From the NCBI GenBank assembly GCA_964106645.2, contig OZ067052.1: DNA of 64,000 bases; one strand, 5' to 3'. Position 1 is the stretch's first letter; each line of letters starts with the position of its first letter. Source of the stretch: Podarcis pityusensis. Taxonomy: Eukaryota. Of the stretch, positions 1-64,000 are shown piece by piece. The translations under genes and the position numbers were made by a program. The notes under the pieces were generated by a model. It had not been told where the DNA came from. It searched no databases and saw only the letters and a program-made list of their open reading frames with translations.

Positions 1-169
1 AAGCCCCCAGCTCTACGTGTGAAGGACTCAGGGCACAGTGAGCAGTACAGACTCCCTCCCTCCCTTATGCATGAGTTCAATGGTATGCCACCTTGTGTAG
101 AAAGCTGCTCATTATGAATAAGTCAGAAGAAAACCAGTTGCCACAAACTGGGATCCACCATGGACAGAG

Positions 170-325
170 GCCAGAATTCAGTGGCAGAGCACACATTTTG
201 AACACCGGTTCAATTCTTGGTGTCTCCAAGTAGGGCTGGGAAGGGCTGCACCCTGAAACACCCTGAAACTGACTGCTGCCAGTCAGTGCAGACAATACTG
301 AATCAGATGGGAAGCTTCTCTGACT
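170..325 (+). mobile_element. Degenerate tRNA-Ala-headed SINE with CR1-type tail
   Basis: Similar to the 63421 copy (...ggttcaattcttggtgtctcc...ctgctgccagtcagtgcagacaatactga...). Confidence 0.6.
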
Positions 326-649
326 CCGTAGAAGTCAGCTTCCTGAAACGTGGAGTTGTGAGTGAGCTTTCAAGGGAAGGTGAGCAGGCTTTACCCGATT
401 CGAAAATCCATTTGATGCCGTGTAAAGCGAACGAATTCTCTGGTTCTTTGTACTAGGCAGGAGATGGAGTACTTTTTAACACTTCCCAAGAAAGTGCCTG
501 AAGCAAACATATCGTCTATATATCTATATATCTATCTGCTGCAAACTGGCTTGTTGCCGTGATAATAAGCTGAGCTGGAATCCAGTGACACGACTGACTC
601 CTTTCACTCCCCGAGATGGCTGTGCTCCTGCAAGACTCTCCCCCCCCCA

Positions 650-1040
650 CCGCCCTTCCCTCTCCATGTACCTCCACTTACCACGATACTGTTTTGAATC
701 TCTAAAATAATGTGACAACTTAATGATGGCACAATTATCTAAATGTTTAACAGACATGTTATCTAAGTGAATCGGATCGAGATTTCATCCCGCTGACAAT
801 AAACATCAATGGAAGCGCAGAAAGTGATGGGCAAATTATCACAAACCCTGCAATTTCAATGCTATTAAATTTGGAAGAATAACAGCCCCGAGGCCTGTAA
901 ACGCTGAATAAAATAGACCCTTGTGTTTGTCCAACTATTAAATCAAAATGCTACCAACATCCTAGGGAAGGGGGAGAGGGGAAGCGCGAGACAATTTATA
1001 GCTTTTCATGTTTCAGTTACACATTGGTTTTATTAACTCC
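650..1040. promoter_or_regulatory. Candidate conserved non-coding element (intron 4)
   Basis: Repeat-free and AT-rich with retained CpGs and dense homeodomain/SOX/FOX-like motifs, e.g. CTGACAATAAACATCAAT at 793-810. Conservation not tested. Confidence 0.5.
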
Positions 1041-1256
1041 TCTCTGCCATTTGGGTGCTAGTGGGTGGTTTTGCCAGTGAAGTTGGGAGGTTTGCGGGGG
1101 GGGGGGGGGGGGACACAGAGGATCAAGCCGAATGTCTTTGACCAAAGGAAGGGCAGTTTAAAGACTAAGCTGCAAGAGAAGAAGCAAAGACGTTTTCTGC
1201 TGGGAGCAAGGATGTTCTAACATGTTTACTAATGATCTGGGAAGAGGAGACAGTGA

Positions 1257-1259
<3 letters not shown>

Positions 1260-1296
<37 letters not shown>
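1260..1296. repeat. (TG)n microsatellite
   Basis: Directly visible. Confidence 0.95.
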
Positions 1297-1297
<1 letters not shown>

Positions 1298-1594
1298 GCA
1301 GAGTGAAGAATGGAATAACTGTGGGACTGGCAGACAATGAAAATCAAAAACAGAGAATGCCACATAATTTTTCAACAGGGTATAGGAGCAATGGCCATGG
1401 CAGGGATGGAAGACAGCAGGTGGAATTTGATGCTAGCAAATGCAAAGTGAAAATGCCAAGTTGAGCTACCAAGTTGTTGTTGCTTTTTTAAAAAAAAGAA
1501 ATTAACAGCTTATATTTAAATTAAGCAAACAAAACCTATGACAAACAATCTTTGCATTAGTGGGAAATGGGCTCATGGAGCTGAAAACGTAATG

Positions 1595-1715
1595 CTTGCA
1601 TCTAGCATCCCATCATGCTCAGAGCTAACCCATTAAAATGAATGGGTATGGCTAACTTAGGTCCATTCATTTCAATAGGTCTCCTCAGAGTGGAGGTTAC
1701 TTGGAGAAGACCCCA
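1595..1715. mobile_element. Short palindromic MITE-like repeat (family also at ~10306-10439 and ~33168-33292)
   Basis: Shared core cagagtagaccc/attgaaattaatgga...ttcaatgggtct...ctc with inverted symmetry and GGGTTG(C/T)ATCCAA-like ends. Confidence 0.55.
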
Positions 1716-3409
1716 TGAGTCTGAGGAGAACTTAGTTGGCTAGAGAGAGAGAGAGAGAGAGAAACCTTGTTGCATGCCAGTTTTCACTGGTTTCACCAGT
1801 GAAAACAGTCCTTTGCCCCAAAGGTAAGCAGTTTAGCTGATAATTTTTAAGAGTTTCATTCCGCAAAGCAGAACTGAGGACTGTACAGTCCAGCCTCCCT
1901 GGCTCTGAGTACGGCAGAATCCTCACTACGGAAGGCACAGATTAGCCCATGTTATTACACTTCCAGGATGATACGCAAAGAGAAGAGATTGTGGCCCACA
2001 CCTTGTTGGAGATGCCTTAATGTAAGAACATTCAGATCATGTAAGCAAGGGTGTGCCATGTTCCGTGGGAGCAGAAAGAAAGGTGAGTATAATGGCACTG
2101 CGTCAAAATACACACATCTGCAACTTTTATAGCATAAGCTATTTCTCTCACCCTCAAATACATGCATAAAATAATTGCAGCTTCTTTGCATTGGATCTGA
2201 ATAGACCCTGCTTGTGTTTTTGTCTTAAGAGATGAGGCACGTCTTTATGATGGCCAAGTTATGCTAATTTGACACCATGCTCAATTTAAGTCTCCATGTG
2301 ATGTTTGCCTTCTTTCCTCTGCTGTGCCAGGTTCGCACAGTCCACGCGGAAGGTTTTGGGCTTCAAAAGTTGCGCTGGTCCACGCAGCAGGCAAAACCGA
2401 GGAGGAATGGGCCCATACTACATGAAAGAGCATCGCTCGAGTCGCAAATCAGACCCTGTCATGGCAGAGGCGCCACATGCTAAGAAAATCAGCTCTATAT
2501 TAGGCATCCAGCATGCCCCTGTAGTAGCAGAGTGCAAAACTAGGTCAGGAGTAAATCCATGCCAGGGTATTGACTGTACAAACACAAGCTCAGGACAGAA
2601 GCTTCCCATGTGGGGCTGACGTTACACAGCATTCTGCTCTCGGTCTTTTGCGCATGTGAAATACTTTGGCCCAGCCTGGGAAATCCTATACAAATCACCT
2701 CTGATATTTAAAAAAGTCAACAGCTATTACATTTTTTTGAAATAAAAAGGGGCACAACCAGTTGCTGATACATTTTCCATGTAACCTGAACACTGCAACC
2801 ATGCTGCTAGCAGCTGGCGCTGATTGAATTCATTCCTTTTTAATTTGAAAAATATATATTACTCTCTTTTTTTTTTACACCTTTCCCCCAGGCGTAGCAG
2901 GGTGCCAAAACATTTCTTCCTGTGAATGCAGAGGCCAAGTGATGTGAACAGCCACAGAAAAACCAATGGAGTCCAAAGTGTCTTCTAGCAGCTTACAGAC
3001 GTCTTGATCTCTTTTGAATATACGTAATTGTTGATGAGAGGGGACAGGGAGGTTGGGAACTGCGAGGGGAGAGAGAGCAATTTTTCCGCACGGTGAACAG
3101 AAACCAAACTGTCACATAGAGGGTTTCTTTGCTAGAGGTCTTCACTAGGTCAGCTTGTTGTGTTGCACTGGCTCTTATAGGTTGTAAAGAAACAGATTCA
3201 TCAACAATAAAGTGAAGCTGAATCCAGACTAGACAGAGGGGATGCCGTTGGCCCATTCCTGAATCCAGGATCTGGAGGATCTACGGTAGTTGGGAGTTGC
3301 ATTCCCTTGAAGGAGTATCTGTGTTGCTTCAGAGGGGGTACTCTTGGGACCATTTTTTTGTCACTGGAAGCCCAGGTGGTTTTAATGGCTTGTAGTGCCT
3401 ATGACTAGC

Positions 3410-3610
3410 TAAGAACATAAAATAAGCCTGCTAGATTAAGCAAGTGGCCCGTCTAGTCCAACACCCTGATCTCAAAGTGGCCTGTGGGATGCCCACTGGC
3501 AGGACCTGAGGGTAATGACTTTCTGCCCATCCCATCAACTGGTATTAAGAGGCACAATGCCTCTGACTGTGGAGGTAGATCATAGCCATTGTAGCTAGTA
3601 GCCACTGGTT
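3410..3610 (-). mobile_element. CR1 LINE 3' UTR fragment
   Basis: aagaacataa...gcctgctagat...ggcccgtctagtccaacaccctg is the reverse complement of the CR1 tail seen at 56000-56300. Confidence 0.7.
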
Positions 3611-3690
3611 CACCAGCGATGGTCTTTCCTGGACCAGAAAAATCTAGTTACAGTTATCCACTGCTTGGAAACCTTCAGATTACATTCTTG

Positions 3691-3828
3691 CATACCCTCT
3701 AACATTTCTCTGATAAAACTAGGGATGTCCTAAGGAAAAGCGGGACATTCCTGGATCTAATCAGAAACCAGGACAGCTTCTGTCAGTCGGGGACTGTCCC
3801 TGGAAAACAGGGACACTTGGTGAGTTTG
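3691..3828. mobile_element. Non-autonomous hAT (Blackjack-like) MITE
   Basis: CATACCCTC-type end, repeated GGGACA/TGTCCC subterminal motifs. Confidence 0.55.
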
Positions 3829-4989
3829 CTAACAGGCACTACCTGGGACTGAAAATGGTTTCAGAAGCTACAAATCTGAAGGTGGCAGCCAGGATATTTC
3901 CAATTACTTGCATATAGCACCAGTTTTAAACAAGTTGCTTTCCCAGTCAAGGCACTGATGATGACCTATCATGCTCTAAATGACTTAGTCCCCATATACC
4001 TTTGGAGGTCTTCCTCTGTGGTGGGCCTACGGGCTAATGCACATCTCCTTCTCCAGTCTTTGGCCTGCTCTCCATAAACAGGTTGACTTAGCTCAGGGGT
4101 GGGGAACCGGTTTCTACTCACACCAGTCCCAGCCACCATGATCAAGGGTGCTGGGAGTCTAATGGCACCTGGTGGGCCAGAGGCACTTCATTCAGTGAGT
4201 AGAGGGCTTTGGCCTGATCCAGGAAGTCTCATCTGCATGCTATTATCTTCATTGCAATTGCCTGGCGCCCAAGTTCAAATAATCTAAGGGACAGGAAGGT
4301 GGACTCCAGCCCCCAAAACACCACCACAACTTTGCTGGTTTGAAGGGGTCACTCTTGCTACTTCAACAGTGGACTAGGGGAATTATAAGCCTTGGAGTCT
4401 TTTTCTTCCAGGCGCAGGGAGCTTTCACTTCAGAAAATGCCAACAAGTTCAGAGTTTGATCCTCCTACCAGTGCTATTTCCAGCCCTGCTCAACAAGAGG
4501 AAGCTATCAATTTCTTGGCAAGAAGGAGGCACTTTTTGGCCATAAAGCCAGTTACTGACATGCAACTGAGACACACTTGTTTACAGCTCGAGGAGGCGAT
4601 GCTAAACCTGCTCCACTTGGGTCGCGCTGACCTCGAGCTGCCTATTTTTGTTCCTCGATTCTGCATGATCATGTCACCCTCTGAGCTCTGACAGGGCAGC
4701 CGCTTTTGCTGGCAGCCACCGACATTCTTGTCCCAAAGTTTTAAATCAAAACATACTTAATCTGTCCCAGGAGTGCTCCACCCCTCCCAACCAAGGTCAT
4801 CATTGAAACCTGACCGTTAGGAACTCTCTTGTCCTCTATTTGAAGGGGGCAAATGCAATATTAGCCATCACTGAAAGCTGCCTTGAAAAACACAAGGCTC
4901 CCCTCACAGGGGGGAAACAGCATGGCATTGGCAGGTGGGTTCTTCTACCACCCCCTACCCTTCCATCTCCAGAAGAGGTGCAGAAGACC

Positions 4990-5435
4990 CATGCCAGAAT
5001 CCTGCCAGGCTCAGGAGGGACCTCTTTGGAGAAAGAGGATGGAGAACTGGAAGAACCCACAAGAGTTCAAAGGCTGCCTGAAGAGTCCAATATTAGAGAT
5101 GCTTCATCTGGGCCTCCTAACAATCCCTTCAACCCCTTCCAGAGTCCTGATTCCCCTGCTTCATCTCCCCCTCCCCAGTCTCAGGATCAAAGGTGGCAGC
5201 AGAACTGATGGGAAGCCCAGAGCCACCAAAGGAATAACCATTTGGCCACCAGACCACTCTCTTATGGAGGGAAGGTGAGAGAACCCAGATGCAAGCAATG
5301 TTCTAGCAGAGAATTGGGAAGAGGAAGGGCTGGCAGTGGCTATATAAGTCTCCCAGTCTCCTCTGGACTTTTGCCGGGGTAACATCTCCCTTGTGAGCTA
5401 ATTCATCTCCAACTTAGGAGCTGGTCATGGACATT
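4990..5435 (+). mobile_element. Probable decayed solo LTR (Gypsy-like)
   Basis: tgccag start, acidic/Ser/Pro-rich pseudo-frame, then TATATAA at ~5341. Architecture resembles the LTR-like element at 63599. Confidence 0.35.
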
Positions 5436-5479
5436 CCACTAGGAGCATTCCATTTTGCCAGAAGAACTCCACCAAAAGG

Positions 5480-5670
5480 AAGGGCAGGATCTCACTGGGA
5501 GAGCACCAGCTTGCATGCAGAAGGTGCCAGGTTCAAATCCTGGCAGCATCCCCAAATAGGGCTGGGAACATCCTACTGCCTGAACCCTGAAAAACAGCTC
5601 TGGCAGTCAGAGTAGACAGTACTGAGCTACATGGATGAGTGACCTGCCCTAGAATATGTCAGCTTGCTAC
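5480..5670 (+). mobile_element. tRNA-Ala-headed SINE with CR1-type tail
   Basis: gcttgcatgcagaaggtgccaggttcaaatcctggcagcatc...gagtagacagtactgagctacatgga. Confidence 0.7.
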
Positions 5671-7004
5671 ACCCCCATAGTTCCTACAAGCCTTTCCAGA
5701 ACTGTGGCTGCCTCACTTCCTCTGCCAGAAATGCTTCATCTATCTGGGCAGCCAAATGAGGCAGGTGAGGTCTGAGGTGGTAGCACAGACTGTAACTTCT
5801 TCAGGCTCCAGGTGAGGCAGTACTGGATTCTGAATACATCAGAAGGGGACATCCTCAGGAAGCTACTGTATGCCTCCTTCTCATTTGTGGTTGTTGTCAA
5901 TAGGCGCTTCCCCCTGCCGTCACCTCCCAGAAATAAAGAGAAGGCAGGATCTGTCTGCTAAGACAAGGACCCACTGCCATGTGGGACATCCACCACAGCT
6001 AGCCCTGCTTGAAGGCACAAGCTTCCCAAACAGGAAACTAGCACAGCAGACTAAGGACGTTGGGTGGGTCTAGAGCTGGGGCTCTGAGCAGTCAAACCTC
6101 AGCACCTGCCCTCAACACTCCATTCCTGTTGCAAGACAGAGCTCCTTGCACGGAGACAGGACCATCTAGTCTCATGCCTGATCCTCTACAGGACCATCTC
6201 AGTCTACTAGTGATGAAGGCACTGGCTAAATTCCAGCTCCCCAATCCATCTTGACTCCACCATGGATCTTGACCCCTTCCTATTTTTGGAACATGCAAAC
6301 GTGTCTCTGACCTACTTGAATGAGGCCTTTGCTGAGGCCTGATACTGGACTAGGGTATCTATCCTGAAATGCTAGCTTTTAACTTGCAAGGAGTTTTGTT
6401 TCGTTATCTTGCATGGTGAAGCATATGGAAAGGAAGAGGGGATGGGATGGGTCCCTTTCACTCAGAGAAAGCACTTTTATCCATGGGTTTCTTCAAATGA
6501 CATATTCCTATTTTCAGATTTGCAAATTGTCTATCTGGGCTCTTTGTGATATTTCCAGGCAGGTGTTGGTTTCAGTTGTGACAACAAAGAGAGCAGCTCA
6601 TTTTCCTTTGGGTTCTGTGTGGCCGACAGATTAAGCAGACACTTAAGAGTGTCGCAATAGTGCACCTGGGTAGCCCAGGGGATCAGAGAAGGCTCCCACT
6701 GCCATACTTCCTCACTGCATACATTCTTGATCCCACTGGTGGCCAGTATAAGTCTCCCAAGCTCCTGGCAAGAGGTTGCCCAAGTTTCATGCTATCTTTC
6801 TGATGTGCCCAGGACACCGCAAAGTCACTTTCCCACAGCTAGCTCCCACCTCACAGTGGCAGTGTGGCAATGAGTTACCCCAAAGGCTTTTGCTAGTTGG
6901 CTAGCAGTGGCACTGTGATGCCACTATAAATGTACACATAGTTGATTCACTCTGTGCCCAGATTCCTTCCATCGCGGGTCTTCATTATGAGGCCTTGAAT
7001 GTGG

Positions 7005-7215
7005 ATACAGAAAGCTGCCCCATACTAGGTCAGACTATCTATCCACCTGGTCTAAGGCTGTCTATTCTGACTGGCAGCACCTCCTCTCTCTCTGGGGTCT
7101 GAGGCAGAGGTCCTTCCAATTGCCCATCATCTGATCCTTCTAACTGGAGATGCCAGGACCCGAACTTAAGATGCTCATGTGTGTACAGCAGGTGCGCGAC
7201 CTCTGACTTTTAGGC
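7005..7215 (-). mobile_element. tRNA-Ala-headed SINE (reverse orientation, degenerate)
   Basis: gaaagctgccccatactaggtcagact...tctgactggcagc...ggagatgccagga. Confidence 0.6.
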
Positions 7216-8713
7216 TGCACATGTTTAATGGCTTTGGTTTGCTGCCCAAAATGATGGCCCCAACTCTCCACATGGCAGAACTGCACGGCAAAGTTACAGA
7301 GGCTATATATCAAGCGCTTGGCTCCTCAAGAAATCCTGGGAACTGAGTGAGGGTACTGAGAATTGTCTGTTGCAGATCCCTAGCCCCGCTCACAGAGCTA
7401 TAGTTCCCAGGATCCCCTGGAAGGAGGGGATGGCTGTTAAACCAGGTGGGACTCTGCAGTTAAGAAGATACGCCAAGAGTCTCAAAGGCCATCACGTTGC
7501 ACAAACTATGTAGGTCAAATGGAAAGAGCACCTGTTCCTATTTCTATTACAGTCAACGCCTATCAACACATAAAGCAGGATTCTCACTGCACCAGGGGTT
7601 TTGTGAAAGAGAAAGTAACACAACCACACATATTTGCTACTTGATCCCTTAGCTCTGGAGTAGATTCCAGGTAGGAGCCCTTCCTCCCCCGTCCTCCCGA
7701 AAATGCTTCTGCTGTGAATTCCATTAGTAACAAACAACTTTATTTGCTGGCAACATCAACCAGCTGGCTAGTCTTAGGAGGAGGAGGACAATCATTCTGA
7801 AATTTATTAACTGCTACTTTGCCAATGAAGTTGCAAGATCGAATGGCACGGCAAGCATCGGTTGCGCTCTATGATGCATGTACAGTCTAATGCCGGCTCT
7901 TTCTAATCCTGGTGCACACAGTCAGCTGTTGTATATTTGGGAGCCAAGATAGCATCCAGGGTGTTAAATTTCAACTTGCGGATTCATACATTCCATCCTC
8001 ATTGGCATTTATTGGTTTATCGGTACTAAAAAGATTTGCTCGCCCTAATATAGTCCAGGAGGGAGGGAGGGAGCTGTCTCCCGCTTCAGTCGCAGGAGTG
8101 CGCAGAGTCATGCTCAAAGTGTGAATGAAGCTGGAGCCTCCCCTGGGACCTCCGAGCCAGTAAGTTCAAGCAAGATACTCAGTGAAAGGAGGCGATCACA
8201 GTACAAAATATGCCATGATAAAGAGCGAAGTTTTTGCCTCCTACCCTCTGCAAAAAAACGAAACAGAAACGAAAAACACTGAGATAAACCTATGGGGCAG
8301 AGCAAGGTGCTGAAAGGGCAGGTGCAACTTCTGAGAGAGCCCCTTCCTAGCAACCAGAGATGCCCCTCATCATGAGTTGGGGTGAAGCGGATGTCTCAGA
8401 GGGCATCCCCAAGGGTCAGCACCCCTGTTCTGCTGCTGAGCTTTGCCATCAGGTGGGGAGGAGATCTGCCCCATACCCGGTGGAGTGGCAGAGCTTTGCA
8501 CTGGTTTTTCCTGAGGAGAGAAGCAAAGCTCCACCACTGGTTGGGAGTGGGAGATCCAGAAAGGAGAAGCCCTTATGGAGTTTGCCCCCCTTCCCTTTGT
8601 GGGGGTGGCCGTGGGGCATTTTGCCCCAGGTGCCAATACATCTCCAATTCCCCTTGCTATCAACCACCAGATCAAGACTGTTCCTCCATTCAGTGGCAGA
8701 GAAAATCTCTACT

Positions 8714-9024
8714 GGGCACCATTCACATGGCAGTGCATTCCATTTGCATGAACTTTCCCTAACTGTTAATTTCCATTTCACATGGCATAAAAGTCACTTC
8801 TGGAACTATGAGTGGAATGAGAGTGACGTAAAGTGCAAGTTTAGCGCTCATTTTCATATTATTTGCAAATGGATTTTTTTCCTCCTGGGAGCAAATAACA
8901 CAGAAATGAGCACTAAACTTCCATTACAGTTCCAGAATTGACTTTTATGTCGTGTGAAAGCTCAAATGTAATACTGTTAGGGAAAAGTTGTGAAAACGTT
9001 ATAAATTGCCATGTGAATGCAGCC
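8714..9024. mobile_element. ~310 bp imperfect palindrome, probable PIF/Harbinger-type MITE
   Basis: Arms pair end to end: cattcacatggca/tgccatgtgaatg, tttccctaac/gttagggaaa, cataaaagtca-ttctggaact/agttccagaa-tgacttttatg, aagtttag-gctcattt/aaatgagc-ctaaactt. Confidence 0.7.
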
Positions 9025-10002
9025 AGTTTTACCATAACTAATTCTCTTACCGTGCCTATTTTCTTAAACTTGGCATGCTTGGAAAGAAAGTTATTAGCTC
9101 AAGCATAAATTCCCGCAGAGCAAAGGTGGAGACCCTCCCATATGGTCTCTGGACTCTAACTCCCATCACCCCAGACTGGCTGGGGCTGATGGGAGTTCAA
9201 GGTCAGTAACTTCAGGAGTTCACCAGATCCTTCATCCCTGCTGTAGATGATCAGAGTACCTAAGGCAGGAGTGCTCTCAGGAATACATTATCTCCACCAC
9301 CATCCCACTGAGTCACAATGGGAGCTCCATGATTCACTGTTCAAAGCACGCTTTGCTTAGCATAGGGAGGGCACTTGGGTAGATGTGGATAAGACCATTC
9401 ACAAGGACAGGTTCTGTGCTATGAAGCAACTCTCCAAAAAGTCTTCCAGTGGGAAAGTTGTTGATCTCACACATAGCAGCTCAGGTGAGCCCAATTAAAC
9501 AATACATTGATCAAGACTGAAACTAGAAATTGAGCAATCTGTGTTGAGCAACAGGTTGTTGAGCAAACTGTTTATGATAAGTTTTTGCCTTCCATCAGCC
9601 TGTGGCGATCAGCGGTACATCAGCCTTCAGTCAGCAAATGTATTGATGATCACCCTCCCATTTTTATTGCAATGCCCTGCATTATCCTCTCCCAACCTGA
9701 TGTGCTTCAAATGAATTGGACTACAGTTTCCATCAGCCTCCTGCCAGCTTTATTGCAGTTCCTAGTTGCCTGAAGGGTTCTATTCACCCTCAAGCGAAGG
9801 CAAGTAGAAGTACCTGCAGACCTTCCCAGTGCATTAGGTGAGGGGCTTGTATGTGCAACCCCTCCCCTCACACTTTGATATTTCATGTATGATCTTTCCA
9901 GGAATTCTGGAATAACAATGCCGTTCTGCAAGCAAACCACTGTTTTGCAAAATCAGGAGATTTTTGAAAAAAACAAATGAACCCCCCAAACAGAACACCT
10001 AC

Positions 10003-10089
10003 CAGTGTGGGTCTGCCTGTGGGTCTCCAGAGCATCTTCTTTTGAGAACTGAGCTCCGCAGTGGTCACAGACAAAGGCTTTGGCACCCG
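10003..10089 (-). CDS. ZBTB16: ZBTB16/PLZF coding exon 4 (C2H2 finger 3): (A)GAKAFVCDHCGAQFSKEDALETHRQTHT(G)
   Basis: Not in the ORF track; read manually. Acceptor (tc)14tttatag|CGG, donor CTG|gtaggt. 87 nt, phase 1-1. The final G of exon 3 plus CG gives GCG (Ala), continuing the PLZF frame (LLAHS-A-GAKAFVC). Confidence 0.97.
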
Positions 10090-10093
10090 CTAT

Positions 10094-10096
<3 letters not shown>

Positions 10097-10124
<28 letters not shown>
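10097..10124. repeat. (GA)14 microsatellite, read as the (TC)14 polypyrimidine tract of the exon 4 acceptor
   Basis: Directly visible, 5 nt from the acceptor AG. Confidence 0.95.
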
Positions 10125-10127
<3 letters not shown>

Positions 10128-10574
10128 AGAGAACGTTGTAAAATACATGTTTACCAAGATTCATGGATAAATCTTAAAAATATACCTGTCAAAAAACTCA
10201 TCCTGTTAGTAGCAGTGAAAATGAATGAAAGACACTTCTTTGAACAGAGACCCCAAAATGGGTGTAGGGTTTCTTAGAGATAAAGGAAAATAAAAAATCA
10301 AAACTTAGGGATTGAGTCTAACTAACTAGCTAGCTTTTGCCTGGAGTAGACCTATTCAGTTAATGGACCTAAGTTTTCCATGCCCATTAATTTCAAAGGG
10401 TCTGCTCCATGAGTGTGACTAACTCTGGGCTCAACCCTATCGAAATGCAATATCTGCACTCCAAATAAATCATACCAGGAATTTTTTTCAGATGCAACTC
10501 ACAGGGAGGAGTCTCAAGGAACAGGGGTTGCACAAGAGCACAATAGTAGTTCCATAACATTAAGACTGTAATAC

Positions 10575-10613
<39 letters not shown>

Positions 10614-11846
10614 CGAGAATTATGGTAAAGAAGCAATAAAAATGCAATTTAGAATTAAATAAAGTACAATTTAACATAATTATTAATATTTAAGGGAGAC
10701 ATTCTACAGACCACCTGAATGAAGTTCATGGACCTATGGAGGTTCATGGAGCAAAGTTTAGGAACCCCTAGTCTAGAGATCTCCTGGATACTTTCTTACA
10801 TTAAAAATCTTTTCTTTTTAACAAATGGTCAGTTCTCAGCTACAGGAATGCCTCTGTGTGGACACAGCAAATTCATAACCACAGACATAAGGAATCTCTG
10901 AAATTTGGAGAGCGTCAAATGCTTCAGAATGTAAAGTTGACCATCACTGTGAAGTCTTTGCAATTACGGGGCTACTGTATACACAGTCAAAGGGAGGGCA
11001 TGCCTTTTGAAAACCCAAACAAGGAGAAGAAAAAGTTCACTTGAACTCGAGGGACTTGGGAAGCCATGGCGTATTGGCAGTAGATGTCGATATTACCGCC
11101 CATCCAAGCGCTGCCATCGATGTGGAAGGAACACAGATCACTACATGATCCCCAAGGATTGGGAAGGGATTCAGAATCAACATGTGAAAGGATATAATTC
11201 AGAAATGAGAGTGGGGCTGTGTACCCTGCCTAAGGGCCTCTGCCCCAGTTTAGCTTTGCATAGGGCCTTGGACACAAAGCTCACCTACAAACATGGCAGC
11301 AGATATACACAGCACTATGGGTAAATATGGCAGTCGGGATGGGAGTCCCGGTGGCTGATGGAAGCAGACAGAAATAAAATGTATAGGGCAACAGAAAGAG
11401 ATGAAGATGCAGAGGGCTGGCCAGGGCCACTTATGTGGATTTGGGCATGTGCATTTGGTAGATAAATATAGCCTCCATGTAGGGTGCAGTGTATCTTTGA
11501 AAACCAGGTGTGGGGGATAATCAACAGGGGGAAGTTGTTGCTTTCATGCCTTGCCTGCAGGCTCCCCTGTGGAGATGGCAGTATTAAGTCAGTGGCTCAC
11601 ATGCTTCTGGCTTGCACTCTTTATAAAATTTGAGGAATTAGGTTATTACCCCTCTATTATTGTCCATGCCAGGTCGCTCAACCACTGCTACCACGTCCTT
11701 TCTTTTAGCAGATCAAGATGATCATGTGACATCAAAAACTGCAAGGTTTTTAGCGGGGGCAATTAGAACAAGATCTATTATTTGATTATTGATGTAACCC
11801 CCCTAATGTATTTTCAATAGTTAAGTTTTTACCTCTGTCTTCAGTA

Positions 11847-12517
11847 CAGTGGTACCTTGGTTCTCAAACACCTTGGTTCTCACATGTTTTGATTCTCAAA
11901 CTCTGAAAACCCAGAAGTAAGTGTTCCGGTTTTCAAACAATTTTTGGAAGCCGAAAGTCCGATGCAGTTGTCAACTATTGTTTCTGGGGCACCTGCACCA
12001 ATCAGAAGCTGCACCTTGGTTTTTGAACATTTTGGAAGTCAAACGGTCTTCTGGAACGGATTAAGTTTGGCACTTTTGTTTTTGCTATTTATTTTGCGTT
12101 TTTGTTTTTGAGGCTTTTTCGGTTAATTTGTTTTTGTGACTGTGTGGAACCCAGTTCAGCTACTGATTGATTGATTGTGTGACTGTGGAAATGGATAAAA
12201 GCCCCCCCCCCCATCCAAACAATGACTATCGTCAGTGCAGGGAAGGGGGAAAAAAATATTTTTTATCATCTACAATACTGTCTTATTTATTTTATAGTAC
12301 AGTACATTGATTATTGCTTTCATTTTATGGATCAATGGTCTTGTTAGATGGTAAAATTCATGTTTAATTGCTGTTTTAGGGGTTGTTTTTAAAAGTCTGG
12401 AACAGATTAATTCATTTTGCATTACTTTCTGTGGGAAAGCACGCCTTGGTTTTGGAATGCTTTGGTTTTGGAACAGGCTTCCGGAACGGATTAAGTTTGA
12501 GAACCAAGGTACCATTG
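11847..12517. mobile_element. 671 bp non-autonomous Tc1/mariner (Tigger/pogo-like) DNA transposon
   Basis: TA flanks, 23 bp TIR cagtggtaccttggttctcaaac / gtttgagaaccaaggtaccattg (1 mismatch). Confidence 0.88.
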
Positions 12518-13574
12518 TACATTTTGTTTTATTGCTATGGCTAGTGGCTGATGCAAATAAAGATTCTTCTTCTTCTTCCTGGCAAGGAGCTGGCAATGAC
12601 AATCTTCCAAAGTAGACGGGCTTTTGGGGTGACCCAGGAAGACAATTCTGATGCCAGGGTGAGTATGAACATGGATAGTTGTGGGTTGTAATATTAATCA
12701 CTTTTTAATGGTGTATGTGTAAAAAAATGAAACAAACCACAAACGTTGCTCTTCCAACAAGAAAGGCGTTTGCTTAAAAATCATTATACGCCAATGCCTT
12801 CTTGGAGAGGTTAGCAATCCCATATAATTGCCTTCCCCCCCCCCCAGCAAAACTCCCCCCCCCCCATTGTCAGGCATGCCATAAAGGGAAAGACGACAAC
12901 ACTATCAGATAAGGAAAGTGGCAACAGCAAGAGCGTGTGCTGAGACTCACAGATATTTCCACAACTATCAGTGAGGTGTGGTATTTGTGGTATTTCTTAG
13001 AAAATTGCTACCAACACGCATGGCGTCTGTTGGGTCACAGCTCCAGTTATAATGAGGGAAACAAGTGTGCACAGGATGTCTAAACAGCAGATAAGAAACT
13101 TGAAGATAAAAATAGACCCCACTATACAGACACAGGCACAGTCTTCTAAGCATATGCTGTTAGGCCAAAGCTGTGAACGTAATTGTTAGATTCGGAAGTT
13201 TGATTCATCTGTTCCAAGAAACTAAAGCACGGGATTCGGCGATGATAAAAGTAACCTTGAAAGGAAGGAAAGGAGAGGAGAGGATCTGGAGGAGAGAGTA
13301 GCAAACTGGTCTTTGTTTTGTTTTTTGTTTTAAAAAAACAACATCCCTCCCCAGAATCTTAATGGCTTTATCAGTGTAGAATCTTTTGTGGGCCGCAGCA
13401 GACACTATGTAGATCTCAAAATCTCATGCCGTAGCTGGGATGGGCAATGTCAATCACACTTTCTCTTAGTTTCTCATTTTTTTTCAATCTCAAGTTCTCA
13501 AATATGTAGTTTAAAAGTCGTCATGAAATTTCATCAGCATTTTAGAGTGGCTTTCTCCAAGTGCACACGTAGTA

Positions 13575-13782
13575 CAGTGGTACCTTGGGTTACAAACACT
13601 TCGGGTTACAGACTCCACTAACCTGGAAGTAGTACCTCGAGTTAAGAACTTTACCTCAGGATGAGAACAGAAATTGCGTGGTGGTGGCGCAGGGGCAGCA
13701 GGAGGCCCCATTTGCTAAAGTGGTACCTCAGGTTAAGAACGGACCACCAGAACGAATTAAGTTCGTAACCAGAGGTACCACT
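13575..13782 (+). mobile_element. Tigger-like MITE (short family)
   Basis: ta-cagtggtacc...gaggtaccact, homologous to 17886-18111. Confidence 0.88.
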
Positions 13783-14122
13783 TAGTAGTAATAGTAGTAG
13801 TAATAATAATAATTATAAATGATATACAAACAAGCATGATTATTATTAAAAATAATAATTTATTATTCATATGCCACCCATCTGACTGGGTTGCCTTTTA
13901 GATGTCTTCTAAAAGTCAGATAGTTATTTATGCCCTTGACATCTGATGGAAGGGTGTTCCACAGGGAAGACGCCACTGCCGATAAAGGCCTCTGCCTGGT
14001 TCCCTGTAACCTCACTTCTTGCAGCAAGGGAACCGCCAGAAAGCCCTCAGACTGGACTTCAGTGTCCAGGCTGAACGATGGGGGTGGAGACGTGCCTTCA
14101 GGTATACTGGGTCGAGGCCGTT
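13783..14122 (-). mobile_element. L2-clade LINE 3' fragment with simple-repeat tail
   Basis: Reverse complement of 28500-28960. The minus-strand frame SEGFLAVPLLQEVRLQGTRQR..LWNTLPSDVK is the L2 ORF2 C-terminus. Confidence 0.85.
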
Positions 14123-14210
14123 GTATGCAGTATTGCATAACAGGCACACTTTTACAAAGCAATTTCCCCTAATAGAATGCATTTTTGTGTTAATTTGACT
14201 ACTATATGCT

Positions 14211-14590
14211 GAAGAATTGATGCTTTTGAATTATGGTGCTGGAGGAGACTCTTGAGAGTCCCATGGACTGCAAAAAGATCAAACCTATCCATTCTTAAGG
14301 AAATCAGCCCTGAGTGCTCACTGGAAGGACAGATCCTGAAGCTGAGGCTCCAATAGTTTGGCCACCTCATGAGAAGAGAAGACTCCCTGGAAAAGACCCT
14401 GATGTTGGGAAAGATGGAGGGCACAAGAAGGAGGGGGCGACAGAGGACGAGATGGTTGGAGAGTGTTGTCGAAGCTACCAGCATGAGTTTGACCAAACTG
14501 CGGGAGGCAGTGGAAGACAGGAGTGCCTGGCGTGCTCTGGTCCATGGGGTCACGAAGAGTTGGACACGACTAAACAACTAAACAACAACA
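14211..14590 (+). mobile_element. RTE-BovB LINE 3' fragment
   Basis: RIDAFELWCWRRLLRVPWTA...MRREDSLEKTLMLGKMEGTRRRGRQRTRWL, with a (CAA)n-type tail. Confidence 0.93.
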
Positions 14591-14959
14591 TGAACATCTA
14601 TGTAGGCTTTACACTAGTATATGCATTTTTGGCTGGAGAACAGCACTGCAAAATTTGGAGAAGGTGCCAATTTGGAAGGATAGCTGTGTTACGTTTATGG
14701 TTCTTGTGCTCTTTTGGTAACGAGAATGAAGTAGGCTCACTTTGAAATGAGAACTGGATTGGATTCTTCCCCCATCCCCAGCCTTGGCTCACATCCTGGT
14801 CTTGCAGGTGTCACAACACTCCTCTTTTTCCAGCCCAGCATCACTCTCCCAAAATATTCCCCCTTCCACAAGAGCGTTTCGCCAGCACCCCTCCTCACCC
14901 CACTGAATCGTGCTCCCCAAAAAGCACAGAAACAAGCAGCAAAAGCGTCCCCCTTTCCC

Positions 14960-15430
14960 CATTAGAAAAAGAATTCCTCTGCCTTTAAATTGTCTCGGTA
15001 ACGGCTGGCTCACAGGCAGAAATATTTGGCAGCAGTGAAATTAAAAGTGATAAATTTTCTCGCCAAGCTTTGATCGATAATAGAGGTCTCATCTGTTAAT
15101 CAATAAGACAGTCTGCCTGTTTACTGTGCATACGCCGTTCGCGGCTGCTTGCGGGGCGATGTCAAGTTTGCATTCAAAACAACTCAAGTGTGCCTAAACC
15201 AAATGGCCAGTCCCTAAAAAAGAAAGGAGGTACAGAGGGGGTGGGAAGGAGAAGAGGCCGGACAATGACATCACATGCCTGCTCATATATTAGAAAAGAC
15301 AGTCCACGCGCCTGCTTTTCCTTCGCTCGCCTGTACATTTCATTTTGTTTCAGTTTTCTATGTATATATAAATGTACAGCCTTTCAAGTCATGGGAGACA
15401 GTTTCACAAAAAGCCGTAGACTGGAGGGCA
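14960..15430. promoter_or_regulatory. Candidate conserved non-coding element (intron 3)
   Basis: Repeat-free, CpG-retaining (cgccgttcgcggctgcttgcggggcg), with ATCGAT/ATCAAT, TGTTTAC and TGTCA motifs. Confidence 0.5.
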
Positions 15431-15520
15431 ATGAGGATGGGCTCATCTGAAATACACCCAAAGCTGCCAGGCCTAGTTAGAAAGAGAGGTGGAAAGACGG
15501 CTGGGATGCCAAATAGCCTG

Positions 15521-15526
<6 letters not shown>

Positions 15527-15566
<40 letters not shown>
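15527..15566. repeat. (CT)n microsatellite
   Basis: Directly visible. Confidence 0.95.
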
Positions 15567-15568
<2 letters not shown>

Positions 15569-17522
15569 CTACCCCCTCCATCCCTTTCACCACCAAGCCC
15601 TGCTTAAATAATAAACACAGCTTTATTACCAACATAATTAGAAAGGTCAGTTCTATTTGAGAACTATTACAGCCCTTCGTGCCAGAGGCAGTTCAGGGAA
15701 TGTTTTGTTCCAGAATCATTGACCTAAAAGGCCAGTACAGTGCCGGCTGGTACCTTGAAGGCTCTGGGGTGAGCAAATCAGATTTATTCTTGCTCACAGC
15801 AGTCAGATCTCAAAACATTTCCTAGGCTGGTTTTTAAGGGGGGTGGGGGGTTCATAAGAGAATAGGGAGACAGAGACTTTCCAAAACACCAACACCATTG
15901 CCCCATAACTGGAGGAAAAACATGTCCGTTAAGAGTGTTTAATTTGATCCCTAAACCCCACGAAGCAAGATGCAATTAGTGCAAAGTGAAAGATGCTCTG
16001 AGCATGAATTATGACAATGTACACAGCTCCCAAGATGAATTGTGGCTCAGTATTCAGCTCCTGCACATTCTCCAAAAATCTCTGTGGTCCCATGACCTTC
16101 TGCACCCTTTGTCTACCCAATGGCTGTCGAGCCACCTGAAAACTCAGGGGCCCATGGTGGACTAGGCAGTTGCCTCCTAAGTTCCAGAATTTCATCCTCT
16201 ACTGGCAAACCACTCTCCTCATTTTCAGTTGCAGAGCAATAAGTTCTGCAGATAATCGGAGCTGTTCTGTTTTTCTTTTCTGGGGGTACTTCATTGTCCC
16301 TGTAGGCCTGTGGCTGCCATTGGCTTAGCTGCTGTGATGTCAGAGTAGGCCTGGGCAGCAGAGTGCTAAGGGTGCTGCATCGGAGAAATGAGGATCCTCA
16401 TCCCTAAAGGTCAAGGCAGACCTTTTTATTCATATAGGTAGCATGGGCTGTATCCAGTATTGTGCAAGGGCTCTTGTGTTAGCAGACAGGCTAGTTTCGA
16501 TGTAGCACAGCAGAGGAATCCAAGTCAATATATGTGCCAGGAGAAACTCAGGGTGCAATCTGCTCGTGCATCCTCCGATACAACCATGTTCTGCTGGCAC
16601 ATGTACAGCAGAATACCATTAAATGACTCACACACATTGGATACAACCCTGTAAGTACTGCCTGAGCTTTCAAATTATGACATGTCATGACAAACCAGTC
16701 AACAGTTTCAAGGGAAGATGCTTACAGGACTGTGCAATGGTGGGTGAGCCTGGCATCAAACAATGGTTTGGGGGCTAAGCCCTAGCAATGCACTGGGGAT
16801 ATCTGCTTCAAACTTGATATTTTGTACAAAACAGACACAAGACAGCAGTGAAAAGTATATTCACTCGGAAGGAAGTCCCAGTGTGTATAACAAAACCGAT
16901 TCCTAGGAAATACATACAGGATTGAAGTCTAACTGCATTCAGCAGGTATATATTCCTCTAAAATATTAGGAGGGGGAGACACAATTCTGAAGAGACATTT
17001 CATATTCTCCTGAAGCCCCATCAGATTGATCGCTGCTACTCATGTGCAAGAACAGCCAGGTTTTTAGACACCTGGGCAATCAGATGCCTGGGAATGTTCA
17101 AGCCCCAGGTGGCACCCAAAGCAGCTGCTCATCTGCCCGTGTTTTTTATGTCCCTTCTTTGGAAAACAAGAGTGAGCTGCATTTGAAACTCAGGTGCAGG
17201 ATCTTAATGTTTGTGATGATTCACTTTCGCACGAGGCACGCTTTTCTCGTTGGCTGCATTACAGCAGAAGGAAAGCAGGGACAGGGGGAAGAGGAGGAGG
17301 AAATGGCTGGCAAAACAAGCCTGGTTCCATCTGGAGAAAATGGGGTGCTTCCATTGGAGAAAACACAAGCAGAACATTTGCAAACAATGCTAACCCGGAG
17401 GAGGGAACCCCACACGGTAATGGCCAGTTCAGCTCATTCAGGCGGAAGAGTCACCTATGGCAGCATCCTCTTCTCACAGTCAGCAGACAAATGCCAGGTG
17501 GAATTGGATGGGTTGTGATAAC

Positions 17523-17554
<32 letters not shown>

Positions 17555-17696
17555 TGCACTCTTTGTGTCCTCAGAGGCCCTTTCCTCCTTTGCTTGTTCC
17601 AGAGCTCAGCCCTGGCACTGAAACTAAAGGTAGTCTAATTCAGGGCCTATTGCTCAGGGTGAGTTAGAACACATTTCCTGCCCTGGGAAGCTGCTT

Positions 17697-18165
17697 TTTT
17701 TAAAAAAAATAAATAAATATTTTTTTATTAATAACACTCCAATTAATAACATATCAAATCTTAATCATAATACAAAGAATAAAGCCAGTTATACATTCCG
17801 AATTATATAATTTAAAGAGACTTCTCATGTTCTGGCTGGTCAGGGGGAAGGAAGCCTCTTTAAATTATATAATTTGGAATGTATACAGTGGTACCTCGGG
17901 TTACATACGCTTCAGGTTACAGACTCTGCTAACCCAGAAATAGTGCTTCAGGTTAAGAACTTTGCTTCAGGATGAGAACAGAAATTGTGCTCCGGTGGCG
18001 CGGCGGCAGCGGGAGGCCCCATTAGCTAAAGTGGTGCTTCAGGTTAAGAACAGTTTCAGGTTAAGAACGGACCTCCAGAATGGATTAAGTACTTAACCCG
18101 AGGTACCACTGTAATTGGCTTTATTATTTGTATTAGGATGCGGCAAGATTTGATACGTTATTAAT
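17697..18165 (-). mobile_element. TSD-flanked AT-rich insertion with fold-back inverted duplication, interrupted by a MITE
   Basis: 18 bp direct repeat TGCCCTGGGAAGCTGCTT at 17679-17696 and 18166-18183. ~85 bp inverted arms at 17740-17824 and 17851-17885 plus 18114-18167. Confidence 0.8.
17886..18111 (+). mobile_element. Tigger-like MITE, 226 bp
   Basis: TA TSD, TIR cagtggtacctcgggtta / taacccgaggtaccactg. Confidence 0.93.
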
Positions 18166-19523
18166 TGCCCTGGGAAGCTGCTTGGGAAGCGGTTGCCCTG
18201 GGTGCAAAATGCTCAGGGGTGCAAAATTTCAACACTTGATGCTGCCTCAATACAGCCACATGCTTCCATTGCTGGGCTCCATTGAAAATGGCTTCTCTAT
18301 ATGAACCATGAAGTGACCTCTCCAGACAACGGAATGACACTTCTTTTCTTATCTCTGTGGCTGCCATCTCCTGGGCGACGCAGACACCGTTAGGCAGTTG
18401 AATGCGCATGTGTACTCCGTCTGCTTCCCTCTGTCCCACCTACCCTCTCCACATGGGCCTAAAGTGCCGGCAACCCACGCTACGTCACTGGCAGAGATGA
18501 CACTGCAGGGTCACTAGCCTTTTGGGGTCAGTGGGCATATTCGGAATTTTGAGAAAATATCATGGCCACTGGTCACAAAATGGCTGCCACCATATAGCAC
18601 AAAATTACTGCTATACCCGTGTGGTATAAAACAAAATGCCTGCCGCAACTAAAAACCAGAAAAGAGCCATCTCAAAAAAGTCCGGGCATACCCTCTCATT
18701 TATGGGGAAAAAAGCAGCTGCCTCAGCCGCTGCCACACTCATTCACAGAGAGAAGCAACGTGTACCTCTCCTCTGTTTGGGATGGAAGGGAAGGGAAGGA
18801 GGGTTTCTGACCCTGGCATCCAATGAAATGTTGTCATGCTTAAGGAAGCATGTTCAATGTAGGAGATAGAGACATTGGGCCAGGGCAAATAGTCCCTTTT
18901 GCATTATGGGTTTTTGAAGGGATGTTCACTGAGACCATTCACAGGCCCCCATGAGAGGGGCTGGTGGGCGCAGTGGTACTCATGGAAGCCATGCTGGCAA
19001 GTCATGTGATATTGGGTAGATGGACCAATGTACCTGGTTTCTGGCAGTGGCACAGACTCACACATTAGCCAAAAAAGAGCATTTCCTGGGGAGAATAAGT
19101 GGGCGCCTTCTTTTCATTGACAGGTTCGGACTGGGCAACATATCTGGGGTAGCAAACCCTGTTTTTCTACCCCAGTGATACTTGGCCAGAAAGGTTGAGG
19201 TGCATGGAGCCATTTCCTATGCAAAGACATCCCCACCCCCATAGGAACATTGTGGCCCAGGGCTCTGGGGATGAAATTTAACCCATGGTGAAAAGGGATG
19301 GACTATATAGCTTTTAAGAAGAAATGAACAAAGCAAAATACTTCCGCAAGTAAACAGGGAGAAGAAATGGAAGAAATACTTCTGAGCAACGAATAACAAG
19401 TGGAGCATTGCCCTCATCTATTGGGGAGGTTGTTTTTTTTAACAGGGGGGAAGAATCCTGGAGATTTTAAAATAAACATCTTGAATGTTCTGATGAGATA
19501 CGCATGCTTGGTTATATAAGGGG

Positions 19524-19693
19524 AGTACAGAGCGTACCAAAACAGCCGACCCGCAAAAGCTGTCAGAACAATAAGTGCAGACACAGGGCATCTTACGACA
19601 GGCTACGCCGTACAGTTTTATTTACAGTACCTCTTATCAGTCAGGGAACAGTACGCAGCCTGCCAATTTTCAAAGGCTAGAACTGGGTGTTCT
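19524..19693. promoter_or_regulatory. Cluster of three steroid (GR/AR/PR/MR) response element-like IR3 sites
   Basis: AGTACAgagCGTACC 19524-19538, AGAACAataAGTGCA 19565-19579, AGAACTgggTGTTCT 19679-19693, all in repeat-free sequence. Confidence 0.6.
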
Positions 19694-22059
19694 TTCTTTT
19701 GCTCAAGTAGATGTGTACGCCAGGCAGGGAGGTTTCTCCCCCCCCCCCCCTTCTCTAAATCAAATCAGCAAAACAAAAAGTGATACCAAGCCAGAAATCT
19801 TGCAGTGTACGCATGCATAAAAGGGCTTGTTTGGAGGGCGGGGGGAAGGGGGGGGAGAGAAAGAGTGTTAAAGCCAAGGCAGAGAACAGAGCGATTGAAT
19901 ATGCAAATAGTTCAATGTTAATTTTACTATGTGAGTCACCAGGAAAATGTCAGCCAGCATCAGTGCTTATTACACCAGGGTTTCAGAAAAACAAGGAGAG
20001 ATATTTATTAAAAGCACGGAACATCGGGGATGGAACATTCAAAAGCAATACATCAAGGGATGGTTATTTACAGGCTTTTTTTCTTCTTCCTTTTCTTTTA
20101 AAGCCTCTTGTTGAAGCTAGCAGCTTTAATGTAAACAGGTTTGTCCCCCCCACCCCCAATAAACAATGTTTTAGGTCGGATTTTTTGTGGGGGAGGGGAG
20201 AAGGGAGAAAAGATAAAAGGTGGTATTTTTAGCAAGTTGTTTCGACTTGCCTACAGTATAAAGATATCTTCCGATGACTGACCCTGGAGAGATGGGACCC
20301 CGTGTGCTGCCAAGAGTCAGCTGTGTGTTTGAGAACATGCCTCATCCCCTTGGCACCAGATCCTCGGCCGGTCTTCCGCTGGTGTTTGTACAAGCAGATT
20401 TATGGGCCCTCTGCTTAATAAAGATACTTGCTCAACTCAGCTGGCAAAAACAGGCGGCTTTTTCCATTCAGGCAGGATTCTGCAGAGTCACCGAGGTCCT
20501 CTGGAATGACAGCAAGTCCTCGCTATGCTCTACCCTCTCCCTCACCCCAGGCCCTTGACCTGTGTCCTTCCAGCATGGGTGACTGGAAGAAAGTTGGCAC
20601 CTGCAATTCATACCCCTTTTGCAAAAGCCCAAGGCAAGCTCCCTGCTCTTCCAAAACCAATTCCCCTCTTTGCCGTACAGTCACAATCCAGGAATATTTG
20701 CAGCTGACCCAGCACTCATTTGGCTGAAAAAGGTGACAGCAATGGGCATGGATGGGGAACCGAGGCATAAAACTAGAGTTCTGGCAAATAACTCTGAACT
20801 CTGGGGAGAAACGTTTCCAAACTCAACAGTGAGCAAAAGCCTGCCTCAATGTCCCAAAGACTTGCTATCTATTAAAAGCTACAGGAGAAAGTTTAACAGT
20901 TCTACTCATCTAACTCTTGATGCTCAGCAAGTAGATGAAACATTGAGGCACCAAGCAGGACTTTGTTGGTCTGTTGGGCATCAAGACCACTTGCGTTTCA
21001 CCTGGCTGGAGACTCTTGGGTTAGTCTGGAAACCGTGGCCAAGTCCAGGTTTGCAGGACATTTAATCCAACCCCAGAAAGATTGGATCTTTGTATTGTCA
21101 ACAGGCCTGGCCAATCTGGTGACATCATGCTGTCTGCCAATCACAAGGACTTATGGTGGCTACTTCTGTTTCCTTCTGTGCCCAAATACTGCTTGATTTC
21201 CACTAAAGCTAGTCCAAACTGCTTGCCCGCCACTGTACTGGATGGCCAATTTTAGTCTATCCCTCATGGCGAATTACTCTGTCCTTGTGAAGAGCAGGTT
21301 GAAGAATATTTTGCTCATGTGGGTCTTCACTATAATTTCAATAAAGATGACCTGATTGGTGGTTCCTGTTCTCTCAAAAATTTCCAGGTAGGGCTTCCAA
21401 ATGGGATCTGACTTACCTTTTCGCAGACTCAAACAGATTATTAACAGAGAATGGGGCTACATTTCTCTTTCTAGCTGCAAAAACACGAAAGGCAATCTCC
21501 CCAGAAAAACCCTATCCTGTTCAATGGCTGTTGCAATTTATAATCTGGTTATTTCTTAATAATTTCTTAATAACTTACTTTTCATTTCCATATTTTAAGG
21601 CATCATGCTGCATAGCTCGCTTTAGACATGTTTTCTATTTTCCTGATCTAATATACTTTGTATGCTATTTTGGTTGTATAGTCATTAGTTTTTGGTTTGT
21701 TTGGGTTTGTGATCACATAATGAAGAGATTCAGTGTTCCCTTCAGTGTCAGAAAAGGACCCTGATGCTTGTGCACTTGGCTGGGTTTCCAGATTTGGGTC
21801 TGGAATTTGGGTTTGATCCTAGAGCCCTTGCTCATGGTTAACCTATAGTGGGAACAAGTGAGCTGGGATGGTACGCAAATTCTTTATCCTTCACTGGTAG
21901 TTTTCATCTAAGAATCACCATCTGTATGCACTACGAGTAGAAGCTGAGAAGCCTTGCTGTGGCCAGGGTGGGAGGAACATGGTCAGGGTCAAGGCAGATA
22001 GTCCACACGAAAAGGAAGAGAGGTGTAGCCAGAGGCCAAGAAGCAAGATGGCGGCCCTG

Positions 22060-22245
22060 TGATACCTCAAATGTCAGAAGCAGTACACCTCTAAATACCA
22101 GTTGTTGAGGAGCATGAGTGGCAAAAATGCAGGTGTGCTCATTTGGGCTTCCCATTGGGAATCTGTTTGGCCACTATGAGAACAGGATGCTGGGCAAGAT
22201 GGACCACCGGCCTGATCCAACAATGTTCTCCTTTTGTTCTTAAGC
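22060..22245 (+). mobile_element. CR1 LINE 3' UTR fragment
   Basis: ggccactatgagaacaggatgctgggcaagatggaccaccggcctgatccaac...gttctt. Confidence 0.7.
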
Positions 22246-22701
22246 AGTAGATAGGAAGTGGGGAGAACAGCCTGGAATTGAAGGAAAAGAGCAGGCTGCA
22301 GGAGGAAGTAGAAAAGCAGGTATTTGGAGTGCAAAGCCAAACAAATAAATTGTCTCTGCTGTAGCACCTCAGTCCACAAAGAGGCTGGTCAAAGAACCCT
22401 GGGAAGTCAATCTTGTTTACTCAGAAGAGTACCAACCTCCATCCATCTCAGTACAATTATGAGTAGGATGGTGCAAGGCCGAGATCCATAAGCCCAGGTA
22501 ATTCAACAACAGCGGAGGCAGGGACATACTTTGAAGAGCAGAGATTTGTACATTGGGCAGTGTGAGAACATAATGGGAGGTACAAGATGATTATGATAAA
22601 TATGACTCAAGAGTGGATCGAATTAATTTCATACCTGCTTGGAAGCTAGAAAAGAGTTTGTGGAAGGTTCTTTGATGGGCAGGGTGGTGTGTGTGTGTGA
22701 A

Positions 22702-22736
<35 letters not shown>
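22702..22736. repeat. (TCTG)n microsatellite
   Basis: Directly visible. Confidence 0.9.
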
Positions 22737-22740
<4 letters not shown>

Positions 22741-22849
22741 GTGTGTCTATGTATATAACAATTGATAGGATAAGGAGTGGTGCTGGGGAATGTAGACATG
22801 AGAGGGAAAGGAAGCAAAACAGAAAAGGGCAGCTGGGAAGAAGGGGCGG

Positions 22850-23100
22850 AGTCACAGAATCACAGAACTGTACAGTTGTAAGGGACTCAAAGGTCATCTA
22901 GTCCAAAGTAAGAATCGCAGCTAAATAACCCATGATAGATGGCCACCCAACTTTTGTTTAAACACCTCCAAGGAAGGAGAGTCCACGACCTTAAGAGGTA
23001 GTCAGTTCCCCTGTCAAACAGAAAGTTCTTCCTAATGTTGAGTTGGAATCTCCTTTCTTGTAATGTGAATCCATTGGCTAGGGCCCTACCCTCTGTAGCC
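22850..23100 (-). mobile_element. CR1 LINE 3' end
   Basis: Frame EGRALANGFTLQERRFQLNIRKNFL (CR1 ORF2 C-terminus), tail ttggactagatgacc...(ttctgtga)n. Confidence 0.88.
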
Positions 23101-23748
23101 AATCTTTATTTAATTGCATCTATTTTTCCATCTTTTTCCGGTACTATGGTGCCAAATCACCTTGAGATTGTATGGTATAAGGCGATACATAAATAAAATC
23201 CTTCTTGGCACTGTTGTGAGTTAGAGTGTTTTCCTGTCCAGTCAAACTGCTCTCTGGTGTCAGAGGCCTCCTTCATGCAATGAGGTGCATCACTTTCAGG
23301 TGTAGGATATTCCCTCCTTCCCCCTCCACATATTTGGTGTAAAGCATAATGCTCCCATTCTACCCATTTAGATATACGTTAGGTTTTGCCTTTGGTGGGT
23401 CTCCAAGGCGAAGGAAGTTCTTGGACAGCTCTTGGACACATGCAGAGAGCACCTCTCTATGCCACTGGTCTTCAACTTGTGGGTCATGGCTTGATCCAAG
23501 TTGGGTTGCAACAGGAGCACCACCACCATGCAAAAATATGGTAAAGGGTTTAAGAAATTGGTCCCCAAAAGCATATTTTAGTTAAAAGTGGGTTTAACCC
23601 GTCTTATGCATCCTCACTAACTGACCACACCTCAAAGATTTTAGGAAGAGGAACTCTTCTCTTTATGCACTCACATCCTTAAGGGTTTTTTTAAAATTAC
23701 CTTCAGTGGTTTTAAGTGTGTCTAACTGTTCCTGCAAATTATCCAAAG

Positions 23749-23884
23749 CAGGCTTCCTCAACCTCAGCCCTCCAGATGTTTTGAGACTACAATTCCCATC
23801 ATCCCTGACCACTGGTCCTGCTAGCTAGGGATCATGGGAGTTGTAGGCCTAAAACATCTGGAGGGCCAAGGTTGAGGAAGCCTG
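23749..23884. mobile_element. 136 bp palindromic hAT (Charlie-like) MITE
   Basis: TIR caggcttcctcaacct / aggttgaggaagcctg, 8 bp TSD atccaaag/gtccaaag. Confidence 0.9.
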
Positions 23885-24014
23885 GTCCAAAGCATAGCAC
23901 AGCTATGACCCATCAGTTATGGTCTGAGTCCATGGGACTTCCTGGGATGAGATCGAATATTGCATGTGGCTTCATAATAAAAAAAAAAACAACAGCAAGG
24001 TGATCCATATTTTA

Positions 24015-24240
24015 TTTTTATTTTTTGTTTGCATTTATATACCACCTGTATCTTGCAAGGAGCTCAAGGTAGTGTATATAGTTGTTCTCCTCCTCCCCGT
24101 TTCATCCTCACATCCTCCATTTGAGGGAGGTTGGTTACAAGATGGTGACTGGCCCAAGGTCACCCAGTGAGCTTCATGGCTGAGTGAGGATTCCAACCCT
24201 GCTCTCCCAAGTCCTAGTCTAACACTCTAACCACATCAGT
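24015..24240 (-). mobile_element. MIR/CORE-related tRNA SINE (Squam3-like)
   Basis: Minus strand reads tggttagagtgttagactaggac...cagccatgaagctcactgggtgaccttgggccagtcac, with an A-rich tail. Confidence 0.75.
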
Positions 24241-26337
24241 CACAAAACAGAGCAACACCATAAGGACATAAGAGGGAGTGTTGCTGGATGAGGCCAAGCG
24301 CTCATCTAGAATGACATCCTGTTCTTGCAGTGGCTGTGCGTCCACTCTTTCCTGCAAACATTGGGGGAATCAGCTGAACAGACCAGAAAAGGGGCAGTCA
24401 GGAGTGGGTGGGAGCAGAACAGAAAGCATTTGCTGGCCTTGAATATAAAACCATTGAATTCCATTTGGCAAATCTTCCGGAAAAAAAGGTTAGCACCTGG
24501 ACATCCACAAATCCTTCTCTGAACTCTTACCTATTTTGCATTCGTTTAAAGAAGAAGAAACAAAATAGATTCTCTTCTACCTCCCCTGGGCTTTGGCGCT
24601 GAAAAATGCAGAGGCAATTGATCAGCTGCCAGCTGTCTGCCCCAGCTCCTTAGAATAAAGCAGCAGCAAGTCTTTAATATCTGTCTATATCTTCTGCAAA
24701 ACATCCATCGGGTCACAAAATACGCAGCCGGTTAAAGGATAGCAGGCGGGGGGGGGGAGCCTCCAAACACACTCATCTGTTCTGAAAGCACCGCTTTGCT
24801 ATTTTTAGACACCCCATAATACTCCCCAATACCCATTCAGTTTAATGGCTTTATTGAGGAGAAGAACTGGGGCTCCCTGGTTCGTGGCACTTCTGATGTT
24901 AGGAAGTAGTAAAAATCTTCTAACTGGTTAAAAATGACACTCGTCCAATTGCCTTTGGTGTGTCTAAAACCTTAATTGTCGTCACCCAGCCTGCTGGATG
25001 TAAAGATTCTCGCCGGTTTTCATAGCTTTGATTTCTACTTTCTTCTCCCCATAATTGAGGTGTTACATTACATGGTGCTGTGCTTGGCATTTTCAGAAAG
25101 GGGCAAGGAGCTGGACACCTAAGCACTCTGACGACCAAGAAGCTTTGCATACAAAACAGGAGGGGGAAAAAACTTCTTCCTGGGTGGCATTCAGAGTTTC
25201 CCTTCATCTTTTTCTCTTTCATTTTAGGCCACGCAAGAAGCAAGTGCACTAAACTGTGCACTTTTCCTGTATTATTATCAGAGTATTATTAAAGTGTACC
25301 TGGCAACTAAAAATGACATCAAAATTGCTGCCTGAGAAACTAGAAAGATCTGGGTTGTAACGGAGGAACTGAAAACAGGTAATGTTGAGAATACACAACC
25401 GGCGATTAAAGTTTCAGGCAAAGGTGGGGGAGAAGGTAAGATCACTAAGCAGAATTGCTGTCTATAGCCACCATTAGTTTAATTTTATGGGGAAGCAACA
25501 GGCATAAGTTGCTATAGCACAAGAGACATATTCTTCTTTCAGCAGAGGCCAACCAAAAGATGATTCCGACTTCCCAAACAGCCCCATTTTTCTTTTAAGT
25601 AAGTCAGTTCAAATTTACAATTCCATGTTCTCAAGCAGATCACTGAAGAGCATCTGTTCAAACACTAAAATGACCTCGACATTTTTCTCTCTCCCCTTTG
25701 TTTAGGTGTACGAATGCCTTATGTGAATCTGCCTGCCCCTCACCCCACCCTCTGCCGCTGTCCACTACAAGGCCAGGTAAACAATGATTCATATTTTCCC
25801 AAACCTAGCCATTTTATAATTTAGCAAGGTGCCCGTTGTTCTGTATCCATTAAACTGTTCTTAACTGCGGCGACATTTGAGGAGGAGGAGGATGGAAGGA
25901 GATGAAGAGTGAGAGAACGATGGGAAGGAACTGTAAGAAGGTAAGTCAGGAAGGATTCAGAATGGTCAGATAAGGGACTTGCAGATTTTGCCAGGAACAG
26001 GAGTCACACTAAGAGACACCAGGAGAAGAATGCCATCTCTTCCAAGTTCAGCTAAGTCAACAGCACTTGTGAGGACAGGTGAAAAGATGAATAAGCTTGA
26101 AGCAGCATTCACTTCAGGGTAGGAGTGATACAACACTTACCACCTCTTAGGCATAAGAGTAAGACCATTTCTCACCTGTACTACCAAGACATCTTAATGC
26201 TAGTGCTGCTTTCTTTGGCAGCATAAGCCTGTTTGCCAAAACCCATTCAATGTGTCTATTCCTGTTGCTGATACCCTTTATGGGTGCCAACAAAGGCCTA
26301 CCCCATTGGCCGGCCTTCTGCATTCATCCTTCTAGAG

Positions 26338-26757
26338 CAGGGACGTCCAACTCCCAATGGACTGTGATCTACTCATATAAAATGGAGGGATGTCCCATTT
26401 TTTTTGGGGGGGGGGGAGTTTCAGGTCAAAGTTGTTGAGCTTTTTTGGGGAGGAAAGTCCCGGTTTTTTTGAGGGGGATGTTTCAGGTCTAAGTAGCTGA
26501 GATTTATTTTTTTTTTTAGGGAACAATATCACATTATGGAGAGGGAAATTTCTGAATTGAGTAAGGGGGAAAGTCACTCATCAACAGGTTGCTAAAGAAA
26601 CAATCTGCCTCACAGCAAAAACTCCATCTGTCGTTTCAGCGATCGTGAAAAAATGGAGGATGAGCCAAGGGGGTGGGGCTGGATGCTATTATGCCACCGC
26701 AAAGGAACCTCCTGGGGATTGACCAGTCGAACGCGACTGACCTGTTGGACATCCCTG
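26338..26757. mobile_element. 420 bp non-autonomous hAT element
   Basis: Perfect 8 bp TSD ttctagag (26330-26337, 26758-26765), TIR cagggacgtccaac / gttggacatccctg. Confidence 0.9.
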
Positions 26758-28064
26758 TTCTAGAGCAACTGATCAGTACAAGGGCTCCACCCTGGAGGGA
26801 AGTGACAATCAACAGATATATCAATGGAACACATGGGATTGCTTAAGGGCTCCCAGGCCCTTCTTCCTTGTTCAAGCTGATTGGCTCCATTCACAGTGCG
26901 TGGGCTGTCAACCATAAGCAGATGCTGGCTTTCCTGCCAATCACATGAGCAGCGACCCACATCCCTTCTGTATAAAGAAAGGAGAAGTGGAAGAGTTGCC
27001 AGTTCCCAGCTTGTGCCCAGAGGATTAGTAACCCAGGGATGTCACAAAAACATTTAGGAGAGCCAGTCCATGAAGCCACCTCAAGATGTAATGCTGTCTT
27101 CAATGGACTGGTATGACTTAAATGGTTTCGCTTGCACCCGGATTGGAAAGTATAACATCCCAGTCCAAGCTGCTTCATCCCCAATTGTTGCTGCATGTTG
27201 TGTTGAGCAACAATCTGGAAGCAGCTTCTCATAAGGCCAACTGATTAACCCAACCGATTCAGATCTACTGAAAAGAAAGAAAGCTGGAGTATCAGCATTT
27301 AGCCTCCCGAACACACCTTCTGGAAAGGTATTTTGAAGATGATCCTATCATGCGGAAGGTCTGGCTGGTGATATCTAGCCCAGCATCCTCTTCTCACAGT
27401 AGCCAACCAACGCCCCAGTGGGAAGTACACTGGGGTTATTTTTGAACTGGAAAGTAAATCTTCCCTGGGTCAGACCAGCTGGTGATTCTGGGTTTTATAT
27501 GGTCTCCCACAATGTGGGATTAGTGGCTTGGATCGCTTGCCTGAGTCATCTGGAGTGGTTTGTTTGCTGGACTGTGTCAACATGGTGTGGGTCTGCTTGA
27601 TTTAGCTGGCAGCTTGTGGTTCCTGGTGCTAGGGGATCTGGATGCAAGATACCAAGGAGTTCTCTTATGCAAGCCCATAGAAAGGAATGGGAATAGACAG
27701 TTCCTGGGTGCAATTGCTCTCTAGTGATGTAATAGCTTGCTCCTCAGCTAACAACTGCATTTTTTATTCAGCTTTGTCATGGCCAATTACTAGTACAATT
27801 TAGTTATTTGGATTGGAGCTAACAACTGAGCTTTTTGGCCAAACCAAAAGAAACTAGCAAGATAAGAAGCTGAACTCAGAGTAAGACTATACAGTTTAGG
27901 GGGTGGGATTATGCAGTTAGGACAGTGCCAGACCTCTCTCAGCCCGAGACCTAGGATAGGTGCTGCCAGTCAGAGCGGAATGCATGGAAGCAGATGGGCA
28001 AAGACCTCACCTGGCATAAGGTAGACCTTTCTGCTCCAAAAAGAAAATAATATGGTGGTGGTGA

Positions 28065-28500
28065 GTTGGGATGGGGCATAAGTTCAACTGAGTTCATATT
28101 TAAGAGCTGAAGATTCACATTTTCTGAACGAGCGTGAGAATCGAAACACAGACAGAATCTGAAATTTCTTTGAAATTCGCACTTTTCCAAATTTCGTAAT
28201 GCAGTTCTCTAACCGAACGTTTACAAAACTGCATTTAACAGAGGAAACTGTGGCTAAAAGTGAATGTATTGGTGGAGCTAACATATAAAAAATGCTTGAG
28301 GGAAAACAGTTTGCTAAACTATGTACATTAGCCAAAACTGCAAGCAAAAATGTGTTTTATTAGGAGATATTCGCACGAAAAACCTAAAGGAATTTCATAA
28401 GGATTAGGGGGGGAAACCACAAATGGCTGCAGAAGTATGGAGAACTGAAACGAAGACTGCAAAACTGAGAAACTTGAGGGACCTGAAATGGGTGGATCCT
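28065..28500. mobile_element. AT-rich non-autonomous hAT-type element (same family as 13436, 41703, 53457)
   Basis: gggatgggg start, shared internal gaaattcgcactt...aatgcagttctc and tgcaaaaa-rich repeats. Confidence 0.65.
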
Positions 28501-28960
28501 GCCGAGACCATATAACACTGGTACTGAAAGACTTCAGTTGGCTCCCAGTACGTTTCTGGGCACAATTCAAAGTGTTGGTGCTGATCTTTAAAGCCCTAAA
28601 TGGCCTTGGCCCAGTATACCTGAAGGAGCATCTCCACCCCCATTGTTCTGCCCGGACACTAAGATCCAGTTCCGAGGGCTTTCTGGCAGTTCCCTCACTG
28701 TGAGAAGCGAAGTTACAAGGGAACCAGACAGAGGGCCTTCTCAGTAGTGGCACCCACCCTGTGGAATGCCCTCCCATCAGATGTCAAGGAAAGAAACAAC
28801 TACCTGGCTTTTAGAAGACAGCTGAAGGCAGCCCTGTTTAGGGAAGTTTTTAATGTTTGACATTTTATTGTGCTTTTAATTTTCTGTTGGGAACTGCCCA
28901 GAATGGCTGGGGAAGCCCAGCCAGATGGGCAGGGTAGAAATAATAATTTATTATTATTAT
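28500..28960 (+). mobile_element. L2-clade LINE 3' fragment
   Basis: RDHITLVLKDFSWLPVRFWAQFKVLVLIFKALNGLGPVYLKEHL, with a (TTA)n tail. Confidence 0.9.
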
Positions 28961-29956
28961 TCCACCTCTAGTGGTGAGCTGCTTCCAGCCTGAACCTGGG
29001 CAACGTGACTTCCCCACTAGATGGGACCCTGCAGGAGCTGGGATGTGCTCCTGTGTTGACAGAGAGGACTTACACACAAGCCCTTCAAAACTTGCATCCC
29101 GTTTTTCATCATCACAATGACCATACCGTTAGCATAAAATATAGACCATGCCACCCAAACTGATCAGGGGATAAAGGCACACACCCAGAGACACTCACCT
29201 CTCCCGTATATTTAGCCTGTTTACACTGAAAGCGCCACGAAAATGAACAGTCACGTTCTTGGCATCAACCTCTGCTGTTGAGTTCGGGCCAGAACAACTC
29301 CAAATAGCATCCCCTTTTCCAACCACAGTTTCATAACTCGCATATTTTCTGACGTTGCAATCCTCAGAAATTTCACAGGCACCAGATACTCCCTTCCCCT
29401 GCTAGCCAGTGAGGGCCATGTGCTATTAATTAAAATAAAACATGGGCTATATTTGTATAGTGTGAGTGTTAAAACTGATGAGAAAATTGGGGGAGGGAAG
29501 CAAGAGGAAAAGAAGGAGGAGGGAGACAAATATGGATTTGTAAAAAAAAAAAAGTAAAAAAAGTGGCAAAGCAAATTTATGCATTGCCGTCACTTTACTA
29601 CCTAATTAATTCAGTCATTTTTTTTTAAAAAAAAACAACCACAATTTTATTTATGTTCCATTTACCACATCAAAAGTGCAAAGGGGGGGGGGGAAGAACA
29701 CGCACACACAACAACACTCCCCACACACTGATGCTAAAATAATACCTCAAGGCATCTATTTTTAATCAGTCTAAAAAAACACAAAACGCTGGATTCTATA
29801 CAATCTCTCTTGGGCAGACCACCAACGCTCGGAAAGGGAAACAGCCAAGTCTTCCAAGCGCCCTTGCTGGCTGCTGAAAACTGTTCTTGACAAAAAGAGA
29901 GAGAGGGAGAGAGAGAAAGAGAGAGAGAAAGAAAAAAACCTCACAGAAATCCATAA

Positions 29957-30096
29957 NNNNNNNNNNNNNNNNNNNNNNNNNNNNNNNNNNNNNNNNNNNN
30001 NNNNNNNNNNNNNNNNNNNNNNNNNNNNNNNNNNNNNNNNNNNNNNNNNNNNNNNNNNNNNNNNNNNNNNNNNNNNNNNNNNNNNNNNNNNNNNNN
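29957..30096. other. Assembly gap (140 N)
   Basis: Run of N. Confidence 1.
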
Positions 30097-31564
30097 TGGT
30101 TTCTTCTGTTGCCCACAAAAAGCCACTGGGTTTGCTCTGGTTTAATTTCTCTCTGTGTGTATCTGTTCCTTGCACCCCCAGAAAAGGCCCCCCTCCCCTC
30201 TACACCCAAATTTCACTCAAATTTCACATATATATGATTAAAATCATATTGCATAAAGAAGCAGATGGGATAAAATGTCACACACAGAGACCTTCCCAGT
30301 TTTGCATGTCTCAGATTACTACTACTACTACTACTAATTCTATCACACATATACTCATCAAAAGTGTGTCTTGGTTTTTGTTTTGAATGTACATATAGTT
30401 CAACAACAGACTTCTACGTGGAGCATGACTGTCAGGGTGACGTCATCATACCTAAGGTCTTATTTCATTTTCAAACCTACAGGGTAATGGTCTGGGCCAG
30501 ACTATTAAAGGAATATAATGCCTGCCCCCGACAACTCCCAACGTCCATGTAAGTGAATCCCTTCCTGAAGGATCAGTCACGCAAACCACACTAGACTGTT
30601 GCAATCCTGGTGCAGAAGTAATTGGCATCATCTCCCCAAATCCACATTGGGCAAGGGGGACAAAGACTCTAGGAACAGAGGAAGACATGGAGGGCAGGTC
30701 CCAGGAGCTGAACCAGAGACGCTCTACCACTGATCTAGCAGGCCCTGGCGTCAGGCATTGATAACTATTTCAGGGTCTTCTGCAAACCCCATCCATGTTG
30801 TGGCCGAAAGAGATGGTCCACCCACTCTAAATGGTGCCCAGAGGGCTCATCCTCCCTACTGGAAGCACAGAAGCATCCCCACAACAGCCTTGAAAGGCAG
30901 GCCTGTATGAAGAGTATGACTGCAATGGAGCTGGAGAGTTTTAGATGGCATCCTGTGATCACTTGGTGTCCTCTGAGTTACAGCAGATGTTTGACTGGAT
31001 TCTGAGCCTTCCTGACTCCCCTGAGACGGCTGCTAATGCCTAGATGGCTGCCACTGGACTGTTGTTAGCCAGGGCTCCCGCTTCTTCTCTGGACCAGCTT
31101 TCTGCTGCCTGTCCACACGGCTGCGGTGAGCATCCCGCCCTATGCTAATAGCCGCAAGACAGATGAATGCTCAGGTGTCACTGATAATATGGCTTCTGCC
31201 TCTCACCCTCCCTCCTCTCCGTGAGCAGACAGTGAGGGGCGGCTGAGAGCTTTCTCAGCGCGCCACCAAGACATCAATTCTGCCTCTTGATTTCCTTCAG
31301 ACAACAAGAGCGCGAGGCATGCACGCTCAACGGGCAGCTTCTTTAAAGGGAATTTTAGAAGGGGTGGGTGGGTGGGTAATCAGCATTTTGGAGTGGAAAG
31401 CACAGGGGAGGCAGGCTCAAAGGCACCCGGGCCACTCTTCCCATGAGGAGTGCAGTCAGAGGCTTGTGAATCTGTGGAACACTGCTGAGGATGGAAAGAG
31501 TGGAGCATCTATTTTGGGTCCGTGTGTCATTTTGGTTCAGCAAAATAACAAACAAACCCCCAAA

Positions 31565-31599
<35 letters not shown>

Positions 31600-31750
31600 A
31601 GAAAGTAAGGTTATTACATAATTGCTGCTCCCCCACCCTTAAAGTAATGTTCTATCCAACAGACTGAGCTGGGAAGGGGTGGGGTGGGATGGGGGCGATG
31701 GCAACAAACCCCATTCCAAAAAACCCAACAGCCTGTGTTCCGTTTCAGAA

Positions 31751-31765
31751 GGCACAGAGTGTACT
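31751..31765. promoter_or_regulatory. Steroid response element-like site GGCACAgagTGTACT
   Basis: Matches all eight core positions GnACAnnnTGTnC. Confidence 0.55.
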
Positions 31766-32921
31766 GTACGGCCTATAAAACTCCAAAACAGCCTCCAGAC
31801 ACTTCTGCAATCGTCCTCCATCAAAACACTTTGCCTTGCATACAAAAATAAGATACAGGGCTGAACGGAATACACAATCAGGCCATTACAGTACAGGGAG
31901 GCTGCTACTTAGCAACGAGGGGGCTTTAAAGCTGAGATGCAGGAGAGGAAGCAGAAATCTGTCGAGCCTGTTGGGCAAATGATAAACATTAGCAGGTTTT
32001 TGTTGGGTTGGGTTGGGGGGGGGTTGAAGGGGGAACTACAGAAGCCGTGCAAAAAAAAAAAAGAGGGGGGTGAGGAACAATAGTGTGTGTGCTTTTTTGG
32101 ACTGCGTACATTAAAATAACAAAAGGGGGAAAGGAGAGGGCAAAGGTTCTGAATAAATAAATCAGCTCATCATCTGATCTTCAGCTGACGGCTAGCTGCA
32201 AACATGGTTGAAGTCCCGTTGCCTCCACACCACCCACCGCCCCCAAAGGATGGAAGGGTGTTTTCTAATACAGTGACCTCCGCTGAACTCTTAGAATGTT
32301 CTCTATCTCATGCAGAGGTCTACCAGCTTTTTAAAAAATGAAATGAAATGAAAACATGAAGGGCTGGCCAGAGGGTGGAGAACCCATACAGTTCGCAGAA
32401 CCGCCAACGGCACCGGACAAAAATAATCCATGACTTATTGGCTTTCAGAAGGGTCTCTTGGTGCACGGTCTGGGGGGGGAAGGGGGGGCTCTCGTCAGAA
32501 CGCCGCAAATAGCGGAACGGAAGGGAGCTTTAAAAACAAGAACGAGAGACAGCAAACAGGAGTGCTGAGAAATAAAATGTATTTCATCAGGTAAAGGTTG
32601 CTGGGGGTGGGGGTGCGGGAGGGGAGGGAAACATGCTGGCTGGCTGGCTGGCTGCATCAGCAGCAGCGAAGATCTTTGCCAGAACAGGAGCTCAGACGCA
32701 AAACCATATTATTCTAGTCAGCTTAAACTCTGAAAGCTGGGGGGGGGGGTGGTTTGAAAGGCAGGAAGGCGGGGTGGGGGAGAGAGAAAGAAATGTATTT
32801 TTCATCAGCAAGTGTATAATTTATAAACAGCATTAAACAGTTTGTGTTTTCTTTCTCTCTCTCTCCCCCCCCCCTTCTCTTGGGTTGGACAGCACTCAAG
32901 CCTGCATTAATTTCTGCTCTG

Positions 32922-32936
32922 GGTACAGTGTGTTCT
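32922..32936. promoter_or_regulatory. Perfect consensus GRE/ARE/PRE GGTACAgtgTGTTCT
   Basis: 12/12 match to GGTACAnnnTGTTCT in repeat-free sequence of a known steroid-induced gene. Confidence 0.7.
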
Positions 32937-33387
32937 TGGAGCCGCATCTGCCAGTGATCATAAACTCTCTGGAATGCTGGCAGAACATCCAGACCCTGCC
33001 AGCAAGCCGATGACATCACTCTGGGAATAAATTCGGGATGGCGGCCAAAACTCGAGGCGGCGAGAAGGGGAGGGAAGAAAAGGAAGAGAGTGGTTTTTTT
33101 TTAGAGAGACTCTGGAACAACATGAGCACTTCCTTTTCCTCTTGCTCTTTAAAAAGCCCGCTCCTTTGGGTTGCATCCAACTCACTTTTACTCAGAGTAG
33201 ACCTACTGGAATTAGGGGACCGAAGTCAGCTATGCCTGTTGGCTTCAATGGGTCTGCTCTCAGCATGACGGACATTGAATGGAGGCAACTTAGAGTAGGT
33301 GATGGCCTCCTGTTGTTCGGCTCCAACTCCCACTAGTCCCAGCCAGCGTGGGCAGTGGCCAAGGATGCTGGGAACTGGAGGCCAACT

Positions 33388-33510
33388 GGGATAGCTCAGT
33401 TGGTAGAGCATGAGACTCTTAAGCTCAGGATTGTGAGTTCGAGTCCCATGTTAGATGAAATATTTCTGCATTGCAGGGGATTGGAATAGGCGAGCCTTCC
33501 AATTCTGTGA
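33388..33510 (+). mobile_element. tRNA-Lys(CTT)-headed SINE with CR1 tail, inserted into a small hAT MITE
   Basis: atagctcagttggtagagcatgagactcttaagctcagg...gttcgagtccca, then ttctgcattgcaggggattgga...ccttccaattctgtga. MITE halves lie at ~33305-33386 and ~33510-33545. Confidence 0.85.
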
Positions 33511-36431
33511 ACATATGGAGGGCCCCAGATCAGCCACTCTGATCTAGAGGAAAAGATTTTTAAAGGTGTCCCTAGAACTAGTTGAAAATAAGTCTTTGAG
33601 GGCAACAGTGAAAGGAAGGGAGGGAGAGACCAATGCCAAATGACTCATGTTAAAGGAGGGCTGAGTGGATACCATGGAATATTCATAAACAGTCTCACTG
33701 TTTAGGGGGGGAAAGAAAGCACAAGAATATTGACACACCGTGCCGATTCTTTGAATGATGTGGGAAACTTGTTTGACTAAGGGAAGTGGAGTAGAATAGA
33801 GGCAAGGCACTGGATATTGTGGGTGGAAAGGGTGCAAGGTGCAGGAGCAGGAAAATGAGAAAGTACGGAGTCCAGTGGCAGGAAGAACAAGAGGCAGGAG
33901 GGTGGAGAAGGAAAGGAGGCCAATAAACTCATTCCCCATGAATTCTCCTCATTTCTGAAGCACACAGGCTTTGGTCAAGAAGGTTGCAACTGGGTAGCAA
34001 GAAGATAGTCCTGATTATTATTGGAGGGAAGCAAGACTTGGGGTGTTAGATAGGGTTGCATTTGAGGCCTTGCATCAAAATAAGCAGGATAAGGAGGGCT
34101 GCTGGTAACAGTTCGGTTGCTGTCTCTCCCCCCCCTCCCCATTTAGACCTTCTTTTGTTATCCAGTGCATTTTGCCACCCCTTGTTCAGCAGCCTCATCT
34201 GCACCAGGCTGCCAAATCCACCCGTCTGTCTCTAGCAGGACACTTCTCTATTCTTGTCACACAAGAAGCTGTAGTCGAATAGCCGGCACTGCCTCATCTT
34301 CCCTTCATGGAGACATAAACATCAGAGGGAAGGGAAAGGAAGGCAGCTTCTCCCTTTCAAGGCTCTCATGAAGAAAGAGGAAGTGGGTGACAAGAAGACA
34401 GACCCCCCCGGGACCCCCAAATTTCAATTGCAACCAGTATATTGCTCCAGCAGTCATGGTGCAAAGGTTGCTTGAAGTTGACTGTTCATATAAACAACAA
34501 CAGACCCAGAATGAGCTAAAAGGTGAGACTTCTATGGTGAGGGACTTCTCCATTTACTTATGTCATCAGATCAACAGGTACCATGGACACTCAAGGTGCT
34601 ATATAGATCTATCATAATTTGGGAGGCGTTAAAAAGCATCCTCCACTTTCAAAATGGCATAAGATCTGTGGATCTTGGGGGACGCTGATGGCAACTCACT
34701 CACGGTGGCAAGACTTGGGTCATCAACGTACAACCCAGCTTCAGAGTTTGCCTTTGCAGCCCTGCTCACTGGGAGCAGAAATGCCCCGCCACATTGATGA
34801 GGGCATATGACCGGGTTGGAAAGATCTATGGGGGAAATGGATTGCTGCCACTCTCATTCACCTGAAACCCATCCTCAACCCATCTCTGCAATTGCCAAAA
34901 TAACCCTCACTGAGGAACCGGAGCAGAGATGGGCATCTTGGGCTCCTTATCCTGGCACACTAGTCTACTCCTCTCTGCCCAAAGCAAAAGGGTCACACGG
35001 GTGAGTTAGGAGGCAGAAAGTGTGGCCAATCTGAGTTGGATCCAGAGTTTGTAGTTACCTAATGGGGCCTTAGGAGCATTCCATTTTTACCATATGCCAC
35101 TGCCCCACGTGTTCCATGCCTATGTTAACAAATAGGGTTTGTGTGCTTTGGATACCTATAGTTATTTCAAGCATGCATGCAATGGTTGCTATAAACACTG
35201 CCATGAGAAAGCACACCCACACAAAACTATAGACAGAAAGGACAATGATGGAGTGGTTTTATTGGAGAGTGGCACTGTAAGTATTGATCTTTATGCCACT
35301 TGGTACAACATTTCGCAACACTGTGCCTCTGTGCTCTTTGTAGTGCCCATGTTGTGACTGTCTGCTCATCGGCCTTACAAAGGCACCATATGCAAAAATT
35401 ACATTGTTATTATTTCTAAATATTATTCAGCTCATTATCTGCTTTGCACAAACGTTTCAAGCAAACGTACAAATGCAAGCAAATGCATGATGCAACAGAG
35501 GAAAACAAAATATTTAAAAAACAAAGCAGTCAAACCATAACAACAAGCTCACCGCTACCTAACATGGGTATCGTCAACAAAAAAGGGGAGAGGATAATCA
35601 ACGGCTGGCAGGAAAAGAAACAACACTCAAATGCCGGGGAGAAGAGAACCTATTAGTCTGGCTGTTGTTGCCAGGCGAGCCTCCCTGGGGTGAGCATTGC
35701 ATAGACAGGGAGCCATCACCAAAAAGACCTCTTCATTTTTAGGAATTTGCTTTGGGCATGATCCTCTGGAAGTGGAAGTGGGTAGAAAACACCCCTCGAG
35801 AGCATTCTGAACAGCAAGCTACACCAGCCCACTCATAAGATGAAAGGAAAATGAAAGGGAGATAGAAGAATCCACACCTGGGGCCCAGTAGATATTTTGC
35901 TTACGCACCTACATGGTTTAAGAGTGGATTAGAGAAATTGCTGGAAGAAGAGGGTGCAGGATTAGGAAGGGCTCTTAGCTGCTATGGCTCAGTGGAGATC
36001 TCTTGCTTTCAAGGGACCTGGTTAGCCACTGCACTGCCCCATCTCTTCTGCTTTCCTAAGATTCACTCAGAAATAATCTGGAAGTGTGTTTCTGATTTAC
36101 CCTCCTGGTTCCCAATCCAACAAGTGATCTGTGGTCAGGTTTCCCTAGATGGATCAGGGTGGGGAGCCATCAGACAAGGGTGTTAGCAGAAATATTGTTT
36201 CCTCTTTGCATTATTGTCCCCTTTTCCTCCCTTCTCCAACCACATCCCCCCTTCCAGTTCTGCAAAACTGTGTCGCTAAGATCACATTCACTGCCAATCT
36301 GATTTGGGGAAGATTTCTTGGCTCTAAAACCATGACGACTGAAACCTAGGGATGAACCTAAACCATCACATTATCCCAAATAAAACTATCAGGTTGCCTC
36401 TCTGTCGCACACCCAGAATCCTAGTCAAAGC

Positions 36432-37337
36432 CAGGGTGGATAAAAATCAATGATCTAAATTTAAAAAATAAATAAATCAGATTTTAAAAATTTAAATTGG
36501 ATTTTTAAAATAAAATGCTTTTGTAGGAAAAAATCTTTCTAAAGATAGTTTTCTATTTAAGTTACATTATAGTCAAAAGGAGATTCATCAGGAAATAAGG
36601 ATTTGTTTTAAGTTCTTCATGTGTGCTAAAACTCAGTCTAAGGTGTGGGTTTTTTTAATGTTTAACCACATCAGCTAACAAACATGAATACATATGCTAT
36701 AATGTTATTGTTTTAGTTCAGGGATGTCCAACCAGTAGATCGCAATCTACTGGTAGATCCCTGGCTGATCCTGGTAGATCATGGGATCCTTATCAAGTAC
36801 AAAAAGTTAAGAGGGGAAAGCTTAACAACTCTGGGCAATCCATCCACCCACCTCACGCACAATCCTCCTCCCTCCAGTGACAATGGGTAGACCACTGCCA
36901 GTTTTTTTATACTGGGAGTAGATCGCAGTCTCTTGGGAGTTGGACACGCCTCTTTAGTTAAATAAATTGTTTAAATTGTTATCAAGGAAATTATTATTTT
37001 TCTCCTCCCAATAAAGTACAGCAGAAAAGTTCTCCAAATACAAACAGTTAACTTATTAAACCTCACAATAATTTCATAATTATCACTCTATGTATTTTAA
37101 TAGTATAACCAAATCCTGTAATTTTTGATATAACTGTAAAAAAACCACTCTGAAAATTTATTATTCCAAAAATGAAACCTTCCTCTTGTTGTAAATATTA
37201 AGATTATACCAGCAAGAATTAGTCTTTCTGCAAATAAATAAATAAATAAATAAATCAAGTCTTACTGACTAGTGATTTCAATCGTGATTTCAATCAATTT
37301 GATTTCAATCAATTTGATTTCAATCGAACCCACCCTG
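36432..37337. mobile_element. Non-autonomous hAT element (Tip100/Zaphod-like ends), 906 bp including nested insert
   Basis: Perfect 8 bp TSD gtcaaagc (36424-36431, 37338-37345), ends cagggtgg / ccaccctg, four subterminal gatttcaatc repeats. Confidence 0.9.
36719..36951. mobile_element. Nested hAT MITE related to 26338-26757
   Basis: cagggatgtccaac start, gttggacacgcct end, TSD ttttagtt/ctttagtt, gtagatc subterminal repeats. Confidence 0.85.
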
Positions 37338-37629
37338 GTCAAAGCTAAGCCATTCTTAGGAGCACAGGAAGATGCCTTATATACCATGTCATGTCCTTGG
37401 TCCATCAAGCTCAGTATTGCAGTATTATAGCTGCCCTCCAGGGTTTCATATGGGAGACAAATCCCAGCTGTACCTGGATATGCCCCACCAGGAATCTCAT
37501 CAGCTCTTCTCTCTTTAGGGCTGGTCCATTTGTGAGTGGCTGCATTTCCGGTGGACACAGACTCAGAGAATGGTGAGAAGAGGCCCACAACAAGGATTTC
37601 AGTCCTCCGGCACACGATACAAAGATACA

Positions 37630-38010
37630 CACATTTCTGATGGCAGCGCGGCAGCCCTGACCTCCATAGGGCACGCGGGAACAAGGGCTGCCCTGATCAA
37701 TCCTGTTATTTAATGCGAGGGTTTATCGTTTGCTAATTGATTTCTTAAAATAAAAAAACCTCTATCATCAGGTATTGCTCGTAAACACTTGATTAGTTAA
37801 CGCGCATCCAAAGTGAAATTAAAAAACGCCACACACACGCTGCTCTAACTTCAATTAAGCCCGAGGTTTTACAACGATATAGCCAAATACTACAAAACAT
37901 GTTAAGTGCAGGCAGGGGTGGGAAATGGGACAGACAGCAGATAGGGGGGCTGGCTGGTCCACCTAGGGAGTCAATTTCTAATTAAACAAGTTGTGAATTT
38001 ATCCGAGAGA
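37630..38010. promoter_or_regulatory. Candidate conserved non-coding element (intron 3)
   Basis: Repeat-free and AT-rich with retained CpGs, many TAAT/ATTA motifs, GTAAACA, ATCAAT. Confidence 0.5.
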
Positions 38011-38326
38011 GAGAGAGAGAAAGAGAGAGAAAGAAACAGGTTTTTAAAAAAACAATCTGTTGTTCCAGTGTTAAGAGGAGGCCTTCATTCAGTCAAATCA
38101 GTGTAAGCTTATCTGGGGATGGAGGGAGAGCAAAAAAAGGAGGGTGGGGGCAGAGAAAGTTGGAATAAAACAGCCCAAGGGGGTGCCGGTAGCTTTCATA
38201 AACAACAGCCCTGGAATTTAACGCGGTTGTTTTCGAGCACCAGAGCAGCTCCTCCCTCCCACCCAGGCAGGCAGGAAAGGGGGAAAAAAAAACCTTTCAT
38301 GATGACAAACTTGGCTCAACGCTCAC

Positions 38327-38341
38327 TGTACATACTGTACC
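38327..38341. promoter_or_regulatory. Steroid response element-like site TGTACAtacTGTACC
   Basis: Matches all eight core positions and sits beside a CpG-rich patch at 38400-38590. Confidence 0.55.
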
Positions 38342-38785
38342 CGCAAAGCAGGCAGGCAGCCAGCCAGCTGCTGGCACTGGGCCAAAACGACAACAACAAA
38401 CAGAGGCAGCGTGCGCCAGAGAGGAGAGGGAGGGAGGGAGGGGAAGGGAAAACACAGCTGAGAGGCAGCAGAGCGTTCTCTCCACACGGGCCGACACCGT
38501 GCTGTCCCCACCGCCGGACAGCGCGATGGGACGCTGGGGAATCGCCGGCAGGTTTGGCCAAACCTGGTTTTGCAATCCGGGTATTCGGTGGTTACAGAAT
38601 ATTCACACACAAACACACACAAACACACACACACACACAAACACACACACCACTCTCTCTTGCATGCACGCATGAACACAAAACATGAATTCTGCATATC
38701 TTGTTTCCTAACATGATCTATTCAGCCAGCCGGCTGCTTGCATGGACTCAAAAGCTGGATTTGGGGTCTGGTTTCAAGGTAATGA

Positions 38786-39139
38786 GGGGATGCGGGTGGC
38801 GCTGTGGGTTAAACCACAGAGCCTAGGACTTGCTGATCAGAAGGTCAGCGGTTCGAATCCCCGTGACGGGGTGAGCTTCCGTTGCTCGGTCCCTGCTCCT
38901 GCCAACCTAACAGGTCGAAAGCACGTCAAAGTGCAAGTAGATAAATAGGTACCGCTCCGGCGGGAAGGTAAACGGCATTTCCGTGTGCTGCTCTGATTCA
39001 CCAGAAGCGGCTTAGTCATGCTGGCCACATGACCCGGAAGCTGTACACCGGCTCCCTTGGCCAATAAAGTGAGTTGAGCGCCACAACCCCAGAGTTGGCC
39101 ACCACTGGACCTAATGGTCAGGGGTCCCTTTACCTTTAC
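38786..39139 (+). mobile_element. Full-length Sauria SINE (lacertid POM/Squam1 type)
   Basis: A-box tggcgctgtgggtt, B-box ggttcgaatcc, characteristic body, (ccttta)n tail, TSD ttcaaggtaatg/ttcaaggtgatg (38773-38784, 39140-39151). Confidence 0.93.
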
Positions 39140-39618
39140 TTCAAGGTGATGGGGCTAACCTATAAAGGTCTAAATGTCCTGGGAGTCAAATAGCTGAAGC
39201 AAGACCCCCTCACTGGCTGAAAATGTGCAGGGAGTTCCTCCTTGACACTCTGCCATGGGCAGGCACGCATTTGAGGTGAGGCAAGGAAGAACCTTATGTT
39301 CAGTGACACCTTGTCCCTGGAAACCCCTCCATCCCTGAAGCATATCTGCCACTGACACTCATCCCAGCCCGTTTCAGTACCAGGTAAAGACCTAGTTATT
39401 TGGCTGGGCATTTACTGGATGCTAACCCTTCCATGTGGAAGGAAACTGCTTTGCGCTGCAGTTTTTATTTCCAAGTTTTGAAGTTTTAAGGCTTGAACTG
39501 TATTTTTTACCTGTTATTTTACCTAAATTGTGTACGGTTTGATTGTTTCACCGGTTTGGAGATTTTGGGAACTGTGATTTGCACTTCACCTCACTTTGAG
39601 AACTTACAATGAACGGTG

Positions 39619-40014
39619 NNNNNNNNNNNNNNNNNNNNNNNNNNNNNNNNNNNNNNNNNNNNNNNNNNNNNNNNNNNNNNNNNNNNNNNNNNNNNNNNNN
39701 NNNNNNNNNNNNNNNNNNNNNNNNNNNNNNNNNNNNNNNNNNNNNNNNNNNNNNNNNNNNNNNNNNNNNNNNNNNNNNNNNNNNNNNNNNNNNNNNNNNN
39801 NNNNNNNNNNNNNNNNNNNNNNNNNNNNNNNNNNNNNNNNNNNNNNNNNNNNNNNNNNNNNNNNNNNNNNNNNNNNNNNNNNNNNNNNNNNNNNNNNNNN
39901 NNNNNNNNNNNNNNNNNNNNNNNNNNNNNNNNNNNNNNNNNNNNNNNNNNNNNNNNNNNNNNNNNNNNNNNNNNNNNNNNNNNNNNNNNNNNNNNNNNNN
40001 NNNNNNNNNNNNNN
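39619..40014. other. Assembly gap (396 N)
   Basis: Run of N. Confidence 1.
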
Positions 40015-40498
40015 ACCATATACTTCCTCTCCATAATTTTTTGGCCCTGTAAACAGGATATAAAAGTGGACAGCTACATTCCGGTTATTTTCAGAGATAG
40101 GGCTTAATTTCAGGAGGTGCAAATGTCCCCCAATTAACCTCTCCCCAACACAACTGAAATCCCTCCACAATTTAGTGTGGCAACTGACATCCCCCATTCC
40201 GAAAAATTTCCCAGGGAACACACGGAGCTTCAGCAGCCCTGGCATATTTTGTCACCTGTCAGAATTAACCCACCTGACTCCAGGAAAAACTGAAAGAAGT
40301 AACAGACTTTTGCCCACCCTCTTATCACCCTCAAACATAGGTTGAAAGTTCTTTTTATACCTACAGAGAAGTTTTCGCTGGGTGGAAATGAGGAGCTCTG
40401 CTGGAGGGACGAAGCTTCCCTTGGAATATATTCCTATATTTCCTCAGTGGTAGAGCATCTGCCTTGCACACAGAAGGACTTAGTTTCAATCCCTGGCT

Positions 40499-40896
40499 TC
40501 CAGTATGTTTCTGATCACAATTCAAAGTGTTGGTGCTGACCTTTAAAGTCCTAAACGGCCTCGGCCCAGTATACCTGAAGGAGCATCTCCACCCCCATCG
40601 TTCTGCCCGGACACTGAGGTCCAGCTCTGAGGGCCTTCTGGCAGTTCCCTCACTGTGAGAAGCAAAGTTTCTGGGAACCAGGCAGAGGGCCTTCTCAGTG
40701 GTGGTGCCCAGCCTGTGGAACGCCCTCCCATCAGATGTCAAGGAAACAAACAACTATCTGACTTTTAGAAGACAGCTGAAGGCAGCCCTGTTTAGGAAAG
40801 TTTTTAATGTGTGACATTTTAATGTATTTTTAATCTTTGTTGGAAGCCACCCAGAGTGGCTGGGAAGACCCAGCCAGATGGGCGGGGTACAAATAA

Positions 40897-40929
<33 letters not shown>
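40499..40929 (+). mobile_element. L2-clade LINE 3' fragment inserted into a tRNA-Ala SINE
   Basis: Near-identical to 28545-28960, with an (ATT)n tail. SINE head at ~40437-40500 and SINE body at ~40930-41010. Confidence 0.9.
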
Positions 40930-40930
<1 letters not shown>

Positions 40931-41702
40931 CTGTAAAGCTGCACAGACCCTCGTCTGAAACCCTGGAGAGCCACTGCCTCTCAGTGGAGAGAGAGCTAGA
41001 TTGGACCAAGGCATCTCCCTTGCTTCCTCTGTTCTAAGGCTGCAGTTTCCCATCATGCTCAGCTTCTGCCCTTTGACAGCAAGGCAATCAACAACTGAGT
41101 TGTTTTCAGCACCTTCCAAAACCATTTTTGGTCCATCAAGCCTACCCAGGCATATAATTTTAGCACAGAATTTTGACATGGGAGTTTAATAGTTATAAAG
41201 TGTTTTAAAATTACTGGTTTTATTTTATATTTAAAGGGTTGGGTTTTTTTTTACAAAATGTAACCTGCTTTTAAATTAGTGTTTTAAAGGAAGATTTTAG
41301 ACCGTCTGTTGTGAGCCACTCAGAGGTCTTTTGTTCCAGTAAGCAGTATCTAAATTTAGTTAAATAAATACATGCAAATCTCTGTGAACACCCTGCAACT
41401 GTTGCTTCCTTCCCATGATTACAGTGAGGACCAGACTGTAAATACTCCAGAAGCTAACAACTCCAAGGCTAGTATCAGGAATCAGTGTAACTGGGCAATC
41501 GCCAAGGTCCGCACTGCAGCAGTGAGTCCACAGCCAGCCCTTGGAGTACCCAGGCCTTGCTTCTGCCGCTGTCTCTTGCTGCTATCACCTGTTCACCTAT
41601 CTCTTCTAAGCAAGCGAGCCAGGGGAGAGATGCAGAGGGCTCACCTTCCCTTTCTCTCGGGACTGCTGTGTAGCTAGGACTCAAAAATAACATGAACAAC
41701 AG

Positions 41703-42425
41703 TGGGGGATGAGGAACAAATTTGTGGTGGGCAGGAGGGCGTCGTTAGCTTTCTGAATTTTAATGAGAAACTACCTAATCTGCCTCCTGCCAACCTAGCA
41801 GTTCGAAAGCACGTCAAAGTGAAAGTAGATAAATAGGTACCGCTCCGGTGGGAAGGTAAACGGCGTTTCCGTGCGCTGCTCTGGTTCGCCAGAAGCGGCT
41901 TAGTCATGCTGGCCACATGACCCGGAAGCTGTACGCCAGCTCCCTCGGCCAATAAAGCGAGATGAGCGCCGCAACCCTAGAGTCGGCCACGACTGGACCT
42001 AATGGTCAGGGGTCCCTTTACCTTTTACCTACCGGTAATCTGCACATCTTGAACCAAGAACCAAAACACAGCCATCCTTTGAAATCTACACTTCTCCGAA
42101 TTTTGCAATGCTGTTTTCCAACCAACGAATATGTGCAAAAATGTGTATACGTATTAGAAGAAAGGGGGAATAAAAATGCATTTGTATATGAAAATTGATT
42201 GTTTTGGGGGAAATTGCAAAAAAGGTACATTAGTCAAAACTGCATGCAAAAACTTGGGGGGTGGGGTTAGGATCAAGATGCTGATGAATTTTCACGATGA
42301 ATTTTTTTTATGTTAAAAGAAGAATGCCTAATGAATGCAGGAATATGAAATGCTGATTTTAAGATTAGAAAAAAAGGAAAAACTGAGAGAAACAGAACCT
42401 GACAGATTTCTCTCTCTCTGCACAA
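41703..42425. mobile_element. AT-rich hAT-type element interrupted by a Sauria SINE
   Basis: Segments on both sides of the SINE match 28065-28500. Confidence 0.6.
41784..42035 (+). mobile_element. 5'-truncated Sauria SINE
   Basis: Matches 38896-39139, TSD taatctgc (41776-41783, 42036-42043). Confidence 0.92.
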
Positions 42426-43574
42426 AGGCTACACCAGGGTGTGTGCCTTTGTGTGTGAGGAGGTGAGTCCGTTCAAGAAAGGGTCCCAGTGTGGACCTCC
42501 AAACCTTTGAGCCCCACAATCATCACACCATAAAAATCATGTGAGAGAGACTCCCAACCAGCCAGCCACAATAGTCAAGGCGGTATGCTGCCATCACTGA
42601 GCATGCTTTGTTCTGATTGGACGGTCCCCCCTGCCACTTCAGTTCTCTTGCTTAAATACCACCCCCTTTCTGCAAAGCTTGGGACACATAAGCTATGTAA
42701 GGAGCACCATTCAGAGAACTGAGTATATGGGATGGTTGTACACTGAGTTCCTCCTGCAAGTAAGTTTAGGACTGAATTAACTTTCAGGGTACCAAGCCTC
42801 CCACTTAGCATTCCAGCCCCTCAATAGCCATTTAATTAAGGAGGCTGCATAATTTGAGCCCAATCTTGAGATTCATTACAGGAAGCGAGTGCCTAATTCT
42901 GCAACAGTTTTACTAATGCAACTCCAGTGGTTGCTCAGAGAATGAAGCTTTCGCAACACACACACAGAAATGCAGAACGTATTGGTGGAGACAAAGATGG
43001 GTGAAATAGGGGGAGCCATGTCTGTCCATCCTGGAAGGATGGAATAGTAATCAGCCACTTGGGATTCAAAGTCTGCTGCTCCAGGGCTGTGCTTAAGCAC
43101 CTGCAATATCAAGGAGCCAAGGAAAACCATTCAGAACGGCAAGACCTGGCTCTGAGGACCTCTGACAAAGTGTAACCAATTGGTTTTAATGGCTGGGAAA
43201 TCATTGAGAAATTGTAGTTTGTACTCTTCAACAGGGCAAAGTCTGAAGCGTGGCTCATGGTCTGAATTGGTAAGCATTTAAACCAGGAGGTCCCTAACTC
43301 CAGTGGCAATCATTAGAAGTATGTTTCTGGTGTATGGAAAACTCTCAGGAGGGAAGGAGACCACAGCTTCTAGAGGCCAAGGAGTTGAACTTCTGCACAT
43401 TCTTTGTCCTAGCACAATGGCTGCCATTATTTGGTAGCCTGTTGTCAAGTGGACACAAGACCACACTATGGACTAGAAAGCTGTTGGTTCAGTCTTGTGC
43501 TGGCCATGAGCAAGCTTTGCCATTTTTCTCTCAACCAAGCCTGTTTGCATACAGAGATAATATTGGCCTAACTT

Positions 43575-44070
43575 ACAAGTGCCCAAATCCCAGCAGAGCA
43601 GAAAAGACTATTTATGTATGTGACCATAGCTGCCTGGATGTTAATGGCCCAGAGATGGAAAGAAGACAAAGTCCCTGCCAGAGAAGAATGGCGGATTAAG
43701 TTGATGGACTATGCCAAAATGGCAAAAATGACCAGAAGAATCAGAGATCAGGAAGGCCAAAATTTTAATAAGGAATGGGGAAATTACATAATTTATCTTA
43801 AAAACCGTCGTAAACAGCTAAAATCATTAGTAGGATTGGAATAACACTTGTAGTTTAATGTTGAATTTTGGATATAACAGAGACGAAAAAATATTTGGAT
43901 TATTATAAAAGATGCAGGAGGAAATTGTTAACAAACAGACCCACAAAAGGGAGGAGGGAAGTACAGGAGATTCTTTGGAATCTTGTTTTTATGTTGTTGG
44001 ATAATTGATTGTAAATTTTTAAACTGCAAAACTATTTTTTTTAAAAAAAAAAAAAACAATAATAATAATA
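43575..44070 (+). mobile_element. L1-clade LINE 3' end (ORF2 C-terminus, 3' UTR, A-rich tail)
   Basis: LFMYVTIAAWMLMAQRWKEDKVPAREEWRIKLMDYAKMAKMTRRIR resembles non-mammalian L1 ORF2 termini. Poly-A at ~44043-44057. Confidence 0.8.
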
Positions 44071-44379
44071 GTACTGGCCAACAGCCCACACAGCAAGCTG
44101 CAGACACAAAATAATCTATGCAAAATAAGAAAAGCTGTTCCGTTCTTACAAGTTGGGACCTAACTCAGGCTGCTGACCAGGTATGTGAGCTTTCCGTTAT
44201 CACACAAGCATCCTCAACAGGCAGACCAGAGCAATATTTCACAGGGATGAAAAGGGAACAAGTTGGGTCACAGGTTAATAGCAAAGAGGGCCAATTGTCA
44301 GCAAACAGCTCAGTTTGGTGGCTTTGTAAAACCTTGTTCTACACACACCTGTGATTTGATTCATTCTATGTTCTCCATG

Positions 44380-44654
44380 GAACACAGAGTGCTCACTGGA
44401 AGGACAGATCCTGAAGCTGAGGCTCCAATACTTTGGCCACCTCCTGAGAAGAGAAGACTCCCTGGAAAAGACCCTGATGTTGGGAAAGATGGAGGGCACA
44501 AGGAGAAGGGGATGACAGAGGACGAGATGGTTGGACAGTGTTCTCGAAGCTACCAGCATGCGTTTGACCAAACTGCGGGAGGCAGTGGAAGACAGGAGTG
44601 CCTGGTCACAAAGTGTCAAACACAACTAAATGACTAAACAATAACAAACAACAA
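44380..44654 (+). mobile_element. RTE-BovB 3' fragment
   Basis: Matches 14312-14590 with a small internal deletion. Perfect 12 bp TSD atgttctccatg (44368-44379, 44655-44666). Confidence 0.93.
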
Positions 44655-44992
44655 ATGTTCTCCATGATGAAGGGATATGTGAAACTGAGAGGATTGCAAC
44701 CAATTTTAAAATACACATTTCTCCCAACTTTGTCTCTCTTTTGGAACAAGTCCTGCCTCATACACACACACACCAGTCACTATTTATAAGGAGGGGGTGA
44801 CATAACATGAAATGCACTGACATCTGTTTTGGTCCTAAGTATTCATCTTCTTGCATGCTCTAAACTCAATATGATGGGGATGATGACGATAGAGTTTCAG
44901 CATATTCCAATCCTGATTGAGCTAAAATACCATTAACCTGGAAAGTGGATGAGAAGAAGGAATGCCCCCCCCCCCTATTTTTCCAAACTTAC

Positions 44993-45090
44993 CTGAATGA
45001 GCCAATAAGTGCATCCGGAGCCGCAGGCTGTCAAGGAATCTTTTCCCGCACAATTCACACCCATAAGTCTTCATCCCACTGTGCAGTTTC
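44993..45090 (-). CDS. ZBTB16: ZBTB16/PLZF coding exon 3 (end of C2H2 finger 1, linker, finger 2): (R)KLHSGMKTYGCELCGKRFLDSLRLRMHLLAHS
   Basis: Translation matches the PLZF ZF1-ZF2 peptide as I recall it. Acceptor ...tctttctgtag|G (CT at 45091-45092 on +), donor CAG|gtaagt (AC at 44991-44992). 98 nt, phase 2 to phase 1. Confidence 0.97.
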
Positions 45091-47146
45091 CTACAGAAAG
45101 ACAACAGATGGGTGGAAAGTGAGTTCTCTTGGTATGTTCAGAGATTTTGAGTGGAAAGAATTTATTTTTAAACATCAGCACTTAACCCATGGGAATGTTT
45201 CACAAAATCTACTGTTACTGACAGATTCTCATCAGTTAAGAATCACAGGAAAGATATTATATTTAACTGGGAGGGTTAAGCGGGGGAATTTTTAAACAAC
45301 CACATAAGCTTATTGTCATAAAAAAAGTATTCAAGACTTCTCCTGAAGCATTTATACATACAACCAAATAAGGCTTTAAAAGACATGAGCATACTCACAG
45401 ACTACAAAAAAAACCAAAACAAAACCCACCTCTCACACACCTGGGCTGATGTGACGTGTGATAGATGGTTTTTTGTTGTAGCCTTGCTCAACCCAGCCTC
45501 TGCAGCTGTAAAATGGGCACTTTTAATGACCGGAACGGAATAGCCACAGACAGGTTGATGCTATAATTTGAAACATGTTCCCACCCCACCCCATCACCCC
45601 CAATCTACTGATGGACCACCTCTCATGGTGGTTAGTCAGGGCTGCTGAGAGAGTCATAAAGTGCTTTTTACATTTATAAAAAAAATGTGGAAACAACTGG
45701 TGAGAAGAAACAGCAATATATGAGTTAAGGAAGGGCAGAAATGCCAACAGAATGATTGGAAGTGGGGAGGGTGGGGGGTGAAGAGGAAAAGGTACTTAAT
45801 CAACATCCTGGGAGATTTATTTTCCTGCTTCCATCTCTACTCCTAACCCAGGGCTGTGAATCTAGACACTTCCCAAGACAGGTGATGAAAGGCACCCATC
45901 CATGGCCTTTCTGGTTGGGAGCGTGCACTGTCTCTTTTATAAAACAGCTGCTCATTGAAGAGTGAACTGGTGAAGTTCTTGAGCCATTGGTCTCGCGGCC
46001 CAAATGATATTTAGCAAGCTGAGCTATATATGTCAAGATGGGGCAGTAGCAGGATTGATCCCAAGAAGACAGAGGAAGAAATAGTTGCCCAACTTCTATC
46101 GGTTTTAAATTCCCATCACTGAAATTCATCTACATCCCTATGACAAAGACACATGGAACAAACAGCCACCCAATCACAGCTAAGCTACAGACTGTATGGA
46201 GTATCACCCCCCTGTCAATCAAATCCCTTCCCCAAACAGGCTCAAAGGGGCATGAACTATGAGAAAAGCAGCTGCCTAGGGGCACATCCCAGACACTCGA
46301 TGGGGGTACAAAGCAAAGCAGGTGAGGGGTGTGGTTTATATAGGGGATGTGGTCTAGAGAGAGTCCCAAGAGCAGATTTGGGAGGTCACCAGGTCTGGGG
46401 TTCCTCAGCCCTGCACTACTAAAAGTCCCACACAGTTTTTTCTCCACATTTTAACAGTGGAGAGGGTCACTACAACAAGAGGGCGGGGAATGTTGCCACG
46501 GAATAACACTGCCTAAATGTAAATGTGCTTTGCAGCATGCAGCAGTGAAAGGAAGACTGAACCAGTTTAGTTGCATAGTGCAGAATATAATGGGGGGCAC
46601 AACCTGATCCCACATTTTTGCACCGGGGGGATTAACCACTTCAAACCAAGATGGTTTTGACCCTGAAATGGATTGATCGGTCTTCTGCATATAAAACAAT
46701 CAAATAGGTTGAAGCTCCTTGATGGCCCATCCACTGCCAATAGGTGTGCAAGTTAAATGCTAAAATGCTCATGTTTAAGCAGTCCTCAGCTGAAATGCCC
46801 TCACACTCACCTGCAAAATATGCCCCTCTATTCACAGGTGGCAAAACTAGGAGACACAGTTGTCCATCTCCAAAAAGTTTTCTGCAACCTTTTTGCACCC
46901 TCCCTTTGGTGGCAATGGAAGTGCCTCATTTAATTTCCCTCACTCCCACTTCTTTGCACTTATACTTGCTACTTCCAGTGGCAATGGTGGTGCCTTCCAG
47001 AAGCCATGATGCAGTGTGATTCGAAGAGTGCCCCAAGGAGAGGGAGAGAATGGAAGCCTGCTCTTGGTTTTCCCCTACTTTGGCAGGCCAGAGACCTCTG
47101 GGTGCAAGGGAGACCTCCAGTGCTACTGGCTGCCACAGCTCACAGT

Positions 47147-47442
47147 TTCCCCAGCCACTCTGGGCGGCTCCCAATCGAGTGTTAAAACAATACAGCATTA
47201 AATATTAAAAACTTCCCTAAACAGGGCTGCCTTCAGATGTCTTTTAAAGATAAGATAGCTGCTTATTTCCTTCACATCTGAAGGGAGGGCATTCCACAGG
47301 GTGGGGGCCACTACCGAGAAGGCCCTCTGTCTGGTTCCCTGTAACTTCACTTCTCGCAATGAGAAGGCCCTCAGCACTGGATCTCAGTGTCCGGGCTGAA
47401 CGATGGGGATGGAGACGCTCCTTCAGGTATGCAGGACCGAGG
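47147..47442 (-). mobile_element. L2-clade LINE 3' fragment
   Basis: Reverse complement of ~40560-40865. Confidence 0.88.
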
Positions 47443-47629
47443 ATCTAAACTACCTCACTTTTGAACCCTGTGCCCCATTTTGGCTGGATACCAGGTAGAG
47501 AATTCCATCAGAAATGGGAATAGCAGCAGAAATTGCCACAATTTGCATGGTCGTCTGAAGTCAGAAATGGAAATCACACAAGGAAATATGAGCAGTGGTC
47601 ATATTCATCTTGTTGAGTTTGCAAATCTT

Positions 47630-48700
47630 CCATAAATAATTACATTATTTTCTGCATTGTTTCTGATGCTTCCCTTCCATTGAAATAAATTACACACAGG
47701 CAACTCCCATTTTAGCTGCGACCGATAGTGATTGCACACACACGCACAGGACCAAACCTGGAAATGACCCAGAAACTTCATAAAGACATCACCAAAACGT
47801 CACTAAAAGAGTGGAACAGGGATGGAGCGGGAGCGGAATAGAGTGTTTGCAGGCTTTTCCAATGGATTCTGATTTCACACAATTTCACATAAGCGCGCAA
47901 TGACCAGGAACACAACCCCCACACAAACAGGGCGTTGCCTGTAATTAATTATTTTTGTTTTAACCATGATGGACAGTGAGACAAATAATGCAGTCTTTTG
48001 TGGAAGACAAATTGTGGTGGAACGGAAACAGCGCTGATTGCAACAAAGTCAGGGTGGACAGAAATCACTGCCTCCTTACACTGGGACTAGGCGCAAGCAT
48101 ATCATTTTGGAGAAGACACAGCATCGCGCCACCTTTTCAGAGCCGCATGAGAGCCCAAGAGGGCCGAATGTGCTGTTCTGAAGAGCCCCTTTCCATACCG
48201 AAGGACACATGAATGTTAGAAGAGAACCACAATCCCAGTAGAGTGTTTGCAGGCTCCTCTTCCTTGCTCCCTCCCACTGCCCCAAGCAAGGCATTTGAAC
48301 AGGGTGTCAGAAATGACAAAAGAACGCATTAATCTTACTACACCCAACAGCTCACCTACAGATCTACATGGCAATCAAACTCAGTGTCCCAACCCTTCCA
48401 TTGGTTACATAACCGAGTCTTTGTTTTTTAGTTTTTTTAAAAAATAACAGTGCTTTGGCTTTCGGCAAGTCATTTATTTGAAATATCTCTATCAACAAAT
48501 TTCAGCAGGAACAAAAGTTTTCCATTTGGCACCTGCTTATAGCATGATGTTATCGTAGCCAATCTCATACAGTCTCTTTCAGCAAGGTCTTTAAAGCACT
48601 TTATCTCTCAGGCTCCTGGTAGCGAAATATGATTGAAATGTTCTATTTATGCTCAGTGGATTAAGGCTATTTTATTGCCACACACATAAAAAAAAAAGGG
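47630..48700. promoter_or_regulatory. Candidate conserved non-coding block (intron 2)
   Basis: About 1 kb with no recognisable repeat, retained CpGs, TAATTA/ACAAAG motifs. Confidence 0.35.
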
Positions 48701-49454
48701 AAAACCCTTGCAGATGTAAGCAAGGTATTATAGCCATCCACGCTGTTAAGATCTGAAAGAGAAAGATCAATAGACAAGTCGACCATTTTCACTAAAGTTG
48801 TGCTTTTAAGAAAGAAGGAATGGAGGGGGTGAGAGACCCAAGAAAACACATTCAAAGTATGTGGGTATTGATTCCCAATTATACACTCCCAAAACGGCAC
48901 AGTCCAGAAAAATGATCTGCACTTTTTAATATTCGACATCTGACTGACATCATAAATTCCTAATCTCTTGTGCATCCTGAATAAGTAAATAAACGTCCCT
49001 CTAAGCAAAGTAAAGCCACAACGTGGTGCAGAAGGGATTATGGAGGGAGACACACACCGTGGAAATCTCCTTCTGCTTCAAGAGAAACCAAGTGATCCTC
49101 CTAGGGAGGTTTGTGCCACAGGTTAATACGAATGCACAGGTGAAGACAATTCTGCTGGACTGGTGCTGAACAGGCTGACACAAATAAATCAGCCCCAAAC
49201 TAGCAAGCCACCCATCTACAAGCTTTGCCTGCCATTGTTCTAGCAGTTGGAAATTTGGGAGTCTTTTTCCTAAATAGCACAGCAGATTGCTATAGCTTGC
49301 ACATGTCCCACTCTTAAAGGGGGAGAGTCAGAAAAGTATGTTTTTATGAAGCCCATCATACATGTATATTTATCAAGCAAAGCTCTAGGAGTAATACTAC
49401 TAATCATTTAAGACTCCAACTTCTTATAATCCTTCATATCAAAGTCAACCAATG

Positions 49455-49630
49455 GGGAAGGGCCATAGAATCAGGGGAAGAACATATGCTTTGCATGCAG
49501 AAGGTACTGGGTTCAACTGGCATCATCTCCAGGTACACCTGGGGGGATGTACCCTGGAGAGCTGCTGCCAGTCAGTGTAGACAATACTGAGCTAGGTGGA
49601 CCAATGGTCTGACTCAGCATAAGGCCATAT
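49455..49630 (+). mobile_element. tRNA-Ala-headed SINE with CR1-type tail
   Basis: gggccatag...tgctttgcatgcagaaggt...gtagacaatactgagctaggtggaccaatggtctgactcag. Confidence 0.8.
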
Positions 49631-49969
49631 GGTAACTGAAGATGGTTGAGGCTTCTACTGAATTTCGGTATGCTGGTTTTGTGAATGTGATCCCATGTGA
49701 CCAGACTGTGCACAGCTGAGCATATCCTGGGTCAAGGGGGCCATGCTAGAAAACAGCTACTGACTTATCGAACCATTCAGAGAGTCCACACAAAAAAAGA
49801 GCCAAGTCATGTGAGCTAAGTGGTCTTCATTCAGGTTCTGAATACTGTCACCAACCACCTCCTACAGTGGCCTCTATCTTCCCTCAACTGCCACCACAGG
49901 GGCAGAGGGGAGGGGAGAAGAAGCAGTAATATTGATATTATCCATTCTACTGTAACATTATATATATCA

Positions 49970-50280
49970 CAAGAAGATCAAACCTATCCACTCCTAAGGA
50001 AATCAGCCCTAAGTGCTCACTGGAAGGACAGATCCTGAAGCTGAGGCTCCTATACTTTGGCCACCTCATGAGAAGAGAAGACTCCCCGGAAAAGACCCTG
50101 ATGCTGGGAAAGATGGAGGACGCAAGGAGAAGGGGATGACAGAGGACGAGATGGTTGGACAGTGTTCTTGGACCAAACTGCAGGAGGCAGTGGTGACAGG
50201 AGTGCCTGGCGTGCTCTGGTCCATGGGGTCATGAAGAGTTGGACACGACTAAACAACTAAATAATAATAACAACAACAAC
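49970..50280 (+). mobile_element. RTE-BovB 3' fragment with internal deletion
   Basis: Matches 14271-14590, with a (TAA/CAA)n tail. Confidence 0.92.
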
Positions 50281-51505
50281 CCACAGCTTTAGTTCCACCT
50301 GAAATATAATTGTGAAGCGGGAGGCAATGCCTACAGTTGAATACATCAGTGATACATCCTTTTTCTATGCAGGTGCCAATTGTATGCAGAAGGTCTCAGG
50401 TATGAAACCTAGAATCTCTTCTCACAGGTAGAAGGGCTGGGAAAGTCTTCTACCCGAGACCACAGAAACCAGCTGCCAAGATACAAAGCCAATACCGTAG
50501 GCCTTGTTTGCCAAGGCGACAAACCTGGACTAGGAACAACCCAGGAACCTAGTCCTTCAAGCAGCTAAAAATTGGACAGTGGTGCTCATGAAAGTTTGCC
50601 TTTCCTCACTCTCCCTGTGGAGCCAATGCCAACGAATTTGTGGTGGACTGTTGGCTTCAAGGAACTGGATGGACTTTACTTCAACACTGCGAATATTTAA
50701 GTAAGCCAAAGGCCCAATCATAGACGGTGGCTGGAGATCTTGCAAAGACAACCTACTCAGGAGAGAAGTTGTCTCCGAACAACAAGCATGAAGCTCTTTA
50801 AACTATTGAGGAAGACCGGAGTTTGTGGGGGGAGAGAATTGCTGCACTCCTGCCTTCCGCAAAGGCCACTGGAAAGAACAAACAATCAGACGCTGGACTG
50901 AAAAGCAGGGGGCCTCTCGCAAGCAGTAGGTAATTAAAAAGGCCTGTAAAATCTCCTGCAAAAAAAAAAAAAAAAAAGCAGCACTTCAAAGAGACCGTAA
51001 TTCCAGCACTGACCAGTCAGGACTGTGTGGTGTAAAAATTATGAGTTTTCCCAATGGGGTGCTTTGTGTGAAAAGGCAAAGGGGATTGGTGGCAAGTGAT
51101 TCGGCACCACTCGGGGAGAATTTTATGTTTGTGTGTGTACAAAGGGTGTGCGCGGGCATTTGTCAACGCAAGCCGAATCCACCCGCACACAGGAACAGCA
51201 GGGGGGCCGGAGAGGAGAAAGGCTCACACACAAGGCCACACTGCTCACTCGGGCCTTTGTTCCAGCCAAGCCAGAGCAACTGCTGCTGCTTGGGCGCTGC
51301 TGCAGCAGCAGTTGTTAACCCAGGACGGAGGGACATTGAACGTAAGGGCAGCCTGGCTAGGTCAGGCCTACAGAGGCTTCCCACATGGAGTGGCTAACCT
51401 CCTGGAAACCCGCAAGCAGGACTGAAAAGCAACACACATTTTTCACTCCAGCACCTACTCCCCAAAGGCATATGCCACCACCCCAAGGCAGATTTCTCAT
51501 ATATC

Positions 51506-51652
51506 TCATATAACCAAAGAGTTGGAAGGGACCCTGAGGATCACCTAGTCCAACTCCCTACAATACAGGAATTTGCAGAGGTCCCTTGTGGGGATCGAAC
51601 CCGTAACCTCGCCGTTATCAGCACCATGCTCTAACCAACTGAGCTATCCAGC
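51506..51652 (-). mobile_element. tRNA-Ile(GAT)-headed SINE with CR1 tail
   Basis: Minus strand reads gctggatagctcagttggttagagcatggtgctGATaacggcgaggttacgggttcgatcccc...ttcctgtattgtagggagttggactaggtgatcctcagggtcccttccaactct. Confidence 0.87.
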
Positions 51653-51889
51653 AGGCATGGGAATCTAAGTTCCATGGACTTCTTTAGGAATGGAAGAAAC
51701 TTCCACCTTCAATTACTCTGACATGGTGTTCTTTTCACCAATATATGCATTTGGGGGCACATTTTGACCTAATACACTCACTTTTGTACACATTTTTCAG
51801 GGGGTGGGAGACCTGTCCATTTCTGAAGCAACCACCAATACATTTCATTGAGTGACCCGAAGTTCTAGCATTACACAAGAGGGTCGCTG

Positions 51890-52215
51890 GTGGTGGGACA
51901 CCTGCTTTGCCTGCAGAAAGTTCCATCCCTGGCAGAATCTCCAAATAGGGATGGGGATGTCCCCTGTCTGAAACTGTAGCAAGTTGCTACAGTGTGGGCA
52001 ATCCAGAGCTTAGAGGGACAGATGGTCTGACGCAGTATAAGTCAGATTCTCATGTTCCAAAGTTAAAAAAGAAAACAGAGGGGTTGACAACTTCTGGAGT
52101 AGCTCTCCTGGGTTTCGGGCTGGAGACAATCCCAGTCCAACCTGGAGATGTCAGAAATTGAACCTGGGAACCAACTGCATGCTAAGCAGATGCTCTTCCA
52201 GCGAGTTTTGGTCCT
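51890..52215. mobile_element. Two degenerate tRNA-Ala SINEs tail to tail (+ at ~51890-52058, - at ~52085-52215)
   Basis: ctgctttgcctgcagaaagtt...gatggtctgacgcagtataag, and ctggagatgtcagaaattgaacctggga...gcagatgctct. Confidence 0.65.
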
Positions 52216-52364
52216 TCTTAAATTCCAAATAAAAATACTACTACTATATAATGCCCCTCTTAAAATGGGGGGGGGGTGAGAGAAGAGAAAGAGAAAAGGG
52301 GATCACTCGGGATACTTCTGAAATACCTGAAATTCCAGACATTAATGAAGAGGGTTTATAGATA

Positions 52365-52590
52365 CAGTGGTACCTCGGGTTACATACGCTTCAGGTTACA
52401 GACTCCGCTAACCGAGAAATAGTACCTCGGGTTAAGAACTTTGCTTCAGGATGAGAACAGAAATTGTGCTCCAGCGGCGCGGCGGCAGCAGGAGGCCCCA
52501 TTAGCTAAAGTGGTGCTTCAGGTTAAGAACAGTTTCAGGTTAAGAACAGACCTCCGGAATGAATTAAGTACTTAACCCGAGGTACCACTG
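52365..52590 (+). mobile_element. Tigger-like MITE, 226 bp
   Basis: TA TSD, intact TIRs, near-identical to 17886-18111. Confidence 0.93.
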
Positions 52591-53456
52591 TATAACCTTT
52601 TCTCTCTCCTTTGGATAATATAAAATTTATGCTGCATTTGTTCTTAGAACCTGTTGCATGTACTATGGACAAAGCAGATTATGAATGCAGCTATATAAAG
52701 GTCACTTCCCCACGGCGACCTGTTTGCAAGCCAGAGTCAAAGCATTCTCTATTTTTGCTTGAGAAAACCCCCCAAAGCAAAACATTTCCCATCCAGTAAG
52801 TGTCAGAGTCACGGGCAATTTCTAAGACGAGCCAACTTTGTCCATCACACGGGAAGTGTGAGCTCTTGCTGCCCTCTCAATCCTGTGTCAGAATAGCGGT
52901 GGTTTTCCCCATTTGTGCAAAAATCTCTTTATTTACATATTTATGAGCCACACATTTATAGGAAATGTAGCAAGGCAGTGTAAAACATGAACATTAATAC
53001 TACAACAACAACAACAGCAGCAGCACTGCTGCTAAAAGCATCAAGGGAACGTCAATAAAACTGGCTGGTTACAAAAAGTGGCCTGTCTGAATGGTCCAGT
53101 TTTTGAAAGATGTCTAAAAGAAAGCTGATGCAAATCTTTGGTGAAGTTCCCAGTCTAGAAGTGGCCCCCAGTTTGCTGCTGGCCTTTAAAACCAAAATTC
53201 ATCAGCGAAACAAACTGAGACTAGCTGACTATGCCGGCCCCAAGAAATCAGAAAGTAGCACCTCAGAATTATCAGTGCTATGCAATAGATATTGGTGCCA
53301 CTTGGAAAGCTAAAATCACCCCTGACCGGCCTTTCTAGGTTCCTGGCCTATTATTTTGGCCAATAAAAATTGGACATTCACTTGTCCCACTTTATTGACC
53401 TTTCTTTCCAAAGAGATATACCATCGATCCCGTTTTCTTTGGTGTTTCTTTTCTCT

Positions 53457-53917
53457 TAGGGATGGGTGAATTTCTGTTTCTTTTGTTTTCTCCTTTCCCC
53501 ACTCTTGAGTTCTCCACATTTCCACATAATTTTGTACATTATTATTGTTTTTAAGTCCTCATGAAAATTCCATCAGCATTTTGGGGGAAATTTCTCTCTT
53601 AAGATACACATTTCTGTATGCAATTTTACCGAATACACACATTTTTCCAAACCAGATTCCCCCTAATATTTACACCCCCCCCAAATAAAATGCATCCTGT
53701 ATGTTATTTTCAATAATATATGCAATTTAATGCACAGATCCCCCTGGTATGTGCATTATTGTACATCGCTTGGCTGGAGAGCTGCAATGCAAAATTGGAA
53801 CAGTGCAAAATTCAAGGGATGTTCACATTTCGGGTTTGCATAGCGTTTCCTAAAAGTTTGAATTAGTTAGATTGGTCTTTACATGTCAACTGAGTCAAAT
53901 TTCTCCTCCCATCTCTG
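53457..53917. mobile_element. AT-rich non-autonomous hAT-type element
   Basis: tagggatggg / cccatctctg ends, same family as 13436-14780. Confidence 0.7.
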
Positions 53918-54419
53918 TTTTTTGTACACTGCCCTGTGGGGCCCTTGTTAGGGTTGAAAGCCAGTTTGTAAAACTAGTTTTTATTTTTATAAATGCATAC
54001 AATGGGTGACAACTTTTAACCCACTGTAAACCAAAGAGTACTTGCTTGCAGCCCAATATCCTAAACTCTCCCACTTTTTTTTAAAGCTGCACATAAAAAC
54101 ACTTTTTATAGTATATTTATTTAACAAGCTCCCCCTCCGACCCCCCCTTCTTTCTCTCCTTTTCTTGTTTAATGAGGAAGAAAAGGGTGCTTTGCTCCAA
54201 AGGGGGAAGGGCATAAAAACTCTGAGTTGGCATTCAGAAGGGCCTGAGAGTTTGCACAAAGATTCTCTTCCTTCAGGCAGACTCGGCAAAACCAAAAGAA
54301 GTACAGATTTTAGGACATTTGATTTTCTTATTTTTTTTTATTTTAAACGAAAGTATGTGTATAATTCTGCTCCAACTCCTCAAGCAGACTGAATACAATG
54401 GTTAGGAAATTTGACAGAA

Positions 54420-54900
54420 AACTATTCCCGGTCATTTATTGCCTTAATACGCACCTTTGTCCAACAGGCAGTTTTGACAAGAGCAATAAATTCCAAATTT
54501 ATGTCAACAGAGCATATGTTGAACACCTCATTTCTGAGCTAAAGCGGCATGCCGCCCCATAAATCACCGTTCTGTTTGAAATGAAAGTAGATTACAGGCC
54601 TGGGTTATTGAGCAGTTAGAGCTACAGTCATATAAATCAGAACTTTTAACTCTGGGCGATCCGTCGCGCAATTAACTAAAGGGTGCTTTGTCATTTCAGG
54701 GCTCGGGCACAGGCTTCGTGAGGCGCATAGAGCTACTGGGGGGGGCATGGGGTGTTAAGGAGGGAGGGAGAGGGGGGAGTTTATTTGGTAACTGACAGAT
54801 TTGGTGCACCATCGTTATACTAAATACCTGTCGGACTAGTTAATTTTACAGCCAACTGACTAATCCTTTCCAACATTTGCCGCTAAACGCAGATGGGGGC
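54420..54900. promoter_or_regulatory. Candidate enhancer with PBX-HOX sites (intron 2)
   Basis: CCATAAATCA (TGATTTATGG on minus) 54557-54566, TATAAATCA 54631-54639, TTTATTG/CAATAAA, TGACA/TGTCA, retained CpGs. Confidence 0.55.
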
Positions 54901-55984
54901 AGTGGGGGGCAGACTTGCCACCTCTGCGTTTAGGATCCTAAGTAGTTGCTTGGGGAATCTAACGCAGCAGCTGCAATCCAAGGTGTGCGCCTCTTGAGCC
55001 TTCCAACGCAAGGGATCCTGTCTATTCCTTCCCCTCTAGCAATTTTTGGTTGCAACTGAAGGGCGATTACTGCCATCACTGCTACGCCCACCTTCCTCTT
55101 GCGGTTTAGACACTGCAAAGACTAGAAGGTTACATCCAACGTGACAAAAGCAACTCAACTGCTGCAACGTCTTCTCTCCATAAACTCCGGAAACTTTCAT
55201 TTGTGAAGGTTGCTTAAAAATATCGTGTCCGAGAGCCTCAACTGAGCGAAAGATGCCAGGGTTCCTAGAAAGGGGAACTGACTATTGGTTCAGTTCGATG
55301 CGCATAGTTAGGCAGCAAACCCCAACCTGGTGCCCACCATGACTACAACTTCCATCAAGTCCAGCCAGCATGGCCATATTAACTGAGCCTGGTGGGAGCT
55401 GTATTGCAAAATCCGAGGGAGGCACAAGGTTTGGAAAGGGCTATAGTAGAGTTATATCTTCCCTGTGGCAATAGCAGATGTAGAGAAGGTTTTAAGGTCA
55501 ATTTCTGGCATCTCCAGTGTTTGGGGAGAGGGTTAAGGAACAGGTTGCAAGAGCTGGACGAAATCTTCCCTTGCCCAATGCCCTGGAAAGCTGCTGCCAG
55601 TCAGAGCAGACAATACTAAGCTAGATGTACAAATGACCAACTAGGAGTTTAGAAGGTCATTCTTTTGGATGGTTGAATTATGAAGCAGAGGAGGAATCTT
55701 GCATGACCCAATGTGAATCGGTGGCCAGTCACTCTTGCATCCTTGCAGATAAGGTCTCCTCAACAATCGAGACTGGAGGGTCATCTCTTCCAACCCAGTG
55801 TAGACAAAGATAGGCTTGATGTCCTATTACAGAACTGCAAAGTTCAGCTCAGTCGGTGTGGATCCCTACCAACGCTGCAGAACATCTCTGCTGGCTTTCC
55901 AACAAGGAAGGCATATGCCTCTTCTTAGTAGACTTCCCATCCTTTCAGCTGGGTGCTATGATGACAGACCAGAAAACGTACATG

Positions 55985-56300
55985 CAGCAGATATTTAAAC
56001 TGTGGAACTCACTTCCACAGGAGGCAGCGATGGCTCCAAACTTGGGTGGTTTTAAAAGAGGATTGGACAAATGCATGCAGCACGCAGCTACCCATGGCAA
56101 CCAGCCATGTTGGCTATGATCTGCCTCCATGGTCGGAAGCAGTAATGCTTCTGAATGCCAGTTGCTGGAAACCAAAGGAGACGAGAGTCCTCTTGTGCTC
56201 AGCTCCTGCTTGCCAGTTTTCCACAGAACCTAAGAACAAGATGATGGACATCTGCAGATGAACCGCTGGATTGCCCCAGCAGGCTCTTCTCATGTTCTTC
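55985..56300 (+). mobile_element. CR1 LINE 3' end
   Basis: KLWNSLPQEAAMAPNLGGFKRGLDKCM (CR1 ORF2 C-terminus) plus 3' UTR ending ctcttctcatgttctt. Confidence 0.88.
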
Positions 56301-56406
56301 CCAGGATGAGAGGAATCTGCCTTTCTATTACAACCCCTTGTGGCAGTTTGCTGCTAGATCTTGATATATCATTGAAAGATGCTGGTTGGACTAGCAGCCC
56401 CTGGAA

Positions 56407-56496
56407 CAGAGCTGTCAACATTTCCCTTTTTTAAAGAGAAATCCCCTTATTCCGAATAGGATTCCTCGCAAGAAAAGGGAAAAGTTGACAGCTATG
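56407..56496. mobile_element. 90 bp hAT (Blackjack-like) MITE
   Basis: Perfect 8 bp TSD ccctggaa (56399-56406, 56497-56504), TIR cagagctgtcaac / gttgacagctatg. Confidence 0.88.
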
Positions 56497-56689
56497 CCCT
56501 GGAAGAATCCAAAACATCATCTATGCACCGAGGGAACGCCCAGATGCTCAGGACCATAATAAGGAGGTAGCTTACTGGATGATTGGGAAACGAAACTGGT
56601 CAACTGTCAACTCTAAAGCTGAACTGGTTGCGTATCCCCTAAGACACAGAAAAGCAGCAGCATTTGCTATGGACTCACATATATGTGTT

Positions 56690-57450
56690 TGTGTAGATGT
56701 TTTTCGAAAGGCGCTGTTGTGATGCAAAGCGCACGTTCTGGAAGGTTACCAGCCGTACGAACAGCAGCAGCGGCACTATAAAAAGATTCAGACGCTAAGT
56801 ATTTCCTTCCCTATAAAATATTCATTGCAGTATGTGAGAGCCAAGGAGCCGAAACCTTAAGCCTTTTCTAACTTTGTACTGCAGTAATAAACAGACTTTT
56901 ATAGGAACCTTCTGATTTTATTTATATCAGGCTATAAATATGTTGTTCTATCAGAGACAGAACCACAGACGAGCGTGCGCAGGCCCTTTGTGGCTCTGCA
57001 GGGGGACCTGCATAAAAATGGAAAATGAGCAAAAAATTATGCATGCTGGTTTTAGGTTCACATTTGAAAATGAATAAATCGACGCAATAATTTGCAAAAG
57101 AAAAATTAACTCCCTTGTTCTTTTATATATAAATATATATATATAATACAACACGGAAATCAGGTTTCATGGCTTCCTCTACGATGATTTGTGCCAACAT
57201 AGTACAAAAACAACAGATCTCTAGCTTAAGCTCACTTATCCTAATAAAAGTTAAATCAGCTGTCAGCTTAGATCTTGGACTGAGCACATACTTAAGAATA
57301 TCTATTTTACTTCTGGGATGGGGGTTGGGGGTTGGAGGGAGAAAGTGTTTACAAAAAGATGCCACGGAGTGGAAATTACAGCCATGTCTCCTCTTTTCAT
57401 CGCTGTTCAATTTGGCTGTTTCAGTTTTGTGTTAACTGTTTGCACTGATA
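56690..57450. promoter_or_regulatory. Candidate enhancer with HOX13/CDX-type motif cluster (intron 2)
   Basis: CTATAAA(A) at 56776, 56811, 56897 (reverse) and 56932, GTAATAAA at 56884, retained CpGs, no repeat. Confidence 0.45.
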
Positions 57451-57693
57451 AAAATGGGAACAGGGGGAAGGAAAGGGATTAGGCTGTATATAAGGGTATC
57501 TGCAAATATAACCACACACCTCCTCCACATCTCCCCTTCTGCAGAGAGGGCCACCCATGGAGTTTCCACAAGGCTGTGGTCCAGCAGACACACTCAACCG
57601 AGTTTTCTGATAGGAAGCAAAGATTTAAAAACAAGAGCCAAAGAAACATGGGCACTCAGCTGCAAACACGGGAAAAGCACATAGCCTTTCAGG

Positions 57694-57822
57694 CAGCGTT
57701 CTCCAACCTTGGGTCCCCAGATGTTGTCAGTCTAGAACAGGCATAGGCAAACTTGGCCCTCCAGATGTTTTGGGACTACAGCTCCCATCATCCCTAGCTA
57801 ACAGGACCAGTGGTCAGGGATA
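57694..57822. mobile_element. Two partial/nested hAT MITEs of the 23749 family
   Basis: Two left ends in tandem (cagcgttctccaacc..., caggcataggcaaactt...ccagatgttttgggactaca). Confidence 0.65.
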
Positions 57823-58035
57823 GCAACCTCCTTCTAGAGAGATGGTCAAACTCCATGTTGTTGCACATCTTTCCCGACAAGTTGCTTGGTTTTCACTAAA
57901 AAGCAGATCATCGAGAAAGGAGAATCTCTCAGTAGTGTGGGTGGAGAACTACTTAATACCATTCTTCAGCCTTGGTCTTCAGATCAGCTTGCATATAAAC
58001 CCTCAAGAATAGAATAAAAACCCAAGCTAACAAAG

Positions 58036-58089
58036 ACATTACAGCAGGCACTTAAAAAAACAATATATTTTTTTTAAGTGCCTGCTGTA

Positions 58090-58093
<4 letters not shown>
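58036..58093. repeat. Perfect 25 bp inverted repeat with 8 nt loop, abutting a (TG)n tract
   Basis: acattacagcaggcacttaaaaaaa-caatatat-tttttttaagtgcctgctgtaatgt. Confidence 0.95.
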
Positions 58094-58128
<35 letters not shown>

Positions 58129-58689
58129 ATCCATCATAAAAACAGAATCAAGGCAATAAAAGACCTGGGTGTATATAAAAGATTTGCTGCTGGTGCTGGA
58201 ACACTAAGGAGGGTGGCACTGGGAGAAATTCTCTTGGCAAGGGGTTCCAAAGATGAGAATGCTACAACAGACAAGGCTACATCTGTGGTCACCAGAGACT
58301 AGCCCTCTGAGGCTGATTTTAATGGCTGGACAAATTGACATGGGAGAAGTACTTATTTTTGGTGCCTTGATCCCAGCCCATTGAGTGCTTTGATGGTTAT
58401 CATCAGGTACTTTGGACCAGCGGCCAGTCCAGTTGATTAACAGCAGGAGAGATCTGCTCTCTATAGTCTAAGGGTGCTTCCAGGTGAGCATTTATCATGC
58501 TGATGGAAGCCCCACTTTTTTGTAGTGTCCACACAATGCTACCATGGTCAAAATGTCAGCCTGTAGCCTCCACTTAACCCAGAATTACTCTTTCCAAGGA
58601 AACTACTCCAAGTTAGAACAACCTGTTTCAAACAACCTGTTTCAGACACCTCAAACCTCCTAGTGCCGAGGGTTGAATTGCGGCCCCCA

Positions 58690-59200
58690 AACGGTCTCCC
58701 AAGGAAGCTTTGCTTGCAGGCTGTACGAGATGTCATCAGCGCACGGGTACGTTTGGGTTTTGTGGCTTTTAATAACTGATTTCCCCGCCACACACATATA
58801 CGCTGTGCAACGGCTTATGCCATGAACGCTAGCCTGATATGGAGATGGGAAATACATCCAAACAAAGCAACAGGCCTCTCCACTCCGCAAGGAGTCTTGC
58901 AATAGACACGGCTAACTTCGCACGCCACCTCTGATTCTGCAACTTCTTTGGAGGATGCCATTAAGGAGACGGGGGTCTGATTTGCCTCTCGCTCGCTCTA
59001 CTCGCGTCGTTTCGTGCTCCGGTAAATCAATATGAAAATCAATTCATCCACTGATACATTTTATCAAGATACATGCGGCAACGCCACATCTCATCTACAG
59101 TGCAGATATTGTAGAAGCCCAAGGTCATCAGACAGAAAAACAGTCCGACGAGAAAGAAATCCCCCGTTATAGATTGCCTGCAAATCAGAAAAGGGAATGG
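58690..59200. promoter_or_regulatory. Candidate conserved non-coding element, CpG-retaining (intron 2)
   Basis: Many CpGs (ctcgctcgctctactcgcgtcgtttcgtg), GTAAATCAAT, AATCAAT, no repeat. Confidence 0.45.
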
Positions 59201-60059
59201 AATAGAGAATAGGCAGAGAAGATGAGCCTGGGGAGGCAACAATTACTTGGGGGGGGGGGTTAGGAATCAAAGCCCTGTTCAGTTGTTGAAAGGGCACACA
59301 ACAAATGCATAAGGAGGGAGAGGGACACATCATCTCTCCCCCGACTTTGCACGTTCACTGACCCTCTGCTCAGACAAAAACCCTCGTCAGACACTGAATG
59401 AACATGCATAGGTTTGGGGGTGAAGGGGCTTGGGGGTCCACAGGGCAGGTAGGAGTGGACACCTGAGCTTCTTCCAGGTTAAAAATGGGGTAAGGCTATT
59501 AGCAGAAATTGAGTGATAATTGTAAAGAAAAAGAAAAGAAGAACGTATACAAAGTAGAAATGATATTATACAATATAAACCTGTGTAAAAAAAAATGTCT
59601 GTATTGTAGTATAATGAGAAGGATTGGAAGGACGGTGTCAATGAACATTGTCTTGCCTTTTCTTTGCCTCTTTTGATTTCTTTACTTCTTATCTTTATTA
59701 TTTCTTTATTTTCTCTTCCTTTCCCCCCTCTTTGTTATTCCTTTAGAAATTTTCTATTTTCTGTATAATTACACAATGTTTGTACAGATATGTAAATTTT
59801 TAATCAATAAAGAATAATTTAAAGTAAGTAAATAAATAAAAAATGGGGTAAGGTAGGGGCCTGGGTGGCACCTCAATGGGTCCAGCTTTTGGAGGGTTCA
59901 ACACACATTCAATGCTCATTGCAAGCACATGACTTCTCCTAAAGATGCCTGGCAGCTGTAGTTTCCACCTCACAGATATACAGTTCGCAGCACTCATAAC
60001 TAACTGCAGTTCCCAGGATTCTTTGTAAGGAGTCATCTCTCTCTCTGTGTGTGTTTTGG

Positions 60060-60540
60060 ATTATTATTATTTTTTTATTTTTTTTTTAAAATGCTTTTCT
60101 TGGTTTACAAAAATACATGACTTGTCTCTTTTCTCAGGTTGTAAAGTATTTTCTATATATCAGTTACATATGATGTGAGACATTAGTGTTGTACACAGAA
60201 GTCTGGGGAAGGAGAAAAAAGAGGGGGGGAGTGGTAAAGTTATACAGTGGTACCTCGGGTTAAGAACTTAATTCGTTATGGAGGTCTGTTCTTAACCTGA
60301 AGCATCACTTTAGCTAATGGGGCCTCCCGCTGCCGCTGTGCCGCTGCTGCACAATTTCTGTTCTCATCCTGAAGCAAAGTTCTTAACCCGAGGTAATATT
60401 TCTGGGTTAGCAGCGTATGTAACCTGAAGCGTATATAACCTGAGGTACCACTGTGTTCTTATACGTTGTGTGTATGTGGGGGTTTTATGCCAGCATCATT
60501 TGGGTAGGTTCTCTTTCTGTTTGTTTATTACATTTCCATC
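60060..60540 (-). mobile_element. Probable L1-type 3' UTR remnant interrupted by a MITE
   Basis: Poly-T start followed by UTR-like sequence that resumes after 60453. Confidence 0.45.
60245..60453 (-). mobile_element. Tigger-like MITE, 209 bp
   Basis: Reverse orientation of the 226 bp element, lacking one 17 bp subterminal unit. Confidence 0.92.
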
Positions 60541-60691
60541 GTATGGGAAACAGCCTTGCTAGAAAAGCTAGCCAACAGACTGAAACTGATGCAGGGGCAA
60601 ATAGAAGAGGATGCCTTCACCCCAATATGGCTCCCCTTTATCACATACACAGTCCAACAAGGGAGTCTTCTGTGTTGAAGGTGCTTTCAAG

Positions 60692-60827
60692 CAGTATTAC
60701 CCAACCTTGGGCCTCCAGCTGTTTTTGGACTACAACTCCCATCATCCCTAGCTAGCAAGACCAGTGGTCAGGGATGATGGGAATTGTAGTCTGAAAACAG
60801 CTGGAGACCCTAGGTTGGGAAGTGCTG
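60692..60827. mobile_element. 136 bp palindromic hAT MITE
   Basis: Same family as 23749-23884, degenerate TSD ctttcaag/ctttaagg. Confidence 0.85.
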
Positions 60828-62157
60828 CTTTAAGGGAATGGTGTGAACCTGTCCTTAAGAGTTAACTGAAACCTAAAACTGGCTTCCCATGGCTCCACCC
60901 CCCTGGAGAGAGCTGTTCATGAGATTAGAAACACTGCAAGCTACTTTATACAGAATCAGACCCATAAGAGCCAACTCCTAGGGGCTGAGGTCCCTTTGAC
61001 CCCCCCCAAAAAAAGACTTGAGGGGGCTGCCCCCCTGCCCAAAGTTAATGAGCATTGCCACTGAAATGGAAACCTCTGGAATCAGGATGCTAAAGGGGTC
61101 ATTGACGTGATCCAGAAGGCCTCTACTTAGGTTCTTATGACCATAGCATGAGTCAAGGCCATTCAAAGAAAGTTTTTAGTTGTGTTATCTATGGCGGCGG
61201 CAACACAGAGAGGCTGTCCCTCCCTCCCCACCCTGCTTCGATGAACTTGAAAGCAATTATTTACTACAAAACAGTGACATCAGCCACCAGGTGTCTCAAA
61301 TAGCTCTGGCAGGCACCGCTGAGTATCAAATATAATTCGCAACTGCACCGTCACTGCAGCCTTCTCACCTCTAAACATAGGAGACTAAAATAAGAGCTTC
61401 CAAAACAGGGCAGAGGAGTCAGCTGCAGTTTTACAAAAGAAGAAAATAACGCAAAACTCGGTGCTATTTTTATTTGGGGGGGGGGGGAGATGCACATATA
61501 ACAACGTTGCAGATTTCTAAAGATTTACTGCAGAGTGGTGGGGAGGAAATATCAGACAGAATAACCAGGAAAAATGTTCAAATCATGGTAAGAGATGTAC
61601 GGAAGCAACCATTTCCATCCTGCTCTGTGTTTGTCAATCAGCGCTATTCGCATTCTGCTGCCGTTCAGCTTCCACTAAAACCAAAGTTATTTCTCTCACT
61701 ATCCACTATGGTCAAAACATATGGAATTACTGGGTGCAGATGGGTGGGCAGGGCACACAGAGATGGAACGGCTTAGAAAAACATACGGTTGGATTTATGA
61801 CCTTTTCAAAAATGCTTTTCCCCCCTTCGTTTTATCTTTAATTGTTATAAGCTGAGAGGATGGTGAGGAAAGAGCAAGAATGTGTGGATCATGCTATCTC
61901 CAATCTACATCACTTTAAATCCATTTCTAAATGTGTGTGCAGAGGGGTGTTGAGTGAAGAACCGCACTGGAACATTTGGGAAGTGCGAAAGCTGTGGGAA
62001 CTCCAAATTGCCCATTAGTCTTAGAGGTCTGGATCAGGTCTGTGCATGTTGCAATTAGCAACGATCAAATTCCTCAAGCATCCCTCGGAGAGGAAGAGAG
62101 ATTTAGCTGCACTTGTTTTTCTTACTCCTCCCCCCCCCCCCAGCTCTTATGTATTTA

Positions 62158-62399
62158 CAGTGGTACCTCAGGTTAAGTACTTAATTCGTTCCGGAGGTCC
62201 GTTCTTAACCTGAAACGGTTCTTAACCTGAAGCACCACTTTAGCTAATGGGGCCTCCTGCTGCCGCCGAGCCGCCGGAGCCCAATTTCTGTTCTTATCCT
62301 GAAGCAAAGTTCTTAACCTGAAGCAGTATTTCTGGGTTAGCGGAGTGTGCAACCTGAAGCGTATGTAACCTGAAGCGTATGTAACCCGAGGTACCACTG
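62158..62399 (-). mobile_element. Tigger-like MITE, 242 bp
   Basis: TA TSD, TIRs, extra 16 bp duplication aacctgaagcgtatgt. Confidence 0.92.
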
Positions 62400-63420
62400 T
62401 ATACCACTTTGGTCTTTTTAAGGAAAAGCAGCTGAAGGAACTTAAAAAAACAAAACAAAAACCTTGCATTTGACGGAGTGGAAAAAGAGCAAAGGGTAGG
62501 TTCTCATTGCAAAGCTGGTCTATGGAAGAATGCAGTTGCTTCCTGCCTGAATCATACTTCATCATCAAGGTCCGTTTTGAGGAAGCAGGGAAATGAGCCT
62601 TAAGACAGGGAGCATGCACCTTAGACAGGGATGCTTGGATTTTGCAAGCCTGCATAAGCCACCCTTCCAGCAGCAACCGAAAAAGGCACCCACCTCCTAG
62701 AACTGCCCCCCCTTCAAGGAGGGGCTTTGTTTTTCTCACTGTAACCTTATTCACGAGGCAAAAAAAGAGAGAAGTTGGCACACAGCAGATAAAGCTGCTT
62801 GGATTTCTCTGCTTCTAATGTATTCTAATGTCCCGGTTCCAAAACAAATTTCTTTGTTCAATATTCATTAATTGCTCAGTTACCTTGAAATGAGAATTTT
62901 TGAGAGCCCGAAGGAACGCATTAAAAGGCCGAATCAACAGGGAAGGGAGGAGGGAACCACACACACACCAAATCTTTGCAACCCCAAAGGGAATTAAAGA
63001 AAGAAAAATGGTATCCCTCCTGCTAGTTTTAGAGAGACACATTCTCCACATCTGTATTTATTCCTGAAGGTGTACAGCCTGAAAGGATCTTGGCAAGTGG
63101 GTAAACAAGCATGTGGGTTCTAGGACTGGCTGCCAATCAGATGCACAAGACTTAGTACCAAATAAGCCATTGGTGTTTCTCAGGAAGGAAGGCTAAAAGG
63201 GGAATGGCTCAGACCCTTTCTAGCCTGTGCCCTGGGGAACGAGAGTTGGACACACACATCTGCAGGAGAGAAGCCAAGCCCACAGATCTTCCTAGCAAAA
63301 GCTCAAGTGGAAGAGGCACCCCATTTTTGTCTGCTTGGTTGTTTATCATTCCATAAGGTATATTACTTCCCTGATCCAGGTAACAGGTTGCATATGTCAC
63401 AACAGTGCCACATTAAGGAA

Positions 63421-63598
63421 GGGCCATAGCTCAGTGGTAAAGCACCTGCTTTGCATGCAGAAGGTCCTGGGTTCAAACCCCAATGGCATCTCCAGGTAGG
63501 GTTGAGAAAGGACTCCTGTCTGAAACCCTGGAGAGCTTCTCTCTGGTCAGTGTGGACCATACTAAGCTAGATGGACCAATGTTATGAATCAGTATAAG
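63421..63598 (+). mobile_element. tRNA-Ala(TGC)-headed SINE with CR1-type tail (best-preserved copy)
   Basis: gggccatagctcagtggtaaagcacctgctTTGCAtgcagaaggtcctgggttcaaaccc...gcatctcca, tail gctagatggaccaatg...cagtataag cut off by the next element. Confidence 0.85.
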
Positions 63599-64000
63599 TG
63601 TCAGGGAGGATGTCGGGAGTTGGTCAGCAATAACTCACAAGGTGTCAGTGAAGTTAACTCTTTATTCAAAGAAACAAAATAGCTCAGGCCTAGTGAGCAC
63701 AGTAACTCTTTCCAATAGATCTTGCCCCAATGAGGCAGTTGCAAGGACTGAAGGTTCCTACTTTCCCACAGCTAGGCTCCTTTGTCTTGCCTCTCTTTGT
63801 TCCACCCTCTTCATACCTCTGCAGGTGATGGGAGACCAGCGGGGAGGGGAGCTGGTCACAGCAGGAGGGGAAGACTTATTCAGCAGCCTGCCCCATCTCT
63901 GCTTCTTCTCTCCAGTCTCTGCTTCTGCCTCTGATTCTGGGCTGCTCTCTGTCACAGACTCTTCCTGCTCACTAAGTCCTGTTGCCTCTTCAGTTTCTGA
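63599..64000 (-). mobile_element. LTR-like element (Gypsy-type), runs off the window
   Basis: Begins TGTCA exactly where the SINE tail breaks, AATAAA on minus at 63661-63666, acidic/Ser/Pro then Arg-rich pseudo-frame. Confidence 0.55.

Follow-up and report, generated by a model that had tools for sequence, protein, structure and literature searches.

A probable lizard counterpart of the human ZBTB16 intronic GR enhancer cluster

Introduction

The intronic GRE enhancers of FKBP5 carry distal inverted-repeat motifs and go with strong glucocorticoid induction. A cluster of GR-bound regions has also been described in human ZBTB16, where GR motifs are reported in peaks 5, 6, 8, and 10 (several in peak 8) and none in peak 7; peaks 5 to 8 and 10 are termed highly conserved, with reference to a PhyloP track for the four peaks that are mapped below (PMC10214295). 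In human cells, 4C shows that contacts between the intronic GR sites and the ZBTB16 promoter increase after hormone (PMC8403771). In islets, the human sites matching two of the elements described here (E2 and E4) open on dexamethasone, with log2 changes of 1.5 and 2.7 and FDR values of 5e-23 and 1e-19 (Aylward 2021, PMC8183998), and in podocytes the region of the cluster is reported to rank first among super-enhancers activated by GR (PMC8175753). A CpG in the human peak matching E4 loses methylation after glucocorticoid therapy (PMC6504952), and an intronic enhancer around rs648044 is dexamethasone-responsive, its deletion lowering induction (10.1101/2022.08.21.504700).

Induction of the gene has been reported in other vertebrates: ZBTB16 goes up with corticosterone in the pituitary of a bird (PMC8207517), as does zbtb16 with cortisol in zebrafish (PMC12231182), and for mouse Zbtb16 a review lists a promoter half-site alone (PMC12795704). 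The open-access literature found on ZBTB16 together with lizards, reptiles, Anolis, or chicken yielded no report of reptile ZBTB16 response elements. Here we analyze a stretch of 64,000 nucleotides from Podarcis pityusensis (contig OZ067052.1, assembly GCA_964106645.2), hereafter the window, in which a sequence-only reading had pointed to three steroid response elements within an intron of this gene.

Results

The window covers a long intron of ZBTB16

The gene, on the minus strand, is identified as ZBTB16 by its BTB domain, which hits PLZF 1BUO with E 1e-71. Two C2H2 finger exons (Table 1) enclose a 34.9-kb intron, and the candidate enhancer cluster sits between them; the exon numbers and the name "intron 3" are taken from the human ZBTB16 exon structure, which we assume to apply here. 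The 200 kb of flanking genome contain the BTB exon, some 78 kb upstream, and three further finger exons downstream, and a CpG island is found at about 126-129 kb in window coordinates. The sole Rfam match in intron 3 is a tRNA-like stretch at 33392-33449.

Table 1. Features of the ZBTB16 locus in window coordinates
Feature	Position	Strand	Description
GRE1	31751..31765	.	GGCACAgagTGTACT; strong motif, without human anchor
GRE2	32922..32936	.	Perfect consensus GGTACAgtgTGTTCT
GRE3	38327..38341	.	Inverted-repeat steroid response element TGTACAtacTGTACC
ZBTB16 coding exon 3 (C2H2 finger)	44993..45090	-	98 bp; from translation and AG/GT splice ends
ZBTB16 coding exon 4 (C2H2 finger)	10003..10089	-	87 bp; from translation and AG/GT splice ends
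E1	38213..38414	.	Orthologue of human GR peak hg38 chr11:114,159,912-114,160,415; spans GRE3
E2	32922..33128	.	Likely orthologue of human GR peak hg38 chr11:114,162,764-114,163,180; surrounds GRE2
E3	24820..24963	.	Orthologue of human GR peak hg38 chr11:114,173,033-114,173,448; without GR motif
E4	19498..19693	.	Orthologue of human GR peak hg38 chr11:114,179,131-114,179,656

Motif counts give a lead

Class I steroid response elements (GRE/ARE/PRE/MRE) consist of inverted half-sites with a 3-bp spacer (GnACAnnnTGTnC), and three strict sites of this kind are present (GRE1 to GRE3). The sequence-only reading had given these three 15-mers, at 31751, 32922, and 38327, as the only strict matches found by eye; all are there exactly as described, and the 64 kb hold no others. 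It had also called one of them a perfect GRE, which GRE2 is, and its estimate of background (about one strict match per 64 kb) proved correct, because the genome total of 24,971 matches corresponds to a density of 1 per 60.7 kb. The perfect form GGTACAnnnTGTTCT occurs in 227 copies in the genome, compared with 216 for a reversed-pattern control, and has a chance of about 0.5% per 35-kb intron. The sites had been placed outside repeats, and the 340-400-bp surroundings of each are indeed single-copy in the genome in a search that skips simple repeats.

Enrichment of strict sites over shuffled controls is weak: three were observed against a shuffle mean of 1.03, but 9 of 100 shuffles reach three. 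The probability of a triplet within 6.59 kb anywhere in a 64-kb window is about 0.005; because chance should produce some 117 windows of this kind across the genome, the clustering by itself is modest, post hoc evidence, and counting provides a lead only. When the 264-kb locus was scanned, six of its 15 best-scoring motif sites fell in intron 3, where 2.0 were expected, with a half-site matrix that was built by hand and not taken from a database. By this hand-built matrix, the motif in E2 (GRE2) ranks 1st in the 264 kb, GRE1 3rd, the motifs in E4 4th and 8th, and that in E1 11th, and E3 contributes none.

Human GR-site primers anchor four elements

Conservation, rather than motif counting, decides the case. 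As probes we used 30 published primers for human ZBTB16 GR sites, placed on the 264-kb locus: 10 from Bothe 2021 (PMC8403771), 12 of the 20 in Table S7 of Karagiannopoulos 2023 (PMC10214295), and 8 from Table S3 of Leung 2022 (PMC9440308). Eight intron-2 primers of PMC10214295 Table S7 and two promoter primers of PMC8403771 were left out of the set. Homology is therefore judged here from short probes (20-mers), not from full alignment.

For six of the 30 primers, the best match in the 264-kb locus falls in one of four elements of intron 3 (E1 to E4), and in each case on the strand that the orientation of the gene predicts. Four of these hits fall less than 150 bp from sites stated beforehand (P ~2e-7 under a uniform null), and the further two are best-in-locus at E3 and E4; the other 24 primers are not best-in-locus at the four elements. 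Among the six primer pairs of known size, three are best-in-locus in intron 3 with a matching size, two of the pair results being individually marginal (reached by 2/25 and 1/25 shuffled pairs), and three failed in the 264-kb locus, including the pair expected at E2. No match above shuffles was obtained in the locus for primers ZBTB16 (1), (2), and (4) forward or the 4C viewpoint pair of PMC8403771, for the 114,180,474 and 114,197,742 pairs and the 114,162,764 forward primer of PMC10214295, or for GR1, GR4, and GR3F of PMC9440308.

In total, four of five human intron-3 GR peaks are anchored here, in colinear order, with gaps of 5.3, 8.1, and 5.3 kb between elements (2.8, 10.3, and 6.2 kb in human) and a span of 18.7 kb (19.2 kb in human). 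The proposal that the mammalian intronic array may be conserved in squamates is supported in this lizard by the comparison with human that it had called for: the sites at 38327 and 32922 lie in elements that primers anchor to human GR-bound peaks, whereas the site at 31751 is unanchored. The proposed extent of 6.6 kb was too small, as the array comprises no fewer than four elements and extends over about 19 kb; among them is E4, which was missed in the first reading because the strict pattern skips one-mismatch motifs.

The motif pattern agrees as well. With the human peaks matched to the published text by our own left-to-right sorting (Table S7 of PMC10214295 is ordered differently), peaks 5, 6, 7, and 8 correspond to E1, E2, E3, and E4, and motifs are present and absent in the same elements; presence and absence agree because peaks 5-8, sorted in this way, are the four peaks mapped here.

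Individual elements

At E1, six primers from three papers match at the site at 38327. The 114,159,912 pair of PMC10214295 is best in 264 kb, with 30/43 matches and a product of 202 bp (211 in human); pair (3) of PMC8403771 matches 17/20 at 38295 and 17/20 at 38388, converging across GRE3; and of the PMC9440308 primers, GR2F matches 16/20 at 38334 and GR2R, with a gap, at about 38221. The last nine bases of human GR2F are identical in GRE3 and comprise one whole half-site plus two spacer bases. Base-level motif identity with human is seen at this one half-site; elsewhere it is the pattern of presence and absence that agrees. The human site matching E1 is not among the differential islet ATAC rows examined from PMC8183998. 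With 19 CpG in 350 bp, E1 is at the top of 95 intron tiles. The human peak matching E1 is also where we presume the rs648044 enhancer to lie.

Besides GRE2, E2 contains two GRE-like sites of lesser strength, at 32982 and at 33114, as well as TGACATCA at 33011, which is CRE/AP-1-like. The reverse primer of ZBTB16 (4) from PMC8403771 matches 20/20 at 32960-32979, 24 bp from GRE2, and this is its single exact copy in 1.5 Gb. The 114,162,764 reverse primer of PMC10214295 matches 14/20 at 33005 (local P ~0.01). Both E2 forward primers failed in the locus, and the best joint match of the 114,162,764 pair lies elsewhere in it; because the pair did not map jointly, the human coordinate of E2 is deduced from a single primer, matching 14/20, that lies next to the 20/20 match.

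E3 is anchored by a primer pair matching 20/21 and 15/21, 144 bp apart (141 in human), which is best in 264 kb and is reached by 0/25 shuffled pairs; its best motif score is 4.5 by the hand-built matrix. E4 is anchored by a pair matching 14/20 and 14/20, 160 bp apart (166 in human), also best in 264 kb and reached by 1/25 shuffled pairs, and by GR3R of PMC9440308, which matches 16/20 at 19598 and is best in the locus. Three sites in E4 fit a one-mismatch version of GnACAnnnTGTnC, at 19524, 19565, and 19679, with scores of 13.6, 10.1, and 14.4 by the hand-built matrix. E4 also has GRE half-sites and 9 CpG, an unexceptional count that 16% of intron tiles reach.

GRE1 is single-copy, and no membership in a human peak was found for it: none of the 30 human primers maps at 31751. 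In PMC8183998, which represents one cell type, no islet ATAC site falls between hg19 114,034,073 and 114,041,988, where an equivalent was sought. GRE1 may be a chance, added, or lineage-specific site.

Two other origins of the elements were considered and rejected. Descent from repeats does not fit, as the elements are single-copy and have no repeat family in common; nor does a coding or RNA reading, as there is no finger or other convincing frame and the tRNA-like stretch is all that Rfam matches in intron 3. A search for sequencing runs with 31600-33340, restricted to ATAC libraries, listed none. An exact 20-mer scan of metagenome contigs gave 0 matches. A search of the same kind of contigs with exon 3 gave four loci, one of which is ZBTB16 exon 3 in a vertebrate record of 3.2 kb (L022), too short to reach the elements. 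Only the exon aligned with our locus (84%); the intron DNA beside it did not, and background similarity is therefore low. This comparison adds no support for the elements themselves.

Discussion

We consider it probable, from sequence, that this intron holds the reptile counterpart of the human ZBTB16 GR enhancer cluster, inherited from the reptile-mammal ancestor, led by GR, and inducible by hormone. If so, reptiles and mammals likely share a switch for the activation of ZBTB16 by stress hormones.

GR, AR, PR, and MR share this motif, which favors the possibility that in this animal the elements, as conserved steroid-receptor enhancers, serve mainly PR, AR, or MR; they might also act on a neighboring gene. 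Introns 1-3 of human PLZF have ten sites that PR binds (PMC4817989), and one site near ZBTB16 is common to AR and GR (10.1101/2020.10.15.340877). Because PR and AR thus also bind human ZBTB16, GR is indistinguishable by sequence from AR, PR, and MR, and the receptor cannot be named from it. However, the human peaks that anchor the elements come from GR ChIP, induction of the gene by glucocorticoids has been reported in a bird and in a fish (PMC8207517, PMC12231182), and 4C in human connects the intronic sites with the promoter of ZBTB16 itself (PMC8403771), all of which makes use by another receptor or for another gene unlikely. We give little credence, too, to the view that these are enhancers of development or immunity, conserved because other transcription factors use them, with the steroid motifs as passengers and no hormone response. 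It would account for E3 being the best-conserved anchor pair yet having no GR motif, for the 20/20 match adjoining GRE2 while lying outside the motif, and for the FOX, C/EBP, TEAD, and ETS-like matches in the elements, which were scored against consensus sequences without a control. Yet a strict site is expected by chance in 0.6% of 350-bp stretches, E1 and E2 have one each, E4 has three near-matches, and in one half-site every base agrees with human.

That the motifs came together by chance in neutral intron sequence is very improbable. The shuffles that equal the observed count and the triplet windows expected genome-wide would allow it, but it does not predict that a human primer should match 20/20 at a single place in the genome, that primer pairs should converge at the right product size, or that the elements should follow the human order. 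For GRE2 and GRE3 a chance origin is largely refuted by these conservation data; for GRE1 alone, the odds of a chance origin are about even.

The DNA-recognition helix of the matching receptor is conserved vertebrate-wide, and a receptor with this helix is presumed to be encoded in the present genome. Under the GR-led reading that we prefer, corticosterone-bound GR dimers would bind the inverted-repeat motifs in E1, E2, and E4, and nearby FOX, C/EBP, CRE/AP-1-like, and TEAD-like sites would help to open chromatin, while the motif-free E3 would likely be bound indirectly. The cluster would then loop about 90-110 kb to the CpG-island promoter and raise ZBTB16 transcription; in other tissues, AR, PR, and MR might act through these motifs as well. 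Motifs, gene structure, and homology to the human peaks are established here, whereas binding, opening, looping, and induction are known from human and are predicted for this animal.

Enhancers bound by GR are usually regarded as quick to change from one species to the next; therefore, a cluster that is recognizable from human to reptile would mark the induction of ZBTB16 as a component of the stress response that is both old and constrained. The surprise is limited, because the human peaks are known and had already been termed highly conserved. What is new is the base-level location in a reptile, the match in motif pattern, and two elements outside 31700..38400, the interval of the sequence-only reading. 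Reptile endocrinology thereby gains precise positions at which the response to corticosterone could be read in a tissue, along with a candidate mark, in the form of methylation, of earlier exposure; the elements also show which bases of the human enhancers merit mutation. A bolder proposal, which we offer tentatively and hold to be rather doubtful, is that the whole four-element architecture, E3 included, has been held since the amniote ancestor and is among the oldest intact glucocorticoid enhancer clusters, that it shares with human both CpG demethylation at E4/E1, set off by hormone, and priming when exposure is repeated, and that GRE1 is a booster added in reptiles. If this were true, the methylation state of these few hundred bases in the blood of wild reptiles would keep a record of earlier exposure to stress hormones.

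The closest described system is the human cluster, already known and previously described as conserved (Karagiannopoulos 2023, PMC10214295). Its intron-3 GR regions (hg38 chr11:114,159,912; 114,162,764; 114,173,033; 114,179,131) lie in the same gene and intron and in the same order as ours, with near-equal span and amplicon sizes and the same pattern of motif-bearing and motif-free elements. Binding was seen in human, whereas the elements here are known from sequence alone; the lizard has an extra strong motif at 31751 where no human peak is listed, and a fifth human intron-3 peak (114,180,474, termed non-conserved) and an intron-4 peak did not map here. Bothe 2021 (PMC8403771) described a GR cluster with a promoter loop and transcriptional priming; its primer set ZBTB16 (3) maps to E1 and its set (4) to E2, whereas sets (1) and (2) and the primers of the 4C intronic viewpoint did not map, and looping and priming are features of the human system. 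The glucocorticoid-demethylated enhancer CpG cg25345365 (Souren 2019, PMC6504952) has its hg19 position inside the human peak that maps to E4, with the offset between builds inferred from overlapping intervals. The FKBP5 enhancers, in a different gene, have similar distal intronic inverted-repeat motifs.

Sequence around the intron 3 sites

Flanks included, GRE2 (window 32921-32942) and the reverse complement of GRE3 (38321-38342) agree at 17 of 22 bases, which would reflect either a common motif preference or an old duplication. C/EBP-like sites lie on both sides of GRE1, at 31614 and 31803 (region 31614-31810), and TATAAA is found 10 bp to its right; this arrangement may have arisen by chance, or enhancer RNA may start here. 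Between GRE1 and GRE2, a repeat-free stretch rich in CpG (32300-32650; 12 CpG, observed/expected 0.57) is possibly part of a single larger element.

Probable repeat-derived sequence

A tRNA-like stretch at 33340-33500 (Rfam tRNA, 37.6 bits at 33392-33449) is likely a tRNA-derived SINE; it lies 400 bp from GRE2. Together with other insertions, this putative SINE may account for the longer gap between E1 and E2, the putative orthologues of human GR peaks. In intron 2, flanking sequence L016 holds a 414-codon frame without a stop (7897-9138), which we take to resemble a CR1-type reverse transcriptase.

Additional GRE-like sites

The one-mismatch GRE in intron 3 has no aligned counterpart in L022, a vertebrate record whose alignment to the window is confined to exon 3.

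GRE-like sites scored with a hand-built half-site matrix (L012 and L013, sequence flanking the window)
Site	Position	Location	Score
One-mismatch GRE	window 44379-44393	~600 bp into intron 3	13.6
Strong GRE-like	L012:2022	intron 4	15.8
Strong GRE-like	L013:4105	intron 4	13.0
Strong GRE-like	L013:4848	intron 4	13.8

The intron 4 sites lie 5-18 kb left of the window. The primer pair for the human intron 4 GR peak (hg38 114,197,742) did not map in the 264-kb locus; these sites are candidate counterparts of that peak.
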